Below are positions 1 to 64,000 of a stretch of 64,000 nucleotides of DNA, in pieces. Under the pieces are notes generated by a model. That model was given only the letters and a program-made list of their open reading frames with translations. It made no database searches and was not told the origin of the DNA. Numbering within the stretch: the stretch's first letter is position 1; each line of letters starts with the position of its first letter. The translations under genes and the position numbers were made by a program. The stretch covers positions 3,802 through 67,801 of the forward strand of contig JACDEI010000021.1 in NCBI GenBank assembly GCA_013816485.1. The letters are read 5' to 3'. The stretch comes from Planctomycetota bacterium. Lineage in GTDB: Bacteria; Planctomycetota; UBA11346.

Positions 1-1
1 C

Positions 2-3000
2 GACATCCTTGAGGTGCCGCTGTCACTGATCGTCGACCAGTTCGTCGACACCGTGCGTTCGTGGCAGGATGCCGACCTCGATGTCGCGGGTGAGTTCATC
101 CTGATGGCGGCCACGCTGCTGGAGTTCAAGGCCCGCACCATCGCACCACCGCTCGAAGTTGCGGAGGAAGGGGCCGAGGACGAGCCGATGTTCGACCCGC
201 GCGAGTCGCTGCTGCGCTCGCTGCTGGCCTACCGGCGTTTCAAGGAGGCGGCGCAAGGCCTCGGCGACCTGGAGGTGGCGCGCCGGCCGCTGCTCGAACG
301 CCAGTTCCGCGAACACGTCCCCGAAGCCCCGCCGGAGGACAGCGACATCGATCTGGGCGAGATCGACCTCAGCCTGCTCGCCACCACCTGCGAACGCATC
401 CTCTCACGCATCGGCGGTCTCGCTCCACGCACCGTGATGGCCGATGAGATGCCGCTGGGGGTACGCATCGTCACCATGCTCGACGAGTTGGCGGTGCGTG
501 AACGCACGACCATCCGCGAACTCCTGAGCGGCAACACCTCGCGCGTGGTGCACATCACCACGGTGATGGCCACGCTCGAACTCGCACGCCAACGTTTCGT
601 CGAGGTCGACCAACCAGAACAGTTCGGTGACATCGCGCTGCGCCTGCGTGCCGCCGAGGAACGCGAACGTGAACCACACTTGCCGCCCCCTGAACCCGAC
701 GGAGCGAAACGCCGGCGTAAGCTGCCACTGGTGACCTTCACCGCGCCAGCATCGCCTGGCGCTTCGCCCAGCGATGACGAGGGCGTCGACGAAGCGCCGG
801 AGGAACCGCACGAGACCGACGAGCAGCGTTTTCTGCGTGACTTGGAGGAGGCCACCCGCGTCAGCGCGGTGCTGGCGATCACCGCCAACGTCGAGGCGAG
901 TTTCACCGCGCACTGGTATACGCTGCATCCCGAATTGAAGCCGGTCGCAGCTCCGCCGTCACCTGCACCCGAGCCGGTGGTAAAGCGGTTCCCGCCGCGG
1001 CGCACCACACCACCCGCAGTGGCACCGGCGAACGAGGTGCCCGCGGCACCCGTGACGGAATCCCCAGCGACGACCACCGAGGACGCCGTTTCAGTCGTAG
1101 CGGTCGACAGCGCGCCGGCTGAGGCTGAGGTCATACCGGCCGCGATCGCAGCAGCAGACGCCGAAACGTCGGTGATTGCCGAGTCTCCTGCGGTCTTCGT
1201 ATCTGTCGTCGACACGCTGCCTCCCGCACCGGAACCAATCGCAGAGCGTGCGCAGCCGGTGGAATCGCCGACGGCGGAACCGTCTGCCGACGTACCGTCC
1301 GCCGCTCCCGCGCAGTCGCCGGCCAGCGAAACGCCTACCGTCACGACCACGAACGAAGCGCCTGTCGTTCCTGCGCAACACGTGCTCCCGGTCGAGGAAT
1401 GGCCGGTGATGCATGCGATGCCCGCAGCGGAAGAAGCGCCACATCCGCTCGACACCATCGCCAGCGACGATCCGGCGGCGGTCAACGCCCTGCTGAGTGG
1501 TCAGGCACCACGTGCGGGCCAGAACATCGACGACGAGGAAGAAGAGGAAGAAGAGGAAGAAGAAGATGAGATCGATCCCGACGAACTCCTCGGCGACGAT
1601 CCGGCACTGGTGAACGCCGCGATCCAGGCTGACCGTCAGCGTCCGCCGGTCGAACCCCGGGCGGTGTCGGAGATCACCATCCCAACGGCGACCGAGACCT
1701 CGGTCTGGACCGCACCGTTTGATCGCGGGCAGACCGTCGCGGATGTCGATGACGACGTGGTCACGCCGTCGAGTGAGCAATCCGCGCCGGTAGTCGCCGA
1801 CGGGCCTGATGTTGTTGTGGCTGCGTCGGCGGTCAGTGAGCCGCCAACGGCTGCATCGGTCACAGCGGAAGTGGTTGCGCCGTCACTCAACGTGGAAGCA
1901 GTTGCGCCCGCTGCTGTCCATCTCGTCGAACCGACGCCCACCACCGCGCCGTTGATCCTGCCAGCAGCGGCCGCTGTTCCCGCTGCCGTGCCAGGGTTGA
2001 CGCAGATCGACGATGACCTGGAACCGGATGACCAGGACGACCGTGCGGAAGGGCTGAACGCGAACGATCCGGCACTGGTTGATGCTGCGCATCAGGCGGA
2101 CACGCCACGTGCCTCCATTAATTTGCATCCAGTTCACGACCTCACCATTCCGACCGCGACCGAAACCACGGTGTGGACTGCACCGGTTGATCGCGGGCAG
2201 ACGGCGGCGGAGGTCGACGAGGAGGCCGACGAGGCGGCCGACGAGGAGATTGAAAAAGAGGCCGAGCTGCCTGCGGAAGTCGCGACGCACAACGCGCTGG
2301 ACGTGGCCGAGGTCACCGCGGCGAGTGCGCCCATCACCCCGCCGGTAGCCGAGGCGATCTTTGTTATCGTAGCACCGGAGGTCGCGGTTCCCGCGTCGAC
2401 GTCTGCAGTCAGCGTCCCGTCCTTCAGTGATCCCACACCCACCACCGCACCGCTGGTCCTGCCAGAACGCGTGGCGGAAACCGCCATGGCGATCGTGCCG
2501 GTCACGGTGGAGATCGTGACCTCCGCGCCGGTGGTGACACCGGTCGCACCGGTCGAGGACCACGCCGTCGCCGAGGATCCACCACCGCCGGAAGACGGAC
2601 CACCACCGGCAGCTCCACCCGTGCCGCCGCCCGTGCCGCCGCCCGTGCCGCCGCCACCGCGCTCCGAATCACCGCTCCCCGCACCCACCACCACCCCGAT
2701 CACCAACCGCCCAATGTCCCCACCACCCCGTTCCAAAGCCTGGCTGCTGCTCGCGATTTTCATCGCGAGCAATGCCATCTGGGCTGGCGTGACGTGGTTG
2801 ACCTGGGTGCCACGCGATGTGCTCGAAGTCGCAGTCACCGAACGCGGCGGCACGACCGAGCACCCCACGCTGGTGTGGCGTTTCAACCTCGATGTGGTCG
2901 ATGCCGAGCGTCAGGCCAGACCGCCGGAACTGGTGCCGCACCTCACGCCGCCACTGCCTGGACGTTGGTCGTGGAGTGGACCACGCACGCTGGTGTTCGA

Positions 3001-4393
3001 AGCCGCAAGTCCGCTGCCACTCGCCACCACCTTCACCGCCACCTTACCGATGGAAGAGTTCCGCACAGTGCAGGGTTTCCGTCTACATGCCCCTGGGGCC
3101 CAGACGTGGAGCACGCCAGCCTTAGCGATCTCCGGCGCAGCGGTCGAAACCTTCGATCGTGATGGCACCACCATCGCGCTGACCTTCAATCAACCGGTCG
3201 ATCCGCTCGCCATCGCGCAGGAGTTGTCGGTCGAGATCATTCCCGCTGAAGTCTCGCTAGTGGTCACTCCATCCGCGGACGCGTCCGCAGTCGCCGTTGT
3301 GCCAACGACGGCGGTCAGCAGCGAACCAGTGGTGAGCACCGACCAGCCAGCAGCTAGCGGTGAATCAGCCAACGGTTTGCCAGCGATCATTACCGACTCG
3401 GCAGTCGCCAGTGACCAGCAGCCCAACGAGTCCGCCGTCAGCAACGACCAGCCAGTCGCCACACCAGTCACCAAGCCAGTCACCACACCAGTCACCAAGC
3501 CAGTCACCACACCAGTCACCAAGCCAGCCGTGGTCCGCGCCATCACCACCGGTTCGGCCACAACGATACGACTGTTGCTCGCTGCGCCCGTGCGTGGCAG
3601 TGCGATGTTACGTCTGCCCGCTGGCACGATTGGCGTCGCCGGTCCGCTCGGGTTGGATAAGGCTTGGGAACAACGCGTGCCGCTGCAACAGACCTTGCAC
3701 CTGACCCAGGGCGAGGTGGTGGTGCCGAGTCACGGCGATGTACGCGTCGACGTGGCGGTGAGCGATCCCGCCGCGCCGCGTGAACTGCTCGCGCCGGTGG
3801 TGAGCGTCGATCCGGCAGTGCCAGTGACCGTCAGCACGACTGATACCGGCTTATCGTTGGTTGGAGCCTTCGTGCCCGGCCAAAGCTACCGCATCGCCAT
3901 TGCCGCCACGTGGCCGGATGAGCCGAGCACCAGCGGCCATGTGCTCACAGCCTACACCGCCGCCAGCACGGTCAGCATCACCATCCCGGAGCGTCCAGCG
4001 GGTATCTGGCCGGTGGAGAACGAAGTGATCGATGGCACTCAGCGTCTGGCGGCGCACGCCGTGCCACGCGCGGATGTGATGCTGCTCACCGGCAGCGATG
4101 ATGAGTGTGTCGCCAGTCGCGAGATCACCTGGACCAGCCCTGGCGATGCGCCGGCGTTGCTCGATCTCGATGACCTGACGCAGGATCAACCGGCGGCGCA
4201 GTACCGACTGCGGGTCACCAGCGGTGGTGAGATGCCCGTCACCAGTGATCAGTCGCTGGTGATCGAAAATCTGCACGTCCGTCCGCAGGCGCTGTTCGCC
4301 GCGCTCAGCGACTGGGCGCTCGCCGCCCTCGCCGGCAACGAAGCGGCTGATGTGCCGGTGCGCATGGTGCGCATGGCCAGCGCCAGTCGTTAG
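2..4393 (+). CDS. scpA: ScpA (SMC kleisin) N-terminal domain fused to a long Pro/Ala/Glu/Thr-rich linker, a TM helix and alpha-2-macroglobulin-like Ig domains; 5' end outside window
   Basis: DILEVPLSLIVDQF...AGEFILMAATLLEFKAR...DPRESLLRSLLAYRRFKEAA and VMATLELARQRFVEVDQPEQFGDI match ScpA; frame is open from base 2; hydrophobic WLLLAIFIASNAIWAGVTWLTW at about 2741-2806; PPLPGRWSWSGPRTLVF resembles bacterial A2M N-terminal domains. Confidence 0.8.
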   Translation, partial: DILEVPLSLIVDQFVDTVRSWQDADLDVAGEFILMAATLLEFKARTIAPPLEVAEEGAEDEPMFDPRESLLRSLLAYRRFKEAAQGLGDLEVARRPLLERQFREHVPEAPPEDSDIDLGEIDLSLLATTCERILSRIGGLAPRTVMADEMPLGVRIVTMLDELAVRERTTIRELLSGNTSRVVHITTVMATLELARQRFVEVDQPEQFGDIALRLRAAEEREREPHLPPPEPDGAKRRRKLPLVTFTAPASPGASPSDDEGVDEAPEEPHETDEQRFLRDLEEATRVSAVLAITANVEASFTAHWYTLHPELKPVAAPPSPAPEPVVKRFPPRRTTPPAVAPANEVPAAPVTESPATTTEDAVSVVAVDSAPAEAEVIPAAIAAADAETSVIAESPAVFVSVVDTLPPAPEPIAERAQPVESPTAEPSADVPSAAPAQSPASETPTVTTTNEAPVVPAQHVLPVEEWPVMHAMPAAEEAPHPLDTIASDDPAAVNALLSGQAPRAGQNIDDEEEEEEEEEEDEIDPDELLGDDPALVNAAIQADRQRPPVEPRAVSEITIPTATETSVWTAPFDRGQTVADVDDDVVTPSSEQSAPVVADGPDVVVAASAVSEPPTAASVTAEVVAPSLNVEAVAPAAVHLVEPTPTTAPLILPAAAAVPAAVPGLTQIDDDLEPDDQDDRAEGLNANDPALVDAAHQADTPRASINLHPVHDLTIPTATETTVWTAPVDRGQTAAEVDEEADEAADEEIEKEAELPAEVATHNALDVAEVTAASAPITPPVAEAIFVIVAPEVAVPASTSAVSVPSFSDPTPTTAPLVLPERVAETAMAIVPVTVEIVTSAPVVTPVAPVEDHAVAEDPPPPEDGPPPAAPPVPPPVPPPVPPPPRSESPLPAPTTTPITNRPMSPPPRSKAWLLLAIFIASNAIWAGVTWLTWVPRDVLEVAVTERGGTTEHPTLVWRFNLDVVDAERQARPPELVPHLTPPLPGRWSWSGPRTLVFEAASPLPLATTFTATLPMEEFRTVQGFRLHAPGAQTWSTPALAISGAAVETFDRDGTTIALTFNQPVDPLAIAQELSVEIIPAEVSLVVTPSADASAVAVVPTTAVSSEPVVSTDQPAASGESANGLPAIITDSAVASDQQPNESAVSNDQPVATPVTKPVTTPVTKPVTTPVTKPAVVRAITTGSATTIRLLLAAPVRGSAMLRLPAGTIGVAGPLGLDKAWEQRVPLQQTLHLTQGEVVVPSHGDVRVDVAVSDPAAPRELLAPVVSVDPAVPVTVSTTDTGLSLVGAFVPGQSYRIAIAATWPDEPSTSGHVLTAYTAASTVSITIPERPAGIWPVENEVIDGTQRLAAHAVPRADVMLLTGSDDECVASREITWTSPGDAPALLDLDDLTQDQPAAQYRLRVTSGGEMPVTSDQSLVIENLHVRPQALFAALSDWALAALAGNEAADVPVRMVRMASASR
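3452..3528 (+). repeat. In-frame 24-bp tandem repeat (PVTKPVTT, about 3 copies)
   Basis: ccagtcaccaagccagtcaccaca repeated. Confidence 0.9.
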
Positions 4394-5430
4394 ATGGTTT
4401 TTTTCGGCTTCCGCGGTCCCGCCGACCCGGTCGGCAAGGGCACCAGATCCGCGCCAGCGATCTCGCCGCGCGCGATCTGGAAATGTCCCAGCGCCGCGAC
4501 CATAGCCGCGTTGTCAGCGCAGTGTTTCGTTGCCGGCAGGTAGAGTTCGAGGCCGGCCATCGCCGCGTCGCGTGCGACCCGCGCCCGCAGGGCACGGTTG
4601 CACGCCACCCCACCGCCGACCGCGATCGCGCGCACGCCACGTTGGCGCGCGGCGAGCAGCAGCTTGGTCGCGAGGCAGTCGACCACCGCGGTCTGGAACG
4701 CCGCGCACGCATCGTCGATGCCACGTGCATCGAGCCGCAGGGGATCCTTGCCCAGCGGCCCACGTGCCTGGTAGAGCAGCGCGGTCTTGATGCCGGCGAA
4801 GCTTAGGCGCAGCGTGTCATCATTCAGGAAGCTGCGCGGCAACGTCATCGCAGCGGCATTGCCACGAGCCGCGCGTGCGTCGATCTGCGGCCCGCCGGGA
4901 TAACCAAGCCCGAGGGTTGCCGCCGCCTTGTCGAAGGCCTCGCCCGCCGCGTCGTCGATGGTGCCGCCGATCGGCTGGAAACGGCCGGGGGCCTCGCCTA
5001 GGTAGAAATGACTGTGCCCGCCCGATGCCACCAGACCTACCAGCGGATACATCACCGCCGCGCGGTCGAGGTGGATCGCCGCGAGGTGTGCCTGGATGTG
5101 ATCGACCGCGGCGAGCGGCAGGCCGCGCCGTTGCGCGATGACCTTGGCCGCGGTGACCCCGGTCAGCAGGCTGCCGATGAGTCCCGGCCACGCACCCACC
5201 GCCACGCCACCGAGCGCATCGAGCGTGACGCCGGCCTGGATGAGCACCCGTTCGATCAGCCCGGGCAGCGAGGCGACGTGTCCGCGTGCAGCCAGTTCCG
5301 GCACCACACCGCCCCAGGCGGCGAAATCGTCGGCCTGCGAAGCGATGACCTCGGCGAGCACGGTGGTGCCGTCGCGCACCAGGGCGACCGCGGTCTCATC
5401 GCAACTGCTTTCGATACCGAGCACCAGCAT
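4390..5430 (-). CDS. tsaD: tRNA N6-adenosine threonylcarbamoyltransferase TsaD
   Basis: MLVLGIESSCDETA, GGVVPELAARGH, HIQAH, SGGHS, DDAAGEAFDK, GGVACN and DNAAMVA motifs; start reassigned to ATG 5430. Confidence 0.97.
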   Translation of the reverse strand: MLVLGIESSCDETAVALVRDGTTVLAEVIASQADDFAAWGGVVPELAARGHVASLPGLIERVLIQAGVTLDALGGVAVGAWPGLIGSLLTGVTAAKVIAQRRGLPLAAVDHIQAHLAAIHLDRAAVMYPLVGLVASGGHSHFYLGEAPGRFQPIGGTIDDAAGEAFDKAAATLGLGYPGGPQIDARAARGNAAAMTLPRSFLNDDTLRLSFAGIKTALLYQARGPLGKDPLRLDARGIDDACAAFQTAVVDCLATKLLLAARQRGVRAIAVGGGVACNRALRARVARDAAMAGLELYLPATKHCADNAAMVAALGHFQIARGEIAGADLVPLPTGSAGPRKPKKTI

Positions 5431-5640
5431 GGGCCGGCAGCGTGCGGTGGGGCCCGGTCTGACAAGCCATGTCCTGCGTGCCACGCGCCTGGGCGAGGAA
5501 CCCTGGACATAGCGGGCGAGCCGACGCTCCCAGCCTTGCGGCTGAGTGGTCGTTGGGGTACGTTCCAGTGCGACCACGGGGGCCCGCGTCATGAGCATCG
5601 GTAGTACGGTCGACAACCTTCCGGCATCCAGCGTTGCACC

Positions 5641-6579
5641 GTGCCCAGGGCTTCTGGGCGTGAGCGGCAGGCAGATCCAGTGAATCCCGTGCCCGGCGAT
5701 CCGCTACCCGACCAGCCGGCAACGGGCGCGCCCGGCTCGATCAGCGAGTTGTTGGCCGCCGCAACTTCGCCCGCAACTTCGTCCGCAGCCTTCGATGCCG
5801 GCTTCATCCACCGCGAACGCATGGCCGGCCTGGGTGAACTGACCGCCGGCATCGCCCACGAACTGAACAACCCCATCGGTTACATCGGTAGCAATCTCAA
5901 CACCCTGCGGCGTTACGTCGAAACGGTGTCGGCGCTCATGGCGCAGGCCCAGGCGTTCATGGAGCCAGCGCAACGCGGCGCCTGGGAACAGGCGCTGGAC
6001 GCCGCGCGTTGGCCGATCATCGGCAAGGATCTGGTGGCGGTGGTCGATGAGACGCAGCAGGGCGCCGAACAGGTGAGGAACATCGTCGGCGATCTCAAAC
6101 TGCTGGCGCGTACCTCGATCACGCCAGAGCAGGGTAGCGTCGATCAGTGCGTGTTGTCGGCGCTCACGGTGTTGACGCACCAACTCAAACACCGCTGTCA
6201 CGTCGAACGCGATCTCGCCAGTCGCGACGGTCTGCTGCTGGTGCGCCCGCAGATCATCCAACTGGTGATCAACCTGGTGCACAACGCGGGGCAGGCGGTG
6301 GCGTCCGGCGGACATGTTCGTCTGACCAGCCGCAGCCAGGAGAGTCTGGTGACACTCACCATCGAGGACGACGGGCCAGGGGTCCCCGAACATCAGCGGC
6401 TGGAGATCTTCCAGCCGTTCTACACCAGCAAGAAAGGTGGCACCGGACTGGGATTGCCGATCGTCGCGCGCATTGCGCGCAACCACGGCGGCGATGTGCG
6501 GATCGACCGCAGCCCCGACCTGGGTGGTGCGCGTTTCATCGTCGAATTGCGGCACTGGCAAGGAGCGGGAGTCGCGTGA
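5641..6579 (+). CDS. Cytoplasmic histidine kinase (HisKA + HATPase_c) with no sensor or TM domain
   Basis: AGIAHELNNP H-box, NLVHNA N-box, DDGPG, FYTSK, GTGLGL; start uncertain (5641 or 5680). Confidence 0.92.
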   Translation: MPRASGRERQADPVNPVPGDPLPDQPATGAPGSISELLAAATSPATSSAAFDAGFIHRERMAGLGELTAGIAHELNNPIGYIGSNLNTLRRYVETVSALMAQAQAFMEPAQRGAWEQALDAARWPIIGKDLVAVVDETQQGAEQVRNIVGDLKLLARTSITPEQGSVDQCVLSALTVLTHQLKHRCHVERDLASRDGLLLVRPQIIQLVINLVHNAGQAVASGGHVRLTSRSQESLVTLTIEDDGPGVPEHQRLEIFQPFYTSKKGGTGLGLPIVARIARNHGGDVRIDRSPDLGGARFIVELRHWQGAGVA

Positions 6580-7439
6580 CGGACCCGCGCGTGCGCATCC
6601 TGATGGTGGATGATGAATCGCCGATCCTGCGCTCGCTCGCACGGTTGTTCGCCTTCGAGCCGTGGGAGCTGGTAAGCGCGACCAGCGCGGCCGAAGCCCG
6701 AACGCTGCTCGGCGAAGGTGGGATTTCAGTGATCCTCAGCGATTACGCCCTGGCCTACGACGACGGGGTCGAACTGCTGCGCACGGCCAGTCAGCTCAGC
6801 CCGGACACCAGCCGCATCCTCTTCAGCGGTCACATCGACATCGATCTGCTACGCCGTGCGGTCAACAGCGGCGAGGTCTACCGCTTCCTGACCAAGCCGT
6901 GGAGTGATGACGAACTGCTGCAAGCCGTGCGTCAGGGCGTCGAGCGCTGGAACCTGTTGCAGCACAACCGGGTGCTCATCGAACACGCCGAGGAACACCA
7001 CCGTCAGCTCAGCCGCTTCAATGCCGACCTCGAACGCCTGGTGGGTGAACGCACCGCCCTGCTCGAACTGCGCAACCGCACCCTCGGTCTGAGCCAGGCG
7101 GTACTCGACGGTCTGCCGGTGGCGGTGGTCGGTGTCGCGGCTGATGGCACGGTGGTGTTGGCCAACGAACTGGCACGTCGGATCTTCCCAGAGCAGTTTT
7201 CCGGGACGCAATCGCCATCGTCGAACACGCCGGCACCGTGGTGGGAATGGTCGCGTGAAGCGCTCGCCCACGGCAACGCGCTGGTGGTCGACGGTTCACT
7301 CGGACAGTTCCGCATCGAGGTCATGGCACTTGGTGAACGCGGCATGGTGATGACGGTGATCCCGCTTGGCACGATGCCGGGCGCGCCGTCCAGCACTCCG
7401 CTCGACCGCGATCACGCCCCGCACGGAAGCGCCACGTGA
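6576..7439 (+). CDS. Response regulator: REC + coiled coil + degenerate PAS-like domain
   Basis: ILMVDDE, ILSDY, FLTKPW; GTGA overlap with the upstream stop; LPVAVVGVAADGTVVLAN is a PAS-like start. Confidence 0.88.
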   Translation: MTDPRVRILMVDDESPILRSLARLFAFEPWELVSATSAAEARTLLGEGGISVILSDYALAYDDGVELLRTASQLSPDTSRILFSGHIDIDLLRRAVNSGEVYRFLTKPWSDDELLQAVRQGVERWNLLQHNRVLIEHAEEHHRQLSRFNADLERLVGERTALLELRNRTLGLSQAVLDGLPVAVVGVAADGTVVLANELARRIFPEQFSGTQSPSSNTPAPWWEWSREALAHGNALVVDGSLGQFRIEVMALGERGMVMTVIPLGTMPGAPSSTPLDRDHAPHGSAT

Positions 7440-9037
7440 ATCTTCCCATCGGCATTGTCTTGGTGGTCGACGACGACCCCAATGTGCTCAAGGCTCTCGG
7501 ACGTTTAGACCTCGGGCGGCAGTTCACACTGCGGTTGTGCGCGTCGCGGGCGGAGGCCGAGCAGGTCATCGACAAGGAGGAGATCGAAGTCGCGCTGATC
7601 GATCAGCACCTGGGTGCGGGCCAGCCCACCGGCCTTGATCTGCTGGGGTATCTGCGCCAACGCGACAGCGACTGCTTCCGCATCATCTTCACCGGCGCGG
7701 TGGATCTCGACTTCGCGGTGTCGGCGATCAACCAGGGCCTGATCGACGCCTTCCTGGTCAAACCGTGGACCAGCGAGCATCTCATCTCGTTGCTCAACCA
7801 GGGTTGTGAGACCGCGCTGCTGCGACGGCACAACCGCCAGCTCATGCGCGAGATCGCGGGCCGCAACGCCGCGCTCGAACATCTTAACCGCCAGCTCGAA
7901 GGCATGGTCGAAGCGCGCACCGCCAGCCTGCGCGAGACGCTCGATCAGCTCCGGCAGCATCAGGTCGACATGGTGCGTCTGGAAACCCAGGCGACGGTGT
8001 CGCAGATCGCGCGCGGTCTGGCACATGAGCTGAACAATCCGTTGGCTGCGATCATGGGCTACAGCCAACGGCTCAGACGCCGGCTCGGCAGCGACCTGGA
8101 CACCGTCCAACGCCTGGACGTGATCCTCAAAGAGGTCGACCGCTGTCGCGGTTTGGTAGAACAGTTGCGCAACCTCGCCGCGCCGCTCGATGAAGCGGTG
8201 CGGCCATGCGATCCGCTGGCGGTCATCGATACCGCGACCAAACGCCTGCAAAGCACCGGTCTGACCGTGCCCGAGATCCAGGTGCAGGGGGTGGTGCCGC
8301 TGGTGCTGGCCGGTCCGCGGTCGCTCACGCGCGTCTTCGAACAGGTGCTCGACAATGCGCGCCTAGCTGGTGCCCGTATCTGCACGGTATCCGCCACCAG
8401 CAGCGAAGGCCGCGTGCGGCTGCTACTGACCAACGACGGCGCCACACCCGAGGAGGAGACCACCCACAACGCCACCCGGCCCTTCTTCACCACCCGCGCC
8501 GATTCCGGTCATCGTGGGCTGGGGTTGTCGATGGCGTTGGCGCTGCTGCGTGAACAGGACGGCGCGGTTACCCTCGATCGCCGTGAAGACGGGCAACCCG
8601 GAGCGGTGTGCATCGTGTCATTGCCACTCTCGGGAGCCGGCCCGCTGGTTGTCGCCGAGACTCAGGCGCATCCCGCATCGGGTCAGGTGCTGGTGATCGA
8701 CGACGACCCGATGATCGCCGAACTGCTGAGCGATTACCTGCACGAGGACGGCATCAACGTGCTGGTGGTTTCCACCGCCGAGCAGGCCAAGACCGCCCTC
8801 GCGAACAAACCGATCTGCGCGGTGATCGCCGATTACCACCTGGAGTACGGTTCCGGCATCGACGTGCTGCGGGCGCTCATCGCCCGCCAACCCGGACTCG
8901 CCGGTCACGTGGCGGTGTTCACCGGCGCGAACGACGCTGCGACCCTGGAACGCATCCAGCGCGACACCGGCTTCCCGGTCCTGGCCAAACCGTTCCGCCT
9001 GGAGCAGGTGCAGAAGCTGGTGCGCGAGATCTTGTAA
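7436..9037 (+). CDS. Hybrid kinase REC-HisKA-HATPase-REC
   Basis: VLVVDDD...FLVKPW; GLAHELNNP; PFFTT; GLGLS; C-terminal VLVIDDD...LAKPF. Confidence 0.92.
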   Translation: MNLPIGIVLVVDDDPNVLKALGRLDLGRQFTLRLCASRAEAEQVIDKEEIEVALIDQHLGAGQPTGLDLLGYLRQRDSDCFRIIFTGAVDLDFAVSAINQGLIDAFLVKPWTSEHLISLLNQGCETALLRRHNRQLMREIAGRNAALEHLNRQLEGMVEARTASLRETLDQLRQHQVDMVRLETQATVSQIARGLAHELNNPLAAIMGYSQRLRRRLGSDLDTVQRLDVILKEVDRCRGLVEQLRNLAAPLDEAVRPCDPLAVIDTATKRLQSTGLTVPEIQVQGVVPLVLAGPRSLTRVFEQVLDNARLAGARICTVSATSSEGRVRLLLTNDGATPEEETTHNATRPFFTTRADSGHRGLGLSMALALLREQDGAVTLDRREDGQPGAVCIVSLPLSGAGPLVVAETQAHPASGQVLVIDDDPMIAELLSDYLHEDGINVLVVSTAEQAKTALANKPICAVIADYHLEYGSGIDVLRALIARQPGLAGHVAVFTGANDAATLERIQRDTGFPVLAKPFRLEQVQKLVREIL

Positions 9038-9041
9038 GACA

Positions 9042-9176
9042 GGTCCGGGCGCTTCGCTGGTACGAAGGGTACGAGCGCTTCGCTGTACGAAGGGTCCGAG
9101 CGCTTCGCTGGTACGAAGGGTCCGAGCGCTTCGCTGGTACGAAGGGTCCGTACCCCTCGTACCCCTCGTACCCTTC
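9042..9176. repeat. Four 25-26 bp tandem repeats followed by three inverted 9-mers, between convergent genes
   Basis: GGTCCGAGCGCTTCGCTGGTACGAAG-type unit x4, then GTACCC(C/T)TC x3. Confidence 0.92.
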
Positions 9177-9187
9177 AGACCGTGCCA

Positions 9188-9496
9188 TCACACCGGATCG
9201 AGCACCTGCACGGCGACGTGCTGCACCAGACCTGTGATCCGTTCGCGGTAGGCGAGCATGTGCGCGGCGACCTGATGGGCCTTGAGGCAGGGCACGTCTT
9301 GCCATTGCTCGACCACCACCACCACATCGGGGCGCGCAGAACTGGGGACCGCCAAGCCGGCCGCGCAGTCGACCGTCGGGCCATAGGCCAAGCACCCGCG
9401 CTCCTGCAGGACCAGCGGGACGACCTTGCGGAATTCAACCAGGAAGGCCTCGCGCTTGCTCGGCGTGCAGGTGATGGTGGCGATGACGTGGATCAT
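9188..9496 (-). CDS. Putative quinol monooxygenase (ABM domain)
   Basis: MIHVIATI...ERGCLAY...VVEQW...LKAHQVAAHM, 102 aa. Confidence 0.9.
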   Translation of the reverse strand: MIHVIATITCTPSKREAFLVEFRKVVPLVLQERGCLAYGPTVDCAAGLAVPSSARPDVVVVVEQWQDVPCLKAHQVAAHMLAYRERITGLVQHVAVQVLDPV

Positions 9497-9517
9497 GGGG
9501 TGTTTCCCTCAGAGGGT

Positions 9518-9955
9518 TCAACCGGCGGCTTCGATCGCAGCGATCTTCCAACCGAACCCCCCAATGAGGTCGGCCCGTTGGTTGGCGTCGCCGAGCACGG
9601 TCAGCACCGCGGCGTGGGCACCGACGGCGAACGCCACCGAGGATATCTGGGTCACGCGCGCCTCGTCGCCGTCGCTACCACCGAGTGTCAGCAGGCGCAC
9701 GGTGAAGCCGATCTTGCCGAGCTGTTTGCGCGCCATCAGCACCCCGCCGACGAGGTCCGATTTGAGGATCTTGGCTTCACTGTCGTTGGGCGGGTGGAGG
9801 AAACAGGTCGGATCGCTGCGCACCGCCAATCCTGGATCGATGTCGATCTGCACCTGGCGCGGGTCCTCGTGCCGGGTCACCCGCAGGGTTAACCATGCCC
9901 GCTGATTGGCGTCCGCGACACAGGTCAGTTGGACGGTGACGCTCTGATCGCTCAT
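9518..9955 (-). CDS. Hypothetical protein, possibly EF-G domain IV / ribosomal S5-domain-2-like fold
   Basis: 145-aa ORF from ATG 9955, codirectional with the ABM gene; fold guess from VRLLTLGGS...SSVAFAVGA. Confidence 0.65.
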   Translation of the reverse strand: MSDQSVTVQLTCVADANQRAWLTLRVTRHEDPRQVQIDIDPGLAVRSDPTCFLHPPNDSEAKILKSDLVGGVLMARKQLGKIGFTVRLLTLGGSDGDEARVTQISSVAFAVGAHAAVLTVLGDANQRADLIGGFGWKIAAIEAAG

Positions 9956-10020
9956 GGACACGCACCATGCCCTGGGCCGTTGGCCTGCCAAGGGCGGCGA
10001 CTGCGCAGCCTGCCCCAGGA

Positions 10021-10165
10021 GTACTACGCGCCGAAATCTCCTTTTCACACGAAGAAATTTCGGCGCGTAGTACGTGGGGTGCGGGGCGAAGCCCTGCAAC
10101 AACAGCATCCCAGCCCGGTGGAGCCGATAATGAACCTTGGTTCCGGCTCCGCCGGGATGGGCTGT
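10021..10165. other. Structured divergent intergenic region (17-bp perfect inverted repeat plus two more hairpins)
   Basis: GTACTACGCGCCGAAAT (10021-10037) / ATTTCGGCGCGTAGTAC (10057-10073); GCGGGGC-GAA-GCCCTGC; CCGGTGGAGCCG / CGGCTCCGCCGG. Confidence 0.75.
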
Positions 10166-10278
10166 CAACCGCTTACCACGCACCTCGTCGTACTCGCGCC
10201 ATGCACGCCTGCGCAGCAGGACTTTCCGGTGGCGCACTTGGTGCTCGACCTACCATCCCGGCCATCAGCCCCGCCCGG

Positions 10279-11928
10279 ATGGAAACGATGACCGCCCAGC
10301 AGTTGCGTGCCGATGACGAACGATTCCATGGCACGGTTGTCGGCAAGGAACTGCTCGATCTGGTGAAGATGCTGCACCGCATTTGCGCCAGCGGTGTGTT
10401 GCACCTGGAAGCCGATGCCAACCGCGCGTCGCTCTGCCTGGATGGCGGCAGCATCCGCTCGGCGTTTTTCAACGACCTCAGTGGTTCGCCGGCGCTCAGT
10501 CGCGTCATCCTCATCGGTCGTTCGAGCTTCACCTTCAAACTGGCCACCGCGCACACCGTCGCCGGTTATGCGCGCAACATCCACAAGGATACCGCGCTGA
10601 TCCTCACCACGGTCGAGGCCATGCTGGAGGATGCCGAGCCCACGGCGGAGATCCCCGTGCCCGTCACGGCAGCGGCAGCCGTCACCCCGCGTTCGACCCT
10701 CACTACCCGCCATGCGTCGCGCATCACGGTCCAGGCCCCGCCATCGCCGTCCCGGGTCGAACCGACGCCCAGCGCGGAATCGTCGATCAGCGGGCTCTAC
10801 CCGACCTTGGACGAGGCCCAGACGGAAGACCGCGGCGCGACCGAGTCGGGCTACACAGAGTCGGGCTACCCCAAGTCGGACAACACCGAGTCGGGCAACA
10901 CCGAGTCGGGCAATAAAGCGGCGAGGACTGTCCGTGTCTCGTCCTTCCTGCCGCCCGAACCTGGCGCGATGCTCGGCAAGTGTGAATTGTTGTCCGAGAT
11001 CGGTCGCGGTGCCAGTTCGATCGTCTATCGTGCGCAACATCGTGCACTCGGCGTGGAGGTCGTGCTCAAGGTGCTGATGCAGGAGCATGACGACGCCGAC
11101 AGTCACCGGCAGCTGACCATCAACGAGGCGCGGCTGCTCGCGCACCTCAACCATCCGAACATCCTGCGGGTGTTCGATTTCACCGACTACGGCCGCTGGC
11201 CGCACCTGGTGGTCGAACTGGTCGATGGCCAACCGCTCGCCCGCCTGATCCGCGACCGTCGCGTGCTGCCGACCGAGGAGGCCCTGCCGCTCTTCTGCCA
11301 GGCGGCCGAGGCCCTGGGTTACGCCCACGCCACGCTTGGCGTGGTGCACTGCGACCTCAAGCCGGAGAACATCCTGCTGACGCGCGATCTCCAGGTGAAG
11401 CTCGCCGACTTCGGCTTGGCCAAGTCCTCACTGACGGCAACGGAGGACAACCGCCTGTTCGCCAACGGCGCGGTCGCCGGCACGCCGAGCTACATCGCAC
11501 CGGAACAGGTCCAGGGTGGCCGCACTGCCTGTGATCATCGCAGCGACATCTACTCGCTCGGTGCCACGCTCTACCACACCGTCACTGGCCGTACGCCGTT
11601 CAACGATCCCGATCCGGTGCAGCTCATGGTCAAACGCCTGAGCGAAGCGCCGATCCCGCCGCACCTGGTCAACCCCAAGGTCGAACGCCGCATCAGCCAG
11701 TTCATCATGTCGATGATGGCGCGCGATCCGCAGAACCGCATGCAGAGCTGGGATGAAGTCCTGGAACTGCTCGGCGATCTGCTCGAAACCCTGGCGCCAA
11801 GCACCGACCGCTACCGCGGTGCGACCGAAGGCGACAACAAGGTCATCCGCCGGCGCACGTCGTTCTGGAACTATGTGCCGAACCGATTGTTCCGGCGGGC
11901 GTCGACGGATGCCAAGGACGTGGGCTGA
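10279..11928 (+). CDS. Hanks-type Ser/Thr kinase with N-terminal DUF4388/PATAN-like domain, no TM
   Basis: IGRGASSIVY, VVLK, HCDLKPEN, DFG, GTPSYIAPE, SDIYSLG; N-terminal ELLDLVKMLHRICASGVLHL. Confidence 0.92.
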   Translation: METMTAQQLRADDERFHGTVVGKELLDLVKMLHRICASGVLHLEADANRASLCLDGGSIRSAFFNDLSGSPALSRVILIGRSSFTFKLATAHTVAGYARNIHKDTALILTTVEAMLEDAEPTAEIPVPVTAAAAVTPRSTLTTRHASRITVQAPPSPSRVEPTPSAESSISGLYPTLDEAQTEDRGATESGYTESGYPKSDNTESGNTESGNKAARTVRVSSFLPPEPGAMLGKCELLSEIGRGASSIVYRAQHRALGVEVVLKVLMQEHDDADSHRQLTINEARLLAHLNHPNILRVFDFTDYGRWPHLVVELVDGQPLARLIRDRRVLPTEEALPLFCQAAEALGYAHATLGVVHCDLKPENILLTRDLQVKLADFGLAKSSLTATEDNRLFANGAVAGTPSYIAPEQVQGGRTACDHRSDIYSLGATLYHTVTGRTPFNDPDPVQLMVKRLSEAPIPPHLVNPKVERRISQFIMSMMARDPQNRMQSWDEVLELLGDLLETLAPSTDRYRGATEGDNKVIRRRTSFWNYVPNRLFRRASTDAKDVG

Positions 11929-11930
11929 CG

Positions 11931-12022
11931 TTCAGACCACAGGCTTCAGGCTACAGACCACAGGTTGTGGTTATGACGCCGATACAGTGCCCTGTGGTCC
12001 GTAGCCTGTAGCCCGTAGTCTA
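11931..12022. repeat. Inverted heptamer-repeat hairpin, possible bidirectional terminator
   Basis: TTCAGAC CACAGGC TTCAGGC TACAGAC CACAGG vs CCTGTG GTCCGTA GCCTGTA GCCCGTA GTCTA. Confidence 0.8.
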
Positions 12023-13747
12023 TTCCAACGTGAACCACTGCGCCTCGACGCGGCGGTTCTTCTCGGGGTCGGTGCCGCCCGGTTCTTCCCAGCCACGCCC
12101 GATGGTCTCGATGCGTTTGGGGTCGATCTTGGCGCGGTTGATCAGCGCCTGGCGCACCGAGGCGGCACGGGCCTTCGACAGTTCGGCGGCCTTGAGCGCC
12201 ATGCTGCGCACCAGTTGTTCGCCGCCTTGATCGCGGAACTGCGAGACCAGTGAATTGTCGACGTGCCCGCGCAGCAGCACCATCGAGCCTGGGCTGACCT
12301 GGAGGTAGCCCTTGATGGTGTCGAGGTACTTCTGGTTCTCCGGGCTGTCGACCGCGAGCTCGGCGGAGTTCGGTTGGAAGAGGAAGCGGATGTCCTTGCT
12401 CAGCAGCGGCAGGCCTTCGATGGCGCTGGCGGCACCGGATTTGATCGGCGCGATGGCAATCTTCTGGGTCGCGAACAGTCCACTCGCTTCCGCGGCTTTG
12501 AGCGCGCTCATCTCGATGAAACGTTCGGCATCCACCGGGTTCTGCATGATCGATCCGTAGGCCAGCAGCGAGGACTGGTAGATGCTGCCGAAGCTGCCGG
12601 CGGCATCGATGGTGCCGCTGAAGAACGCGAGGTTTTCCGGCAGGTTGCTGAAGTGCACGCGGGTCAGCTCTTCTTTGGCCTTGGCCGCGGTCCACGGGCT
12701 GTCCTTGGTGCTGAACGCTTTGGCGATCAGTCCGAGGTGCGGGGTCGGATCGTCGCGCAGCAGTTGATTGCCGGCGATGATACCAGCGACCAGGCCCTGC
12801 ACCGCTTTGGGATTGGCCTCGGCGAACCCTTTGTTCACCACCAGGATGTCAGCGATCACCAGCAGGTTCTTGTTCGACACCAGCAGGCGCGCTTTGCCTT
12901 TCGAGGCTTCGATGACTTCGAAGGTCTTGGGTGCCCAGCCGACGTAACCGGCCAGACGCGGTTTCGTCTGGGTCAGTTCCATCGCGAACACGTCGCCGGC
13001 GATGTCGATGTCCTCGCAGAACACCACGCCGATTTTGTCTTTGGGCGGCGGCACCGACAGATCGGGCATGATCATCACGTCGAGGCCGGCTTCCTGCGCC
13101 AGGTAGCGCAACAGGAACTCCGCCTCCGTGAACTGAGTGGTGACCAGCACCTTGCCACCAAGGTCGTTGACCTTCTTGATGTCGCTGGTCACCACGATGC
13201 CATCCGCGCCGCGGCTGAAGGCGATCTGCACCGGCGCGGTGACGTTGAACTGGCGACCCATCACCGCGAGCACGTCGACGGTGGTGGCGGTGGCGGCCAT
13301 CTTGCCGTTGTTGAGTGGCGACCAGTTCTCGCCCTCACTGAGGGAGAGTTTCACCGAGATGCCGAACTGCTTGGTGAAGATCGACTCGGGATTGGGCTCC
13401 AGGCCGCCGTTGGCGACGATCAGGCCGGCGTAGCCGGCGTATTCGCTGATGTCGACCTCGATGATGTTGTTCTTCGGCGTGTAGGTCGCTGCGGCCTCCA
13501 GGCGCGGGGGCGCGGAGAGCGGCTCCATCAATTCGCTGATCGGCTCGGCGGCACCTGGGTTGCCTGCCGCGGGACGTGGCTCACTGGTGGTGGTCGCCAC
13601 GCCGCCGGGTTTCCCGCCGGTCTCCTTGGTGGGTTCAGGTTGCAGCAGCACGTAGGCGCCGACCGCGATCAGACCGACCACCATCAGGAAGGAGATGAAC
13701 AGGCCCAGGCCGGTGAGTCCGGCGCCGCGACGGGAGAGGGTGGTCAT
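12020..13747 (-). CDS. NMT1/TauA-like ABC substrate-binding domain fused to a C-terminal OmpA-like domain, N-terminal membrane anchor
   Basis: AFSRGADGIV, LVIADILVV; C-terminal LRGHVD...ELSKARAASV...GRGWEEP...NRRVE. Confidence 0.88.
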   Translation of the reverse strand: MTTLSRRGAGLTGLGLFISFLMVVGLIAVGAYVLLQPEPTKETGGKPGGVATTTSEPRPAAGNPGAAEPISELMEPLSAPPRLEAAATYTPKNNIIEVDISEYAGYAGLIVANGGLEPNPESIFTKQFGISVKLSLSEGENWSPLNNGKMAATATTVDVLAVMGRQFNVTAPVQIAFSRGADGIVVTSDIKKVNDLGGKVLVTTQFTEAEFLLRYLAQEAGLDVMIMPDLSVPPPKDKIGVVFCEDIDIAGDVFAMELTQTKPRLAGYVGWAPKTFEVIEASKGKARLLVSNKNLLVIADILVVNKGFAEANPKAVQGLVAGIIAGNQLLRDDPTPHLGLIAKAFSTKDSPWTAAKAKEELTRVHFSNLPENLAFFSGTIDAAGSFGSIYQSSLLAYGSIMQNPVDAERFIEMSALKAAEASGLFATQKIAIAPIKSGAASAIEGLPLLSKDIRFLFQPNSAELAVDSPENQKYLDTIKGYLQVSPGSMVLLRGHVDNSLVSQFRDQGGEQLVRSMALKAAELSKARAASVRQALINRAKIDPKRIETIGRGWEEPGGTDPEKNRRVEAQWFTLE

Positions 13748-13804
13748 GGGAGGCTCCTTGAGGGATGCAGAGTTCAGAAGGCAGAAGGCAGAATGGAATA
13801 GCGC

Positions 13805-14662
13805 TCAGCCGCGCTGGGTCGGTTTCTTGCTCGTGGCGGCGAACAGCGCGGCGGGGGGCGGCGCGGTGGTGAGGTCCTCGACCTCGCCGAGCACCTGTCG
13901 CTGGTCGGACAGCCAGCGGGTGGTCTCGCCGAGGGTCGCGCCGAGGGCATCGATGGTGCGGCTGGCCCCACTGGCGTCGGCGCTGAGCGCGGTCTGCTCG
14001 CGCACCAGTTCGACCTGCTGGCGCAGGCGCTCCAACTCGGCGTCGATCAACGCGAGCTGATCGCGCACGCTGGTGTGGCTGGCCTGACGTGAGTTGAGGA
14101 TCTCTAGCTGGCTCGCCAGGCTGTTTTTCAAACCTTCGCTGGTGCTCGGATCGGCGATGCGTTTCTGCAGATCGCGGATGCGTTTCGCCACCTCGGCCGG
14201 CGGTTCGGCTTCGGACACCACGCGGTCGAGCCGGTTGCGCGACAGCAGTAGGCGCAGGTGCACCCACGCGAGTTGCGCCAGGCTCTCGGCCTGTGCGCCG
14301 TCGAGCGTCGCCTCGTCACCATCCTGTCCGTGCGTCAGCACGGCACGGCAGCGTTCTTCGAGCGCTTCCTGGCGTTTGCGCTCGTCAGCGGGCAGACGTT
14401 CGATCAGTGCAGCGCGTTTGCTCTCCCACGTGCCGCTAGCGGCCTGCAGATGCGCGGCGTCAACCGTGGCGCGGAAGCGCGCGCTGGAGGTCAGCGCCAG
14501 CAGGTAGCCCAGCTCCAGTCCGGCACCGATCAGCCAGAAGCCGGGATTCACCAAGCCGAGCAAACCCGCCGCCGCGAGGCCCACCCAGTTGGGTGGCAGC
14601 GGCATGCCGAGCGGACGCGCGTTGAACGCGGCGCCGAGGTAGGTGAGGAAGCCGGGTTTCAT
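13805..14662 (-). CDS. Conserved hypothetical membrane protein with coiled coil
   Basis: Two N-terminal hydrophobic segments followed by a helical heptad region; likely operon with the OmpA fusion. Confidence 0.75.
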   Translation of the reverse strand: MKPGFLTYLGAAFNARPLGMPLPPNWVGLAAAGLLGLVNPGFWLIGAGLELGYLLALTSSARFRATVDAAHLQAASGTWESKRAALIERLPADERKRQEALEERCRAVLTHGQDGDEATLDGAQAESLAQLAWVHLRLLLSRNRLDRVVSEAEPPAEVAKRIRDLQKRIADPSTSEGLKNSLASQLEILNSRQASHTSVRDQLALIDAELERLRQQVELVREQTALSADASGASRTIDALGATLGETTRWLSDQRQVLGEVEDLTTAPPPAALFAATSKKPTQRG

Positions 14663-14714
14663 CGCGCGGGAATATGCGGGCCCAATGGCGTTGGCGCAAC
14701 GCCGATCGGTGAGA

Positions 14715-15005
14715 TCACGAACCCGTGCCCGCCGGCAGGTTTAAGGCCACCACGACGATTCCGGCAATAATCGCGCCAATGATCATTAGTCCGATCAGCT
14801 GGACGAGGTCGGAACGAAGGTATCGGCGTTCGGTTCGTATCCAGGTCCACGGCGGTTTGCTTTTGCCGCGTTTCTTCCGGCGTACGCCCCACTCATCATC
14901 GAGAGAGCAACGGAAACCAAAGGGCAAGACGGCGAATTTCCCGACCCAATAACACGCCACTTCGATGACTCCACGCAGGACGAACTCGACGAGTTCCTCA
15001 ATCAT
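14715..15005 (-). CDS. Small hypothetical membrane protein
   Basis: 96 aa, hydrophobic C-terminus, lower GC than flanks. Confidence 0.55.
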   Translation of the reverse strand: MIEELVEFVLRGVIEVACYWVGKFAVLPFGFRCSLDDEWGVRRKKRGKSKPPWTWIRTERRYLRSDLVQLIGLMIIGAIIAGIVVVALNLPAGTGS

Positions 15006-15024
15006 GGTTGATCCTGCGCATGGA

Positions 15025-15573
15025 TCAGCCGCTGGGTTTCAGCGCCGCGATGAACGCCACGAAGCCCTTGGCCTGCGTCTGCAGACGTTCGATCAGCGCC
15101 ACGTCGTTCAGCTTCTGATCCGGGCCGATGACTTTGTGCACGCCGCCGACGAACACGCGGATGGGGTACATGTACGCGTTGCGGTACCCGGCAACGCCCT
15201 GGAAATGTTCGACCGCGCGCAGCGCCTGGAAATTGCCTGCGGCGATGCCGATGAAGGCGCAGGGACGCTGATTGAAGCTGATCTTGTCGGGCAGCATGTC
15301 GGCGAACAGTTTGAGCACGCCTGGGTAGCTGCCGTTGTATTCCGGAATGACGAACACCACGCCGTCGCCTTTGAGGAAACGGTCGACCCGACTGGTGATC
15401 GCTGCGGTGTGGTGTTGGTAGGCGGTGGGTGCGAGGAAGTCCGCCTCCAGGTGCAGCTCCAGCAGATCGGTCGAGCAGCCAAGCGCATCGTAGTCGCTTT
15501 GCACCTGACGGGCGAGGTGGAGAGAGTTGGAACCAGCGCGGTTGGTACCTGGGACGATGACGATGTGGGGCAT
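15025..15573 (-). CDS. NAD(P)H-dependent FMN reductase (ChrR/SsuE family)
   Basis: GTNRAGSNS and PEYNGSYPGVLKLFAD motifs. Confidence 0.92.
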   Translation of the reverse strand: MPHIVIVPGTNRAGSNSLHLARQVQSDYDALGCSTDLLELHLEADFLAPTAYQHHTAAITSRVDRFLKGDGVVFVIPEYNGSYPGVLKLFADMLPDKISFNQRPCAFIGIAAGNFQALRAVEHFQGVAGYRNAYMYPIRVFVGGVHKVIGPDQKLNDVALIERLQTQAKGFVAFIAALKPSG

Positions 15574-15680
15574 GGCGGAGGAGTAGAGCGTGGTTCCCTG
15601 CGCTGGCCAGAAGCGAGCACTCGGATGCACCACGGTTCTTGGTTTGACTGATCAACGTTGGCGCTGAGCGTGCGCGCCGC

Positions 15681-17060
15681 GTGAGCACTCCTGAGCATCC
15701 AGTGACATCTCCTACGGCAGTCAGCTTCCGCGAAGCGCTCGCCGTGTGGTTCAAGGTCGGTCTGCTCAGCTTCGGCGGCCCGGCCGGACAGATCGCGCTG
15801 ATGCACCGCATCTTGGTCGAGGAGAAGCGCTGGATCGGTGAGGAGCGTTTTCTCCACGCGCTCAACTACTGCATGCTGTTACCTGGACCGGAGGCGCAGC
15901 AGCTCGCCTGTTACGTCGGCTGGCTGCTGCACCGCACCTGGGGTGGCATCGTCGCCGGCGCGTTGTTCGTCGCGCCGGGGTTCCTGGTGGTGTTGGCGCT
16001 CAGTTTCCTCTACGTCACCGCGCACGACACGCCGTTGGTGGCGGCGTTGTTCTATGGGCTCAAACCGGCGGTGATCGCCATCGTGCTCGCGGCGCTGCTC
16101 AGGATCGGGCGACGGGCGCTGACTAATCGCGTGATGCTGGTGCTGGCAGCGTTGGCGTTCCTCGCCATCGCCGTGCTGCACCTGCCGTTCCCGCTCATCG
16201 TCGGTGGCGCGTTGGTGATCGGCTTCATCGGTGGTCGTCGGTGGCCGGCGGTGTTCGCGCTCAAATCATCTCACGGCTCCGCTGCCGGCGGTGTGGTTGG
16301 CATCGCTGGCATCGCCGATCACGCGGCCCATCACCGCACCGCCGGTTGGGCGTATGTCCTCGGGCAGATCGTGCTGTGGGGCACGTTGTGGCTGGCGCCG
16401 GTGGCGGGCCTGTGGTGGTTCCTCGGTGGCGACCACGTGCTGACCAAGCTCGCGACGTTCTTTAGCCAAGCGGCGGTGGTGACCTTTGGCGGCGCCTACG
16501 CCGTGCTCGCCTACATCGGTCAGGCGGCGGTCGGCACGTACGGCTGGCTGCAACCCGGCGAGATGCTCGACGGCCTGGGCATGGCCGAGACCGCGCCCGG
16601 CCCGCTGATCAAGGTGGTGCAGTTTGTCGGCTTCCTGGGCGCACATCGTCAGCCTGGGGACATTGATCCGCTGTTGATGGCGACGCTCGGCGCGCTGCTG
16701 GTGACCTGGGTGACGTTCATCCCGTCGTACCTCTACATCTTCGCCGGCGCGCCGTTCATCGAACGCCTGCGCGGCAATGTTGCGCTCAGCGCCGCGCTTG
16801 CTGCGGTCACCGCGGCGGTGGTGGGGGTGATTCTCAACCTCGCGTTGTGGTTCGCGCTGCATGTGGTGTTCCGCGAGTTGCACGTCGTCACCTGGGGCGA
16901 GTTGCACGTCGATGTACCGGTATGGAGTACCATCGACTGGGCCGCGCTGGTGCTCTCGGTGGCAGCGAGCGTCGCCATGCTGCGTTTCAAATTCGGCATG
17001 CTGACGGTGCTGGCCGCGAGCGTCGTCGTTGGTGGAGCGTGGCACCTCATCAGCGGATGA
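15681..17060 (+). CDS. chrA: Chromate efflux transporter (long-chain CHR)
   Basis: SFGGPAGQI, LLPGPEAQQL, TFGGAYAVL, ETAPGP; two CHR halves. Confidence 0.95.
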   Translation: MSTPEHPVTSPTAVSFREALAVWFKVGLLSFGGPAGQIALMHRILVEEKRWIGEERFLHALNYCMLLPGPEAQQLACYVGWLLHRTWGGIVAGALFVAPGFLVVLALSFLYVTAHDTPLVAALFYGLKPAVIAIVLAALLRIGRRALTNRVMLVLAALAFLAIAVLHLPFPLIVGGALVIGFIGGRRWPAVFALKSSHGSAAGGVVGIAGIADHAAHHRTAGWAYVLGQIVLWGTLWLAPVAGLWWFLGGDHVLTKLATFFSQAAVVTFGGAYAVLAYIGQAAVGTYGWLQPGEMLDGLGMAETAPGPLIKVVQFVGFLGAHRQPGDIDPLLMATLGALLVTWVTFIPSYLYIFAGAPFIERLRGNVALSAALAAVTAAVVGVILNLALWFALHVVFRELHVVTWGELHVDVPVWSTIDWAALVLSVAASVAMLRFKFGMLTVLAASVVVGGAWHLISG

Positions 17061-17068
17061 GGCCGTCC

Positions 17069-17184
17069 CCTGGGGGCGTGGGCGGCCCGCCCGCGCAGAA
17101 CGTCCGGTCACCGGCGATCCTCTGGAGATATGCGATCCTTGATGGTCTGAGGCGTCGCGCGGGCGGGCCGCCCACGCCCCCAGG
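17069..17184. repeat. REP/REPIN-like element: 28-bp perfect inverted repeat with 60-bp spacer
   Basis: CCTGGGGGCGTGGGCGGCCCGCCCGCGC ... GCGCGGGCGGGCCGCCCACGCCCCCAGG; second copy at 20447. Confidence 0.88.
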
Positions 17185-17215
17185 AGTCACCGCGATGTGC
17201 GGGTCACCGCGCGAC

Positions 17216-17710
17216 TCACAACCGGTATTCGAGGTACACCAGATCGAGCCAGCGGTCGAATTTGAAGCCGACCTCGGTGAGGCGACCACGCTCGGTGAAA
17301 CCCATGGATTCATGCAGGGCGAGGCTCGGCTCCTGATCCCCGGAGATCGCGGCGATGACGCGGTGATGGCCCAGGTCCTTCGCGCGCTTCAGCAGTTCGA
17401 CGAGGATCGCCTTGCCGATGCCACGGCGGTGGAAGTCCTGATGGATGTAGAGCGATTCTTCGACCGTACGCGCGAACGCGGCACGGGCATGGAATGGTGA
17501 GAGCGAACCCCAGCCGACCACGCGGCCGTCGAGTTCAGCCACGATCACCGGATGCTGAGGACCGTGCGCGGCGAACCACAAGGCGCGTTCAGCGTCGGTG
17601 CTGGGTTCGGTTTGATATGTGGCAGTAGAGTGGAGGACGGAGTGGGTGTAGATGGCGTTGATGGTGTTCAGAACGTCTGTTGTCGCAGGCCGAATGGAGA
17701 GGTTGGTCAT
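17216..17710 (-). CDS. GNAT N-acetyltransferase (YncA/phosphinothricin acetyltransferase-like)
   Basis: AIYTHSV, TVEESLYI, RRGIGKA, SLALHESMGF, VGFKFDRWLD. Confidence 0.92.
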   Translation of the reverse strand: MTNLSIRPATTDVLNTINAIYTHSVLHSTATYQTEPSTDAERALWFAAHGPQHPVIVAELDGRVVGWGSLSPFHARAAFARTVEESLYIHQDFHRRGIGKAILVELLKRAKDLGHHRVIAAISGDQEPSLALHESMGFTERGRLTEVGFKFDRWLDLVYLEYRL

Positions 17711-17723
17711 TACTTCAACAATC

Positions 17724-18002
17724 TCATAGTGATTCCCAACGATTATGATAAGAGGGGATCTTTTTCCCACAGCCGAGGCATTGGGATTTGTGGAAAACTC
17801 CGCCAAACCGCTTGCCTGTCGTTTGATTCAATCCAGTCCAAGAACCACCGTCAGTAACTTTAAGTGATGTTTTATCGCAGGAGGGGCACACCAGTTTGGG
17901 AGGGAACCCACGCTTTGGTGCCCATTTTGGATGCCGATAAATCCACCCGACGAAAATCAGTAGACCGATCACCACTACGGCGATGCCGGAAGGAGTGATC
18001 AC
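17724..18002 (-). CDS. Small membrane-anchored zinc-ribbon-like hypothetical protein
   Basis: N-terminal hydrophobic stretch, CPSC...CLGC pairs, low-GC segment; GTG start uncertain. Confidence 0.5.
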   Translation of the reverse strand: MITPSGIAVVVIGLLIFVGWIYRHPKWAPKRGFPPKLVCPSCDKTSLKVTDGGSWTGLNQTTGKRFGGVFHKSQCLGCGKKIPSYHNRWESL

Positions 18003-18027
18003 CTGCACGGCTTGTGCCCCGATTGGC

Positions 18028-20277
18028 TCACACCACGCACTTCCCACCCGCACACGCCGGATCCAGTTCGACACGCCCGGTGTTGTCGATGGTTTCCAGC
18101 ATCAGCGAGTAGTCGACCGGGACGTATTCGCGTTTGAGGTCTTCCCACAGCTTGCAGTTGTGCACGCGCTTCAAGCAGTAGGTCATGCGGCGCAGATCCT
18201 TGCTGAAGTAGTTCTGAGCGAACTTGTGCGCGCGGCGGACCCAGTCCTTTTGCAGCAGCAGCTTCTTCACTTGCTCCTGCAACGCTTCGAGGTCGTGCGT
18301 GCCGTCGGTCTTCAGGGCCGGCAGATCGAGCGATTTGCCGGTGCCGAGCGCGCAGGCGCAGGCGCCCCACAGGTCGTCGTCGAAGGCGTGTAGGCCGTCG
18401 ACGATGAGTCCCGAGGCGAACAGGCTGCCGACGCCGTATTCCTTGATGACCTCCTCGTGCGTCCACACGGCGCAGAACGGCGCCTGCGGATAATCCAGGT
18501 CGCCGCCTTCCGGCAGCAGCGAGACGCCGGCGAAGGCTTCGCGGTGGTCATAGATGAAGTGCGTGACCTCATCCCATTCGCTGTCGCGCACGGTGATGGT
18601 GTTGCTGACGTTGTGGCGCAGCCACGGCGCAGCGCAGCGTTCCGGGCGACGGCCGGCGTCGACCCAGTGTTCCTGCGTCGACTTCACGTGCTTCAGCAAT
18701 TCGACGGCGCTGAGGTCGTTCTTGGTCCGCGCCTCTTCCGGAACTTCGATGCAGAAGGTGATGATGGCGTCGGTGCCGTTGGGATTCCACACGCTGTTCT
18801 CGACCGCACGGGTGTTGTGCAGTTGGAAGTATTGATAGGGGATCTCGGCCTTGTTGGCTTGGACGCGCCGGAAGTACCGTTTGGCATGGTGCGCGTGGAT
18901 GCCCGACGCGGTGCCCAGGATGCAGCTCGTGGTGCCGGCGGGTTTGACGCAGGTGGCGCGCGCGGCGGGATTGATGCCGAGCTTGGCGGCGAACGCGGCG
19001 TTCACGTCGAGGATCAGCTTCGCCATCTTGGTCTGCAACACGGGATCGAAGGCGATGGTGGGGTTGTCCATCATGCCGGTCATCGAGCAGCCGAGCAGTG
19101 CTTCACGCCGCACGATGCGTTCGGTGGCGGTGCCCAGGTAGTCGAACGAGGTGTATCCCGCCTGGAGCGTGCCGAGGATCGCCGCGGCTTTGCACGCACG
19201 CGCAAAGATTTCCGGCGTGGTGCAGGCCTTGAGGTTCAGCTCGCAGAGGTTGCAGAAGGCCCAACCGCTTTCACCCGATTCCACGTCGACCGGGTACATG
19301 CCGATCTCGACGCAGGGATTGTACATGATCTCGGTCGAGTCGGCCCACACGAAGCCGGGTTCACCGAACTCCTTCACCGAGTGCATCAGCGCGGCAAACT
19401 CCGCGTGGGTGGTCTTGTCGCGTAGCAGCAGCGCCGAGTTGTTGGAACGTCCGCGCTGGGGATTCTTGACGAACCAGTCGCCGGTCTTGGCAGTGGCCAT
19501 CTCCTGATCGTCGGGTGAGAACAGGCAGATGGTGGCGGAGCGGCGCACGCCGCCGGCGAGCACCGCATCGCTCGCGTGCATCAGGATGTCGTAGCAGTCG
19601 ATCGACGGCAGCGCGCAGCGCTGGCCGATGCCAGTCAGGCGTGCGTCGATCAGCAGGCGGATCTGCTCCAGCGAACGCTTGAGTGGGCCTGGGCCTGGGG
19701 CCTTGCCGATGCCGCTCGACAGCGGCGCGCCCATCGGACGGATCTTGGAGAAGTCGAACTTCACCTGTTTGCCGGCATATTCCGGGAACGGCTGATCACT
19801 GACGAAATACGACGACAGCAACACGCCGAGCGCGTCCGACCAGCCTTCGATGGAGTCTTCGATGGTGTAGGTGGCGCGGGTCTTGCCTGGGCGGGCGACC
19901 TCGGGCAGGCGCGCGACGTGGTGGCGCTGGACCGAGAAGCCGACGCCGCAGCCGCACAGCAGCAGCCACAACGCTTCCTGGAAGAAACGCGGACGGTCGC
20001 AGTAGGACACCGTGCAGTTATAGAGCCGCGCGTTCTTGTCGGTGATGGGCTTGCCGCCGAACTGCAATGCACGCTGGCTGCCGAGCACCAGGCGCTCCTT
20101 CATCGCGGCGGTGGCGAAGGCCATCTCCTCGGCGATGGGTTTGCCGGCGTAGGTGGCGGCGTGCATGCCCATCACGCGGTCGACCGCTTCGCTGAAACTC
20201 TCGCGTCGGCAGATGTCCTTGTTCCACCGGGCGTACTTGGTGGTGAAGGTGTAGTCTTGGAGCTGGGCGAGGGTCAT
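18028..20277 (-). CDS. nrdJ: Class II (adenosylcobalamin-dependent) ribonucleotide reductase, RTPR-like
   Basis: YNCT, GVGFS, GGVRRSA, NPCVEI, FCNL, TCVKPAGTTS, C-terminal CAGGKC. Confidence 0.93.
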   Translation of the reverse strand: MTLAQLQDYTFTTKYARWNKDICRRESFSEAVDRVMGMHAATYAGKPIAEEMAFATAAMKERLVLGSQRALQFGGKPITDKNARLYNCTVSYCDRPRFFQEALWLLLCGCGVGFSVQRHHVARLPEVARPGKTRATYTIEDSIEGWSDALGVLLSSYFVSDQPFPEYAGKQVKFDFSKIRPMGAPLSSGIGKAPGPGPLKRSLEQIRLLIDARLTGIGQRCALPSIDCYDILMHASDAVLAGGVRRSATICLFSPDDQEMATAKTGDWFVKNPQRGRSNNSALLLRDKTTHAEFAALMHSVKEFGEPGFVWADSTEIMYNPCVEIGMYPVDVESGESGWAFCNLCELNLKACTTPEIFARACKAAAILGTLQAGYTSFDYLGTATERIVRREALLGCSMTGMMDNPTIAFDPVLQTKMAKLILDVNAAFAAKLGINPAARATCVKPAGTTSCILGTASGIHAHHAKRYFRRVQANKAEIPYQYFQLHNTRAVENSVWNPNGTDAIITFCIEVPEEARTKNDLSAVELLKHVKSTQEHWVDAGRRPERCAAPWLRHNVSNTITVRDSEWDEVTHFIYDHREAFAGVSLLPEGGDLDYPQAPFCAVWTHEEVIKEYGVGSLFASGLIVDGLHAFDDDLWGACACALGTGKSLDLPALKTDGTHDLEALQEQVKKLLLQKDWVRRAHKFAQNYFSKDLRRMTYCLKRVHNCKLWEDLKREYVPVDYSLMLETIDNTGRVELDPACAGGKCVV

Positions 20278-20367
20278 GGCGAGTGGTTCCGGATGAAGGT
20301 GCGGAGAAGCGTGCATGATGGTGGCGTGTGGCCGGAGCAATGACGGACTTTCGGCGCTCGTGTCGGG

Positions 20368-20436
20368 GATTCGACAGCTTTTCGACGGCCGTTCAGGCGG
20401 TTATCGACGAGTTTTCGACACGGGCGTTGTCGAAAA
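20368..20436. promoter_or_regulatory. Phased array of TT(A/T)TCGAC(A/G)-type 9-mers upstream of nrdJ (candidate operator)
   Basis: Copies at 20368, 20379, 20401, 20412 and an inverted copy at 20428-20436. Confidence 0.55.
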
Positions 20437-20446
20437 GTGTCTTCCG

Positions 20447-20544
20447 CTGGGGGCGTGGGCGGCCCGCCCGCGCGGCTTTGGTGAATCCCTTGAGCCACAG
20501 GTCCTTCTTGAAGGCCGCGCGGGCGGGCCGCCCACGCCCCCCAG
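20447..20544. repeat. REP/REPIN-like element, second copy
   Basis: CTGGGGGCGTGGGCGGCCCGCCCGCGCGGC ... GCCGCGCGGGCGGGCCGCCCACGCCCCCCAG. Confidence 0.88.
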
Positions 20545-20562
20545 GGGACAGCCTATCGCGCT

Positions 20563-21135
20563 CTACGCTTTCAATTTTTCCAGCGCCGCCGCGGACGCCT
20601 CGAACACCTGCTGGTGCAGCGAATTGCCGTGGCTGTCCATGGTGACGATGCAGGGGAACTTCTCGACCCACAGGTGCCAGATGGCTTCGGGGCTGCCCAG
20701 GTCCATCCAGTCGACGCCGTCGACGCGGGTGATCTTTTCTGCCGCGACCTGCGCTGCGCCGCCGATGGCGTGCAGGTAGACGCAGCCGTACTTCACGCAG
20801 CCTGCAAGCGTCTTCGGGCCCATGCCACCTTTGCCGATCACGCCACGGATGCCGTGGTCGCGCATGACCTCCCATTGGTACGGCTCTTCACGCGACGAGG
20901 TCGTGGGGCCGGCACCTTTGCACAACCACTTGTCGCCGTCCTTCACCATCACAGGACCGCAGTGGTAGATGATCTGTCCCGCGAGATCGACTGGCGGCTT
21001 TTCGCCATGGTGCAGGCGGTGATGGACCGCGTCGCGTCCGGTGTAGAGGCGACCGGTGATCTCGACGGTGTCGCCGACTTTCAGCGTGCGGATCTGGGCT
21101 TCGGTGATGGGCGTGGTGAGCGGGATGACGGCCAT
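20563..21135 (-). CDS. Fe-S hydro-lyase (fumarate hydratase/tartrate dehydratase) beta subunit
   Basis: TGRDAVH, YHCGP, AGPTTSSREE, GKGGM, MDSHGNSL. Confidence 0.95.
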   Translation of the reverse strand: MAVIPLTTPITEAQIRTLKVGDTVEITGRLYTGRDAVHHRLHHGEKPPVDLAGQIIYHCGPVMVKDGDKWLCKGAGPTTSSREEPYQWEVMRDHGIRGVIGKGGMGPKTLAGCVKYGCVYLHAIGGAAQVAAEKITRVDGVDWMDLGSPEAIWHLWVEKFPCIVTMDSHGNSLHQQVFEASAAALEKLKA

Positions 21136-21142
21136 AACTACC

Positions 21143-22033
21143 TCAGTAGATCCAACGGGTGATGGAACCATCGGCGGCGAGATTCACGCCCTGCCGCCGG
21201 AACGCCCAGCACATGTAGCTGATCGAGACGAAGAAGGACGCGGGCACGCGATTGAGTTTGCCGACCTTGCAGCCGAGCAGCGTGGTCTTGCCGCCGAAAC
21301 CCATCGGACCGATTCCGGACTGGTTGGCTTTTGCGACGATGGATTTTTCCAACTCGGCGAGCACGGGATCCGGATTGGTGTCATCGAGCAGACGCAGGAG
21401 CTGATGTTTGCCCCAGGCCATGCCACTGACGCGGTCGCCGCCGATGCCCACACCGAGGATGCCGGGACCGCAGCCATGGCCCTGGGCCTGCAGCACGCAG
21501 TCGAGGATGGCGTTCTCCACGCCCTTCAGATCGCGTCCGCCGAACTTGGGATTGGGCAGGGTGTAGGTTACGCCGACGTTCTCGCAGCCACCGCCCTTGA
21601 GCATCAACTTCACTTCGACGTGGTCTTTGCGCCACTGATGGAAGTGGAAGTCCGGCGTGCCCGGTCCGACGTTGTTACCGCTATTTTTCCCGGTGATGCT
21701 GTCGACCGAGTTCTGGCGCAGGTACCCTTTCGTCGTGGCCTCCTTCACCGCTTCGATAAAGGTCTCCTCGAACTCGATCTGGTCGTAACCGACCGGCGTA
21801 TGCACATAGACCAAGATCGAACCGGTGTCCTGGCACAGCGGTTGGCTCTTGGTCTTGGCCAAGCCGATGTTGCAGTCGATCACGTCGAGGGCGTAGGCGG
21901 CGTTGGTGCCGACCTCTTCGACCTTGCGTCCAGCGTCGACCGCGGTGATTACATCGCGTGGCAGCACGGTGGAACTCACGCGGATCAGTTCGACCAGCGA
22001 GGCTTGCAAAGCGGTGGTGGTACTGGTGCTCAT
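21143..22033 (-). CDS. Fe-S hydro-lyase (fumarate hydratase/tartrate dehydratase) alpha subunit
   Basis: PLCQDTG, KGGGCEN, GCGPG, GIGPMGFGG, MCWAFRR. Confidence 0.95.
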   Translation of the reverse strand: MSTSTTTALQASLVELIRVSSTVLPRDVITAVDAGRKVEEVGTNAAYALDVIDCNIGLAKTKSQPLCQDTGSILVYVHTPVGYDQIEFEETFIEAVKEATTKGYLRQNSVDSITGKNSGNNVGPGTPDFHFHQWRKDHVEVKLMLKGGGCENVGVTYTLPNPKFGGRDLKGVENAILDCVLQAQGHGCGPGILGVGIGGDRVSGMAWGKHQLLRLLDDTNPDPVLAELEKSIVAKANQSGIGPMGFGGKTTLLGCKVGKLNRVPASFFVSISYMCWAFRRQGVNLAADGSITRWIY

Positions 22034-22121
22034 GACACGACCTCGGGCGGGACGCGCATGGTGGCCGCGTGGTCGGTGGTGCAACCTGTGCCCGCACCAC
22101 CCGCAACCCGTGAACGTCGCG

Positions 22122-22721
22122 TCAGTACTTCCCGGCCCAGCGTTTTGCGCCGCCCTGGGTATCGAGCGCCAAGCGTGCGGCCGCTGAACGGGCGACCCAT
22201 ACCGCGGCCGCCGTACGGTCGGCCCGGGCTAGGCTGATCAGCAACGCGTCGATCGCGCGCCGGTCAAAGTTTTCCGCGTCGATGATCGGCAGGGCGTAGG
22301 CTTGGTCTTCTTTCGTCACCTGTGGATTGGCCGCTACCAGGCCGTCATCGAGCACCACCGCTTGGCTTTGCAGGAACAAGGCCTTGAGCACCGGCCAGCG
22401 GTCGCGGCGGATGGCGACCTGACGCGGCGGTTGGTAATGATCGCGCACGTTGCCACCGACCAACCAGGAGGCGATGCGCGTCATCTCCTCGTTGCTGTTG
22501 GGCAGGACCAGTTCCTGCGGATTGCGCGCCAAGCCGTGGACCAGGTCTTCGATGAACCACGTCACCAGATCGATGTCATCGTTGCGCACGCCGCGGGTCT
22601 CGCCGCAGCCGCCCAGCAGCAACGGTGAACTGACAAGCGCCGCCAACAACATGCGGCGGGTGAGTGCGCCGGCGTGATGATCAGCGGTGGTGGGCGACGG
22701 CCTGCACGGCACCGGACTCAC
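22122..22721 (-). CDS. Putative lipoprotein (Tat-like RR plus lipobox), DUF1318/YdbL-like
   Basis: TRRMLLAALV...LLGGC; IIDAENFDRR motif. Confidence 0.65.
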   Translation of the reverse strand: MSPVPCRPSPTTADHHAGALTRRMLLAALVSSPLLLGGCGETRGVRNDDIDLVTWFIEDLVHGLARNPQELVLPNSNEEMTRIASWLVGGNVRDHYQPPRQVAIRRDRWPVLKALFLQSQAVVLDDGLVAANPQVTKEDQAYALPIIDAENFDRRAIDALLISLARADRTAAAVWVARSAAARLALDTQGGAKRWAGKY

Positions 22722-23548
22722 GGCATCAGTTCCACACCGGCAGCGGCCATGCGGGTGATGAGCGCGGCGTGGTCATCCCGTTTGGAATACACCAGCCCCA
22801 GACACCGCCCGCCTGGGGAATTGAAGCGCAGCGGTCCGCCTGCGAGATCAGTGACCGTGCCACCGGCACCCAGCAGCACCGCGGCCGGTGCGGCAGCGTC
22901 CCATTCGGCCAACGGACGCGGATGGACGTAGAGTCCGGCGTGGCCGCTGATCATGCGCCAGACCTTCACCCCGACCGAGGTCGCGTGCAGTGAACGGAAC
23001 TCCGGCAACGCCGCGGTGACCTTGGCCACCGCCTCGCGGTTGCGTTTGCTCTGACTGGTGATGAGCACGTCCTGATTGGCCGTATCGATGTGCAGTGGTC
23101 GCTGACCGTTGGCATCCAGGATCCAGGCGCCGTGCCCAGGCACGCCGACCAGGCACAGACCCTCCGCCGGCAGATCGAGCACACCCAGGACCAGGACACC
23201 ATCGACCGCCAGCGCCACCTGCACCGCCCATTCGCCAGTGCCGGCGACGTAGTCCTTGGTGCCGTCGATCGGATCGATGATCCACAACCGGCGGTTGCTC
23301 AGGCGTTGGGCGGAATCCGCTTCTTCTTCGCTGAGGATGGCATCGGCGGGGAAGTTGAGCGTCAGGTGTTGCCGCACGATCGCATCGGCGGCGAGATCCC
23401 CAGGAGTCACCGGTGAACCATCGGCTTTCTCCACTGCCTCGATTCCGCCCTGCATCTGCAAGGCGGTGGCGCCGGCTTCGCGTGCGGCGCGGAGGGCGAT
23501 GGAGACTTCATGGGCGTAGGGGACGTGGGCGTAGGGGGACTGGTGCAC
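22718..23548 (-). CDS. cysQ: 3'(2'),5'-bisphosphate nucleotidase / inositol monophosphatase family
   Basis: KADGSPVT, LSEE, WIIDPIDGTKDY, EWDAAA; start uncertain. Confidence 0.85.
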   Translation of the reverse strand: MHQSPYAHVPYAHEVSIALRAAREAGATALQMQGGIEAVEKADGSPVTPGDLAADAIVRQHLTLNFPADAILSEEEADSAQRLSNRRLWIIDPIDGTKDYVAGTGEWAVQVALAVDGVLVLGVLDLPAEGLCLVGVPGHGAWILDANGQRPLHIDTANQDVLITSQSKRNREAVAKVTAALPEFRSLHATSVGVKVWRMISGHAGLYVHPRPLAEWDAAAPAAVLLGAGGTVTDLAGGPLRFNSPGGRCLGLVYSKRDDHAALITRMAAAGVELMP

Positions 23549-23702
23549 GCGCGGTATCGTGGCGGCGGTCAGCGCCTGACCAGCAGGGCTTGCCTGGGTG
23601 AATTTCCAGGTCGTTTCGTGGCTGGTCCCACCGCCTAGGTTGTTTGAATACTCAGCGGTAGCCACCAACTGACCATCTGTTACACCAAAAGAGAGGTGGC
23701 AG

Positions 23703-24905
23703 ATGCGGTTGGGCAGATCAATTCGTTGGGCAGGTCAGCGGCTGTCACTCGCTGGGCGCTGGTGCACGCCTGCGCTCGGGATGTTCCTCGCCGTCGCCAA
23801 CGCCCAGGAGCAGACCTTTGCCGAGGCCATCAACCTGGAGGCGCACGGCTTCGTCAGTTTCGGCTACCTGCGCACGTGGGAGAACAACGTCTACGACAGC
23901 GACACCATCGATGGCACGACCGAGTTCTATGAAGCCGCACTGAATGCTATCGCACGGCCGTGGGAGCGTGTACGGTTGGGTGCGCAATTGTTCGTGCGGG
24001 ATCTGGGACACTACGACAATGGCCAGGTCGAACTCGATTGGGCCTATGCCAATTTCCAGCTGCATCCGTTGTGCGATGTGCAACTCGGCCGGGTGAAGAT
24101 TCCGCTCGGACTCTACAACGAGAGCCAGGACATCGATGCGGCCCGCTCGTCGGTATTCCTCGCCCAATCGGTCTATCCCACCCGCTTGCGCGACCTGTTG
24201 GTCTCGGTCGATGGTGGCAAGGTTTCCGGTCGAGCTGAGCTGGGCGACGCCGGCGCGCTGTCGTACACGGTGTTCGGCGGTACCAAGCATTTCGACCCCG
24301 ATGGTGCCTATGCCACCTACGTCGGTGAAACCTCACGCATGACCGTAAATGAAGCTGCCGTCAATGCCGTCTACGGCGGCATGGCGCAATGGGACACGCC
24401 TGTGCCTGACGTGGCGCTGCGATTCACTGTTTATCAGAGCCGGGATATCCTAGTGGACGGGGTCAGCCTGTTCGGCGCTCAGCCGGTGCATTTCGTCAGC
24501 GATAGCCGCAGCTTAGTCGCGTCGCTCCTATGGGAGCCGATGGACTGGACCTTTGCCGCGGAATACCTGAACATCGCCACCAATGGCGACTCCACCACCG
24601 GAGCCGTCACCCTGCCGTACGAATTCGATTACAATGGTGGGTATGTCAGCGCGACCTGGCATGCGCGGTCGTGGCTCGAGGGCTACGTCGCCTCAGAGTA
24701 CCGCCACACTGAGGTGGCCGGTCGCCCCACCAGGTTCGGTTGGAGCTGGATCGCGGCGATCAACGTGCTGCCGCTGCGAAATTGGAGCCTGAAGGCGGAG
24801 TACCAGTACCAGGACAATGCGGTCGGCGTCCTCGCGCTGGACAATCCGCAGGGTGTGTCGCAGTCGTGGCACCTGTTTGCGCTCAAGACCACGGTCGACT
24901 TCTGA
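23703..24905 (+). CDS. Outer-membrane porin-like beta-barrel protein
   Basis: Signal-like N-terminus, LDWAY, GRVKIPLGLYNE, alternating beta strands, C-terminal Phe. Confidence 0.78.
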   Translation: MRLGRSIRWAGQRLSLAGRWCTPALGMFLAVANAQEQTFAEAINLEAHGFVSFGYLRTWENNVYDSDTIDGTTEFYEAALNAIARPWERVRLGAQLFVRDLGHYDNGQVELDWAYANFQLHPLCDVQLGRVKIPLGLYNESQDIDAARSSVFLAQSVYPTRLRDLLVSVDGGKVSGRAELGDAGALSYTVFGGTKHFDPDGAYATYVGETSRMTVNEAAVNAVYGGMAQWDTPVPDVALRFTVYQSRDILVDGVSLFGAQPVHFVSDSRSLVASLLWEPMDWTFAAEYLNIATNGDSTTGAVTLPYEFDYNGGYVSATWHARSWLEGYVASEYRHTEVAGRPTRFGWSWIAAINVLPLRNWSLKAEYQYQDNAVGVLALDNPQGVSQSWHLFALKTTVDF

Positions 24906-25327
24906 TGCGCGCCACCGTCGCACTCTGCCTGTTGCTGATCAGCACCGTCGCCTCGGCGCAGGTGGCGGTGGTCAATATCGGCGTGCGCGATGCGGTCGAT
25001 CGCGATCACCTGCGTAATATGCTGCTGGGACGCGTCACCACTTGGGCTGACGGGACCCAGGTGGTGCTGATCCTCTCGTCCGATCCCGGCAGTCGCGCCG
25101 CGATTGAGGAACTCACCGGCCGTGACCTCGGCCGCCTGCTGCGTGGGTGGAAACGAATTCTGTTCTCCGGCAATGGTGCGATGCCGATCAGCACGTCGGG
25201 TGCCGACGAAGCGCTGGTGGCGGTGGCCCAACGCCCCGGCGCCATTGCGATTGTTGGTGTTGTGCCTCCGGCAGATCCGCGGATGCGGGTGGCGGTGACG
25301 TTGGATCAGGGGAAAGCGGGTCAGTAG
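24905..25327 (+). CDS. Small periplasmic-binding-protein-like protein
   Basis: TGATG overlap with the porin gene; signal peptide; LLGRVTTWADG...VAQRPGAIAIV. Confidence 0.75.
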   Translation: MRATVALCLLLISTVASAQVAVVNIGVRDAVDRDHLRNMLLGRVTTWADGTQVVLILSSDPGSRAAIEELTGRDLGRLLRGWKRILFSGNGAMPISTSGADEALVAVAQRPGAIAIVGVVPPADPRMRVAVTLDQGKAGQ

Positions 25328-25350
25328 CGTTGGTTGAAATTTAACCAACG

Positions 25351-25935
25351 CTAGGCCAGGGAACATTCCGGATGGTTTGCCGTGAGAGTCTGCCGCTCCT
25401 GGGTTTCGAGTCTTTCCCACTTGGCCTTGATCAATTCTTGGATTTTCTTGATGGCGGTAGCATGTTCGCCATCGATGTGCTGTGCGAGATATTTGACCGC
25501 CAGCGTAAGCTCGGACTCATTGCCGGTGTAATAAACGCGTAGTCGTTTACGGGCTATGATCTTTTTTATCCGTTCGATGACCGCCAGGACAGCCTGCACG
25601 TCTCCGTATTGTTGAATCAACGTGATGGCGGTCATTTTTTCTGGAAATTTTGGATCCGTCAGTGCGGCAAGGTAGGTTTCTTTGCCGTCTTCTTTGGCGA
25701 TCTGGCCGATGGCATGTAACGCCGAGATCTTAACATCGCTGGATGGATAGTAGAGCGCTTTTCTCAAGGCGGGAAGTGATTTGGCGGTTCCAATCTCCAT
25801 GAGCCGGATTACCGCAAAGTGGGCTACCGTCATTTCTTTGCTGACGGTCAAGGCCGTGACGAGTGAGTCCTCGCGATCAGGATCGAATCCGTTTTGCCTC
25901 AGATACGAGGTCGTGAAGTCGGAGATTCCCCCCAT
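25351..25935 (-). CDS. HEAT-repeat protein, low GC
   Basis: SLPALRKAL, VKISALHAIGQI repeats; AT-richer codons. Confidence 0.7.
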   Translation of the reverse strand: MGGISDFTTSYLRQNGFDPDREDSLVTALTVSKEMTVAHFAVIRLMEIGTAKSLPALRKALYYPSSDVKISALHAIGQIAKEDGKETYLAALTDPKFPEKMTAITLIQQYGDVQAVLAVIERIKKIIARKRLRVYYTGNESELTLAVKYLAQHIDGEHATAIKKIQELIKAKWERLETQERQTLTANHPECSLA

Positions 25936-26001
25936 GCGATTTCCCGTGGAAGTGCTGACGGAGATAGCGAGCCAGCCTTGAATAAACCAAGGCGAGTTGG
26001 C

Positions 26002-27681
26002 TCAGTCGTCGGTCTTCGCCATGCGGATGACTTCTTCCGGCGTGGTGATGCCTTGCAGCGCCTTGCGTGAGCCGTCCATCGACAGGGTATTCATGCCGTT
26101 GGCGATCGCCGCTTTGCGCACTTCGCTGGTCGAGGCCTTGTTGAAGGCGAGGTCGCGGATGGTGCGGTTCATGGTCATCATCTCGAAGATACCGCGGCGG
26201 CCGCGGTAACCGCTGCCCTTGCAGTTGTCGCAGCCTTTGCCGCGTTTGAATTGCTGGTTGGAAAGTTGTTCGGGGCGCAGCTTGAGCAGCTCGATCTGGC
26301 GCGCGTCCGGCATGAACGGCTCCAGGCACTTCGGACAGTTGGTGCGGATCAGGCGCTGGGCCAACACCGCCTGGATCGAGGTGGCGACCAGGAACGGTGG
26401 CACGCCCATGTCGATCAGACGCGTGAGTGCGCTCGGTGCGTCGTTGGTGTGCAGCGTGCTGAACACCAAGTGACCGGTGAGCGACGCCTGAATGGCGATC
26501 TGCGCCGTTTCGGCGTCACGGATTTCACCGACCAGGATGACGTTGGGCGCTTGGCGCAACATGGCGCGCAGGATGCGCGGGAAGTTCATGCCGATCTTGT
26601 GGTTCACCTGGCATTGGTTGATGCCGTTGAGGTGGTATTCGACCGGATCTTCCGCGGTGATGATCTTGCGGTCGATGGTGTTGAGCGTGTGCAGCGTGGC
26701 GTACAGCGTGGTGGTCTTGCCCGAACCGGTCGGACCGGTCACCAGCACGATGCCGTTCGGACGTTTGATCAGGTTGTTGAAGACCTTGAGATCGGTCGGG
26801 TCGAAACCCATGTCGTCGAGCGAAAGCTTGAGGCTGTCGCTGTCGAGCAGACGCATGACCATCGATTCGCCGTGCACCGACGGCAGACACGACACACGCA
26901 GGTCGAGGGGCTTTTCACCGATCTTGACCTTGATGCGGCCGTCCTGCGGCTTGCGCTTCTCTTCGATCATCATGCCGGCCATGATCTTCAGGCGCTGGAT
27001 GACCGGGCCTTGCAGACGTTTTGGCGCGGGGTCCATGGTGAAGCAGACGCCGTCGATGCGGTAACGGATGCGCAGGTGGTCATCCATCGGCTCGATGTGG
27101 ATGTCCGATGCGCGGTTGGTCAGCGCGTTGGTGATGATCTGCTGCACGAACTTGACGATCAGCGCGTCGTCCTCGCCGCCTGCTTCTTCGCCTTTCGCGC
27201 GGTAGCTGATGTCTTGCGACATTTCGCCGAGCATCTGGTCGAGCTTGTTCTCGGTCAGACCCCAGGCTTTCTCGATCGCGGCCTTGATCTGACGTTCGCT
27301 GCCCACGGCGACTTCGATCGCTAGCGAGGTGGAAAAGCGCAGGGTGTCGACCACTTCGAGATCGAGCGGGTTGGCCATCGCCACGGCGAGCGTGCGGCCA
27401 GTCAAGCCGACCGGGAACACCAGTTTTTCGCGCGCCAGTTCCTGCGGCATCAGGTCGATGATCTTTTGCGGCACGTCCATCGAATCGAGATCGTAGAAAC
27501 GCATGTCGAACTGTTCCGCGAGCGCGCGCGCGACGTCTTCCGGCGAGCAGGCCTCGGCCTCGACCAGCAATTGTCCGATCATGCGTTTGTCACCGGCGTT
27601 CTGCTTGTTCAGGGCCACCTTGACCTGCGCGTCGGTCACGGACTCCATCTCCATCAGGATCTCGCCAAGGAACTTGCGCAT
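26002..27681 (-). CDS. pilB: Type IV pilus/T2SS assembly ATPase (PilB/GspE) with MshEN-like N-terminus
   Basis: FLGEILM, ASDIHIEP, GPTGSGKTT, EDPVE, GEIRD, TGHLVFSTLHTN, CPKC/CDNC zinc site. Confidence 0.9.
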   Translation of the reverse strand: MRKFLGEILMEMESVTDAQVKVALNKQNAGDKRMIGQLLVEAEACSPEDVARALAEQFDMRFYDLDSMDVPQKIIDLMPQELAREKLVFPVGLTGRTLAVAMANPLDLEVVDTLRFSTSLAIEVAVGSERQIKAAIEKAWGLTENKLDQMLGEMSQDISYRAKGEEAGGEDDALIVKFVQQIITNALTNRASDIHIEPMDDHLRIRYRIDGVCFTMDPAPKRLQGPVIQRLKIMAGMMIEEKRKPQDGRIKVKIGEKPLDLRVSCLPSVHGESMVMRLLDSDSLKLSLDDMGFDPTDLKVFNNLIKRPNGIVLVTGPTGSGKTTTLYATLHTLNTIDRKIITAEDPVEYHLNGINQCQVNHKIGMNFPRILRAMLRQAPNVILVGEIRDAETAQIAIQASLTGHLVFSTLHTNDAPSALTRLIDMGVPPFLVATSIQAVLAQRLIRTNCPKCLEPFMPDARQIELLKLRPEQLSNQQFKRGKGCDNCKGSGYRGRRGIFEMMTMNRTIRDLAFNKASTSEVRKAAIANGMNTLSMDGSRKALQGITTPEEVIRMAKTDD

Positions 27682-28079
27682 GCTCGTCTCCGCCTGTCGT
27701 GGGCCGCTGTTTGTCCGCCGGACTGCTGCCGGTTGCGCACTATGGCCTACGTCGCCTTCCTGGCATGTGCGATGGTCGCGCCAGCCAGGGGGACTGTGCC
27801 ACTCATTCCCGTCTCTACAGGACCCCGCGGGTCTGTAACAGCCCATGTCAGTCTGTCGGCAACCTGGACAGCGGGGAGCGGGAGATGTCGAGCAGCCCGG
27901 CATCACGGCGCCGGATCCGGGACATAATCCGGCATGTGGCATGCTGACACGGTCCAAGCCGAGCAAACCGCCGATCCTGCATCGCTTCACCGGCATGAAC
28001 CAGTGACAGGGTGTACAACCTGACATAGACTGACCAGAACCTGCATTCCAAGGTGCCGTTTAGTTCCTCTGAGGTCCCG

Positions 28080-29513
28080 ATGTCCCGTCTGCTGTCATCC
28101 GTTGCTGTCACCTTCCTGTTGCTCGGTGGACTCGCCGTGATGCCGGCGGCCCTGATGGCCGCCGCCGACAAGGAACCGGTCAACACCGCGTGGATGGAAG
28201 CGGGCAAGGCCGATGCCAAGGCGTCCTTCGCCAAACAGGCCGGCAGCGCCCCGAAGGCGGCGGCGTGGCCGACCATCATCGGCGAGTACCTGTGGAGCGG
28301 CCGCGCGGACGACAAATACAAACCGTTTTTCATGTTCGAACTGCGCGTGCGCGGTGCGACCAAGACCACCGAGGCGACCAAGTACCGCATCGTCACACTC
28401 GACCCGGCGCGCAAAGCGCAGACCAGCGGCCCGTGGATGGACCTCGGCAAGGTCAATCCGGGTGAGACGCGTGAGCTCAGCTACAAGCTGAACTGCCCGA
28501 CCTTCCAGGCCTTCCAGGTCGAGATCACCTGGAAGGATGGCGCGAAAAATGTGCAGGAGACCTACCTGGCATGGGACAAGGTCGCGATGCTGCCGGTGGC
28601 GCTCAGCGAGGTCGCCAATGTGCCGTTCCTCATCTGTCTGAACCAGAACTTCGAGCACGATGAGACCAAGAAGCTCGCGGCGGTCAGCTACATGCTGTGG
28701 AACATCGGCGGCAAACCGGCGAAGGACGTGCAGCAGACCATCCTGTTCAAGGACGGCGCCGGCAAAACCGTCCACAGCCACGAGATCAAGCCGGCTAGGC
28801 CCGAGGTTGCGGGCGGTTTCGTCGGCGAGGTGAAGTTGAGTGTGCCGAAGGTCCCGTCCTTCGCCAATCTCGCCATCGCCACCAAGATGACCGACATCAC
28901 CACGCTCGACCCGGGGAGCTTCACCGGGGCCGAGGAGGTCGAGATCGCGCAGGTGCGCGCCGAAGGCAAGGTCCTCAAGGCCAAGGTCCGCAACGGCCTC
29001 AAGACCCCGCTCAGCGGCGTGGTAGTGGTGATCACGTTGACCGATGGCAACGGCAAGGCGGTGAAAGCGCTCAACCTGCCGGTTGGCGAACTCAAGGCCG
29101 GCGAGGAGCGCGACCTCAGCACCGATATCAGCACGGTCGGGGTCTGGAGCGGTTACGAGGTTGGTTGGAAGAGCAGCGAACCGCCGGCGCCGACCGGCAC
29201 CACGGCGAGTGCGCCGAAAAGCCCCGCCACACCGGCGCTGCTGGTCGATGGCCTGGAGTTCACCGTCACCTCCACCAGGCCGGACAAGGATGGTCTGGCG
29301 GTGAGCGGCATCCTGCGCAACAAACGCGACGCCGATCTTGATGGTCTGGTGGTGTCGTTCACCCTGCCGAACGGCAGCAAGGACGGCGCGGTGGTGACGC
29401 TCAAACCGGGCAAATTGGTGATGGGCGAGGATGGCGTGGCGGTGAACTTCACCGCCACCGGCGTGAAGGCCTTCACCGGCCTGTCGCTCAAGTGGGTCTC
29501 CAAGAAGCAGTAG
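28080..29513 (+). CDS. Exported hypothetical protein with several Ig-like (FxLYD-like) domains
   Basis: Signal peptide; repeated VRNG...VVVITLTD...L.AGEER-type modules. Confidence 0.75.
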   Translation: MSRLLSSVAVTFLLLGGLAVMPAALMAAADKEPVNTAWMEAGKADAKASFAKQAGSAPKAAAWPTIIGEYLWSGRADDKYKPFFMFELRVRGATKTTEATKYRIVTLDPARKAQTSGPWMDLGKVNPGETRELSYKLNCPTFQAFQVEITWKDGAKNVQETYLAWDKVAMLPVALSEVANVPFLICLNQNFEHDETKKLAAVSYMLWNIGGKPAKDVQQTILFKDGAGKTVHSHEIKPARPEVAGGFVGEVKLSVPKVPSFANLAIATKMTDITTLDPGSFTGAEEVEIAQVRAEGKVLKAKVRNGLKTPLSGVVVVITLTDGNGKAVKALNLPVGELKAGEERDLSTDISTVGVWSGYEVGWKSSEPPAPTGTTASAPKSPATPALLVDGLEFTVTSTRPDKDGLAVSGILRNKRDADLDGLVVSFTLPNGSKDGAVVTLKPGKLVMGEDGVAVNFTATGVKAFTGLSLKWVSKKQ

Positions 29514-29626
29514 CGAACCCAAAACAGCGAACCAACAGCGAAATAATAGCGAACCAGCGGCGAAACTGCAGCACTGGAGTGGTGGCGACCGGCTTGTGCC
29601 GCGGATGAGAGCGGCACGCTGCCACC

Positions 29627-30136
29627 ATGACCGCAGATGCCTGGACGCTGATCGACACCGCTGGCCTTGCCACGCTCGACCGTGGCCCGCGTGTCGGCGT
29701 CGCCACCGCGACGAATCTGAGGCGTGCGCTGGCCGGCCATCTTACGGGGGCAGACGAGTCCCAGCGCGACGCCGCCTTGGCGTTGGCGCTGCTCTGGCAC
29801 GACGATCTCGACGGCGCCCATCAGTTATGCCAGGCGCACGAAGGCCACCCGGAGTGCGACTACGTCCACGCCTTGTTGCACCGGCGTGAAGGCGATTTCG
29901 CCAACGCCAAGTACTGGTTCCGCGAGGTCGGCAGCCATCCGGTCTACGCCACGGCGGCCACGGCGGCCTCGACGCTGGGCCTTGCCGCGTTGGCGGCGGG
30001 CGGGCGGTGGCGTCCGGCGGCGATGGTCGATGCCTGCGCGGCAGCGCTCGCGCGCGAGCCCGGCCTGCGTCCGGCGCTCATGCAGATCCAGGCGGCCGAG
30101 TTTCGCGCCCTTGCCGAGCACGCTTTCGCCCGGTGA
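29627..30136 (+). CDS. Conserved hypothetical helical protein
   Basis: AHQLCQ...HALLHRREGDFANAKYWFR motif. Confidence 0.8.
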   Translation: MTADAWTLIDTAGLATLDRGPRVGVATATNLRRALAGHLTGADESQRDAALALALLWHDDLDGAHQLCQAHEGHPECDYVHALLHRREGDFANAKYWFREVGSHPVYATAATAASTLGLAALAAGGRWRPAAMVDACAAALAREPGLRPALMQIQAAEFRALAEHAFAR

Positions 30137-30247
30137 GGGTGCTGGTGTCAGCAGGCAGGGGGAGCGCCGGAGACAAAGGCCTTTCCTTGGGTCATGCCCT
30201 CTTAGCATCCCGTCGATCGTCCGCCGGCATCCGCTGTTGACGATACC

Positions 30248-30994
30248 ATGGCGCAACAAACCGCTGCTTCGCCCACTCCTCCTGCCAGCCCGACGCCCGC
30301 GCGCGATCGTCGCTCCACTGATGGCGTTTCCGCCAACGGCGCGCCGTCGCGTCCACGAGCAATGACCCAAGCGAATTTCATCATGCCGGCCCTGCCGGAC
30401 GACCTGCGTGCGCAGGGCGTGTTCGTCAACCTCGAAGGTGACTACACCTACCTGGGCGACGGTTACTACCGCAGCATGGAGGCGGAGCATGAAGGCATGC
30501 TCGCCTTCCCTAGTCCGCAGGCGGCGATCGATGCGTACGTGGTGCCGCTCGCCTTGTCGAAAGCGCAGGCCGCGGGCATTCCCATTCCGCAGTGGGAAAT
30601 CGTCAACGATCAGGCGGTCAATCTGGCGCCGCCGCTGGTCGCCTATCCGATCAATCCCTTCCAGGATGAAGGCATCCTCATCGCCGATCACGCCGGCATG
30701 ACCGAAGCCTTCAAGTCGCTGACCATGTCGAACAAGTACGCAGTGGTGTGCCAGGCGATGCAGGCCGATGCGCGCATCGACACCCTGCGTATGGTGCTCG
30801 GAAAATGTCTGAAGCCAGAATATGCCGATCTTGCCGACAAACTCTGGCGCACGTTCCATATCCCGCTCGCGCGGGTGAAGATTATCGTCACGGAGAAGCA
30901 GCATCTCTTCAGCGCCATCCAACCGCTGAAGAAGGAGGAGCTGACGCAGAACGAGAAGGCGATTATCAAAGAGGCGGGACTGTGGAGAGCATGA
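30248..30994 (+). CDS. RimK-like ATP-grasp N-terminal (RLAN) domain protein
   Basis: VNLEGDYTYLGDGYYRSMEAE matches the RLAN motif. Confidence 0.75.
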   Translation: MAQQTAASPTPPASPTPARDRRSTDGVSANGAPSRPRAMTQANFIMPALPDDLRAQGVFVNLEGDYTYLGDGYYRSMEAEHEGMLAFPSPQAAIDAYVVPLALSKAQAAGIPIPQWEIVNDQAVNLAPPLVAYPINPFQDEGILIADHAGMTEAFKSLTMSNKYAVVCQAMQADARIDTLRMVLGKCLKPEYADLADKLWRTFHIPLARVKIIVTEKQHLFSAIQPLKKEELTQNEKAIIKEAGLWRA

Positions 30995-31004
30995 TGGCCG
31001 TCGC

Positions 31005-31084
31005 ATGTCCGATGTCCGATGTCCGATGTCCGGACAGCACGGGACGCGGACAGCACATCGGACATCGGACATCGGACATCGGAC
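31005..31084. repeat. Inverted heptamer tandem repeat (ATGTCCG)4 ... (ACATCGG)4
   Basis: Read directly from the sequence; intra-operon spacer. Confidence 0.95.
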
Positions 31085-31092
31085 GATAAGAC

Positions 31093-32013
31093 ATGGCCAG
31101 ATTGGCGATCTTCACCGAACGTTACACCATCCGCCGTGCCGTCGAACTGACGGCGCTGACCAACTTCCGCATCGCCGCGGCCAAGCTCGGGCACGATTGC
31201 GACTTCCTCTTCCGCTCGGAGATCATGAACATCCCGCGCTATGACGGGCTGCTCATCCGTGCGCTCACCGATCCGCTGAACACCAGCTATGTCGCTGCGC
31301 GTCTTGCCGAGGTCCACGGCCTGCGCGTGATCGACGAGCCCGACTCGATCATGGTGTGCTGCGACAAGGTGAACATGTACCAGCACCTGATGCGTGCGGA
31401 CGTGCCGATTCCTGACACCTGTTTCCTCACCGAGGACGAGGTGACGATCGAACAGGCCAAGGAATTGTTCGAGAGCTACGGCCGACCGCTGGTGCTCAAG
31501 GCGCCGAACTCGTCCTTCAGCGCCTATGTCGAGAAGGTCCACGACGAGGCCACCTTCGTGAAGGTCGGTAAACGCTTTCTGCGCCGTGCGGATCGCCTGG
31601 TGGTGCAGCAGTACCTGCCGTCATCATTCGATTGGCGCGTCACTATCCTCGACGGCAAGGTGTTGTTCGCGGTGAAGTACGTGATGGCGAAGGGGGCATG
31701 GAAAGCGCACGACAAGGACACCGAAGGCCGCCCGAACATCTGCGAGGTGGTCGGCGTCGAGAAGAGCCAGATCGATCCGCGCTTGATCGAGGTCGCGCTT
31801 AAGGCCGGCGCCTCCATCGGTCGCAGTCTGTACGGCGTCGATTTGAAAGAGATCGACGGCAGTTTCATGGTCATCGAAGTTAACGACAACCCGAACATCG
31901 ATGCGGGGGTCGAGGACATCAAGAATCCCGAGGTTTACCGCAACGTCGTTCGCCATCTCGCCGGGGAACCGTGGGAAGGCTGGTACGAGTTGAAGAGCGG
32001 CGCGAGCGCGTGA
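31093..32013 (+). CDS. RimK-family ATP-grasp ligase
   Basis: CCDKV, PLVLKAPNSSFS, QQYLP...DWRV, YGVDLK, IEVNDNP. Confidence 0.93.
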   Translation: MARLAIFTERYTIRRAVELTALTNFRIAAAKLGHDCDFLFRSEIMNIPRYDGLLIRALTDPLNTSYVAARLAEVHGLRVIDEPDSIMVCCDKVNMYQHLMRADVPIPDTCFLTEDEVTIEQAKELFESYGRPLVLKAPNSSFSAYVEKVHDEATFVKVGKRFLRRADRLVVQQYLPSSFDWRVTILDGKVLFAVKYVMAKGAWKAHDKDTEGRPNICEVVGVEKSQIDPRLIEVALKAGASIGRSLYGVDLKEIDGSFMVIEVNDNPNIDAGVEDIKNPEVYRNVVRHLAGEPWEGWYELKSGASA

Positions 32014-32537
32014 CCCCACGCGTGACGCCCGGCACGGCGTCTTCCGCAGCGCCCGCCGCCAAATCGTTGCGGATGATGGTCGCCGGACCGGCACAACTCC
32101 AGCCGATCATCGAGCTGGAAGCCCGCAGTTTCATCCCTTCCGACCGTTTCGCCCGCGCCACCTGGCGTCACCTGTTGGGGCCGGCGCGGATGCGTGGCAG
32201 TTCGTTGACGCTGGTGGCGCTCAGTGGTGGGCATGTGGTCGGTGCGCTCAACGCACTGCTGCGGCGCGACGGACATACCGCGCGGCTCTATTCCCTGGCG
32301 GTCGACCCGCAGGAACGCGGTCGTGGCATCGGCGGTTTGCTGGTACGCCACCTCGCCAAGCGTCTGCCGCCGGCCTTCACCGTGTTGTCGCTGGAGGTCC
32401 GCCATGACAACGCCGCCGCCCGCGTGCTCTATGAACGGCTGGGATTCACCGTGTTTGAGCACCTGCCCGCTTATTATCCGGATGGCGGCGACGGTGTGCG
32501 ACTGCGGGCGTCGCGCGCTGCCGTGCGCCGTGGCTGA
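32010..32537 (+). CDS. GNAT acetyltransferase (RimI-like)
   Basis: RLYSLAVDP..RGRGIG, LEVRHDN, LYERLGF, YYPDG; GTGA overlap. Confidence 0.9.
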   Translation: MTPRVTPGTASSAAPAAKSLRMMVAGPAQLQPIIELEARSFIPSDRFARATWRHLLGPARMRGSSLTLVALSGGHVVGALNALLRRDGHTARLYSLAVDPQERGRGIGGLLVRHLAKRLPPAFTVLSLEVRHDNAAARVLYERLGFTVFEHLPAYYPDGGDGVRLRASRAAVRRG

Positions 32538-32626
32538 CGCGTGCGCCACGGTGAGACGGCGGCTGGCGAGTTGCGCCCAGGCACTGGCATCACAGGATGC
32601 GCCGCGACGACTTCCCTGGGGGATCC

Positions 32627-33154
32627 ATGCGTTCATCCGTGTTCTGCACCGTCCTGTTGTCTGTGGCCATCCTCGCCGGATGTGGCCGCCGCGCGGAGGA
32701 GACCGTCCAGGCTCCGCCACCCCCGCCGCCCAGCGCCTGGGTTCAGGCCGACAGCGCTAAGGTCGCCGATGAACTGCTGGGCGAGATGGTCAAGCGCCCG
32801 TGGGTCGGCGAGTTCAAGGAACGCACCGGTCGCGTGCCCAAGGTCGCCCTCGGTGCGTTCAGCGATCGTTCCAAGGGTGATGTCGACCTGGCGCTGCACC
32901 GCGGTGAGCTCGCCCGCGCCCTGGCCGCCGGTGGTGTGGTCCAGGTGCTCGACACCACCGAGGGGGCCGACTTCCTGCTCAAGGGTGCGGTCGGCTCGAA
33001 CGACGGCACCGACGGCGAGATCCCGGTCAAACGCTACCAGATCGACCTGACCCTGGTCGATGCCAAGACTGGTGATGTGGCCACCCCGTCCCTCTCGATT
33101 GAGAAGCAGAAAGACGACCGCGCGCTGCCGGCCACCCCGGCCCCGGCTCCCTGA
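32627..33154 (+). CDS. Lipoprotein, LpoB/CsgG-like
   Basis: LAGC lipobox; GADFLLKGAV...YQIDLTLVDAKTG. Confidence 0.75.
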   Translation: MRSSVFCTVLLSVAILAGCGRRAEETVQAPPPPPPSAWVQADSAKVADELLGEMVKRPWVGEFKERTGRVPKVALGAFSDRSKGDVDLALHRGELARALAAGGVVQVLDTTEGADFLLKGAVGSNDGTDGEIPVKRYQIDLTLVDAKTGDVATPSLSIEKQKDDRALPATPAPAP

Positions 33155-33405
33155 GCGCGGCCCTGGCTCCCTGAGCGCGGCGCCGCTAGGCCCCAGCAGG
33201 CCAGCCCAAGCGTCACCGCCGCAGTGGCCTGGGTGTGGATGTGGACACCACATCTAACCCCAGTCACCGTCTGATGCACCGCGCGGACAGCCTTTGTTCG
33301 CCCGCCTTGTCGGCACCCCCCACCCATCTAGTGTCGCCACTCCCAGTGGCAGCCCGCAGGCCCGTTGTCGGGTCCAAGGCTGCGACCATTTCGAGAGGAG
33401 CCGCT

Positions 33406-34593
33406 ATGCGCCGTCTGCGCATCAGCTCAATCACCCAAGCCGTCGTCGCGTTCATTGCGACCGCGGGGAGCTTTGCCCTGACTGGAGTTGCGCCGCAGCT
33501 CCAGGGTGCGGAGGTGGCCGAGTTCGGCACTCCGAACCAGGAGTATCTCGACCAGAAGGCCGAGCTTGAAAAGCTCGTCCAGTCGCGCGACACCGATCTC
33601 TACGAGCTCAATTTCGAGCCGCTGATGATGGATGAGGTCTCGCTCAAGGACAAGACCGGCAAACTGCAAGTCTACACCTACCTGACCTTCCGACTGCGCA
33701 ACGAGATCAAGGACGCGACCAAGCCGACGATCGCCAAGCCCAGCCGTTACAACGAGATCCTCAAGGCCATCACCGAGCAGTACGAATACGCCAAGGTCGA
33801 TGGCGCGAAGCTCGCGGTCGATGGTGTTGTTGGTGCCGACGGTGTGATCGTCGATCGTGAAGACCTCAAGCCGCGCACGCGCAAGGTCAACATCACCGTG
33901 ATCGCCTACAACGAACACGGCACGCGCATCCAACTGCTCGACGAACCGGTCGGCAGCGGCGTGCAGAACGATTTCAACTTCCCCGACTACGGCGAGCTAT
34001 CGCGCGATGCGGTGCTCAAGCGCGTGCGCGAAGAGGTCGAAGAGGTCGCCCAGCGTCGTTTGCTGACCGTCGACGAACTGCGCATCAAGGAACTGCCGCC
34101 CTACGACGCGACCAAGCGCGATGAAGAAGGCGTCGCCGAAGGCGAAGCCTTCGGCGTGGTGCTGTTCAACCGCTTGAGCGTCTACGGCGACAAGATCACC
34201 GTCGAAGTGCGCGGCCTGTCGAACAAGTTCCGCATCCGTGCGCCGGAATCCAAGCCGGACGAGGTCGGCAATTACGTCGGATCACGTTTCATGCGCCGCG
34301 TCTATACGCTGCGCTACGTGCGTCCGGGCGACGAATACTTCCGCCACCTCGACGAGTACGAACTGGTCAAGGGCGGCTGGGAATGGGTCAACACCTTCCA
34401 GCGTTTGCACCAGCGCAAGTCGATCGCTTACGCCAAGTACTTCCTCAACAACATCACTGACACCAAGGACGTGCGCCAGCCGAAGGTCGAAGAAGAGCTG
34501 TGGGAGTACTACGACGCCGTGCGTGCGGCCAAGTCGGATGCCGGCGACAAGCTGCCGGACCTCAAGGCCACTCTCAAGGAGCGCACGGAGTAA
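33406..34593 (+). CDS. Exported conserved hypothetical protein
   Basis: GAGGAG RBS before ATG 33406; signal-like N-terminus; host-like codon bias. Confidence 0.8.
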   Translation: MRRLRISSITQAVVAFIATAGSFALTGVAPQLQGAEVAEFGTPNQEYLDQKAELEKLVQSRDTDLYELNFEPLMMDEVSLKDKTGKLQVYTYLTFRLRNEIKDATKPTIAKPSRYNEILKAITEQYEYAKVDGAKLAVDGVVGADGVIVDREDLKPRTRKVNITVIAYNEHGTRIQLLDEPVGSGVQNDFNFPDYGELSRDAVLKRVREEVEEVAQRRLLTVDELRIKELPPYDATKRDEEGVAEGEAFGVVLFNRLSVYGDKITVEVRGLSNKFRIRAPESKPDEVGNYVGSRFMRRVYTLRYVRPGDEYFRHLDEYELVKGGWEWVNTFQRLHQRKSIAYAKYFLNNITDTKDVRQPKVEEELWEYYDAVRAAKSDAGDKLPDLKATLKERTE

Positions 34594-34607
34594 TCCGCCG
34601 CTGACTG

Positions 34608-34928
34608 ATGCCCGTGGCGACCAAGGAACATCCTCCCGTGAGCAGCCCGCTCGATGTCAGCCAGTCGCCGGCAGCGGTGTTCGCTGGCCTCGACGCGGCG
34701 GTGCAGCGGTTGGTGGTGATCGCCTACACGCTCTACGGCGGCAATTGGGACGACTGTGCCGAGGATCTGAAACGCCGTGCCGGTGGTCAGCCCTACCTCT
34801 ACCGCTTGAAGATTGATCTCGACGATGCGCCCGGCTGGCTGGCGCGGCTCAAGGAATACGAACAGGCGCGCGGCGAGCGATTCACCGCCGTGGCCAAAGA
34901 TGCAGACCAGGACGCAAACAGGACGTGA
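34608..34928 (+). CDS. Small hypothetical protein
   Basis: 106 aa ORF in operon context; LYGGNWD...PYLYRL...LKEYE. Confidence 0.7.
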   Translation: MPVATKEHPPVSSPLDVSQSPAAVFAGLDAAVQRLVVIAYTLYGGNWDDCAEDLKRRAGGQPYLYRLKIDLDDAPGWLARLKEYEQARGERFTAVAKDADQDANRT

Positions 34929-34944
34929 AAAAGGATCTCCACTG

Positions 34945-36450
34945 ATGTCGACCTCGACCCACTCCCGCCTCTCCGGTCGTTTCGGAGCAGCCACCGCCTC
35001 GGTTTTCCTTGTCGCCACCCTGGCCGTGCTCAGCGGTTGTGGCGGCAGTGATCGCGACGACGCCCCGGCGCCTAGGCCGGCGGACAAGTCGGCCAAGGGT
35101 TCGACCGCATCGGCGGCTGCGAGCGTCAAGGCCAATGCCCCTGGCGCGGTGCGCAAACTCAAGGACACCTCCTTTGAGCATTCGTGGGACCTGCAACTGC
35201 CCAAGCGCATCCGCAATGCCTGGATCAGCCCCGAACTGCCGGACATCATCTTCTTCCAGATCGTCGATACCTACGAGATCTACGCGGTCGATGCCTACAG
35301 CGGCAACACCCGGTGGGTCACGCCGGCCTTCGACAAGCCCGCCCGTCTGCTGCCGGGCGCCAGCCGCTCGACGGCGATTAACCGTCAGGGCGAGTCGGTC
35401 ACCGACGATCGCATCTGGGTCATCGCCGACGACACGCTGTTCAGCTTCGACGCGGTCTACGGTCAGGTGGTCTGGCGTTGGCAGTTGCCGTTCTCGCCCT
35501 CGACCAGCCCGATGGCGGTGGGTGCCGATGCGACCCAACGGGTGTTCATCGGTGATTGGGAAGGCCGTCTGCGTGTGGTCACCAACCACCCGGATAAGGG
35601 CTTCCCCTACGTGTTGTGGCAGTGGAATCTGCTCCAGCCGCTCAGCGCGGAGCCGGTCAACCACGAAGGTCTGGTCTATGTCGGCGACCACTCCGGCAAG
35701 GTGCACTGCTTCAAGCTCGATCGCGATCTGGTGTGGTCGTTCGACACCGGCGCCGCGGTCTACGGCTCGGTGCTGACGCGCGGGCGCACGCTCTACGTCG
35801 GCAACGACAACAACACGCTGTATGCCCTCAACCGCCTGTCGGGCGAGCGTATCGGTGCGTTGTACATGAATGGCGCGATCAAACGCGCGCCATTCGCCTT
35901 TGATGGCGAACCGGGCCGCATCTACGTGTGGGTCGAGGCCAGCAACGAGAAGGCCGCGGGCCTCTACGCGATCAAGACCCAGTCGGACACCGTGCCGTTC
36001 ACCGAGCCGACCAGACATCCGCTCGAAGTGGAGCGTCTCGGTGTCGAGTGGTTCGCACCGCAGTTCGACCGCTTGGTCGGTTCGACGCCGGAGCACCTGT
36101 TCGTCACCAAGGGTGACAGCACGGTGATCCACGCCCTCCACCGTGCCACCGGCAAGGTCATGTGGAGCTGGGACACCAACGAACTGCATCAGGCGTACGT
36201 CGATGAGCGTGGGCGCAAAGATCCCCGCGATGCGGTGTTCGTCGCCCAGTACCACGACCGTCGTGACCAGAACCGTTCGCTCTACACCGCGGACGACACC
36301 GGCCACATCATCGCCTTCCGCGTTTTCGGCGACAAGCCGGGTGATCCGCTGACCGGTGCCAGTGCGGTGAAACGTGCGGCGGCCAAGTCGGCGGAGAAAC
36401 CCGCTGCCGCTGGCGACGCGGCCAAGCCGGAAAAAGCGCCCGAGAACTGA
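34945..36450 (+). CDS. PQQ-like beta-propeller lipoprotein (BamB-like)
   Basis: LSGC lipobox; repeated YAVDAYSGNTRW / FSFDAVYGQVVW / HALHRATGKVMW motifs. Confidence 0.85.
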   Translation: MSTSTHSRLSGRFGAATASVFLVATLAVLSGCGGSDRDDAPAPRPADKSAKGSTASAAASVKANAPGAVRKLKDTSFEHSWDLQLPKRIRNAWISPELPDIIFFQIVDTYEIYAVDAYSGNTRWVTPAFDKPARLLPGASRSTAINRQGESVTDDRIWVIADDTLFSFDAVYGQVVWRWQLPFSPSTSPMAVGADATQRVFIGDWEGRLRVVTNHPDKGFPYVLWQWNLLQPLSAEPVNHEGLVYVGDHSGKVHCFKLDRDLVWSFDTGAAVYGSVLTRGRTLYVGNDNNTLYALNRLSGERIGALYMNGAIKRAPFAFDGEPGRIYVWVEASNEKAAGLYAIKTQSDTVPFTEPTRHPLEVERLGVEWFAPQFDRLVGSTPEHLFVTKGDSTVIHALHRATGKVMWSWDTNELHQAYVDERGRKDPRDAVFVAQYHDRRDQNRSLYTADDTGHIIAFRVFGDKPGDPLTGASAVKRAAAKSAEKPAAAGDAAKPEKAPEN

Positions 36451-36475
36451 TCGGCTCTAGGGCTGCTTGCCCGAC

Positions 36476-36527
36476 GCAAAAACCCCTGGCATCAGCCAGG
36501 GGTTTTTGCTTTTGCTTTTGCTTTTGC
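36476..36527. terminator. Bidirectional intrinsic terminator followed by (TTTTGC)n
   Basis: GCAAAAACCCCTGGC-ATCA-GCCAGGGGTTTTTGC between convergent genes. Confidence 0.88.
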
Positions 36528-36547
36528 TGAGCCTGGGTGCGCGTCGG

Positions 36548-38029
36548 TCAGATCTGATGCACCTTGATGGTGTTGGCACCGGTCGACGACAGACCGCTGA
36601 TGACCACCACGGTGTCGCCTTCCTTGAAGATATCGAAGCGCAGGCACTCTTCGGTCGCCTTCTCCAGCAGGTCGTGGAGGTTGTCCAGGTACGGGATAAG
36701 CACGGGAATCACGCCCCAGAACAGGCTCATCTGCCGCCACGTGCGTTCATCATAGCACAGCGCGACCATCGGGATGTTGCCGCGGCGTTTCGACAGCAGT
36801 AGGGCCTTCTCGACGCCGTTGCTGAGGATCATCACGCCATTGGCGTTGATCTCACGCGAGAGGTAGTCGGCCGCACCGGTGAACGCGAAGGAGAACGGAT
36901 TCACCGCCGAGCTGCGGCGGTCGAGCTCCATCGTCGGCATGTACGGACTCTTCTCGGCCTCGGCGGCGATGCGGGTCATCTCCGCCACGGCTTCGACCGG
37001 GTATTTGCCCGAGGCGGTTTCGCCCGAGAGCATCACCGCATCGCTGCCGTCGAAGATCGCGTTGGCCACATCGCTGGATTCAGCGCGTGTCGGGATCGGG
37101 CTCTCGATCATCGATTCGAGCATCTGCGTGGCGGTGATCACCAGCTTGCCCATGCGGTTGGCTTTGGTGATCAGATCCTTCTGCACCACCGGTAGACGCT
37201 GGGTGCTGATCTCGATGCCGAGATCACCGCGCGCTACCATGATGCCGTCAGTCTCCTGGAGGATCTCGTCGATGTTGTCCACCGCCTCGGGTTTCTCGAT
37301 CTTGGAGATCACCGGAATGTCGCGGCCCGATTCGGCGATGCGGTTCTTGAGGTTGCGCACGTCGCGTGCGGTGCGCACGAAGCTCAGCGCGATGTAGTCG
37401 ACATCGTTGGCGATGGCCCAGGCGAGATCCGCCTTGTCCTTCTCGCTGATCGACGGGGTCGAGACCTTCACGCCAGGAAGGTTGATGCCCTTGTTGCTCT
37501 TGAGCCAGCCACCCACCAGCACGGTGCCGTGAATGTCATCGCCATCGACCTTGTCGACCTCGACGCGCATGCGCCCATCGTCGATCAGCATGACGTTGCC
37601 CTTGACCACATCGCGGGCGAGTCCGTTGTAGGTGGTGCCGACGCGTTTAGCGGTGCCCTCCGGACAATCGGCGACGGTGATCACCACCTGATCGCCGACT
37701 TTCCATTCGACCGGCTGGTTGTCCTTCAGGCGGCCAGTGCGGATCTTCGGGCCCTGGAGGTCGGCCAGTATCGCGACCGGACGCTCCAGTTCCTTGCTGA
37801 TGCGGCGGATGAGCGTCAGGCGCGCGAGGTGGTCGCTGTGGTCGCCGTGGCTCATATTCAGGCGTGCAAGGTTGATGCCCGCCTGGAACAACGCGCGCAT
37901 GACCTCTTCGCTGCTCGATGCCGGACCGAGGGTGGCGACGATCTTGGTGCGCTTGCGCGTTCGCTTGGTCAACTGGTGCTGTTGCAAGGACTGGGTGCCG
38001 GCGGTGAAGACGCGGGTATCGATGGGCAT
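36548..38029 (-). CDS. pyk: Pyruvate kinase
   Basis: RTKIVATLGPAS, RLNMSHG, DLQGPKIR, MVARGDLG, ATQMLESM, DAVMLSGETA. Confidence 0.98.
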   Translation of the reverse strand: MPIDTRVFTAGTQSLQQHQLTKRTRKRTKIVATLGPASSSEEVMRALFQAGINLARLNMSHGDHSDHLARLTLIRRISKELERPVAILADLQGPKIRTGRLKDNQPVEWKVGDQVVITVADCPEGTAKRVGTTYNGLARDVVKGNVMLIDDGRMRVEVDKVDGDDIHGTVLVGGWLKSNKGINLPGVKVSTPSISEKDKADLAWAIANDVDYIALSFVRTARDVRNLKNRIAESGRDIPVISKIEKPEAVDNIDEILQETDGIMVARGDLGIEISTQRLPVVQKDLITKANRMGKLVITATQMLESMIESPIPTRAESSDVANAIFDGSDAVMLSGETASGKYPVEAVAEMTRIAAEAEKSPYMPTMELDRRSSAVNPFSFAFTGAADYLSREINANGVMILSNGVEKALLLSKRRGNIPMVALCYDERTWRQMSLFWGVIPVLIPYLDNLHDLLEKATEECLRFDIFKEGDTVVVISGLSSTGANTIKVHQI

Positions 38030-38265
38030 GGGCGGGAGCCTAGGTCGGGGAACGGGGGGGCAAACTGGTCAGACCTGTTGACGTGGAAATAGCGCCAGTG
38101 GGCTGGTGCTCAGGATGACAGGCTTCGCGGGAGGGGCATGCTGCATCTTTCTGCTGGGTGCGACAGCATTGACATCCCCTGGAGCGGCTGGACACGACCG
38201 TGTGGCGTCGATAGTCCCCGCCGCGCCCGCTGTCGGGTGCCGACCGTTCCGCCCTGGGAGTCTCC

Positions 38266-39237
38266 GTGTCCTACGCCGCCGCTGCTAAGGCCATCGCCAA
38301 CGCTTCATCGATCATCGTGACGACGCACATCAATCCTGATGGTGATGGTGTCGGTGCCGGGCTGGCGTTGGTGCATGCACTCAAAGGCATGGGCAAGCAG
38401 GTGCGTTTCTGCTGTCCGAGCCGGGTGGTGTCGATGTACGCCTTCCTGCCCGGTTTCGCCAAGATCACCGCGGTCGAGGACGAGGCCGCCGCGGCGAAGA
38501 CCAGACGCGCGGATCTCATCATCAGTTGCGATGCCGGTGATGTGGAACGCCTGGGGGCGGTGGCCAAGGTCAAACGTTCCACACTGATCAACCTCGACCA
38601 TCACGTCACCAACACGCGTTTCGGCGACCTCAACGTCGTCGATGTCGATGCCGAGAGCACCGGGGTGGTGGTGGAGAAGCTGCTGCGCCGCATGAAGGTT
38701 AAACTCGACAAGACCCTCGGCGAATGCCTCTACACCACCATCGTGTTCGACACCGGTCGTTTCATGCACAGCAACACCACGGCGCATACCTTCCGCTGGA
38801 CGGCCAAGCTCTTGGAGACCGGCATCGACGCCGCCGCGATCAATCGCGCACTGACCTACACCAAGAAGCCGCACGACCTGCTGATCCAGAAGATGGGCAT
38901 CGAGAACCTCCGGGTTGACGAACAGGAACCGCGCCTGGCCGGCATCGTCCTGAGTGCCGATACGATCGCGGCGGTGGGCGAACCCGAGGATTGGGGCGAC
39001 CTAGTCGAGATCGCCCGCAGCCTGGCCGGCAACCAGGTGGCGTACCTCCTGCGCGAGGCCAAGGACCGTAAGACCGTGCGTTGTTCGATGCGCTCCAACC
39101 CGCCGTTCGAAGTCGGTTCGGTGGCCCAGGCCCTGGGTGGTGGTGGCCACCGGCAAGCGGCCGGTTGCACCTTCGTCGGCAACCTGGCAGCCGCCCAACG
39201 CGAGATCCTGGCCCGTCTACGCCACCAGTTGTCATGA
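38266..39237 (+). CDS. nrnA: DHH/DHHA1 phosphoesterase (bifunctional oligoribonuclease/PAP phosphatase)
   Basis: HINPDGD, DHH, DTGRF, GGGGHRQAAG. Confidence 0.92.
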   Translation: MSYAAAAKAIANASSIIVTTHINPDGDGVGAGLALVHALKGMGKQVRFCCPSRVVSMYAFLPGFAKITAVEDEAAAAKTRRADLIISCDAGDVERLGAVAKVKRSTLINLDHHVTNTRFGDLNVVDVDAESTGVVVEKLLRRMKVKLDKTLGECLYTTIVFDTGRFMHSNTTAHTFRWTAKLLETGIDAAAINRALTYTKKPHDLLIQKMGIENLRVDEQEPRLAGIVLSADTIAAVGEPEDWGDLVEIARSLAGNQVAYLLREAKDRKTVRCSMRSNPPFEVGSVAQALGGGGHRQAAGCTFVGNLAAAQREILARLRHQLS

Positions 39238-39323
39238 ACCAGTTGTCATGAGACAGTCGTCATGAACAGCGGTACACTGGTGCTGGAACTCATCATCGGC
39301 ACCCGGACAATCGTAGCGCATCC

Positions 39324-40136
39324 ATGACTGCCAACGCCTTCCCCATCCGCATCGACAGCCTGTTCTACCGCGAGGCTAGCCTCGCCTACCACACCGGCGC
39401 GCACGAGCATCGGGTCCATCAATGGATCTACTGCATGCACGGCGGTATGACGGTGTCGATCAACGGCAGCTTCTTCGAACTGCATCCCGAAGAGTCGATC
39501 GTCATCCCACCCAAGGCCAGTCGTGAGACCTGGTGCCGTCAGAAGGCCCCTGGGTACCTCGTGTGCATCTTCGAGTCCTCGCGCCTCGACATGACGCCCA
39601 TGGAAGGCCGCGTGCTGAAGCTGCCGAGCGAGATGCGTGACGACATCCAGGCGCTGGTCGGTGAATTGCGCCAACCGCGTGGTGATGATTCGCCGTTCCT
39701 CACCAGTGCGCTGACGGTGCGCCTGTTGATCGGTCATCTGCGTGCGATCGCTACCGGCATTCCGCAACCAGCGTCGTCGTTGTCGTCGCTCAACGCCATC
39801 CGCCACCAGGAACTGGTCGATCAGGCGGAGGTCTTCATGCAGAAGAACCTCCACCGCCAGTTGCTGCGTCAGGAGATCGCCTCCGCGGTTGGTGTCAGCG
39901 AACCACACCTCGCGCGGTTGTTTCGTGCGGCGACCAACAAGACCGTGCTGCAACGCCTCACCGACATGCGCATTGTGCAGGCGAAGTCACTGCTGCTGGA
40001 AAGCACGTTGTCGGTCACGCAGATCGCCGGCGAGGTCGGCCTCAGCTCGTTCAGCCACTTCACGCGCATCTTCAAACGCGCGGTCGGCGTCGCCCCGTCC
40101 GACTACCGCCGCTCCGGCGGCCAGTCCTGGGCGTGA
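39324..40136 (+). CDS. AraC-family transcriptional regulator
   Basis: Cupin N-terminus; HLARLF...AKSLL...IAGEVG...HFTRIFKRAVGVAPSDYR. Confidence 0.95.
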   Translation: MTANAFPIRIDSLFYREASLAYHTGAHEHRVHQWIYCMHGGMTVSINGSFFELHPEESIVIPPKASRETWCRQKAPGYLVCIFESSRLDMTPMEGRVLKLPSEMRDDIQALVGELRQPRGDDSPFLTSALTVRLLIGHLRAIATGIPQPASSLSSLNAIRHQELVDQAEVFMQKNLHRQLLRQEIASAVGVSEPHLARLFRAATNKTVLQRLTDMRIVQAKSLLLESTLSVTQIAGEVGLSSFSHFTRIFKRAVGVAPSDYRRSGGQSWA

Positions 40137-40145
40137 AAAGTATCG

Positions 40146-40239
40146 AGCAGGACTGACATGGAGGACCGGAGAACCGGAGAAGAAAAGATCAGTCTTCTCT
40201 CTCCACTCCGGTTCTCCGGTCCTCCATGTCAGTTCTGCT
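40146..40239. repeat. 34-bp near-perfect inverted repeat with internal octamer repeats
   Basis: AGCAGGACTGACATGGAGGACCGGAGAACCGGAG vs CTCCGGTTCTCCGGTCCTCCATGTCAGTTCTGCT. Confidence 0.9.
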
Positions 40240-40362
40240 GTCGAGTAGGCCCTTGGCGATCGGAATGCGAACCTATCGGATCGTCCCCGGCTAGCATCGC
40301 AGGCCCCTAGACACTAGGCTGACCAGTCCGTTTGCCCCAGTTTTTCCTCAAGGAATCCGACC

Positions 40363-41538
40363 ATGACCACTCCCGACAAGAACCTGCGCATCGGCGTCGT
40401 CGGTATCGGCAACATGGGCTCGGGTCACGTCACCGCGATCAATGATGGCAAAGTCACTCGCGCCACCGTCACTGCGGTCGCGGATGGCGACGCGGCGCGC
40501 ACCGGACGATTCCCCAAGGCCAAGGCCTTTAAGACCGGCAAAGAACTCATCGCCTCCGGCGAGGTTGACGCGGTGGTGATCGCCACGCCGCACTTCGACC
40601 ACACCACGCTTGGCTCCGCTGCCCTCGCCGCTGGTCTGCATGTGCTGGTCGAAAAGCCGCTGTCGGTCCACAAAGCCGACTGCGATCGTCTGATCGCCGC
40701 CTACCACGCCCGCCCGAAGAAAGAGCAGGTCTTCGGCGCGATGTTCAACCAGCGCACTGATCCGCACTACGCCAAGGTGCGTGAGTTGATCGTGAACGGC
40801 GAACTCGGTGAGATCCGCCGCGTCAACTGGATCGTCACCGACTGGTTCCGCACCGAGGCCTACTACGCCTCGGGCGGCTGGCGCGCGACCTGGAAGGGCG
40901 AGGGTGGTGGCGTGCTGGTCAACCAGTGCCCGCACAACCTCGACCTGCTGGTGTGGATGTGCGGCATGCCGAGCGCCGTGCGCGCGTTCTGCCAGTTCGG
41001 CAAGTGGCACAACATCGAGACCGAGGATGCGGTCACCGCCTACCTGGAATTCCCCAACGGTGCGACCGGCGTATTCGTCACCACCACCGGCGAGGCCCCA
41101 GGCACCAACCGCCTGGAGATCGCCGCCGAACGTGGCCGCATCGTGGTCGAGAACGGCAAGATCACCTGGACGCGCAACCTCCAGCCGATGACCGAGTTCA
41201 GCAAGACCACCGATCAGAGCTTTGGTCGCCCCGACGTGTGGAACGTCGAGATCCCGGTCGAGGGCAGCGGCGGCCAGCACATCGCCATCATGCAGAACTT
41301 CGTTGACGCGGTGCTCGATGGCAAACCGCTGCTCGCTCCCGCGATCGAGGGTGTCCATTCAGTGGAACTGGCCAACGCCTGCATCTACTCGACCCTGACC
41401 GATGCCACCGTGAAACTGCCGCTCGACGGCATCGCCTATGAGCAGGCACTCCAGAAGCTCATCGCCGAATCGCGCTTCGAGAAGAAGGTGGTCACGCGCA
41501 CGGCGAGCGCCGACGACTTCGCCAAGTCGCATCGCTAG
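40363..41538 (+). CDS. Gfo/Idh/MocA-family oxidoreductase
   Basis: GVVGIGNMG, ATPHFDH, VEKP, GGGVLVNQCPH. Confidence 0.95.
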   Translation: MTTPDKNLRIGVVGIGNMGSGHVTAINDGKVTRATVTAVADGDAARTGRFPKAKAFKTGKELIASGEVDAVVIATPHFDHTTLGSAALAAGLHVLVEKPLSVHKADCDRLIAAYHARPKKEQVFGAMFNQRTDPHYAKVRELIVNGELGEIRRVNWIVTDWFRTEAYYASGGWRATWKGEGGGVLVNQCPHNLDLLVWMCGMPSAVRAFCQFGKWHNIETEDAVTAYLEFPNGATGVFVTTTGEAPGTNRLEIAAERGRIVVENGKITWTRNLQPMTEFSKTTDQSFGRPDVWNVEIPVEGSGGQHIAIMQNFVDAVLDGKPLLAPAIEGVHSVELANACIYSTLTDATVKLPLDGIAYEQALQKLIAESRFEKKVVTRTASADDFAKSHR

Positions 41539-41656
41539 GTGTGTGGTGGCTCGGGGTTACTGTCTTCCTCGCGCAGGTTGAGCGCGGACGGCGGGCGCTA
41601 GGACTTGCGCACCCGCCCGTGCTGGCCGCCCACACTCCGACGGAATCCCAACGCCC

Positions 41657-42439
41657 ATGAAACTGCACCAGGTCGCGCTCCAGCTCTACACCCTGCGTGA
41701 CTTCACCAAGACCCCGTCCGACTTCGCGGTCACCGCGCGCAAGATCCGCGCCGCTGGCTACGAAGCGGTCCAGATCAGCGGCGTCGGACCGATCGAGGAT
41801 CGTGAGCTGGTGAGCATCTGCCGTGGCGAAGGCCTGCGTATCTGCGCCACGCACGAGAGCGGCAAGGTCATCGTCGAGGAGACCCAGAAGATCATCGACC
41901 GCCTCGGTCGCCTGGGCGCGATCTACACCGCCTACCCGCATCCGCATGTGCCGCTCACCACCGTCGAAGAGGTGTTGGCGCTCGCCAGTGACCTCGACAA
42001 GGCGGGCAAGGCGCTGCGCAAGGCCGGCAACGTGCTGACCTACCACAACCACGCGATCGAACTGCGGAAGTTTGATGGCAAAACCATGCTCGACCTGTTC
42101 TTCGAGCACACCAACAAGCAGAACCTGCAAGCCACCATCGACACCTACTGGATCCAGGCCGGCGGCGGCGATCCGGCGGAATGGTGCCGCAAGCTCAAGC
42201 GCCGGTTGCCGATGATCCACATGAAGGACTTCGGCGTCAGCAAGGACAACCGGACCGGGGTGATGATGGAGGTCGGCGCCGGTAATCTGAACTGGCAGGC
42301 GATCATCCCGGCGGCGGAGAAATCCGGCTGCGAATGGTTCATCGTCGAGCAGGACATCTGCCCAGGCGATCCATTCGACTCGATCCGTGCGAGCTATCAG
42401 TACATCAAGGAGCACCTGGCCGAACGCATCGGCCGTTAG
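41657..42439 (+). CDS. Sugar phosphate isomerase/epimerase (AP endonuclease 2 TIM barrel)
   Basis: QLYTLRD, YHNH, DTYW, HMKD, VEQD. Confidence 0.92.
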   Translation: MKLHQVALQLYTLRDFTKTPSDFAVTARKIRAAGYEAVQISGVGPIEDRELVSICRGEGLRICATHESGKVIVEETQKIIDRLGRLGAIYTAYPHPHVPLTTVEEVLALASDLDKAGKALRKAGNVLTYHNHAIELRKFDGKTMLDLFFEHTNKQNLQATIDTYWIQAGGGDPAEWCRKLKRRLPMIHMKDFGVSKDNRTGVMMEVGAGNLNWQAIIPAAEKSGCEWFIVEQDICPGDPFDSIRASYQYIKEHLAERIGR

Positions 42440-42494
42440 CTCATGGCTCTTTCCCCCTGGTGCCATCCCGCACGCAGCGTAAATCATCCGTCGC

Positions 42495-43196
42495 ATGATC
42501 GAAAGTCTGATGGTATGGCTGAGCCAACTGCACGATCCTGAGGGCCTCAAGCACCTCATCGTCTCGGGTGGCGTCATTCTGCTGATGGTCATCGTATTCT
42601 CCGAGACCGGCCTGCTGATCGGCTTCTTCCTACCAGGTGACAGCCTGTTGTTCCTCGCTGGTGCGCTTTGTTCGGTGAACCTGCTCGACCCCAGCACACC
42701 GCCGCCGCTCGACTTCACCCTCACCACCATCGCGCTGGTCATCGCCGCCATCCTGGGCAATACAGTGAACTACTGGTTAGGACGCTGGGCTGGCGAAACA
42801 GTGTGGGATCGTCCCGATGGTCGGTTCATCAAGCGCCGCTACCTGGAAGAAGCCCATGCTTTCTACGAGAAATGGGGCGCGGTGTCGTTGGTGCTGACGC
42901 GGTATGTGCCCATCGCCCGCACGTTCGTGCCGTTCGTCGCCGGGGTGTCCCGTATGCGCTTCGCGATCTACACCCTGTGGAACATCGTCGGCGCCTTGTT
43001 GTGGGTGCCGGTACTGATGGCGGTCGGTTACTGGCTCGGGCAGATCCCGTTCGTCCAGCGCAACCTCGAGACCATCGTCCTGGGGGTGATCATCATCTCG
43101 ATCCTGCCGATGATGATCGGTGGCGGCATCCGCTGGCGGCGTATGCGTCGCCAGGCGTCGCAGCGGGTGGAACCCGGGCGTACCGACGGCCCGTGA
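42495..43196 (+). CDS. dedA: DedA/VTT-domain membrane protein
   Basis: ETGLLIGFFLPGDSLLF, RYVPIARTF. Confidence 0.93.
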   Translation: MIESLMVWLSQLHDPEGLKHLIVSGGVILLMVIVFSETGLLIGFFLPGDSLLFLAGALCSVNLLDPSTPPPLDFTLTTIALVIAAILGNTVNYWLGRWAGETVWDRPDGRFIKRRYLEEAHAFYEKWGAVSLVLTRYVPIARTFVPFVAGVSRMRFAIYTLWNIVGALLWVPVLMAVGYWLGQIPFVQRNLETIVLGVIIISILPMMIGGGIRWRRMRRQASQRVEPGRTDGP

Positions 43197-43286
43197 CCTG
43201 CCGATCCGCCGTGCGCTGGACAGCATGCGGCTGGCCGGCAAGGTTCGGTCTCGTACCTCGTCCAGACCAGGACTGATCGAAACGCC

Positions 43287-44216
43287 ATGAGCGCCGACGC
43301 GATCCTCACCTTCACCAACGTCTCCTTCACCTACCGCGGCGACTGGCTGCAACGGGTGCAGGCGCTGAAAAAAGTCGACCTGACCGTGCCGCGGGGTTCG
43401 GCCTTCGGTTTCCTCGGTGCCAATGGCGCCGGTAAGTCGACCAGCATCAAGCTGGTGATGGGCCTGCTGCATGGCCATCAGGGTGATATCCGCATGTTCG
43501 GTCAACCACTCGGCGACCATCGTCTGCGTGCGCGCATCGGCTATCTGCCGGAGCATCCGTACTTCTACGACAACCTGGCGGTGGGCGAGTACCTTGCCTA
43601 CATGGCGCGGTTGTCCGGTCTGGCTCCTGATGCCATTCCGGCAGCGATCGATCGGGTCTGCCAACTGCTTGATCTGGCGGACCTCAAGAAACGCATGCTC
43701 GGTAGTTTCTCCAAAGGTATGCGTCAGCGGTTCGGTCTGGCGCAGGCGATCATCCACCAGCCGGACCTGCTGGTGCTTGATGAGCCGTTCTCTGGGCTCG
43801 ATCCACTCTGGCGTGCACGTTTCCGCGAGGTGATGGCGCTGGAGCGTAAACGTGGCGCGACGCTGTGTTTCAGCACGCACATCCTTTCCGACGTCGAGGA
43901 CCTCTGCGACCACTACGGCGTGATCGATCACGGCGTCGTGCTCGAACAAGGCCGGCTTGAGGATCTGGTAAAGCAGGCGCCGTTGGTGCTGACCGGCAGC
44001 GGTCCGATGCCCAGCGCCGCGATGGGCAATCATGATGGCACGTGGCGTTGGCAGTTCCCTGAGGCCGAGCGCGAGAAGAATCTCGCCACGTTACCCGTCG
44101 GCGCGCAGATCCTGCGTTTGGAACGCAACCGCATCGGCCTGGAGGACTATTTCGTTGCGCGCGTGAAGGCGTTCCATGCAGCGGGCAAACGCCTCGACGG
44201 CACGGGGGCGGCATGA
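43287..44216 (+). CDS. ABC transporter ATP-binding protein (PilH-like)
   Basis: GANGAGKST, FSKGMRQR, LVLDEP, STH. Confidence 0.93.
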   Translation: MSADAILTFTNVSFTYRGDWLQRVQALKKVDLTVPRGSAFGFLGANGAGKSTSIKLVMGLLHGHQGDIRMFGQPLGDHRLRARIGYLPEHPYFYDNLAVGEYLAYMARLSGLAPDAIPAAIDRVCQLLDLADLKKRMLGSFSKGMRQRFGLAQAIIHQPDLLVLDEPFSGLDPLWRARFREVMALERKRGATLCFSTHILSDVEDLCDHYGVIDHGVVLEQGRLEDLVKQAPLVLTGSGPMPSAAMGNHDGTWRWQFPEAEREKNLATLPVGAQILRLERNRIGLEDYFVARVKAFHAAGKRLDGTGAA

Positions 44217-44229
44217 GGCATTTCAAACG

Positions 44230-44386
44230 GTCCGGAAGTCCGGAAGTCCGGAAGTCCGGAAGTCTCGTGGTTCGCCAGTTTCCAATGAACATCTTCGCTG
44301 ATTGCCGCACCTGGGCACGTGTGGAACACCATCAAACGTCAGGACGGGAAGACTTCCGCTCTTTCGGACTTCCGGACTTCAGGACC
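44230..44386. repeat. Inverted octamer tandem repeat (GTCCGGAA)4 ... degenerate (GACTTCCG)4
   Basis: Read directly; lies between the ABC ATPase and permease genes. Confidence 0.88.
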
Positions 44387-44397
44387 GGGGCAATCTC

Positions 44398-45153
44398 ATG
44401 ATCGGTGTCATCGCCTGGGCCACCTGCCGCGAAGCGGTGCGTTCGCGCACCTTCCTGCTGCTGTTGGCGGTGTACCTGCTCGGTGTGTTGATGTCGCGCA
44501 TCGTCGGGTGGATCAGCGCCACCGACGGCAACGTCATCACCACCGACGTGGTGTTTAGCCTGCAATCGATCATGGGTGTGTTGGTCGCGGTGGCGACCGG
44601 TACCGCGCTGGTGCATGTCGAGATTCAGCAAAAGACGCTCTACACCGTGTTGTCACGACCGCTGCCGCGCTGGCAGTTCGTGCTTGGCAAGTACCTCGGC
44701 CTGTGCCTCGCTCTGGCGGCAGGTCAGGTGGCGATGCTGATCATCGGCTTGATCTACCTCGCTGCCACGGGCGCGCCGGTGCACTATTGGCTGCTGATCG
44801 CTGGCCTGCTGACCATCGTCGAAGTGTTGGTGATGGCGGCGGTCAGCCTGTGCTGGACCGCGCTGTCGTCACCACTGCTGGCCGCAGTCCTCGGTTTGGC
44901 GACGTATGCGCTTGGACATGCCGTGCATTCCCTGCCTGGGCTGGTGCACCACCTCAAAGGTACGCAGCAGACCATCGCCATCGCCCTCGCCAGCCTAGTG
45001 CCGGACCTCGGGCAGTTCGCCTACCGCAACGAAGCGGTCTACCGCACGCCGATCGCGCTCGATGATCTGCTGATGCGCTTGGTGTATGGGGGTCTGTGGT
45101 GTGCCCTGCTGGTGTTCATCACCATCGCGGTGATCCGACGGAAGCAGTTGTGA
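44398..45153 (+). CDS. ABC-2 type permease (PilI-like)
   Basis: Multiple TM helices; EIQQKTLYTVLSRPLPRWQFVLGKYLG. Confidence 0.92.
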   Translation: MIGVIAWATCREAVRSRTFLLLLAVYLLGVLMSRIVGWISATDGNVITTDVVFSLQSIMGVLVAVATGTALVHVEIQQKTLYTVLSRPLPRWQFVLGKYLGLCLALAAGQVAMLIIGLIYLAATGAPVHYWLLIAGLLTIVEVLVMAAVSLCWTALSSPLLAAVLGLATYALGHAVHSLPGLVHHLKGTQQTIAIALASLVPDLGQFAYRNEAVYRTPIALDDLLMRLVYGGLWCALLVFITIAVIRRKQL

Positions 45154-45160
45154 GGCGATT

Positions 45161-46393
45161 GTGAGTACCTGGCGCAGCTACGGTCTGAGAGTGGTGATGA
45201 TTGCCGGCGCGGTGGTGTTGATCGGCTGGAACAGCAGCCGGTTCCTCACGGCCAAACCAGAAATCCGCGCCAAGGATCTCGATTTTTTGCCGGCACCCGA
45301 GACCGCTCGCGTGCTCGCACTCGGCCACACCAATACGCTCGCTAAGTTGCGTTGGGTCGACTCCTTCGCCTACTTTCAGTATCAGCTTGATCGCAAGGAC
45401 GACACCGTCGCCGGTGGAGGCACGGGGTTCCGTCGTTTGTACGAGACGCTCATCGCACTCGATCCGAAGTTCCAGCCATTCTACGAGCATGCATCGTTGA
45501 ACACCTCGGGCGTGCTCGACCAGCATTGGGTCGCGCTGGGCTTTCTCATGCGCGGGAATCAGGAACTGCCGCAGTCACGCGAGCTGTGGCGCAACACCGC
45601 GACCACCTTGAAGACCTTCTTCCACTGGGACACCAAGCAACCACTGCTGTTCGATGCCTTCCTCGCCCAGTGGGAAGCGGCAGAAGAGCTGCCGGAAGCC
45701 AAGCGCATGGTGTGGGACTGGAAGCGTGGCTTCGGGTCGCGTGTCTTCACCGGCCTGGAACAGTTGCCGTATTGGCTCGATCAACTGCAAGCCACCACGG
45801 CCGGCACGCCGAATGGTGACTATGTCGATACCACCATCCGCGAATTGCTCGCACGTTTCGGGGCACGCGAATTGAACGCCCTGGCCACGAGCTGGCGCAT
45901 CGCCCAGGGCGGCGTTCCGACAACACGCACCGAACTGGTCGACAACCTAACCCTCATCGATCCGTTGCGCCCAGTGGTGGACAACGGTCCACACCCCACG
46001 CGGATTGACGAGTTCATCGACCCGCGGCTGGTCCGTCGCCGGTATCCCACCGGCCTGCCCATGCATGGACCGCTGATGGTGGTTGATGGCCGGCTGACGC
46101 TGCGCAGCGATCCGTATGGTTTGCCATGGAAGCTCGTCGACCACCACGTGGTCAGCGTCGGCCACTTCCGCGCGTCCTATGAGAAAAGGCTTGGTCAGGT
46201 GAGCGTCGCCCTCTTGGGACTCGCCCAGAAAGAGGGCCGCTGGCCGACCAGCCTGGAGGAGGCGAAAGCCATGGGGCTGGATCTCCCTGATCAACCTGAG
46301 GATGGACGCCTGCGTCTGGATGGCCGCCAGGTGGTGGTCGACTGGTCTGTGGAGGCTGGGGCGCCCTGGGTACTCCGTCAGGACCATAATTGA
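45161..46393 (+). CDS. Membrane-anchored accessory protein, PilG/XapA-like
   Basis: N-terminal TM; LAKLRWVDSFAYF...LIALDPKFQPFY; context after ABC pair. Confidence 0.65.
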   Translation: MSTWRSYGLRVVMIAGAVVLIGWNSSRFLTAKPEIRAKDLDFLPAPETARVLALGHTNTLAKLRWVDSFAYFQYQLDRKDDTVAGGGTGFRRLYETLIALDPKFQPFYEHASLNTSGVLDQHWVALGFLMRGNQELPQSRELWRNTATTLKTFFHWDTKQPLLFDAFLAQWEAAEELPEAKRMVWDWKRGFGSRVFTGLEQLPYWLDQLQATTAGTPNGDYVDTTIRELLARFGARELNALATSWRIAQGGVPTTRTELVDNLTLIDPLRPVVDNGPHPTRIDEFIDPRLVRRRYPTGLPMHGPLMVVDGRLTLRSDPYGLPWKLVDHHVVSVGHFRASYEKRLGQVSVALLGLAQKEGRWPTSLEEAKAMGLDLPDQPEDGRLRLDGRQVVVDWSVEAGAPWVLRQDHN

Positions 46394-46649
46394 CGTGTTA
46401 ATATAGAGGGGGTGTTTATCGTGCCGTGTGCCATCAGCCGATTCGAAGGCCTGTCACCGGCCCATATCCACTCCGTTCCCCCGCGTTGGCCGGTCCGTCC
46501 AGCCCCAAACTCCTGCCCTGGTTGCGTAGACCGGCAGCAGAGACCTGGGGCAGGCCGGTCATTGTCAGCCCGGTTCTGCTACTAGACTCCGCCTCCCCCG
46601 TTGAAACCCCCGCCCGGCCCTTGGCCGGACGGTGACCCTGAGAGATCCC

Positions 46650-48407
<1,758 letters not shown>

Positions 48408-48408
48408 G

Positions 48409-48608
48409 TTCAGGCCTGTTTTCGCCTACGGCGAAAACACCCCGCTGCGCGGGGTTACCCGGCTTCGCCGGGTAGGCCTGAGTTCGCCGTCAGGGGGTCT
48501 GGCGACCCCCCGACAACGCGCCTGCGGCGCTGCCCCCCTAACGCGAACGCGCCACTGCGTGCTGCGCACGCCATCCGCTGCGCGGATGCTCGCCTGCGGC
48601 GAGGTGGC
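48409..48608. other. Highly structured element: multi-way junctions with seven TNC/GNA-triloop hairpins
   Basis: Hairpins read directly from the sequence (see findings). Confidence 0.8.
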
Positions 48609-48632
48609 TGGGTTGGTTTGAGTCGGGAATAA

Positions 48633-48669
48633 AACACGAAACGCCGGCCTTTGGCCGGCGTTTCGTGTT
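48633..48669. terminator. Bidirectional terminator-like hairpin
   Basis: AACACGAAACGCCGGCC-TTT-GGCCGGCGTTTCGTGTT between convergent genes. Confidence 0.8.
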
Positions 48670-48687
48670 GCTGCGATCGTTGGTCGA

Positions 48688-49173
48688 TCAGGACGGCTGA
48701 GGTCCTGGAGGACTTGCGGGTGCCGCCGGCTTGGTGAAATGGAAGTCGAGGTGGCATGACGCCACGTCGGTGCCGCTGACGGTCAACCACAACAACGTGC
48801 GGATCGCGAGCACCGAGCCGACCACGCGATCCTTCGCTGGGATTGGCGCCGGGATGCGCAGCTCCGGCAGGTGCAGGGCCATCTCGAACACCGGCACCTG
48901 GGTTTCATTGATGACGATCTCCGCCTGCGCCTCCAGCATCGGCCGTGCGTTCGGGGCTGCGCCGCGATCCATCATCGTCAATTTCATCGGGTAGGTTCCC
49001 GGTCGTTCGACCTGGAGTCGGATGTAGGCCTGGATGGTGTGCAGCACCAGTTCGTCGTTCGGCGTCTGCCAATGCGTATACGTCCCCGCGATGATCCATT
49101 TCCCCTGATCGGTGCGGTACACCTGATCAGCGAGGATGAGCGTACCGCGGATGTCGCGTAGGGGGGTGGTCAT
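48688..49173 (-). CDS. Hypothetical protein (DUF6941-like beta-sandwich)
   Basis: LILADQVYRTDQGKWIIAGTY N-terminal pattern. Confidence 0.65.
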   Translation of the reverse strand: MTTPLRDIRGTLILADQVYRTDQGKWIIAGTYTHWQTPNDELVLHTIQAYIRLQVERPGTYPMKLTMMDRGAAPNARPMLEAQAEIVINETQVPVFEMALHLPELRIPAPIPAKDRVVGSVLAIRTLLWLTVSGTDVASCHLDFHFTKPAAPASPPGPQPS

Positions 49174-49282
49174 GGCAGAAGTCTGTGGCGCGGACTCTGC
49201 CGACCAATGAGGAAGGCGTGACGAAACAACAGGGTCGATTTTGTTGGTGGTGTGAAGGGCCGCCTGCGATCATGCTGGCCGC

Positions 49283-49771
49283 ATGATTCGCGACCATCTG
49301 TTACCGTGGTTGTTTGGCTGGCATCCAGTGCTCGGCGGTTCCGAGGGCGCCGATCCCGACGCGCTTGGTCGTATCTTTGATGCACTCATCACGGTGCCGG
49401 GCATCGTGATGCTCATCGCCATGATGGTGGTTGTCGTGATGTCATCGCGTTCCAGACCAGTCCTGACTGGCTTGGCGCTGCTGTGCATGACCAGTCTGGT
49501 TCTGGCATCTGTGGTTGCCGGATTTGAAGGCATGGTGTTCAAGCACGATGAACCGTTGCACCATCTTGGCAGCCTGTTGTTCATCGTCGGTGCTTGGTTC
49601 TGCTCATTACTTTTCCTGCTTACTCTCTTCATGGTGCGGCGATCCCACTCGCTCTCGTGGTTGGAAGTGGTGATCTTGACCTGGGGTGTCCTGTTCTGGC
49701 ATCTCTGGAGCTTCGCACCGCTCAAGGTGGCAGGGATGCTTTATTGGAATCTGCTGGGGCAATCGCGCTGA
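49283..49771 (+). CDS. Hypothetical multi-pass membrane protein
   Basis: About 4 hydrophobic segments, lower GC. Confidence 0.6.
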   Translation: MIRDHLLPWLFGWHPVLGGSEGADPDALGRIFDALITVPGIVMLIAMMVVVVMSSRSRPVLTGLALLCMTSLVLASVVAGFEGMVFKHDEPLHHLGSLLFIVGAWFCSLLFLLTLFMVRRSHSLSWLEVVILTWGVLFWHLWSFAPLKVAGMLYWNLLGQSR

Positions 49772-49851
49772 GGAAGTCGCGTAGGGGTGTCAGGGATGCG
49801 ACTGTCGAGTGCGTATGACCGAAGCCAGACGGTCCCCAAGATCATTCCATG

Positions 49852-49995
49852 TTCTTGACCCCGCAGCGCGACCCGAAGAAAGCCCGGGGTGCCAACCAGT
49901 TCTCACCCCGGGCTATCTTCGGGTCGCTGCTGGGCGGCTCAAGAATTCGGGTCGCCGCTGGGCGGCTCAAGAATTCGGGTCGCCGCTGGGCGGCT
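49852..49995. repeat. Long hairpin whose right arm is tandemly amplified (28-bp unit, about 2.8 copies)
   Basis: GCGACCCGAAGAAAGCCCGGGGTG / CACCCCGGGCTATCTTCGGGTCGC; unit TTCGGGTCGCCGCTGGGCGGCTCAAGAA. Confidence 0.88.
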
Positions 49996-50000
49996 GGACT

Positions 50001-51917
50001 TCACTTCACCTGCCACCGCTCATCAAAGAACCCCGCGTCCACGATCTTCCCAGGCGCGGTATCGCTCGCTGGCGTGCGGATGTCGATGACGGCCCAATCT
50101 GGCAACTTGGGGTTCTGCTGCGAGTTGGTCTTGTCGTGGGCCTCGCGGAAGGTCAGGCCGCTGTTGAGCACCACGTACTTCGCGGGATTGAGCGGATTGG
50201 GATAGACACACACGGGGACGTGCTGCGCGCCGGTGAATGACTTGGCGCCGACCGTCACCGACGTGCCATCCCACTGCACCGGCAGTTTGCCCATGACCTT
50301 CGCCGTCACGCTGTTGGCCGTGGCGTCGCCCCACAGGATCAGGTTGGAGGACGCGATGTCTTCGGCGGTGACTTCGCTGTCCTGCTTCACTCGCCATTCG
50401 CCACGCATTAGCGCCGACCAGCGGGTGCGTTGGTGCGCGCTTTCTTTTTTCACCCAGGTGTCAACCGCGGTGTCGGCGCAGGGTTTGGACGGCAGTACGA
50501 TCAGGAAGCGACTCATGAAGGCGTCGTCGATCGGGCCCTGCAAACCTGGGGATTTGTGCAGACCGGACGGTTCGTCCTTGGCGAGTGTCCAGGTATCGCC
50601 GCTGCGTTCGAACACCGCGCCATCCTTTACCGTGTTGACCTTGAGCGCCTGGCCGTCGAGCGTCACCGTCGCACCGCTCTTCAGCTTCGGCCACGTCAGG
50701 CGCAAGCGCGTGATGTTGCTGGTGGTCGCGGTAATACCCTTGGCGTCCGCCTGGGCGTCGACGCGCGCATCCTTCCAGTGTTCACCGAGGCCGAGCGCTT
50801 CGACCCAGTACTGTTTGGCGTAGCGCAGCGTCTTGGTCTGGAAGTAGACCTGCTCCGGAGCGGTGGTGCGGCCTTTGGCCAGTGCGGCGGTGGTGAAGGC
50901 CATCACCTGTTTCATGTAGTCCGGGTGGTATTTGTGCCCGGTCTTCGGCGCGATTAGGTGTTCCAGCTTCTTGCCGTGTGCTTCGTAGGCTTCGCCCAGG
51001 ATGATGCCGGCTTTCATCTGCGTATCTTCTTCACCGCTGTAGGCGATCACCGGGATGTTAAAGAGGTTGCGCACGTAGTCCGGTGAATCGTAGAGGCCCC
51101 ACAGCGTCGCCTCCCAGGTTGGAGTCTCCTCGATCTTGAGATTGAGGTAGCGACGTGTCTCGGCGAAACCCGCACCGGCATGCATCACCGCCCAGTGGTC
51201 GGCGTAGTGTGCGCCCAAATGTTTCGCGCCGGCGCCGCCCATGGAAAAGCCCATCAGCGCCACGCGATCGGGATCGATCTTGTAGTTCGCCTGCACGTGG
51301 GCGATGGCTTCGAACACATCGATTTCGCCTGCGCTTTTGAAGCCGACGCACTGCCGACCGAAGACGTGGAGCACGATGCCGTCACCCGGCTTGATCTCGC
51401 TGCCACCGCCGGCTCGCCCCTTGATGAAATGCAGATCGGTGTCGTTGTCGCCCCGCCCATGCAGCCAGACGTAGAGCGGACACGGTTTTCCGAAGTCGAG
51501 TTTGTCCGGGATGATCAGCCCGTAGGGCTGCACCGAATCGTCGAGCGACGACACGTACCCACGCACCACTCCGCCGCGCTGGGTGGTCCACGGCGCGGCC
51601 TTGAGTTTGTCGAGCCGCTCACGCGCTTGCGCCAGCGCCCAGTCGGCCTTGGGCAGGTCCTTGACCAGGTCATAGAATTCCCGGTGCCGCAGCGCGAGGT
51701 CCACCGCCTTGGTGAAGACCGCCACGTCGGCGGTGAGCGCTCCGCTCTGTTTCGCCAACGCCGTGTTCAGTTCATCAACCGTCGCGCGTAAACGCTTCGC
51801 ATCCGCCTCCGGCACCTCCTTGCCCACGGGCGGCAGCTTGCGCGGGATGTTCGGCCAGCCGTCGGCAGCGGTGACGAAGGACGAGACGAGCACGAGGGCG
51901 AGCAGCGGTCGGAGCAT
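50001..51917 (-). CDS. Secreted alpha/beta hydrolase (esterase / S9 peptidase-like)
   Basis: Signal peptide; WLHGRG; GFSMGG nucleophile; GEED; GH. Confidence 0.88.
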   Translation of the reverse strand: MLRPLLALVLVSSFVTAADGWPNIPRKLPPVGKEVPEADAKRLRATVDELNTALAKQSGALTADVAVFTKAVDLALRHREFYDLVKDLPKADWALAQARERLDKLKAAPWTTQRGGVVRGYVSSLDDSVQPYGLIIPDKLDFGKPCPLYVWLHGRGDNDTDLHFIKGRAGGGSEIKPGDGIVLHVFGRQCVGFKSAGEIDVFEAIAHVQANYKIDPDRVALMGFSMGGAGAKHLGAHYADHWAVMHAGAGFAETRRYLNLKIEETPTWEATLWGLYDSPDYVRNLFNIPVIAYSGEEDTQMKAGIILGEAYEAHGKKLEHLIAPKTGHKYHPDYMKQVMAFTTAALAKGRTTAPEQVYFQTKTLRYAKQYWVEALGLGEHWKDARVDAQADAKGITATTSNITRLRLTWPKLKSGATVTLDGQALKVNTVKDGAVFERSGDTWTLAKDEPSGLHKSPGLQGPIDDAFMSRFLIVLPSKPCADTAVDTWVKKESAHQRTRWSALMRGEWRVKQDSEVTAEDIASSNLILWGDATANSVTAKVMGKLPVQWDGTSVTVGAKSFTGAQHVPVCVYPNPLNPAKYVVLNSGLTFREAHDKTNSQQNPKLPDWAVIDIRTPASDTAPGKIVDAGFFDERWQVK

Positions 51918-52201
51918 GGGAGTCCTAGTGGGAAGGATGCAGCAGGTACACCGCTGCTGTCATCGTCGTTGTCCACCCAACCCGATGCTTGTCAGCGGGA
52001 TGGTGTGTGAGGCCGGGCACGTATGGGATCCGCGCAGGTTGCGTCGGCATCCAGTGGTGTATTAGGTCAGGGGCTTCGCCCCCGCGGCCCGGCGGGCCTG
52101 CCACGCCAGCACGGGCAGAATGCGCCGCGTGCAACATGCAGGGTTCTGTAGGAGGGGGTTTCCCCCGTTACACCTGTACCCCAACCCGGCACATACCCCA
52201 C

Positions 52202-52735
52202 ATGCCGGCCGCGTCCTCCGATCGTGATGACACCACCCAGGTCCGCGCCGCCCTCGACGCGGAGCTGCCGCGGCTGCGTGCCTTCCTGCGTCACCTGCTG
52301 CCGCCGGCGGACGCCGACGACGTGGCGCAGGACGTGTGCCTGGAGGTCCTGCGCAGTCCTGGAGTGCTGCTGCGGGGCGACAACCCCGGCGCCTACCTGC
52401 GTGGCATCGCGCGACATCTCGCCAGCCGTCATCGCCGGCGTTACCCGCGACATCAGGCGGTGGAGGAGTACCTCGCCCTGACCTGGGATCAGGTCGAGCC
52501 GGAGGACCACGCGCAGGAACAGGCCGCACTTAAGGCGTGTATGGACGGGCTCGGCGAGCGTCTGCGGCAGATGCTCGACCTGCGCTATCAGGACGGCCTC
52601 AACGCGACCCAGATCGGTGAACGCTTGCGCATGTCCGCCGAAGGCGTGCGCATGGCGCTGATGCGTGGCCGCAACGCGCTGGCGCGTTGCCTGGGTGGAC
52701 GTCTGGCGACCCAGGACGCGGAGCGTGTGCCATGA
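52202..52735 (+). CDS. ECF sigma-70 factor
   Basis: ADDVAQDVCL, AYLRGIARH, LRYQDG...IGERL...VRMALMRGRNALARC. Confidence 0.92.
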   Translation: MPAASSDRDDTTQVRAALDAELPRLRAFLRHLLPPADADDVAQDVCLEVLRSPGVLLRGDNPGAYLRGIARHLASRHRRRYPRHQAVEEYLALTWDQVEPEDHAQEQAALKACMDGLGERLRQMLDLRYQDGLNATQIGERLRMSAEGVRMALMRGRNALARCLGGRLATQDAERVP

Positions 52736-54234
52736 GCGCAGCGCCTGCCGCGAGTGGACCATCTGCCGCGAGCGGACCATGCGTCACCTGGGGCGAACGT
52801 GCGGCGGGCATGCTCGATCCCGAGGCGGTACGCGACCAGGCCGCAGCCTTCATCGCGCATCTGCCAGGTTGCCCAGGCTGCCGCGTGGTGGTCGAGCAGA
52901 CCATCCGCTGCGAACGTCTGCTCGCCACCGCCGTGGTGCTGCGTGCACCGCAGCGCGTCACCGAGCGGCGTGGCTCGTCGACCTCGAGCATCCGACGTAC
53001 CACCGCGACCATCCGCCGCCGCAAGACACGGCCGCTGTCGTTCCTGCCGTGGGCAGGTGGCATCGCAGCGTTGCTGGCGGTCGCGGTGGTGATCGGGGTG
53101 AGCGGTCGTGACGGCACGCCGGCATTCGCCACGCTGGAGAACGCCACCGCCGTGACCATCGATGGTCGCAGTGCGCGTGCCGGTATGGTGCTCGTTCCTG
53201 GGGTCGACCTGCGTGGTGGCCCGGCACAAGTGCGGTTGGCTGATGGCACGCGTCTATGGCTCGATGCCGACACGCGTCTGTCGTTAGCCGCGGGTGGAAC
53301 GCTGCGCAGCGGTGGCCGCACGGGCGTGTTCGTCCGCCTCGATGACGGTGCGGTCGGCGTCTCGGCCAAGCCGCAGGATCCTGCCGCTCCGCTCGTGGTG
53401 CAGACGCCGCTGGCCGAGACCGTGGTGGTCGGCACTGCTTTCCGCGTCGCCCACGACAGCAGCGGTAGCGAACTGACGGTCAGCAGCGGCACGGTGAAGC
53501 TGGTGAGCAAGGACGGCGAACGCCTAGTCACCGCCGGCAGCCACGCACGGGTCGAGTTGGCACCGCCGCCGGCCACGCTCATCGCCAGCTTCAGCGCATC
53601 ATCAGTGGTCGGAACCACCGCACCCAACCAACCGCTCACGGGCTGGGCCGGTAACGGGTCGTTGCTGGCGCTGCCACCCGGCGGCAGCCAGCAGCCGAAC
53701 CTGCGTCAGCTCGACAAGGGTTATGGCCTGTGCTTCAACGGTCGTGACCAGCAGCTCGCCACGTCATTGCCGACCATTCCGGCGCAGCACGGCCTGACGC
53801 TCATCGCCCTGGTGATCCCGATCAATCCCGGTCGTGATCAGACGGTGGTTGCACTTAGTGAGGGTAAACGCGCGCGCCTGACCCTGGTGCGCCATGACCT
53901 CAATCCAGGTACCATCGCTGCGACCATCGATGGCACGGAACGTGTGCGCATCGACGTGCCGAACGGCAAACACTGGTCAGTCGCCTGTCGTTGGCAGGCG
54001 GATGGCAGCGCCGTGCTGAACCTTGCCGCGGGCGCGGGGAAGCGTGTCGCCGGGTCACCGCCCAGCGCCATCCTTGCGCCGCACCTCACGTTCGGCAGCT
54101 CGTCTCGCGGACGGGCGCTCGAAGGCGATATCATCGCCGTCGAACTGCATGCCGGTGTGCTCGATGATGCCGCGTTGGCGGCGCGTGTACGCGCCCTCGC
54201 CAGCGCCAACCGTTTCCCCATTACCGACTGGTGA
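52732..54234 (+). CDS. Anti-sigma factor: ZAS (HxxxCxxC) + TM + FecR + LamG/ConA-like domain
   Basis: HLPGCPGC; TM; LADGTRLWL...VQTPLAETVVVGTAF; C-terminal LEGDIIAVELHAGVL; ATGA overlap with the sigma gene. Confidence 0.85.
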   Translation: MSAAPAASGPSAASGPCVTWGERAAGMLDPEAVRDQAAAFIAHLPGCPGCRVVVEQTIRCERLLATAVVLRAPQRVTERRGSSTSSIRRTTATIRRRKTRPLSFLPWAGGIAALLAVAVVIGVSGRDGTPAFATLENATAVTIDGRSARAGMVLVPGVDLRGGPAQVRLADGTRLWLDADTRLSLAAGGTLRSGGRTGVFVRLDDGAVGVSAKPQDPAAPLVVQTPLAETVVVGTAFRVAHDSSGSELTVSSGTVKLVSKDGERLVTAGSHARVELAPPPATLIASFSASSVVGTTAPNQPLTGWAGNGSLLALPPGGSQQPNLRQLDKGYGLCFNGRDQQLATSLPTIPAQHGLTLIALVIPINPGRDQTVVALSEGKRARLTLVRHDLNPGTIAATIDGTERVRIDVPNGKHWSVACRWQADGSAVLNLAAGAGKRVAGSPPSAILAPHLTFGSSSRGRALEGDIIAVELHAGVLDDAALAARVRALASANRFPITDW

Positions 54235-54313
54235 AGACCAGTCGCACAGCAGAGGTGATATGCCGATCGTTGAACACGCCCTGGGTGATTGCCACCCGAA
54301 GACTGGAGAAACC

Positions 54314-57300
54314 ATGACTGCCACGTCCATGCTGTCCCGCTGCCGTCACCGTGTGTTGTCTGGCGGATTCGCCGTATTTTTTCTGGTACTGGTGATCGGC
54401 AGTGCTCATGCCGCCACCATCCCGGCCGGTTTCGCCGAGACCCAGATCGCTACCGGGCTCGACCCCACGACCATGACCTTCGCGCCGGATGGCCGGTTAT
54501 TCCTCTGCGAGAAGCCTGGGCGCGTGCGCGTGATCAAGAACGGCGCGCTGCTTGCCACACCGTTCGCCGATTTCACCAGTGTGGTCGACAACACCAACGA
54601 ACGCGGACTGATGAGCGTGTGTTTCGATCCGTCGTTCAGCAGCAACAACTGGGTCTACGTCTACTACACGCGCAAGGAGGGCACGCGGCGTTTCCACCGG
54701 GTCGGGCGCTATACCGCCAGCGGCGATGTCGCTAGCGGCGGTGAGAGCGTGATCATCGACCTGAGCGACCTGGGTGGCGCCGGCAATCACAACGGCGGTG
54801 GCCTGCGTTTTGGTCAGGACGGCAAGCTTTACATCTCCACCGGTGAGAACGCCAACGGCGCGAACGCGCAGAACACCGGCAACCAGCTCGGCAAGCTGCT
54901 GCGCATCAACAAGGACGGCTCGATCCCGACGGATAATCCCAACTACAACAACGCCAACTACACCGGCAACAACCGCGCGATCGTCGCGCTCGGTCTGCGC
55001 AATGCCTTCACCCTCGCTGTGCAACGCACCACCGGCTTGCTCTACGTCAACGATGTCGGCGCGAGTTATGAGGAGATCCACCGTTACGATACCAATGTCG
55101 CGCCGATCCATCGCAACTACGGCTGGAGCACCATCGACGGCCCGATCGGTTCGCAGACCGCTCCGAGCGGCTACGCCAATCCGGTGCACGCCTACAACAC
55201 CAACAAGAGTGCGATCTGCGGCGGTGATTTTTACAACCCGCTGAGCCCTGGGGGCGATGCCTTCCCATCGTCGTACACCGGCAAGTACTTCTTCTGCGAC
55301 TATACGGGGTGGATCAAATACCTCGATCCGAGCAGCGGCACGCGCACGGATTTCGCCACCAGCGTCGCGCGCCCGATCGATGTCGAGATCGCTCCTGACG
55401 GTGCGCTGTGGTACATCGCGCGCGCTGGTATGGGCGGTGGTTCGGATGCGGACAACACCTCGACCACCAATGGTTCGCTCTGGCGCATGCGCTGGACCGG
55501 CGGTGGTCAGGCCAACCGCGTGGCGTTCATCCAGCAGCCGAGCACCATCAACGCGGGAGCGACCATCAGCCCGGCGGTGCGCGTGGCGATCCAGGATTCC
55601 TCCGGCAACACCGTGACCTCGTCGACGGCGACGGTGACCGTGGCGATCGGGACCAATCCGGGCGGCGCGACGCTCGCGGGAACCACCACCGTGGCGGCGG
55701 TGAACGGCGTGGCGACCTTCAGCAATCTCAGCCTGAACAACGTCGGCAGCGGCTACACGCTCACCGTGTCGTCGTCGGGTCTGAGCGGCGCGACCAGCAG
55801 CACCTTCAACGTCCAGGCGCAGGTGGCGACCCCGGTGATCACACCGGATGGCGGCAGCTACAGCGGGCCGGTGTGGGTGCAGATCACCACCGCGACCAGC
55901 GGCACCACCATCCGCTACACCACCGATGGTTCGACGCCGAACGGTTCGTCGTCGACCTACAGCGGACCGTTCCAACGCACGGCAACCACCACGGTGCGCG
56001 CCTATGCCACGCGCAGCGACTTCAGCGACAGCACGGTGGCTTTGGCGACGATCAGCGTGAACGGTGCGACTGCGTACGGCATCGACTACCGTCCCCCGGT
56101 CACCGGAATTGCCATGCCGGCGGCGGTGACTGGCACGATGCCGGGCACGTTGTCGGGGACCGGCGTGTTCAGCACCGCCAGTTCGCTGACGGTCAAACCC
56201 GGTGTGGTGCCCTATGACATGATCAATCCGTTGTGGTCGGACAACGCGGACAAACGCCGGTGGGTCGCCCTGCCGGGCACGGCGAAGATCGGCTTCAACG
56301 CCACTGGTGAGTTCACCTGGCCTGGTGGCACCGTGCTGGTCAAACATTTCGAGATCGCCAAGTCCGGTGGCGGCACGCGGCGGTTGGAGACCCGCGTGCT
56401 GGTGCTCGATGCCGCCGGCACCAACGGCTATGGCGTGACCTACAAGTGGAGAGCCGACAACAGCGAGGCCGATCTGGTGGCCGCGGGCGGACAGGACGAG
56501 GTGCTGAGCGACGTGGCCGGTTCGCCGACCTGGCGCTACCCGTCGCGTGACCAGTGCCTGCAATGCCACACCACCACCGCTGGTTTCGTGCTGGGACCGA
56601 AGACGCGCCAGCTCAACCGCAGCTACGCCTACCCGAGCGGTCGCAGTGACAACCAGCTGCGCACCTGGAACTACCTGCAGATGTTCAGCAACCGCATCGA
56701 TGAGGGGGCCATCGCTGGCCTGCGCAAGCTGGTGTCGATCACCGACACCGGCGCATCGGTGGAGACCCGGGTGCGTTCGTATCTCGATTCCAACTGCGCT
56801 GGTTGCCACCGCCCAGGGGGCAGCGGGGCGGCGTTCGACACGCGCTTCGATGTCGCCATGGATCAGCAGGCGATCATCCACGGCGACCTGCGCGATGCGC
56901 TCGGTATCAGCGGCGCGAAGGTGGTGGTGCCGCGGGATCTGGCCAAGTCGGTCATGCACCTGCGTATGCAGTCGAACGATCCGGTGCGGCGCATGCCGCC
57001 GGTGGGCCGCAACGTGGTCCACAGCGCGGCGGTGGATCTGATCGCGCAATGGATCGGAGCGCTGCCGAACGGCAGCGGCCTCACAGGCGAGTACTGGACC
57101 AACCAGGACAAGACCTTCACCGGCACGGCGACGGTGACGCGCACCGATGCAGTGGTCGATTTCACCTGGGGCAACGGCTCGCCGGATGCGGCAATCACCG
57201 CTGACAAGTTCACCGTGCGTTGGACCGGCAAGGTCCAGCCGGCGGTGAGCGAGACCTACACCTTCTTCACCACCACTGATGACGGCGTGCGGCTGTGGGT

Positions 57301-58264
57301 GAACAACCAGCTCGTCATCGACCAGTGGGTCGACCAGGCACCGACCGAATCGAGTGGCAGCATCGCCCTGACCGGTGGCACGCAGTACGACGTGAAGCTT
57401 GAATACTTCGAGAACGGCGGTGGTGCCGAAGCCGAGCTGCGCTGGTCGAGCCCATCGACTTTCAAGGCGATCGTGCCGATGTACCGCCTGTTCCCCGCCA
57501 GCGGCGGTAGCCAGACCTTCGCCAGTCTGGTGGTGACGCCGGCCTCGGCGACGGTGGTCAACGGTGGCTCGGTGCGTTTCCGTGGTGAAGCACGCGATGG
57601 CAGCGGCGCGCCGCTCTCATCACAGCCGACCATCACCTGGACGGTCAGCGGCGGCGGCAGCATCGCGGCGGACGGCACCTTCACGCCGTCCACCGTCGGC
57701 GGGCCGTACACGGTCACCGGCAGCGCGACGGTCAGCGGCGTGACGCGCACCAACACCTCGCAGGTGACGGTGACCGCGGCGTTCAGTGCCAAGATCAACT
57801 TCCAGCCGGCGAGCTCGCCGGTGCCGTCGGGCTGGCAGGTCGATGCCGGACTGGTCTACGGTTCACGCGGCAATGGCCTGACCTATGGCTGGAACGCCGG
57901 CGTCGCCGATACGCTGCGCGATCGCAACCTGCTGAGCGATCAGTCTCGCGACACCCTGGTGCATCTGCAGAAGCCCACGGTGCCCGATGCGGTGTGGGAG
58001 CTCGCGGTGCCGAACGGCACCTACCAGGTAGTGGCGGTCAGCGGTGATCCAGGATACTTCGATGGAGTGTTCAAAACCACGGCCGAAGGCACCTTGATCA
58101 TCAACGGCACACCGACCACCGGCAACCGTTTCGTCGAGACGGTCACCGGTGGCGCGACGGTGATCGTCAGCGATGGCAGGTTGACGCTGCGCAGCGGCAG
58201 TGGGGCGGCGAACAACAAGCTGAATTCCGTCGAAGTCGTCCAAGTCCCGGTCGCGATCCAGTGA
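54314..58264 (+). CDS. Large secreted protein: PQQ glucose/sorbosone dehydrogenase + Ig/FN3-like + two c-type heme motifs + PA14 + Ig + carbohydrate-binding-like domain
   Basis: ERGLMS, NHNGGGLRFGQDGKLY, GLRNAF; IRYTTDGSTP; CLQCH and CAGCH; FTVRWTG...DDGVRLWV. Confidence 0.88.
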   Translation: MTATSMLSRCRHRVLSGGFAVFFLVLVIGSAHAATIPAGFAETQIATGLDPTTMTFAPDGRLFLCEKPGRVRVIKNGALLATPFADFTSVVDNTNERGLMSVCFDPSFSSNNWVYVYYTRKEGTRRFHRVGRYTASGDVASGGESVIIDLSDLGGAGNHNGGGLRFGQDGKLYISTGENANGANAQNTGNQLGKLLRINKDGSIPTDNPNYNNANYTGNNRAIVALGLRNAFTLAVQRTTGLLYVNDVGASYEEIHRYDTNVAPIHRNYGWSTIDGPIGSQTAPSGYANPVHAYNTNKSAICGGDFYNPLSPGGDAFPSSYTGKYFFCDYTGWIKYLDPSSGTRTDFATSVARPIDVEIAPDGALWYIARAGMGGGSDADNTSTTNGSLWRMRWTGGGQANRVAFIQQPSTINAGATISPAVRVAIQDSSGNTVTSSTATVTVAIGTNPGGATLAGTTTVAAVNGVATFSNLSLNNVGSGYTLTVSSSGLSGATSSTFNVQAQVATPVITPDGGSYSGPVWVQITTATSGTTIRYTTDGSTPNGSSSTYSGPFQRTATTTVRAYATRSDFSDSTVALATISVNGATAYGIDYRPPVTGIAMPAAVTGTMPGTLSGTGVFSTASSLTVKPGVVPYDMINPLWSDNADKRRWVALPGTAKIGFNATGEFTWPGGTVLVKHFEIAKSGGGTRRLETRVLVLDAAGTNGYGVTYKWRADNSEADLVAAGGQDEVLSDVAGSPTWRYPSRDQCLQCHTTTAGFVLGPKTRQLNRSYAYPSGRSDNQLRTWNYLQMFSNRIDEGAIAGLRKLVSITDTGASVETRVRSYLDSNCAGCHRPGGSGAAFDTRFDVAMDQQAIIHGDLRDALGISGAKVVVPRDLAKSVMHLRMQSNDPVRRMPPVGRNVVHSAAVDLIAQWIGALPNGSGLTGEYWTNQDKTFTGTATVTRTDAVVDFTWGNGSPDAAITADKFTVRWTGKVQPAVSETYTFFTTTDDGVRLWVNNQLVIDQWVDQAPTESSGSIALTGGTQYDVKLEYFENGGGAEAELRWSSPSTFKAIVPMYRLFPASGGSQTFASLVVTPASATVVNGGSVRFRGEARDGSGAPLSSQPTITWTVSGGGSIAADGTFTPSTVGGPYTVTGSATVSGVTRTNTSQVTVTAAFSAKINFQPASSPVPSGWQVDAGLVYGSRGNGLTYGWNAGVADTLRDRNLLSDQSRDTLVHLQKPTVPDAVWELAVPNGTYQVVAVSGDPGYFDGVFKTTAEGTLIINGTPTTGNRFVETVTGGATVIVSDGRLTLRSGSGAANNKLNSVEVVQVPVAIQ

Positions 58265-58278
58265 AAGGGGAACCAGCC

Positions 58279-58611
58279 ATGCGCATCCATCCCGCACGTT
58301 CCCTCACCCTGCTGAGCGCCACCGTGGCGTTCGCTCTGCTGCTCACTGCCTGTGGTGGTGGCGGCGGAGGAGGTGGCGGCAGTTCGAACAGCACCGTGAC
58401 GTTAACCTACCCGAGCGGCCGCATCATGGCGGTCGGCGAGTACGAACCCGGCACCACCACCCGCAGCGGCGTGTGGAAGGAATACTTCGACCAGAACGGT
58501 TCACCGCAGCAGTGGCGCAAGACCTACGTCAGCGGTTCCTGGGACCAGGCCAAGGATTGGCGCGAATGGAATACCGACGGGTCGGTCAGAAATGATTGGA
58601 CGGATCACTGA
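58279..58611 (+). CDS. Small lipoprotein with MORN-variant-like repeats
   Basis: LTAC lipobox, poly-Gly linker, YPSG...GVWKEY...WREWNTDG. Confidence 0.75.
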   Translation: MRIHPARSLTLLSATVAFALLLTACGGGGGGGGGSSNSTVTLTYPSGRIMAVGEYEPGTTTRSGVWKEYFDQNGSPQQWRKTYVSGSWDQAKDWREWNTDGSVRNDWTDH

Positions 58612-58661
58612 GCCGGATCCGTCTCCGGCGCATGCTGCTCATCCGGCATGCGCGGTGACGG

Positions 58662-60371
58662 TCATGGCGCGGTCGGTTGCGGCGGCGTGATGGTCTCCGG
58701 CACCGGCGCAGCTACCGCCGGTTTGTCACGCAGCACGGCGAAATCCGCGAACCAGGCGTAGATCGCCAGCACCGCCACCAGCAGCGCGATGCCGCAGGGC
58801 ACCGCCCAGCGCCATGGCGTCAGGTCAACGTCGCCGCTGGGCTGCTGCACCCAGGCTTCGCTGCGCGGTTTGACCAAGCCGATGATGACCATGGTCGCCA
58901 CCGACAACGCGAAGACCAAGCCCAGGAAGTGGAAGGTGTGCAGCGCGGCGATTTTCTCGGCTAGCGCCGGGGCGAAATCCTCGAACGGGACGAAGTACAC
59001 CATGGCGATCACCAGGAACGACCCGAGCAGGCCGATCTTGGCAGCGATGGCCGGCACCCGGCGGAACAACAGGCCGACCACCACCACCGACAGGATGGGG
59101 ATGAAGTACATGCCGTTCATCTTCTGCAGGAAGCCGAAGATCGATTCCTGGCCGGCCAGGAGTGGCGCGCCGCACATCGCGGCGACGGCCATCACCAGGG
59201 CGAACCATTTGCCGGAGGCCACCACCTGTTCCTCGCTGGCGTCCTTGCGCAGGATGCCCTTGTAGATGCCCAGGCTGAAGAGCGTGGCGGTGCTGTTGAG
59301 TGCCGAGTTGAACGAGCTAAGCACCGCGCCGACGATCGCCGCGAGGAAGAAACCCGTCAGCGGCGCCGGCAGCACGTCCTTCACCAGCGTGCCGTAGGCG
59401 TTCACCGGTTTCAGATCCTGGCCGGCGTAGAGGTGGAAGGCGATCATGCCCGGCAGCACCAGGTACAGCGGTCCGAACAGCTTGAGCGCGCCGGTCAGCA
59501 GCACGCCCTTCTGGCCCTCGGCAAGGTTCTTGGCGGCGAAGGCGCGTTGGATGATCTGCTGGTTGGTGCACCAGTAGAAGGTGCACAGCAGGAGCACACC
59601 GGTGAACAAGGTGCTGAACGGCACCGCTTGTTGTGGACCACCGATGGAATTGAAACGCTCGGGATTGGAGGTCACCAGGGTGTTGAGCCCGGCCATCATG
59701 CCATCGCCCTTGCCCACCGCCGCCAAGCCGAAGCCGACGATGAGGAAACCGCCGACCAGCAGCAACACGCCATTCAAGGTGTCGCTGACCGCCACCGCGC
59801 GCAGGCCGCCAAAGATGGCGTAGATCGAGCCGATGATGCCGACCAGCCAGACCATCAGCCACAGCGCCGCGGTGTTCGATTCGATGCCGAGCAGGGCCTT
59901 GATGTTGATGATGTCGCCGAGGCCGGTGGCACCGGTGTAGAGGATCATCGGCAGCAGAATGAAGGCGTAGGCGACCAGGAAGATGAGGTTGCAGATCACC
60001 TGCGTGGTGTGGTCGAAGCGGTTTTCCAGGAACTGCGGAATGGTGGCGATACCGCCCCGCAGGAAACGCGGCAGGAAGAACAGCGCCATCAGCACCAGCG
60101 AGATGACCGTGAAGACCTCCCACGCCATCACGTGCAGGCCACCAGCGAACGCATCGCCATTGAGGCCGATGAGCTGCTCGGTCGAGAGGTTGGTCAGCAG
60201 CAGCGAACCACAGATGAACACCGCGCCGAGCGAGCGTCCGGCGAGGAAATAGCGCGACGAGGCGCCTTGTTTGTCATCACCCTCCGGACGACGGCGCGTG
60301 ATCAGCCACGTGCCGAGCGCCACCAGTCCGGTGACGATCACAAACGAGATCAAGGTGACGGCGGTGTCCAT
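58662..60371 (-). CDS. Sodium:solute symporter (SSS family, YidK-like)
   Basis: YFLAGRSL, TNLSTEQ, YWCTNQQIIQR, SSFNSALNS. Confidence 0.95.
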   Translation of the reverse strand: MDTAVTLISFVIVTGLVALGTWLITRRRPEGDDKQGASSRYFLAGRSLGAVFICGSLLLTNLSTEQLIGLNGDAFAGGLHVMAWEVFTVISLVLMALFFLPRFLRGGIATIPQFLENRFDHTTQVICNLIFLVAYAFILLPMILYTGATGLGDIINIKALLGIESNTAALWLMVWLVGIIGSIYAIFGGLRAVAVSDTLNGVLLLVGGFLIVGFGLAAVGKGDGMMAGLNTLVTSNPERFNSIGGPQQAVPFSTLFTGVLLLCTFYWCTNQQIIQRAFAAKNLAEGQKGVLLTGALKLFGPLYLVLPGMIAFHLYAGQDLKPVNAYGTLVKDVLPAPLTGFFLAAIVGAVLSSFNSALNSTATLFSLGIYKGILRKDASEEQVVASGKWFALVMAVAAMCGAPLLAGQESIFGFLQKMNGMYFIPILSVVVVGLLFRRVPAIAAKIGLLGSFLVIAMVYFVPFEDFAPALAEKIAALHTFHFLGLVFALSVATMVIIGLVKPRSEAWVQQPSGDVDLTPWRWAVPCGIALLVAVLAIYAWFADFAVLRDKPAVAAPVPETITPPQPTAP

Positions 60372-60515
60372 ACGGCGCTCCGATGCGGGGAATCAGCGGG
60401 AAGCGGCGCAGTGTGTGGCGGATGCCCAGGGAGCAATGGGAGGGCACGAAATCACCGGTTTGGCCACCGGCACACGACGGTCGTCGACAGACGTGGCCTC
60501 AAGACCACAGCGGTT

Positions 60516-61223
60516 TCACCCGTTGGCGACCAGTTCCATCAGCACCTGGGCGGCGCGCGCGGGATCCTCCTCCGCTCCCAATTCACCCGCCAACCGCAGG
60601 CGTTCGACGATCGCCTGCTGCAACAACATCCGCGCCTTGGCCAGCCGCCGATGACACGAGGTCAGCGGGATGCCGAGTTCCTTCGCCACGTCGCGCAGCG
60701 TCTTGCCGTCGATCAGGTTGGCCTTGAGCACGGCGTAGGCCTCCGGCTCCAGTGTTCCGTCGCCGGCCCAACGTTGCAGGTCGTCGAGCGCCTGCTGCAG
60801 CACGCTGAGCGCCCAGGCGCGGTCCATCGCCTGGCGTTGATCCGGCGCCGGCACGTCGCTGGCCAAGCGGTCGACCATCGGTGAGTCGTCCTCACCCGCG
60901 GCATCGATGCTGGCGTGGTCGCGCCGACGTTCATGGCGGATGGCGTTGAGCGCCGCCAGCCACGCAAGGTTCATTAAGTAGTAGCGGAAGCGCGAGCCAC
61001 TGCCGGGAGCGGCGCGTGACAGCAGCTCTGGTTTGCGCATTAGGTCGAGCAGCACGTCCTGGATCACGTCGTCGACGCGCTCGCGTCGTTCTCCCGCCAG
61101 CCGTCGACGCAGGTACTCGCCCACCGCATCGGCATACAAACCCACCAACGCCGCCGCTTGCTGCGGCTGGTCCGGCAGTCGGGCAATCAAACTCCAACGG
61201 GTGGCGGGGAAATCGACGGGCAT
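60516..61223 (-). CDS. ECF sigma-70 factor with N-terminal FPATRWSL motif
   Basis: FPATRWSLI, DDVIQD, GSRFRYYL, DRAWA, HRRLAKAR. Confidence 0.88.
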   Translation of the reverse strand: MPVDFPATRWSLIARLPDQPQQAAALVGLYADAVGEYLRRRLAGERRERVDDVIQDVLLDLMRKPELLSRAAPGSGSRFRYYLMNLAWLAALNAIRHERRRDHASIDAAGEDDSPMVDRLASDVPAPDQRQAMDRAWALSVLQQALDDLQRWAGDGTLEPEAYAVLKANLIDGKTLRDVAKELGIPLTSCHRRLAKARMLLQQAIVERLRLAGELGAEEDPARAAQVLMELVANG

Positions 61224-61352
61224 GTGCGCTCCACCCTGCGTATGCGGGCGAGGGTTCAACCCTAGGACGTCCACTTTGATCGACGCTTTCCCATCAGGAA
61301 AGTCGGCTTCAGCCGCGTCGCCACCCCACAGCGCAGTGAGTTCCCCCACACT

Positions 61353-63896
61353 TCACGGCAGACGCACCGTCACTGCGGTATCGGCCTGCCGCAGGTCGAC
61401 CGTCGTGGTTACTGTGCGGCCCTGGTGCACGACGGAGATCTCTGCTGTGCCACGCCAGGCAGTCAACGTGCTGCGCCCGGTAGCATCGCTGAGCCCGCGC
61501 GGAGTCATCCATGATTCCCGGATCGAATCGTCCCACACCTGGGCATTGGGTTTGGGCGACCAGTCGTTGCGCAACATCGCTGCCTGCGGGCGGTGGTGGT
61601 CGCCAGCCCAGAAGCCCCAGGCGAGCACCGCTGTCACTGCCGGCTGGCTGGCGAACACCGTCAGCGCATCACGGGTGTAGTCGGCTTGGAGCTGGTCGTC
61701 GTCGAGGTCGACGTCGAATTCGGTGATATGAATCGGCAGGCCGAAACGCGCGAATCGTTCGATCAGGGCATTGAGGCGTTCCGGCGACGTGAGATTGCGG
61801 CCCTGGTGGCATTGCAGGCCGAGCCCGTCGAGCGGTGCACCGGCGGCGATCAGGTCGCTGATCAGACGTTCATAGAATTCCTGACGCCGCAGATCTGCGC
61901 CACCGTCATCGAGCACGCCGTAAAGATTGAGAAATCGCGGCGTGGTAGGATCCAGTTCCTTCACAGTAGTAAACCACTGCTGGAGCAGGTCGCGACCGTC
62001 ACCTTTCAGCAGCAAGTCGGCGCTGTACGGATCGTTGATCACATCCCAGGCACTGAACTGGCCACGAAAGGCGTTCACGGTTTCGCGCAGGTGACGATCA
62101 AGCCGCTCACGGATCACCAGCGGATCATCTGAGCGCGCGCGCAGGTCCGCTGGCAGATTCTCGCGTCGCAACCACACCAGCGTGTGGCCACGCACTAGCA
62201 GACCGTGCCCGCTCAGCCACGCCGTGGCGCGTTCACTCAGGGTCGGATCACGTTCACGTTCGGGCCACTTGAGGGCGTTTTCCGGCACGGCGATGTGGAA
62301 ACGGCGCAGCAGTTCGTCGCGGAAGCGTGCGTCATCGGGGTCGGCTCCCAGCAGCCGTTCGGCGACCACCGCGGTGCCGAACCGCAACGCCGGGTCGCGC
62401 ACCCGCACCGTTACCGTCGCGTCTGGCAGTGGACGACCGGCGGAATCTTCGACCCGTACCGTCACACGGCTGAGCCGGTGCTCGGCAATACGCTGTGCTG
62501 CCGCTGTTCGCCACGGCGCATCGGCGGCCCGTCCGTCATAGGTCATCTGCGGTAGCAGCGCCCGCAGCGTGGTGGCACCATGATTGGTCAGCGTCAAGCC
62601 GGCCACCTCGATGGTTTGTCCCTGACGACCGAGCCACAACTGCGCTTCCACCGTACCGGCCTGACCATCAGCGAGGACGTGGAATGGCAGCTCGATCTGC
62701 CGCCACTGATTCGTTGCGAGCAGGGCGGCACTGAGCGACTGCACCTGGCTGCTGGGATCTTCGACCACCAGTCGGGTCTGGGCTGGCCGGCCATCGCCGC
62801 TGCGCAGCCACAGGCGTGCGAGCACCGCGTCTCCCGCACTGATCGGTGCGGTGAGGGTCATGCGCACGCGCAGAGCGTACTCGCCGGTGTGCCGTGGATC
62901 GGCGATGAGATCCGTCGGCGTGCTGATGCGCAGGGCCTGGGTGAACGGCTGGCCACTGACGCTGATGATCTCACGCGGAACACCGCGGCCATCATCCATG
63001 CCGACGCTGGCGCCGACCCAGGGATCGGATGGCAGCAGCGGACTGCCCGCTGCGCCTGGGATGGTCGGCCTGGCGGGTGGTGGGATCGGAGTTGGCACCG
63101 GCCTGGGAAGACGCGCCACCATGCCGGCACCATCAAGCGTGGCGCTGTCCTCAGCCGCGATCACCAAACCGTCCCTGCCGAGTGCGGCCAGCCGTACCCG
63201 TCCGTGGTCGACCCGCAGGTGCGTAGCGCTACGCGTCACCGTCAGGGTGAACCGTGTGCCCAGGACGGTGGCGCGGCCATGGGCGGTCCCAATGACGAAG
63301 GTGGTGCCGGGCGGTTGCGTGGTCACCACGGCGGTGAGCGATCCCCGCTCAAGATGCACACGTTCCCCACTGTCCGGTTGCACCACCACGGCACTGTCTC
63401 CGGCGAGCGCGAGCGTGCTGCCATCGCCGAAGCGCAGTTCAGCAAAGGTCAACGCCGGCACTTCCAGTCGTGCTCCGGCAGGAATCCCTGCGCCGGCAAG
63501 CAGCGGCTCGCGCCCACGACGATCGACCAGCACGACACCGTCGCCACTCGTGGTGAGCACGGCGATGCCGGGTGGCGTTGTGGACGAGGCATACGGCAGC
63601 AGCAGCACGCCAACCGCCAAGAGGATGCCGGCGGCAGCAGCGAACCACAGCAACGATGGAGATCGCCGAGGCAGACGCACCGACGCACGCACACGGCGAC
63701 TCGATGGCGAGCGGTTGGATGAGCGCGCTGCGCTGTCCGGTCTGGCACAGATCTCGGCCAACATCAGGCGTTGGCGCACCAGGGCAGCGAGCTGCGTGCG
63801 CAGCTCAGCGTCCTGCTCCAACGCTTGTTCGATGGCGTTGGCCTGGGGCTCGTCGCACTCACCATCAAGCCACGCCACCAGATCGTCGCGCATCAT
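61353..63896 (-). CDS. Anti-sigma factor: N-terminal ASD + TM + FecR + CBM-like domain + GH10 domain
   Basis: LVAWLDGE; TM; FGDGSTLAL...TAHGRATVLGTRF; ENALKW, RGHTLVW, WDVINDP, GLGLQCH, ITEFD, WGFW. Confidence 0.88.
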   Translation of the reverse strand: MMRDDLVAWLDGECDEPQANAIEQALEQDAELRTQLAALVRQRLMLAEICARPDSAARSSNRSPSSRRVRASVRLPRRSPSLLWFAAAAGILLAVGVLLLPYASSTTPPGIAVLTTSGDGVVLVDRRGREPLLAGAGIPAGARLEVPALTFAELRFGDGSTLALAGDSAVVVQPDSGERVHLERGSLTAVVTTQPPGTTFVIGTAHGRATVLGTRFTLTVTRSATHLRVDHGRVRLAALGRDGLVIAAEDSATLDGAGMVARLPRPVPTPIPPPARPTIPGAAGSPLLPSDPWVGASVGMDDGRGVPREIISVSGQPFTQALRISTPTDLIADPRHTGEYALRVRMTLTAPISAGDAVLARLWLRSGDGRPAQTRLVVEDPSSQVQSLSAALLATNQWRQIELPFHVLADGQAGTVEAQLWLGRQGQTIEVAGLTLTNHGATTLRALLPQMTYDGRAADAPWRTAAAQRIAEHRLSRVTVRVEDSAGRPLPDATVTVRVRDPALRFGTAVVAERLLGADPDDARFRDELLRRFHIAVPENALKWPERERDPTLSERATAWLSGHGLLVRGHTLVWLRRENLPADLRARSDDPLVIRERLDRHLRETVNAFRGQFSAWDVINDPYSADLLLKGDGRDLLQQWFTTVKELDPTTPRFLNLYGVLDDGGADLRRQEFYERLISDLIAAGAPLDGLGLQCHQGRNLTSPERLNALIERFARFGLPIHITEFDVDLDDDQLQADYTRDALTVFASQPAVTAVLAWGFWAGDHHRPQAAMLRNDWSPKPNAQVWDDSIRESWMTPRGLSDATGRSTLTAWRGTAEISVVHQGRTVTTTVDLRQADTAVTVRLP

Positions 63897-64000
63897 GGCG
63901 CACCGTCCGGGTGTTTGAGCGACAGCCCATCCTTGACGCACGCCAGCAAGGCCGCGCGCACACGGAACATCCGCACCTTGACCCACGACAACGTGCGGCT
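63893..64000 (-). CDS. C-terminal fragment of an ECF sigma factor (region 4); 5' part outside window
   Basis: Manual translation SRTLSWVKVRMFRVRAALLACVKDG...*; ATGA overlap with the FecR-GH10 start. Confidence 0.8.
   Translation of the reverse strand, partial: SRTLSWVKVRMFRVRAALLACVKDGLSLKHPDGAP

Follow-up and report, generated by a model that had tools for sequence, protein, structure and literature searches.

A single conserved gene of Planctomycetota encodes an ScpA kleisin predicted to span the inner membrane once

Introduction

Bacterial SMC-ScpAB is thought to be a soluble complex that loads at ParB/parS and travels along the DNA, and its kleisin subunit, ScpA, is a protein of ~250 aa in Bacillus subtilis. 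FtsK and SpoIIIE hold a DNA-handling module at the membrane via transmembrane (TM) segments and a long, low-complexity, Pro-rich linker, and the RacA-DivIVA and PopZ-ParB systems act as chromosome-to-membrane or chromosome-to-pole anchors. A further chromosome-to-membrane anchor, RicO of S. aureus, contains an amphipathic helix and acts in parallel to SMC, according to the abstract of a preprint (10.64898/2026.03.06.710092).

Here, we describe a gene for a long ScpA located at the start of a 64,000-nt stretch of planctomycetal DNA (hereafter, the window). The product shares with the canonical ScpA of SMC-ScpAB the common family match, the N-terminal helical domain, and the C-terminal winged helix, and genes for SMC, ScpB, and ParB are present in the same genome. 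However, with 1537 aa and one TM helix, it departs from the usual soluble form of ~250 aa, and adds ~1250 residues after the winged helix, i.e. an extension, a tether, the TM helix, and periplasmic domains. The design logic resembles that of FtsK and SpoIIIE without homology: FtsK carries its TM part at the N-terminus and its motor in the same chain, whereas the long ScpA has a C-terminal anchor that would leash a subunit of a separate ATPase complex, and the periplasmic Ig-like array of the long ScpA has no counterpart in FtsK. RicO, RacA-DivIVA, and PopZ-ParB share the proposed outcome with the long ScpA, namely a chromosome-organising apparatus bridged to the cell periphery, but these are DNA-binding proteins with peripheral or partner-mediated membrane contact, whereas the long ScpA is a predicted integral kleisin with periplasmic domains. 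Literature searches revealed no description of a membrane-anchored ScpA.

Results and discussion

Gene organization and continuity of the open frame

The long scpA gene corresponds to a 1463-codon open frame (window 2..4393, plus strand) whose 5' end lies beyond the window. The ATG start of the complete gene was located at C69:3581 (window -220, i.e. 220 bases upstream), a TAA/TGA-type stop is present at 4391-4393, and the product consists, from the N- to the C-terminus, of the ScpA kleisin, a lineage-specific extension, an acidic linker, a TM helix, and beta-sandwich domains. The following features were assigned:

2..664, plus strand: ScpA kleisin domain, window part (PF02616 match and AF2 model)
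665..979, plus strand: lineage-specific ScpA extension (alignment A4 of 29 sequences, motif table, and AF2)
980..2713, plus strand: polyanionic disordered linker of ~580 aa (composition, repeats, dN/dS, and GC by codon position)
1467-1504, 1596-1633, and 2064-2101, plus strand: linker motif DDPALVNAA
1674-1755 and 2142-2223, plus strand: linker motif ITIPTATETxVWTAPxDRGQT
1928-1964 and 2429-2465, plus strand: linker motif PTPTTAPL[IV]LP
2714..2716, plus strand: in-frame ATG (Met979), 8 residues before the TM helix, a candidate nested start
2738..2806, plus strand: single TM helix (AWLLLAIFIASNAIWAGVTWLTW), aa 987-1009 (hydropathy scans; AF2 helix at model 8-30)
2816..3244, plus strand: predicted periplasmic beta-sandwich domains 1-2, Big_5/Ig-like (AF2 model 35-177, block pLDDT 74-94)
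3254..3517, plus strand: variable disordered insert with TPVTKPVT repeats (pLDDT <50 at model 181-268)
3530..4273, plus strand: predicted periplasmic beta-sandwich domains 3-4 with a conserved G..F.PG..Y motif (AF2 model 273-520, block pLDDT 70-94)
4283..4393, plus strand: C-terminal helix and last strand, ADVPVRMVRM (AF2 helix 524-538, strand 549-554)

The original prediction of an ScpA, linker, TM, and extracytoplasmic architecture is thereby borne out as one conserved ORF and extended. The frame is open from the ScpA domain to the TM segment both here and in the orthologs of five other genomes; the segment, first placed at about 2741-2806, was found at 2738-2806 by hydropathy and the AF2 helix; and the beta-rich part that follows, put at ~530 aa, comprises 528 aa and is mostly beta in the AF2 model.

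Such a frame could also be an artefact of a lost stop or frameshift, of chimeric assembly, or of GC-rich DNA that is open by chance and whose linker is not really translated. The source assembly consists of 101 contigs and is 87% complete, its GC content of ~67% favours long spurious ORFs, and a poly-Glu repeat in the linker (1521-1575) is unbridged by independent contigs. However, contigs from three runs of two further studies tile window positions 1-4500 with 26 substitutions and in-frame indels only. The 26 variant sites include 11 synonymous and 15 nonsynonymous changes and no stops, and one run carries an in-frame 24-nt deletion at 3459 in the TPVTKPVT insert. No stop or frameshift is present in these independent metagenome contigs. 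Within the linker, the codon-position GC pattern stays in frame (GC1>GC2<GC3), and the chance of ~578 stop-free codons at 67% GC is ~2e-6 as estimated from base composition only. Taken with the selection on the linker and the recurrence of the architecture described below, these data make an artefact very improbable. Likewise, the alternative offered originally, two genes merged by a lost stop codon, can be rejected as an accident of one genome: the fusion is conserved. The long scpA is a real, undivided gene, and its product is predicted to be a bitopic version of the SMC kleisin in the inner membrane.

Many antisense ORFs overlap the long scpA region, a point in favour of an artefact. A counterpoint to the fusion comes from run X6, in which one low-depth contig connects positions 1087 and 3529 but reaches just 21 letters beyond the joint on one side; such joints often derive from other organisms.

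Kleisin domain, extension, and linker

The window part of the protein matches PF02616 with 73.4 bits (E 3.7e-20, profile positions 8-228 of 232, match end at about window position 637), and the full protein does so with 85.9 bits (cut-off 24.6, positions 1-228 of 232). An AF2 model of aa 44-402, built from 29 sequences with a mean pLDDT of 70.3, places helices at model positions 18-78 and 97-168 and the winged helix at 183-252, i.e. a helical domain at the N-terminus, long helices in the middle, and the winged helix at the C-terminus. The extension begins with a disordered basic patch, KRRRK followed by LPLVTF (window 707-739), and contains three helices (ETDEQRFLRDLEE..., window 818-925; AF2 helices at model 304-339). 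It is kept in both the long and the short ScpAs of the family (alignment A4, 29 sequences), and ScpAs of three other planctomycetal families end 10-32 residues past the winged helix. The dN/dS of the extension is 0.25, and that of the ScpA core is 0.18 in comparison with G006.

The linker (aa 401-974) has a net charge of -87 and contains 16.6% Pro and 1.4% aromatic residues, with a Pro-rich stretch at about 2579-2659. A duplicated unit of ~156-167 aa carries the three motif blocks, and the DPAxVNAAL motif is also present in orthologs P0004-P0015, P0020, and P0042. With a dN/dS of 0.30 over 548 codons against G006, and a range of 0.30-0.47, the linker evolves under purifying selection, which argues against an untranslated stretch.

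Conservation in relatives

A search of related genomes for the ScpA and TM combination, suggested with the original prediction, revealed the same fusion in five genomes and dozens of database proteins (30-87% identity). In G002, G003, G009, and G014, an uninterrupted frame covers both the ScpA and the periplasmic module, and in G006 it does so as far as the contig end; no stop between the ScpA and TM parts was found in any ortholog examined. Our protein collection contains 53 long ScpAs of 845-2690 aa. When 54 long proteins, including the query, were scanned for TM helices, 50 passed a strict scan; in P0035 and P0036, the TM helix is not preceded by a basic residue, and a TM helix is absent only in two distant long hits. 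A profile of ScpA plus extension identified 41 spanning cluster representatives, 33 of which are at least 775 aa long, and a TM helix is present in five of the six representatives newly seen in this search. In public annotation, the long ScpAs are called 'segregation/condensation protein A', and the membrane-anchored architecture is hidden because the name says simply this.

In the gene tree, the long ScpAs are basal and paraphyletic and the short ScpAs form one nested clade (support 100/99). The root of this tree is placed by two outgroup branches of great length, and several basal forks are not resolved.

Predicted periplasmic domains and their homology to alpha-2-macroglobulins

Pfam searches identified ScpA alone in the whole protein and no match in the 559-aa C-terminal part, and Foldseek returned generic beta-sandwich arrays with TM-scores of 0.23 or less. 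In orthologs, domains 1-2 match PF13205 (Big_5). Profile comparison related the TM helix and periplasmic part to the N-terminus of a complete alpha-2-macroglobulin (A2M): hhalign gave 99.6%, E 2.2e-24, over 303 columns, with a query profile built from ScpA-fused proteins only and a bona fide complete A2M as the target. Domains 1-2 align to the A2M N-terminus and domains 3-4 to the A2M N-terminal region, and the last strand (window 4283..4393 feature) corresponds, in alignment columns 701-730, to the strand that opens the following MG domain of full A2Ms. A profile including A2M rows maps the last domains to MG0-NIE-MG1 of ECAM (4zjg, E 7.5e-5); a profile without them reaches no solved A2M, only the Ig-like domain of LdtMt2 (E 1.7e-4). 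The periplasmic domains have a dN/dS of 0.21 against G006, and the TPVTKPVT insert varies in length among orthologs and has a dN/dS of 0.56.

Bacterial A2Ms include E. coli YfhM/ECAM, Salmonella A2M, and TM-anchored planctomycetal proteins such as L027 of G036. The part originally described as A2M-like shares homology with the TM-anchored planctomycetal A2Ms over their membrane anchor and their first ~3 beta-sandwich domains, but this likeness does not extend to the bait region, the thioester, or MG3-MG10. Where full A2Ms continue, the long ScpA ends with the strand that opens the following MG domain, and it lacks bMG2/bMG3/MG2/bMG5/bMG6, the bait region, A2M, thioester, and MG10, all of which L027 has. 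The thioester motif of A2Ms is CxEQ, and neither of the two Cys residues in the whole translation (TTCERIL and DDECVAS) lies in such a motif. From its sequence, the long ScpA cannot be a protease trap. The gene would represent a clean domain capture, in which a periplasmic protease trap has lent its anchor end to a cytoplasmic protein as a membrane anchor.

TM helix and Met979

Residues 987-1009 are uncharged, with a mean hydropathy of 1.9, three K/R in the preceding 10 residues, and a TM region net charge of +3, which points to an N-in/C-out topology. The in-frame ATG at 2714, noted originally as having no clear ribosome-binding site, is present, and no SD-like motif was found upstream of it. 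Among the proteins of the same class as this one (class A), a Met within 20 aa before the TM helix occurs in 23 of 23, at 8-14 residues, a count that overstates independence because the 23 proteins are kin; the adjoining residues diverge. In the other TM-bearing long ScpAs, it occurs in 5 of 29, equal to the background (~17% by chance).

The Met979 site is also the position of the N-terminus in stand-alone TM-anchored A2Ms, and translation may therefore also begin internally at this site. Because a Met at the ancestral A2M start has been kept in all 23 proteins, a nested product consisting of the anchor part only is possible. On this basis, the continuous ORF might yield mainly separate products, namely an ScpA with a long tail, perhaps cut upstream of the TM helix, and a TM/periplasmic protein of 559 aa from ATG 2714, their linkage being incidental or serving co-expression. 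A database protein of 535 aa, P0058, begins exactly at the Met979 equivalent, but this protein and the other five near-length matches appear to be fragments, being encoded on contigs of 1288-7064 nt. The missing SD-like motif also speaks against a nested start, though none was found upstream of the main ScpA start either. Moreover, with no stop between the parts in any ortholog examined, translation from the ScpA ATG necessarily yields the fusion, and the other class of long ScpAs also ends in a TM helix without such a Met, indicating that what is conserved is the anchoring of ScpA itself in the membrane. We therefore regard largely separate products as quite unlikely. As a counterpoint to tethering, the Met in all class-A proteins suggests a separate anchor-only product.

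SMC and ScpB complement and possible function

The source genome (G000) encodes one SMC, recognized by a hinge match in a 1319-aa open frame, as well as one ScpB and one ParB, together with a short soluble ScpA paralog, P0003, which scores 82.9 bits against PF02616, compared with 85.9 for the long ScpA. Long and short ScpAs occur together in G000 and seven other genomes of the genus. In contrast, G003 (90% complete), G014 (94%), G012, and G017 contain one ScpB, one SMC hinge, and a long ScpA only, as judged by two queries, the Pfam model and the short paralog. Among the relatives with a long ScpA only, ScpB was found in five of five and an SMC hinge in four of five; no hinge was found in G013, whose genome is 78% complete. 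The short soluble P0003 could be the working kleisin of the source genome, a counterpoint to tethering.

The long ScpA might instead be a regulatory or diverged paralog that has kept the kleisin fold and is not the structural kleisin of loop-extruding complexes, acting as a membrane sink or timer for SMC or ScpB or in another envelope-linked task, with the short ScpA doing the chromosomal work where present. The co-occurrence of both forms in eight genomes would fit such a role, as would the repeated linker motifs (DDPALVNAA and others), which resemble partner-binding sites, and the well-supported short-ScpA clade, as expected after a division of labour. However, no other ScpA was found in G003, G014, G012, and G017, so that any functioning complex there has to use the long ScpA as its kleisin, and the core of the long ScpA scores like a short ScpA and is constrained as a working domain would be. 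A regulatory or diverged paralog therefore appears unlikely.

On balance, the long ScpA probably serves as the kleisin of SMC-ScpAB and holds the complex at the inner membrane. The complete cytoplasmic ScpA would bridge the SMC heads and bind ScpB as usual, a binding suggested by its being the sole ScpA in four genomes. Past the winged helix would follow the family-specific extension and the ~580-residue, strongly acidic tether with its conserved short motifs, then one TM helix (N-in/C-out) and four Ig-like periplasmic domains, presumably derived from the part of a TM-anchored A2M that lies next to its anchor. SMC-ScpAB rings containing the long ScpA would thus be leashed to the inner membrane, with a tether reach of typically ~25 nm and a contour of ~200 nm in a polymer estimate, and the short paralog could supply a second, free pool of complexes in the source genome. 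The presence of SMC, ScpB, and a long ScpA only in four relatives strengthens the case for the envelope-tethered condensin proposed originally; the tethering itself remains an inference.

An integral-membrane kleisin that is family-wide, and the sole ScpA in several genomes, would mean a condensin on a leash. It bears on how loop extrusion copes with a fixed anchor, on chromosome placement and segregation in planctomycetes that divide without FtsZ (FtsZ was not found in the source genome, which is 87% complete), and on the mechanical coupling of chromosome and envelope growth. A more elaborate and doubtful version for this uncultured family joins these elements: the Ig-like domains of the integral-membrane kleisin would grip the wall or outer layers and fix loops to the envelope, envelope growth would help to separate sister chromosomes, the linker motifs would recruit a partner, and a Met979 isoform would tune the occupancy of anchoring sites. 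If true, this would give molecular form to the old replicon model of Jacob, Brenner, and Cuzin.

A single open frame encodes the long ScpA

The predicted open frame (2..4393, + strand) was confirmed and continues past the 5' end of the window. Its ATG start lies 220 bases upstream on the contig, and the product (P0002, hereafter the long ScpA) has 1537 aa, in which Pfam and NCBIfam recognise a complete N-terminal ScpA and no other domain. Over the entire ORF, GC2 is the lowest of the codon positions in this frame. The source genome (G000) consists of 101 contigs and is 87% complete; the window corresponds to C69:3802–67801.

The fused architecture of the original prediction recurs in related genomes. 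The last 559 aa used as a query gave matches in 15 of 41 related genomes, and the ScpA family model was run on the same 41 genomes. ScpA and the C-terminal module share one open frame in four genomes, i.e. G002 (1572 aa), G009 (1555 aa), G003 (1674 aa), and G014 (1679 aa; another genus), and in G006 the shared frame extends to the contig end. A large protein collection contains 53 ScpA relatives of 845–2690 aa, of which those named are annotated as 'segregation/condensation protein A' and come from 'Planctomycetes bacterium' MAGs. A search with ScpA alignment A3 returned 80 loci, of which the top six only are close relatives (record names 'Planctomycetota bacterium' for five, 'uncultured Candidatus Kuenenia sp.' for the sixth).

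The frame also withstood a check against independent assemblies. Contigs of three other sequencing runs from two further studies (X2, X5, and X3) tile window 1–4500, apart from a poly-Glu repeat at 1521–1575, with no stop and with indels in frame. Relative to the window, 26 sites are substituted, 11 synonymously and 15 nonsynonymously, none to a stop; run X3 carries a 24-nt deletion and a further indel adds 3 nt, both of which keep the frame. The poly-Glu repeat is a run of ~14 Glu codons (GAG/GAA); all independent contigs break there, so this is where a short-read assembly of the gene is least secure. Contigs with joints at 123/811 match short conserved ScpA stretches only and probably come from the ScpA paralog; the joints at 2575/2623 and 2655/2618 fall within a Pro-rich repeat, and that at 1087/3529 is found in a single low-depth X6 contig with 21 letters on one side. 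No RNA dataset was present among those listed as containing window 400–3200.

Ratios of dN/dS along the long ScpA compared with its G006 ortholog (Nei-Gojobori method)
ScpA core: 0.18
Extension after the winged helix: 0.25
Linker (548 codons): 0.30
Periplasmic domains: 0.21

The ratio of 0.30 indicates that the linker is translated and under constraint. An accident of this assembly is ruled out by the same-frame fusion in relatives, the stop-free independent contigs, and the dN/dS values.

Kleisin domain, extension, and linker

An AF2 model of aa 44–402 (29-sequence alignment, mean pLDDT 70.3) has the usual kleisin fold: a helical domain at the N-terminus, long helices in the middle, and a winged helix at the C-terminal end. 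After the winged helix come a disordered basic segment (KRRRK, LPLVTF) and three more helices. Every ScpA of the family, whether long or short, carries this extension of ~100 aa (window 665–979: a K/R run, LPLVTF/W, an acidic segment, and three helices, ETDEQRFLRELEE...; alignment A4), which matches no Pfam family. The ScpAs of three other planctomycetal families stop 10–32 residues past the winged helix (3/3 examined). The linker (aa 401–974) has a net charge of −87, 16.6% Pro, and 1.4% aromatic residues, and carries a duplicated unit of ~156–167 aa with three conserved motif blocks; one of these, DPAxVNAAL, was found again in orthologs as low as about 50% identity.

Membrane helix and predicted periplasmic module

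The TM helix occupies aa 987–1009 and is directly preceded by three basic residues. The C-terminal 528 aa should lie in the periplasm, as the ScpA part has to be in the cytoplasm. In an AF2 model of this part (16 sequences, mean pLDDT 75.7), beta-sandwich domains are found at model residues 35–177 and 273–520, with a variable disordered insert between them. The insert carries a tandem TPVTKPVT repeat (window 3440–3500) whose number of units is polymorphic, since one independent run has an in-frame 24-nt deletion at 3459.

The original description of these domains as A2M-like held for the anchor end of an alpha-2-macroglobulin (A2M), TM helix included, and failed for the trapping domains, none of which is present. 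In several relatives, the module also stands at the N-terminus of long proteins without ScpA; that of G036 is a complete bacterial A2M with a TM anchor (Big_5, bMG2, bMG3, MG2, bMG5, bMG6, bait region, A2M, TED, and bMG10). A profile of the ScpA-fused proteins alone matched its first 315 residues, including the TM helix, with 99.6% probability (E 2.2e-24), and the alignment shows that the ScpA-fused proteins stop at the first strand of the next MG domain. Pfam identified none of the protease-trapping domains in the long ScpA. The profile without A2M rows reached no solved A2M, its only match being the Ig-like domain of LdtMt2, and Foldseek against the PDB returned generic Ig/FN3-type arrays (including C3, 4u48, 4zjg, and 5a42; TM-score at most 0.23), model-based matches that are consistent with A2M kinship and not specific to A2M. 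Given the N-terminal homology without trapping domains and the generic fold matches, the periplasmic module is the anchor end of an A2M; the long ScpA as an A2M is ruled out by the missing trapping domains.

Full-size A2M-type proteins with an N-terminal TM anchor (frames of 1800–1965 aa) were found in five relatives (G004:C6, G006:C8, G008:C606, G036:C175, and G038:C41), and none was found in G000 with the C-terminal module as a query. The textbook E. coli A2M is anchored by a lipobox, whereas these five have an N-terminal TM helix.

A nested product of 559 aa may be made alongside the fusion, from the in-frame ATG at window 2714 (Met979), 8 residues upstream of the TM helix. All 23 A2M-class proteins have a Met 8–14 residues ahead of the helix among diverged neighbouring residues, at the position where stand-alone A2Ms begin; among other TM-bearing long ScpAs, 5 of 29 have a Met in the 20 residues preceding the helix, which is background (Met is 0.94% of linker residues). 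An ancestral start codon thus seems to have been kept, which hints at the nested product, although the A2M-class proteins are kin and do not represent 23 independent events. The six near-length database matches to the TM helix plus periplasmic module are all fragment-like, on contigs of at most 7064 nt, and the single 559-aa protein used as a query for related loci gave 102 pattern matches and no relative.

Distribution and classes of long ScpAs

In a strict scan of the query and the 53 collection matches, a TM segment was detected in 50 of 54 long ScpAs. Outside these 50, P0035 and P0036 have a TM segment that lacks a basic residue upstream, and two distant, non-planctomycete-like proteins have no TM segment. 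The A2M-like class comprises the query, 18 BLASTP matches, and four divergent proteins (P0048, P0049, P0051, and P0052) assigned by eye, of which only P0049 (locus L030) was aligned. A second class (19 by motif) has 145–260 aa after the TM helix, with Trp-rich repeats such as VPWDAFLP (repeated VVPWDAFLP/VPWYACLP) replacing the A2M-like domains.

Trp-rich class of long ScpAs
P0017–P0019, P0021–P0030, P0033, P0035, P0036, P0039, P0041, P0043, P0068

Pfam detected nothing after the TM helix in the two members sampled (P0018 and P0025), and ScpA alone in six long ScpAs outside the A2M-like class. The remaining long ScpAs have no recognisable domain and, save P0055 and P0056, all carry a TM segment. 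In an exhaustive search with an ScpA-plus-extension profile, 41 cluster representatives span the full profile (33 of at least 775 aa and 8 of 389–486 aa). A TM helix is present in five of the six long ones that the earlier collection search had not returned; the other stops within the linker and looks cut. Judged from these predicted helices, the TM-anchored long ScpA is a family trait.

Kleisin complement and phylogeny

G000 has a single copy each of SMC (C27), ScpB, and ParB, and it encodes two ScpAs, i.e. the long ScpA and a short paralog.

Short ScpA paralog of G000
G000:C47:105866–107125 (L006:5867–7126): 419 aa; post-winged-helix extension kept; no linker or TM helix

Pfam recognised nothing in the next gene downstream of the short scpA (L006:7334–8152, 272 aa); scpB is on another contig (C82). 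No match to the FtsZ C-terminal domain family (PF12327) was found in G000, 87% complete.

In G000, the chromosomal work may fall to the short paralog. In G003, G014, G012, and G017, one SMC hinge and one ScpB accompany ScpA in the long form only, as judged with both the Pfam model and the short paralog as a query, and the predicted TM-anchored protein is the only candidate kleisin there. G013 (78% complete) has ScpB and a long ScpA, and its SMC hinge was not found. An ML tree of ScpA cores (31 rows) places the long forms at the base as a paraphyletic set; all short forms fall into a single nested clade (100/99) whose sister group is two long forms (96/92). This topology suggests that the tethered ScpA is the older state in the family, with the root placed by a pair of very long outgroup branches and with several forks near the base open. 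As the long ScpA is the sole candidate kleisin in four genomes and long forms are basal, we lean towards regarding it as a kleisin by which SMC-ScpAB would be tethered to the inner membrane.

By design logic, FtsK is an analogue of the long ScpA. Functionally, the closest analogues are bridges that link DNA to the membrane peripherally, RicO among them (10.64898/2026.03.06.710092). No membrane-anchored ScpA or kleisin was found in the full texts searched, which lie outside most subscription journals, and ScpA, SMC, and condensin are all absent from the main text of a 2025 review of the phylum. The domains are known, and their arrangement, with no published description in the literature covered, would change where the complex can be.

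Gene neighbourhood

Genes flanking the long scpA
L005:1809–3503 (contig C69, upstream of the window), same strand as the long ScpA, directly upstream: Ser/Thr protein kinase (PF00069, E 8.5e-57)
Window 4390–5616, − strand, convergent: tsaD (PF00814, E 3.2e-73), its end overlapping the long ORF stop by 4 bases
Window 5641–7439, + strand: histidine kinase (HATPase_c, HisKA) and response-regulator receiver protein, overlapping ORFs downstream of tsaD

The upstream kinase and downstream TsaD are kept within the genus only (G002 and G009, and in part G006), and synteny is uninformative about function. The pairing of kinase and long ScpA is kept in all three of these genomes; the retrieved G003 and G014 loci gave no match to the kinase, and in G012 and G024 the only kinase matches nearby are at 33–36% identity. 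As a guess, Thr/Ser-rich linker motifs could be kinase substrates.

Follow-up and report, generated by a model that had tools for sequence, protein, structure and literature searches.

The 200-bp structured element directly downstream of rpoD in a 5.2-Mb Planctomycetota assembly (101 contigs, 63.9% G+C) is not specific to rpoD: it represents one copy of a repeat with conserved structure that is dispersed in an uncultured lineage of this phylum. On balance, and with slightly better than even confidence, we read it as an orphan REP/BIME-like repeat, restricted to its lineage and transcribed together with its neighbour as a 3'-UTR structure. The conspicuous fold behind a central regulatory gene is in this case a mobile-looking repeat copy and not a dedicated regulator, a distinction that averts misannotation, and the family to which it belongs is conserved more in shape than in sequence. 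We regard as new the composite unit of junction plus core, its head-to-tail layout and the near-invariance of the core across genera, together with the occupancy of a tRNA array, the orientation linked to transcription and the lack of a linked transposase.

Setting and fold of the element downstream of rpoD

The window, that is, the whole 64,000-nt stretch of DNA analysed, holds the following features around the element:

46632..48407, + strand: rpoD, primary sigma-70 factor of 591 aa; open reading frame with its TGA stop at 48405-48407
48410..48481, + strand: junction module of unit 1 (domain 1); closing stem TCAGGCCT/AGGCCTGA and three triloop hairpins with loops TAC, TGC and TTC
48482..48538, + strand: D2 module of unit 1; linker, GGGGGTC-TGGC-GACCCCC, CGACAACGCG, GCGCC-TGC-GGCGC and tail TGCCCCCC
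48539..48609, + strand: junction module of unit 2 (domain 3); GCCAC/GTGGC around three TGC-triloop hairpins
48610..48627, + strand: putative remnant of the unit 2 linker and start of its D2 hairpin, GGGTTGGTTTGAGTCGGG, as judged from the linkers of other units
48635..48667, no strand assigned: native GC-rich hairpin CACGAAACGCCGGCC-TTT-GGCCGGCGTTTCGTG, present also in the closest relative (locus L003)
48688..49173, - strand: convergent gene of 161 aa with a weak, sub-threshold DUF6941 match; orthologue in L003, L002 and L004

The RpoD protein matches the Pfam sigma-70 regions 1.1, 1.2, 2, 3 and 4, each above cut-off, and its relatives at 70% identity or more are nearly all encoded in Planctomycetota MAGs. 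The element starts 2 nt past the TGA stop. Downstream of it, the hairpin at 48635-48667 has TTTTATT behind it on the minus strand and therefore likely terminates the convergent gene and perhaps also rpoD; a consensus terminator scan did not report it. The same scan called no terminator-like site within 48409-48627, where none of the eight hairpins has a T-run directly behind it, a difference from intrinsic terminators. The convergent gene, 88% identical in nucleotides to its counterpart in L003, lies in a region that is open on both strands (161 aa on the minus strand, 87 and 96 aa on the plus strand), and the amino-acid identity to L003, 92% in the minus frame vs 84% in the opposite one, favours the minus frame.

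All eight hairpins that the initial annotation had placed in 48409-48608 were found at their positions. A perfect-stem scan of the plus strand confirmed c-TNC-g loops in seven of them (48417-48439, 48439-48455, 48456-48474, 48518-48530, 48557-48571, 48572-48588 and 48589-48603), each 13-23 nt long with a stem of 5-10 bp, the eighth being GGGGGTC-TGGC-GACCCCC at 48493-48510 with its 4-nt loop. These seven make up a large share of the 18 c-TNC-g or c-GNA-g hairpins with a stem of at least 5 bp that the 64-kb window contains. Three of the four minimum-energy folds, namely both plus-strand folds and the minus-strand DNA fold, contained the enclosing stems of the three proposed multi-hairpin domains; in the minus-strand RNA fold, domains 2 and 3 were paired differently. 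Compared with shuffled sequences, the two strands gave z-scores of -7.4 and -7.0 as DNA and of -5.8 and -8.0 as RNA, and none of 200 shuffles folded as well for any strand and parameter set.

The limits and the generality of the proposed element needed some correction. Its right end, set at 48608, is probably near 48627, the linker and next-module bases up to there matching those of other copies. The domain 2 stem GTTCGC/GCGAAC is present in this copy but is not a general feature, as it does not belong to the pairs common to 21 aligned units. The same loops had also been pointed out near 9050, 10088 and 52074; these sites are no copies of the element but a tandem repeat of another kind, with 32-nt units, and two short hairpins that stand alone.

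Neither the four tandem units of about 32 nt at 9045-9150, directly past the stop codon of a gene, nor a perfect 17-bp hairpin between genes at 10021-10075 is a member of the family to which the element belongs.

The initial annotation had further proposed that selection acts on the folding of the minus strand as single-stranded DNA, displaying c-GNA-g mini-hairpins, with the element serving, for example, as a substrate for an HUH/Y1 enzyme (RAYT or IS200-like) or as a priming signal. We consider this proposal rather unlikely, and the evidence bearing on it is taken up as it arises below. As DNA, the minus strand is only slightly favoured (-79.4 vs -76.1 kcal/mol for the plus strand), a small advantage that lends the proposal no real support, and it is slightly more stable in both chemistries; the folding comparison cannot choose between strands or chemistries because the parameter sets are expected not to model the special GNA loop.

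A composite unit dispersed in the genome and its relatives

What had been described as a single 200-bp element with stems that all differ is instead a mosaic, and its domains 1 and 2 have sequence relatives in the genome. In one unit, of about 125 nt, a T-rich linker leads from a variable four-way junction, formed by three triloop hairpins, to a conserved D2 module of about 50 nt with two hairpins; in D2, a G-run hairpin and CGACAACGCG are followed by a TNC-looped hairpin of 5 bp and a tail rich in C. The rpoD element corresponds to one and a half such units: unit 1 is complete (48410-48538), its 24-nt D2 core with a 13-nt hairpin lying at 48513-48536, and unit 2 runs from 48539 to about 48627. 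As 48610-48627 appears to be the remnant of a linker and of a D2 start, unit 2 is probably truncated inside the D2 hairpin. The junction module of unit 1 has sequence relatives at C98:11647 and C30:6866 (contig and position in this genome) and in the related genomes G002, G006, G007 and G024, with covarying stems. That of unit 2 is single-copy by sequence, with no other BLAST match, and resembles other modules of this genome, such as those at C30:3971, C30:5349 and C71:298423, only in its three-hairpin architecture, a short stem closing over three triloop hairpins that abut one another. Two other kinds of repeat were considered and dropped: a CRISPR, for lack of identical repeat units with spacers between them, and an integron attC site, since each hairpin is a short perfect palindrome and not one long bulged stem.

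A scan of the genome for clustered triloop hairpins retrieved dozens of similar clusters, each with its loops in a single orientation, and BLAST found relatives of domains 1 and 2 on 13 other contigs. Searched at E <= 0.01, this genome gave 30 matches to a covariance model (R1) built from 21 units out of 5 genomes; 22 of the matches, in about 13 loci, have an E-value below 1e-4, and six of these 22 fall inside the tRNA array described below. All 22 strong matches lie outside predicted genes, as called with a crude codon-usage ORF scorer. Among the 48 genomes of the family, the D2 core (allowing up to 2 mismatches) occurs patchily in 18, belonging to 8 of 18 genera, at 1-32 copies each, the reversed control pattern giving 0-1 matches. 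This genome holds 18 cores and its 47 relatives 0-32, counts taken from incomplete assemblies in which repeats are often unassembled, and a maximum of 32 is low for a REP family. The core is nearly invariant between genera. A DNA search for the unit matched 11 of 41 relatives' genomes, all from the same family-level group, and none of 16 further genomes of the phylum that belong to other families. Full units are present in G002, G006, G007 and G024; in other genera the element is often D2 by itself, directly past a stop codon, and in the relatives sampled the cores lie 0-174 nt downstream of the preceding open frame.

D2 also occurs in tandem without the junction module. At C3:16551-16700 of this genome (G000, locus L107) three D2 copies follow each other with a 49-nt period, and DNA contigs from the sequencing runs X1, X4 and X5 join the end of one D2 to the start of another with TTTT between them; therefore, tandem D2 arrays exist in several samples. 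In run X1 the DNA contigs break at the D2 module 48482-48538, where depth is 6-8 times that of the flanks. The RNA runs contained 0.10-0.17 of the sampled words, in the form of contigs, so that transcript ends and strand are unreadable in them; contig depth in run X15 was 4-7 over D2 and zero over domains 1 and 3 and over the four bins right after the element, a pattern that is no argument about transcription either way.

No Rfam family matched anywhere in the window at the gathering score, and a relaxed local scan gave chance-level, sub-threshold matches at best (26.5 bits vs a gathering score of 55), so the element does not correspond to a known Rfam RNA. Literature searches on Planctomycetes REPs and on intrinsic terminators turned up no description of the family, although the supplementary tables of the REP papers might list related repeats.

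Selection on structure and loop asymmetry

The helices are kept by compensatory change across copies and the structure is under selection. In the alignment of 21 units from 5 genomes, 24 of 45 pairs changed on both sides and 89% of the cells were paired, against 42-48% when partners were slid by 1-3 columns, and the covariation score was 0.229, against 0.093 in shuffles and 0.03-0.08 when slid. None of 500 shuffles reached any of the five observed measures. Pairing is almost purely Watson-Crick and G-U pairs are very rare in the stems.

The loops are conserved as well. In the 21 units, the four triloop hairpins have a TNC loop 70 times out of 84, with 2 GNA loops and 12 of other kinds, so that homologues do preserve them, and with stems covarying and loops kept across 21 copies and 5 genomes, the suggestion in the initial annotation of a non-autonomous repeated element selected for its structure is supported. 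A second repeat family of this genome, family A, has a junction of the same architecture. Its 28 copies (for example C24:70832-70957, C31:11040-11162 and C7:34312-34602 of G000), 15 of them between convergent genes, consist of 3-5 variable triloop hairpins with a three-hairpin junction and an invariant 22-nt tail, which in some copies has the terminator-like look of a GC hairpin followed by TTGTTGTT; their loops are TNC in 54 cases, GNA in 2 and other in 26, 15 of the latter being TNT.

Both families together show 124 TNC vs 4 GNA loops on the sense strand, and this strand-specific asymmetry implies that some single-stranded form of one strand matters. It also argues for the minus-strand proposal, together with the almost purely Watson-Crick stems and with the reported high stability of d(GNA) loops closed by C-G in DNA (PMC3201870). 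The loops equal the most stable DNA mini-hairpin known, on the strand that is usually not the RNA. Stem mismatches of the G-T and A-C kind, taken as a strand test, were usable in only 10 cases among 360 hairpins. To our knowledge, there is no RNA rationale for c-UNC-g triloops, and the rarity of G-U pairs, unusual for a structure selected as RNA, is a point against our own RNA-level reading.

Occupied and empty sites after rpoD

A unit follows the gene at just two, L002 and L009, of the 39 rpoD loci compared from relatives. In L002 (91% RpoD identity) a tandem pair of units sits where the element does here and points the same way, and the alignment of this locus to our genome is continuous from rpoD into D2. 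In the closest relative, L003 (98% RpoD identity), the search for an empty site after rpoD was successful: nothing of the element is found there and the orthologous GC hairpin (ACGCCGGCC...GTCGGCGT) lies about 30 nt past the rpoD stop, vs 225 nt here. This spacing and the orthologous downstream gene in L003 argue for an insertion here, or for a clean loss in L003, between the stop and the native hairpin. At L009:4773-4900, in another genus, a full unit directly past the rpoD stop has the opposite orientation, sitting antisense between rpoD and its apparent terminator, so that at least two independent events have placed a unit in the rpoD 3' region. A comparable look at the flanks of the C98 locus in 10 genomes of the genus yielded no orthologue, only the repeat itself being matched, and in the sequencing runs examined no contig joins across the rpoD element, so no empty-site allele was seen there. 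The hexamer TTGAGT at 48404-48409 recurs at 48618-48623, on both sides of the rpoD copy; we do not count it as evidence of a target-site duplication, given that GAGTTC also opens other copies and that this is a single case.

These comparisons leave little of the idea that the element is a cis-regulator dedicated to rpoD, whether an attenuator, a riboswitch or a small RNA gene. Adjacency to a key regulatory gene and a very stable fold would suit such a role, but the element is missing after rpoD in 37 of 39 relatives, the closest one included, the same modules are found behind unrelated genes and between tRNAs, and Rfam has no match for it; we find this explanation hardly credible.

Y1 transposase genes and the element

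The genome does carry HUH/Y1 genes, a point in favour of the minus-strand proposal. Its 10 Pfam Y1_Tnp matches are of two types, five IS200/IS605-like (NF033573, 63.9 bits in the one representative scanned) and five resembling REP-associated tyrosine transposases (NF047646, 79 bits vs a cut-off of 80, again in one representative). RAYT (TnpA-REP) enzymes of the Y1 class have been described as processing hairpin repeats with a strand-specific feature (PMC6006769). Clean presence and absence of the unit between relatives and the use of such triloops by Y1 genes with their own inverted REPs (C2:41101-41568) are likewise in favour of an HUH enzyme acting on the element.

Nevertheless, the expected linkage to HUH/RAYT genes was not observed: 34 Y1 loci from 11 genomes, taken with up to 1.5 kb of flank where the contig allows, have neither units nor cores flanking the gene, one orthologous Y1 pair having a core 1.3-1.4 kb away. 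The core-rich genomes G051 (32 cores, the most found) and G017 (14) have a single Y1 gene and one weak partial Y1 match, respectively, and the junction stems differ between copies, which poorly fits sequence-specific recognition. An origin from TnpB/IS605 elements was rejected as well, this genome having no TnpB match. The assemblies are 61-90% complete and a cognate transposase gene could therefore be unassembled.

Most of the IS200-like Y1 genes of about 155 aa (loci L074-L078) are bracketed by pairs of inverted two-hairpin repeats, in a REPtron-like fashion, and the repeat sequence differs from gene to gene, GTCCC-NNN-GGGAC plus CCCGGCGTT..AACGCCGGG being one example. The clearest case is L075 (G000:C2:41011-41662), with GTCCC-GCA-GGGAC around C2:41101-41568. 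The repeats flanking Y1 genes have GNA/TNC or AAC/GTT triloops and none of them is the rpoD element.

Orientation with respect to transcription and replication

Counting contexts in which both neighbouring genes point the same way, copies are sense rather than antisense in family A (10 v 1), at the D loci of this genome (5 v 2), in relatives (5 v 2) and in G051, G017 and G003 (8 v 1, from 20 cores sampled in listing order). The sum, 28 sense v 6 antisense, has a binomial p of 2e-4, which overstates the bias because related copies are not independent; the gene calls behind these counts come from the crude codon-usage scorer mentioned above. Units and hairpins within a cluster share their orientation (for example in TTTTTTT strings and in the tandem units of L002), and at L146 one convergent pair was found with each copy beside its own gene. 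Co-orientation with transcription means that the strand that is usually single-stranded, as RNA, is the one with TNC/UNC and not with GNA loops. The 6 antisense cases, the full unit of L009 among them, show that orientation is not absolute and count against an RNA-level reading.

Whether local GC skew is positive or negative makes no difference to orientation (13 v 11 in family A, 5 v 6 for D2 cores), skew being only a proxy for replication direction in this 101-contig assembly; the skew persists along contigs and is uncorrelated with gene strand (r = -0.10). The anticipated strand bias relative to replication is thus absent by this proxy, and in this respect the element differs from IS200/IS605-derived miniatures, with their bias for the lagging-strand template. 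An orientation tied to transcription and unrelated to GC skew is a further argument against selection as minus-strand single-stranded DNA. What stands of that proposal is the strand-specific loop asymmetry, and what falls is the linkage to Y1/RAYT genes and the bias in replication strand.

The same counts admit a purely selfish or neutral palindromic mini-element, whose bias would reflect either the purging of harmful antisense and intragenic insertions or a bias at insertion. The patchy occurrence among genera (8 of 18) with copy numbers from 0 to 32, the presence or absence at the rpoD site among relatives, the tandem D2-only array at C3:16551-16700 and the D2 joints in DNA contigs of three runs would all be expected of such an element. 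We hold it to be unlikely in view of the long-range junction stems maintained by compensatory change across genomes, of the near-invariant D2 core across genera and of the consistent placement of copies right behind stop codons and tRNA ends.

It can also be imagined that the element behaves in a SINE-like manner, being transcribed by read-through from the host gene and integrating as cDNA, the strand with the GNA loops. Sense orientation and a selected antisense single-stranded DNA form would both be explained in this way, and the genome has two reverse-transcriptase genes. These, however, look like ordinary group II intron proteins, to judge by eye from a YADD motif and a maturase-like tail; neither is near a copy, no hairpin cluster was found on their contig regions and neither a poly-A tract nor any other mark of retro-insertion was detected. 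We know of no SINE-like retro-element in bacteria and regard this explanation as highly improbable.

Comparison with known repeats and proposed role

The reading that we favour, an orphan REP/BIME-like repeat, draws on a resemblance to REP/BIME sequences. According to the survey by Di Nocera et al. 2013 (PMC3733652), these are short palindromes, rich in GC and with very short loops, that lie outside genes, mostly downstream of them, and gather in mosaic clusters; their families are lineage-specific, with compensatory stem changes and a patchy distribution, as is the case here. The same text reports REPs in Planctomycetes, mostly downstream of genes, many plausibly transcribed and thought often to act as RNA, and distinguishes the GTAG and CGTC superfamilies of tagged REPs, the latter without a dedicated transposase, in agreement with the orphan status of our element.

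There are also differences. A REP is a single stem-loop of 20-40 bp, occurs in hundreds per genome and is arranged in BIMEs as inverted dimers, whereas the element, with single hairpins of 13-23 nt and a widely conserved core around one of 13 nt, is copied as a composite of about 125 nt with a three-hairpin four-way junction, has tens of copies per genome and lies head to tail. It carries no consistent GT[AG]G or CGTC tag: by eye, NGTC stands before the foot of the D2 hairpin in 16 of 21 aligned units (CGTC 3, TGTC 3, others 10), and the GTAG at 48472-48475 is found in the rpoD copy only. Unlike REPs with a transposase, the element has no linked RAYT. The likeness to REPtron/REPIN systems, as described by Quentin et al. 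2018 (PMC6006769), lies in the IS200-like and RAYT-like Y1 proteins encoded by the genome, some with inverted hairpin repeats of their own; the repeats flanking those genes here belong, however, to other families, and the orientation of the element follows transcription, not the replication proxy.

A modular intergenic build is shared with a further kind of repeat. The BOX elements of Streptococcus pneumoniae are composed of distinct boxes, some in variable number, have a predicted stable fold and are transcribed with neighbouring genes. They are unrelated to our element in sequence and host, and their modules are defined by sequence, whereas the junction module of our element is conserved mainly in structure.

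Lying between the rpoD stop and the native hairpin, the rpoD copy is probably transcribed as part of the rpoD 3' UTR, where, in our analysis, it would most likely form a stable block. Retained copies may thus act as RNA through a stable structure at the 3' end, one that could block 3'-to-5' exonucleases or favour termination. The rpoD copy, since it starts 2 nt past the stop codon, might in addition impede the ribosome as it terminates. For each of these effects there is a parallel in E. coli, where REPs stabilise upstream mRNA, attenuate transcription and stall ribosomes when located 15 nt or less from the stop codon, as stated in the corresponding report (PMC5082802). The spread of the family, for its part, presumably takes place via a strand-specific single-stranded step carried out by some enzyme.

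It is tempting to go further and regard the units as RNA punctuation, read by a lineage-specific RNA-binding protein or nuclease that sets 3' ends, and spread via antisense single-stranded DNA. Cloverleaf-like c-UNC-g RNA modules behind stop codons and between tRNA genes would be the signs of this punctuation, an idea to which we give only an outside chance. If it were true, one repeat would be under selection on both strands and in two chemistries, and the antisense c-GNA-g DNA form might be a cDNA, which would make of the family a bacterial SINE-like element. In practical terms, the element offers a handle for mapping transcript ends in metatranscriptomes of uncultured Planctomycetota, so far without genetics.

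Repeats in the tRNA array

A dense array of 20 tRNA genes on one strand occupies G000:C30:2455-15345, 16 of them within the 5.4 kb of locus L104 (C30:2300-7700). Its spacers hold several repeat families, including the six D-unit matches, all in the direction of the tRNAs, and the orthologous array of G006 (L098) also carries units.

Some tRNA-like sequences of the same array are themselves unusual. One, at L104:4001-4141 (G000:C30:6300-6440), bears several short GC hairpins, clustered, in the region of the variable arm and was not called by ARAGORN. Three others, also without an ARAGORN call, share an identical hairpin insert (GTGGCC-TGTCGTC-AGGCCA core) in their apparent T-loop, at L104:537-555, 4242-4260 and 5171-5189 (G000:C30:2836-2854, 6541-6559 and 7470-7488). 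These three may represent tRNA genes that have been interrupted or have decayed, or else tRNAs that carry an unusual insert.

Follow-up and report, generated by a model that had tools for sequence, protein, structure and literature searches.

FecR-type anti-sigma factors, a very common scaffold, are the textbook partners of TonB-dependent transducers, and polysaccharide sensing in Planctomycetota is poorly understood. Several described systems come close to the locus analysed here. FecR and FoxR are self-cleaved at Gly181-Thr182 and Gly191-Thr192, respectively (PMC9249621; this and the other PMC sources are cited from excerpts). In RsiV/SigV, the anti-sigma factor itself is the lysozyme receptor, and direct binding triggers regulated proteolysis (PMC4183432). 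RsgI6 of Clostridium thermocellum carries a C-terminal GH10 domain with very low activity that has kept its binding to xylan and cellulose (PMC4711584). Here we describe a planctomycete protein, encoded at the end of a 64,000-nucleotide stretch of DNA (the window), that in our judgement probably senses glycans directly in the periplasm, with its catalysis attenuated; it is built on a FecR-scaffold anti-sigma factor and paired with an ECF sigma factor.

Architecture of the locus and of the anti-sigma/sensor protein

The sensor ORF lies on the minus strand, with a likely ATG start at 63896-63894 and its stop at 61353, and the ATG shares the sequence ATGA with the TGA (63895-63893) of the upstream ORF. 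The latter encodes an ECF sigma factor (Sigma70_r2, E 2.1e-12; r4_2, E 6e-07), so the translationally coupled pair proposed in the first-pass annotation holds. The sigma gene crosses the edge of the window and extends on contig C69 to window-equivalent 64423, and its full ORF was read from the contig (L002 2695..3225). Its best NCBIfam match, the ECF subfamily TIGR02989, scored 111.5 bits, under the cut-off of 124.55, and as far as the NCBIfam matches show, the sigma partner is outside the FecI-like groups. A product identical to the 847-aa sensor is present in the public protein collection (P0002). The features are as follows.

63893..64000, minus: 3′ portion of the gene for the ECF sigma factor (176 aa overall), with the stop TGA 63895-63893 overlapping the start of the anti-sigma gene
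61353..63896, minus: anti-sigma/sensor ORF, 847 aa, stop included
63732..63896, minus: cytoplasmic N-terminal anti-sigma domain, residues about 1-55 (weak zf-HC2; modelled sigma interface)
63591..63653, minus: single hydrophobic TM stretch, residues 82-102, after an Arg-rich segment (read from sequence)
63192..63449, minus: FecR domain PF04773, residues 150-235 (Pfam)
63255..63260, minus: Gly213-Thr214 within the FecR domain, invariant in 11/11 fused homologues
63039..63113, minus: proline-rich linker, residues 262-286
62565..63017, minus: CBM4/CBM22-fold beta-sandwich module, residues about 294-444 (AF2 model, Foldseek)
61584..62387, minus: GH10 (beta/alpha)8 barrel, residues 504-771 (Pfam)
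62031..62033, minus: Asp622, codon GAT, where GH10 enzymes have their acid/base (XynA Glu182)
61923..61925, minus: Leu658 in NLY; unfused relatives have Asp or Glu (N-D/E-Y)
61803..61805, minus: Gln698, after the conserved Gln695-x-His697; Phe in 95/118 unfused relatives
61719..61721, minus: Glu726, the retained nucleophile (Glu280 of XynA)
61593..61595, minus: His768 (HWR to HHR); Trp in 102/119 unfused relatives
61356..61526, minus: C-terminal beta-strands that, like those of XynA, complete a small sandwich next to the barrel

From the N to the C terminus, the protein thus runs through an anti-sigma N-terminus, one TM helix, FecR, a proline linker, the CBM4/22-fold module and the GH10 barrel. 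Every part that the first-pass annotation had named is there, the CBM by fold and the anti-sigma N-terminus by a weak zf-HC2 match, and profile searches placed FecR (E 3.1e-12, 47.2 bits against a cut-off of 24) and GH10 (PF00331, E 3e-34, 119.1 bits against 22.1) above the Pfam cut-offs. The sole Pfam match at the N-terminus, zf-HC2, is under cut-off (E 0.019). Modelling of this region with the sigma factor predicted an interface at residues 2-53 with a score of 0.70, against 0.00 for the best of three controls; contact agreement in the model runs was at least 71% and partner pLDDT at least 63. The mark that this complex passed is attained by 58/80 solved complexes and by 2/110 mismatched pairs, and since sigma/anti-sigma complexes have already been solved, the pass may reflect likeness to them.

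The FecR domain follows the single TM helix and contains Gly213-Thr214, a candidate counterpart of the FecR/FoxR self-cleavage bond, judged by position and not by residue-by-residue alignment. No FecR_C or similar transducer-contact domain was matched in the protein by Pfam even at E ≤ 1. Downstream of FecR come the linker, the CBM and GH10. The AF2 model of the CBM-like module (pLDDT 93.7) gave CBM4 3p6b as its best Foldseek match (E 2.3e-08, TM 0.71), and also matched CBM4-2 of the Rhodothermus xylanase (2y6j, TM 0.72) and CBM22 4xuo (E 3.5e-06), at identities of 13-18%; none of the Pfam CBM models matches residues 294-444. The CBM4/22 assignment is real at the level of fold, and sugar binding by the module is predicted. 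The model of the GH10 barrel (pLDDT 96.6) has 7d89 as its top Foldseek fold (E 2.8e-28). The periplasmic end of the protein would be a fused glycan sensor, CBM4/22-fold module plus GH10-derived barrel, in the place of a transducer-contacting domain.

The acid/base position and the sugar-binding cleft

Alignment to the solved GH10 enzyme XynA (7d88, E 1.4e-43) pairs WDVNNE with WDVIND, NDY with NLY and VTEYD with ITEFD. Around the acid/base codon the sequence reads gcc tgg gat gtg atc aac gat ccg (A W D V I N D P), and the residues mutated in 7d89 (E182A/E280A) coincide exactly with Asp622 and Glu726. The three motif readings of the first-pass annotation therefore stand: WDVVNE is changed to WDVIND by the GAT at 62033-62031, aligned with Glu182; NLY, with Leu658, takes the place of ND/EY; and the nucleophile motif ITEFD is intact. 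Of the two glutamates of a competent GH10 enzyme, the nucleophile (TExD) is present and the acid/base (WDVxNE) is not. Most of the sugar-binding cleft is retained in the barrel, with several changed residues around the -1/+1 site. In the fused set, Lys543, His571, Trp575 and Trp760 are kept in 11/11, and Glu539, Asn621, Gln695 and His697 in 10/11; the XynA counterparts of Gln695 and His697, Gln250 and His252, are essential in that enzyme.

The acid/base residue is Asp in 11/11 FecR-fused homologues, down to 35% identity, and Glu in 165/166 unfused relatives, so the substitution is no private change of this genome. The 168 non-fused alignment rows comprise 165 Glu, one His (P0054), one Asp (the 371-aa C-terminal fragment P0033, which shares 68% identity with the sensor) and one gap (P0011, an N-terminal fragment), and the nucleophile Glu is found in 11/11 fused proteins and in 167/168 other rows. 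The fused proteins form one clade (FastTree support 90; IQ-TREE support 100 for the core, 82 once P0012 is added to it and 59 when P0075 is included). The apparent enrichment of acid/base loss in fusions is not a statistical association: since the fused proteins are one clade, the link between Glu-to-Asp and fusion is a single retained event and carries no statistical weight. Independent convergence in several fusions was considered and ruled out, as the fused proteins fall on one branch side in both trees. Glu-to-Asp is one old event, kept since.

The fused family is small, with 11 full-length sequences, and occurs in 3/11 genomes of one genus and in 0/37 other genomes of the order. A search with P0075 as query returned P0075 alone, and a profile built from the 11 fused sequences recovered 10 proteins, none of them additional to the known set. 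Homologues were taken from the best 150 of 1,415 matches at E ≤ 1e-30 in the representatives library, so FecR fusions to more distant GH10 subfamilies may be missed. Against near relatives, identity is 82-84% in the GH10 barrel, 83-88% in the CBM module and 52-76% in the FecR region; against P0012, the respective values are 52%, 50% and 32%. The GH10 and CBM modules being the best-conserved parts of the protein, this pattern suggests purifying selection on the sensor.

In retaining glycosidases, a shortened acid/base costs orders of magnitude of activity on natural substrates, and Asp can serve as the general acid in other glycosidase families; our literature search on Glu-to-Asp acid/base variants found no paper. 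Most likely, the barrel holds chains or oligosaccharides of the beta-1,4-xylan type, and possibly also beta-glucan, with little or no cleavage. Xylan and beta-glucan could each be the ligand, because XynA acts on both and the co-operonic GH5 is of the endoglucanase type. ‘Trapping’ of a covalent intermediate is unlikely, because forming the glycosyl intermediate from a natural glycoside itself requires an acid catalyst.

Retention of Asp622 and Glu726 would also be expected of an enzyme with residual or altered activity. GH10 might still work as a xylanase or transglycosylase, tethered to the membrane on its periplasmic side, at a lower rate or with altered specificity and with Asp622 as its acid/base, a reading that we consider unlikely. 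In that case the protein would be bifunctional, and its signalling might be tied to turnover and not to occupancy alone. RsgI6-GH10 keeps low activity (PMC4711584), and here both carboxylates are invariant in the fused set, most cleft residues are kept and the barrel is strongly constrained. It is also the only GH10 found in this genome, hence some xylan-directed chemistry might be needed. What weighs against a working enzyme is the Glu of the unfused relatives, the further changes in the active-site region that accompany the fusion (N-L-Y in place of N-D/E-Y, Gln in place of Phe698 and His in place of Trp768) and the loss of activity expected from a shortened acid/base.

That the barrel has instead lost sugar binding and become a protein-interaction or structural module, for example one that docks a secreted enzyme or an outer-membrane partner giving the signal, appears distinctly improbable. 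P0075, the fused protein that has diverged most, has in addition lost His697, Asn657 and Asn540 from the cleft (Arg, Gly and Ser instead), and many sibling FecR proteins (14/23, below) have extensions of no recognised domain. However, the cleft residues named above are kept together with Glu726 in 10/11 fused proteins, the barrel is flanked by a CBM4/22-fold module, as it is in unfused xylanases, and other siblings have PA14, CBM96 and LamG modules.

Transducers, sibling FecR proteins and the candidate operon

In agreement with the original reading of the window, no TonB-dependent receptor adjoins the pair, and none was found elsewhere on the 78,589-base (78.6-kb) contig, nor next to the L003 and L004 orthologues. 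The genome has seven PF00593 matches, all on other contigs, with six TonB-dependent receptors over cut-off, and its one STN domain is inside a Secretin/Secretin_N protein. The two sequence-based outcomes that would have told against the first-pass interpretation, homologues that keep NE and a TonB transducer just beyond the window, have both come out in its favour in this 87%-complete genome and the homologue set. It encodes 24 FecR proteins against 0 transducers detected, and FecR_C was found in none of the 24 at E ≤ 0.001. The 23 other FecR ORFs include eight with added modules (four PA14, two Laminin_G_3, one CBM96 and one Beta_helix), one with a weak 3keto-disac_hyd match and 14 without a recognised extra domain.

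A classical cell-surface-signalling FecR protein, with its transducer encoded elsewhere and GH10 as an accessory part, would fit the FecR domain and its Gly-Thr pair. With the genome 87% complete, an unassembled piece may carry a transducer, and there are the receptors on other contigs. Yet the contig and the orthologous loci are free of receptors, the only STN is that of the secretin, a FecR_C-type C-terminal domain is missing and 24 FecR proteins face no detected transducer, which makes this reading very improbable. Last, a sequencing or assembly error, or a decaying relic, can be dismissed, because the Asp recurs in 11/11 fused homologues, from 11 independent assemblies, and the protein is best conserved in its barrel.

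Three species share the syntenic arrangement CE15 | GH5 > sigma > sensor (sensor identity 74% and 62%), the GH5 being of the endoglucanase type and the CE15 glucuronoyl esterase gene divergent. An ECF-like motif, GTAACC-N14-CGGATG, is located 39-42 nt upstream of the GH5 start in 3/3 species, and its spacer and flanks have diverged between them. The strict pattern TGTAACC-N14-CGGAT has one site in the genome and looser patterns have 5 and 16 sites; a motif with 12 specified bases would turn up by chance about 0.65 times per genome. It is positional conservation in the three related species that points to a promoter, and the regulon we propose would consist of the operon only.

Returning to the direct glycan sensor, we suggest the following route. 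Ligand occupancy would open the periplasmic part to cleavage at site 1, made by an S41 protease and/or occurring at the Gly-Thr bond conserved in the FecR domain; an RseP-type M50 protease would then cut within the membrane, and the ECF sigma factor would be released. Both M50 and S41 proteases are encoded in the genome. The released sigma factor would transcribe the GH5 endoglucanase–sigma–anti-sigma operon from the GTAACC-N14-CGGATG promoter, a positive feedback that may reach the divergent CE15 glucuronoyl esterase. A bolder version, which we regard as rather doubtful, is that the lineage runs a whole transducer-independent, RsgI-like family of FecR proteins with their own glycan modules (PA14, LamG, CBM96, beta-helix and, here, CBM4/22 plus GH10), and that in the GH10 member the Asp622/Glu726 site is tuned and not dead, very slow turnover of the bound chain timing the ‘on’ state. 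If true, the tuned site would make signal strength follow substrate supply, and the lineage-wide family would be a convergent Gram-negative equivalent of the clostridial SigI/RsgI biomass-sensing network, one that reads polysaccharide imported into the periplasm.

Comparison with known systems

As in FecI/FecR/FecA and FoxI/FoxR/FoxA, an ECF sigma gene is followed by a gene for a single-pass anti-sigma factor with a FecR domain; the Gly-Thr pair lies near the FecR/FoxR self-cleavage position, and Prc- and RseP-type proteases are available (PMC9249621). Unlike the Fec and Fox systems, no TonB-dependent transducer, STN partner or FecR_C-type domain was found, and the input would be the fused CBM and GH10. 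The ECF240 (former ECF10) systems of Bacteroidota PULs likewise have an ECF/FecR-type pair beside glycan-degrading genes, but they sense the glycan through an outer-membrane SusC-like transducer, whereas here the sensor is within the anti-sigma factor (PMC7826278). RsiV/SigV shares the direct mode and differs in its unrelated domains and ligand and its Firmicute host. In the excerpted literature, FecR and GH10 occur together as separate genes in PULs or gene clusters only, and we found no publication that describes a fusion of FecR to a sensor in Planctomycetes or Verrucomicrobia, although the ECF-group tables of PMC7826278 may already describe such fusions.

XynA of Bacillus sp. (7D88/7D89) is the closest solved relative of the barrel, both by the alignment and by the Foldseek match given above (TM 0.87 on the target). 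It shares the helix-hairpin before the barrel and the strands after it, its N- and C-terminal strands forming the side sandwich. XynA, however, is a free, active xylanase/beta-glucanase with Glu182, and it is without the CBM4/22 module and the whole FecR part.

A close functional parallel is SigI6/RsgI6 of Clostridium (Acetivibrio) thermocellum, in which a single-pass anti-sigma factor with an extracytoplasmic GH10 controls glycan-degrading genes, and the RsgI paralogues with CBM3, PA14 and other modules resemble the FecR paralogues here (PMC4711584, PMC10328401). The scaffold is different, as the first-pass annotation had held: no RsgI_N domain was matched by Pfam in the sensor, a FecR domain stands where RsgI has its periplasmic domain with Asn-Pro autocleavage, and the partner is an ECF sigma factor near TIGR02989 and not SigI. 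The likeness to RsgI in the sensor module is one of functional analogy only. In addition, the clade-wide acid/base Asp may set the sensor apart from RsgI6, and the sensor, in a Gram-negative-type planctomycete, would sit in the periplasm, unlike RsgI6.

With no detectable transducer for 24 FecR proteins and sugar-binding modules on several of them, the FecR scaffold may have a second, direct input mode. The GH10 member is its clearest case, an enzyme fold recruited once, with a shortened acid/base retained over deep divergence, and it offers a compact, testable glycan-responsive system in Planctomycetota: one promoter, one sigma factor, one sensor and a one-residue revertant. On the best reading, the sensor is a Gram-negative, FecR-based counterpart of clostridial RsgI6, and the family would amount to a natural experiment in turning a glycosidase into a receptor, with cleft and nucleophile preserved, that parallels RsgI6 and is built of unrelated parts.

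The candidate sensor gene and its probable operon

The longest frame of the sensor, the anti-sigma protein that ends in a GH10 barrel, runs over 61353..63986 on the minus strand. Its translational coupling to an upstream ECF sigma gene, read in the first-pass annotation, was borne out: at gcgccATGATGcgc (63900-63889) the sigma stop codon (TGA, 63895-63893) overlaps the sensor start codon (ATG, 63896-63894). From this ATG the protein has 847 residues, exactly the length of its public collection entry, P0002. The overlapping gene encodes a 176-aa ECF sigma factor (Sigma70_r2, E 2.1e-12; r4_2, E 6e-07), whose top NCBIfam match, TIGR02989 ('Rhodopirellula/Verrucomicrobium family'), reached 111.5 bits, below the cut-off of 124.55. 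Neighbouring genes and parts of the sensor are as follows (L002, contig sequence past the window).

L002 3267-5891, minus strand: secreted GH5-PKD-PA14 protein, 41 bases upstream of sigma on the same strand; Cellulase match, E 4.6e-39
60516-61223, minus strand: second ECF-like sigma factor (sigma2), immediately downstream of the sensor gene; 235 aa if translated from Met43 of its ORF; sigma70-ECF, 53.5 bits
Sensor residues 82-102: single hydrophobic helix, preceded by an Arg-rich stretch (sequence reading)
Sensor residues 150-235: FecR domain (sequence reading and Pfam)
Sensor residues 262-286: proline-rich linker (sequence reading)

Among solved structures, the GH5-PKD-PA14 protein comes closest to two endoglucanases, CelE2 (E 1.3e-80) and Acidothermus E1 (E 1.7e-79); its PA14 module has a match in the PA14 sensor from Clostridium thermocellum RsgI3 (E 1.6e-70). 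A CE15 glucuronoyl esterase gene (GCE_fung match, E 2.1e-34) is divergent from the GH5 gene. Downstream of the sensor there is also a YidK-type sodium:solute symporter (PRK10484, 684 bits), and no anti-sigma gene of its own lies beside sigma2. Because the GH5 stop codon lies 41 bases from the sigma start and sigma overlaps the sensor, GH5, sigma and sensor probably form one autoregulated operon.

Pfam detected FecR (47.2 bits, cut-off 24) and GH10 (119.1 bits, cut-off 22.1) in the sensor, the sole further relevant match being a weak zf-HC2 at the N-terminus. The CBM-like module that had been placed before the barrel matched no Pfam CBM model and was recovered by its predicted fold: modelled alone (pLDDT 93.7), it adopts a CBM4/CBM22 jelly roll, with structural matches to CelK CBM4 (3p6b; E 2.3e-08, TM 0.71), Rhodothermus xylanase CBM4-2 (2y6j; TM 0.72) and CBM22 (4xuo) at only 13–18% identity. 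The AlphaFold model of residues 285-847 (130 aligned sequences; pLDDT 96.6, pTM 0.94) best matched XynA, a Bacillus sp. GH10 protein, in its double-mutant and parent structures (7d89, E 2.8e-28; 7d88, E 3.9e-27; TM 0.87 on target), followed by many other GH10 xylanases. A small side sandwich is built, like that of XynA, from a helix-hairpin preceding the barrel and strands following it. The C-terminal strands of the sensor (residues 791-847; window 61356-61526) are only 32–33% identical to those of its five close relatives P0003-P0007 and 77% to those of P0008; the barrels of P0003-P0007, by contrast, are 82–84% identical to that of the sensor. Recombination or fast evolution of this tail could account for the difference, as could an alignment effect.

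The acid/base substitution and its history

The codon at 62033-62031 is GAT, and a phmmer alignment to 7d88 (E 1.4e-43) pairs WDVNNE with WDVIND, NDY with NLY and VTEYD with ITEFD, so that the three motifs first noticed in the sensor are confirmed. The mutant structure 7d89 (E182A/E280A) departs from 7d88 precisely at the columns of Asp622 (acid/base position) and Glu726 (nucleophile). XynA is described as inactive when mutated at both E182 and E280, or as Q250A or H252A (10.1101/2020.10.20.348094); the counterparts of Q250 and H252, Gln695 and His697, are kept in the sensor.

Relatives comprised 31 proteins from a 90%-clustered collection and the best 150 of 10,152 matches (1,415 at E <= 1e-30) among 1.84 billion representatives, 179 proteins in all. 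When the N-terminal 285 residues were compared with all of these by phmmer, 12 proved to contain the FecR part (P0002-P0010, P0012, P0075 and the N-terminal fragment P0011). The acid/base column holds Asp in all 11 full-length fused proteins, which shows that the residue is not a private change, versus 165 Glu, one His (P0054), one Asp (P0033) and one gap (P0011) in the other 168 rows; the nucleophile Glu is present in 11/11 and 167/168, respectively. Being a 371-aa C-terminal fragment 68% identical to the sensor, P0033 is almost certainly a truncated fused protein. P0054, a long multidomain protein of 1695 aa that reads WDAINH, is the only unfused relative without the acid/base Glu among the 179 collected. 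Five further positions change together with the FecR fusion.

Residues at positions that travel with the fusion (sensor numbering)
658 (N-D/E-Y): fused, Leu 9, Cys 2; unfused, Asp 128, Glu 37
698: fused, Gln 10/11; unfused, Phe 95/118
728: fused, Glu 9/11 (the sensor keeps Asp); unfused, Asp
749: fused, Ala 11/11; unfused, Phe 102/119
768: fused, His 9/11; unfused, Trp 102/119

Among cleft residues, Lys543, His571, Trp575 and Trp760 are kept in 11/11 fused proteins and Glu539, Asn621, Gln695 and His697 in 10/11, the deviant always being P0075, the most divergent member.

In a FastTree phylogeny of 174 catalytic domains (5 of the 179 rows, shorter than 250 residues, were dropped), the 11 fused proteins and P0033 formed one group (support 90), sister to P0153. 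A quick IQ-TREE tree of 45 rows picked by distance, 37 of them unfused and 8 drawn from the 11 fused, again placed these 8 on one side of a branch; support was 100 for the core, falling to 82 once P0012 is included and to only 59 once P0075 is. The suspected loss of the acid/base residue relative to free GH10s thus holds as a partition but not as statistical enrichment, since the fused proteins are one clade; as they group together in both trees, the partition is, on this phylogeny, one old substitution, or very few, retained. Both carboxylates were kept over the P0002-P0075 path of about 2 substitutions per site (IQ-TREE), which speaks for function. Conservation within the protein is highest in the barrel and the CBM module: identity to near relatives and to P0012 is 82–84% and 52% for the barrel, 83–88% and 50% for the CBM module, and 52–76% and 32% for the FecR region.

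Full-length orthologues occur in two other Planctomycetota metagenome-assembled genomes (one genome per species), at loci L003 (74% identity) and L004 (62%), where the order CE15 (divergent), GH5, sigma, sensor is the same. The genes downstream of the sensor differ: L003 has ackA-pta; in L004, genes for a desaturase and an acyltransferase precede sigma2 and the symporter. The L004 sigma2, 2.5 kb further from the sensor, is 90% identical and hence far more conserved than the sensor (62%); sigma2 was not found in L003. The source genome's own order is represented by 48 genomes, all of one family and most incomplete. The full-length sensor is present in 3/11 genomes of its own genus, the source genome included, and was not found with the P0002 query in the 37 genomes, most of them incomplete, from the other 17 genera; unfused CBM-GH10 relatives (34–38% identity) do occur in several of these.

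Proposed signal route and candidate ligand

Seven PF00593 matches, 6 of them over the cut-off, were found in the source genome (87% complete, 3% contamination). None lies on the sensor's contig, so the lack of an adjacent TonB-dependent transducer extends beyond the window; nor did the L003 or L004 locus show a TonB receptor among scanned ORFs of at least 200 aa. The genome has 24 FecR matches and one STN match, in a 551-aa protein that also matches FecR_C and that, because of its Secretin and Secretin_N domains, is by domain content a secretin and not a transducer. Although the 87%-complete genome has 24 FecR proteins, none of which carries FecR_C at E <= 0.001, a TonB-dependent receptor bearing an STN signalling domain was not found in it. 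Behind the FecR domain, the 23 other FecR ORFs have PA14 (4), Laminin_G_3 (2), CBM96 (1), Beta_helix (1), a weak 3keto-disac_hyd match (1) or nothing recognisable (14). Judged by these matches, the FecR scaffold is routinely joined to sugar-recognition modules in this genome, and the GH10 fusion, on the only GH10 protein found there, is one of that set. The PA14 module type carried by 4 of these anti-sigma factors is also that of the neighbouring GH5 enzyme.

A second sigma/FecR pair lies in the window at 51989-58264 (plus strand), with the same layout as the sensor locus: an ECF sigma gene (51989-52735), a FecR-type anti-sigma gene that is one of the 23 other FecR ORFs (52687-54234; 515 aa, no recognised C-terminal domain) and a gene for a secreted protein of 1413 aa that combines glucose/sorbosone dehydrogenase, CHB_HEX_C and PA14 domains.

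Complex prediction for sigma with sensor residues 1-80 gave a score of 0.70, while the best of 3 controls reached 0.00; the 0.70 mark was attained by 58/80 solved complexes versus 2/110 mismatched pairs. Because sigma/anti-sigma complexes have already been solved, the score shows likeness, not proof. Runs shared at least 71% of contacts (partner pLDDT at least 63), and the predicted interface joins sensor residues 2-53 to sigma regions 75-113 and 124-163. M50 (RseP-type) and S41 (Prc/CtpA-type) proteases are encoded in the genome. All 11 fused proteins share Gly213-Thr214 in the FecR domain. FecR of E. coli is described as self-cleaving at Gly181-Thr182, and FoxR at Gly191-Thr192, which is not essential for signalling (PMC9249621). 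As the NCBIfam FecR match maps sensor residues 153-236 onto FecR positions 116-200, Gly213 would lie near Gly181, by match coordinates rather than residue-by-residue alignment.

Between CE15 and GH5, the intergenic sequences of the three species (418, 312 and 288 bases) are unalignable save for a single bipartite element, in which TCTGTAACC is followed, after 14 non-conserved bases, by CGGATG(G/T)TT; its end lies 39–42 bases upstream of the GH5 start codon in each species. ECF promoters usually combine an AAC-containing −35 box with a CG-containing −10 box, and we take the boxes and spacing of this element to have that look. With about 0.65 copies per genome expected by chance for 12 fixed bases, and the stricter form occurring once in the source genome, before GH5, the evidence for this promoter-like motif is its positional conservation in three species. 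The same intergenic region (L002 about 5500-5690, outside the window) holds, in the source genome only, about 25 tandem copies of a 7-base unit of CCGAAYR type; at that place an inverted pair of 9-mer repeats is found in L004 and a GC-rich palindrome in L003, all species-specific.

We propose that the sensor is an inner-membrane anti-sigma factor with a periplasmic glycan receptor end, whose N-terminal domain would hold sigma when ligand is absent. Xylan-type chains or oligosaccharides in the periplasm would occupy the GH10 cleft and the CBM, and occupancy would open the periplasmic part to processing, after which an M50 protease could complete release. Freed sigma would then act on the GH5-sigma-sensor operon, and perhaps CE15 too. 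Forming a covalent glycosyl-enzyme from a natural glycoside requires an acid catalyst. Since a weakened acid mostly slows this first step, the chemistry of the site favours holding a chain over trapping it. Glucuronoxylan is a candidate ligand in view of GH10, the CBM4/22 fold and CE15. A beta-glucan is a candidate too: the GH5 partner is of endoglucanase type, and XynA is described as also cleaving beta-glucan (10.1101/2020.10.20.348094). The first-pass reading of a pseudo-enzyme glycan sensor was supported by every sequence-level test available, and we consider it rather probable that the protein senses glycans directly.

Relation to known systems

Among titles and abstract openings of the literature mentioning FecR together with GH10, there was no report of a fusion, and a literature search returned nothing on FecR-sensor fusions in Planctomycetes or Verrucomicrobia. 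The ECF re-classification gives FecR-like anti-sigma factors for ECF239-243 and ECF267; no GH fusion was noted in the passages concerned, although its supplementary group tables might hold one (PMC7826278). The idea of a GH10-type sensor on an anti-sigma factor is not new, having a precedent in C. thermocellum RsgI6, whose paralogues are described as carrying CBM3, PA14 and other modules (PMC4711584; PMC10328401). By analogy, the sensor would work like RsgI6; however, it lacks RsgI_N, its partner is an ECF sigma factor rather than SigI, and its periplasmic domain is FecR. It belongs to the FecR domain family but, unlike FecR in cell-surface signalling, has no transducer-contact domain and no transducer that we could find. 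What appears to be new here, as far as sequence can indicate, is the combination, in Planctomycetota, of a GH10-derived sensor with a FecR scaffold lacking a transducer, together with a Glu-to-Asp change at the acid/base position shared by the whole clade.
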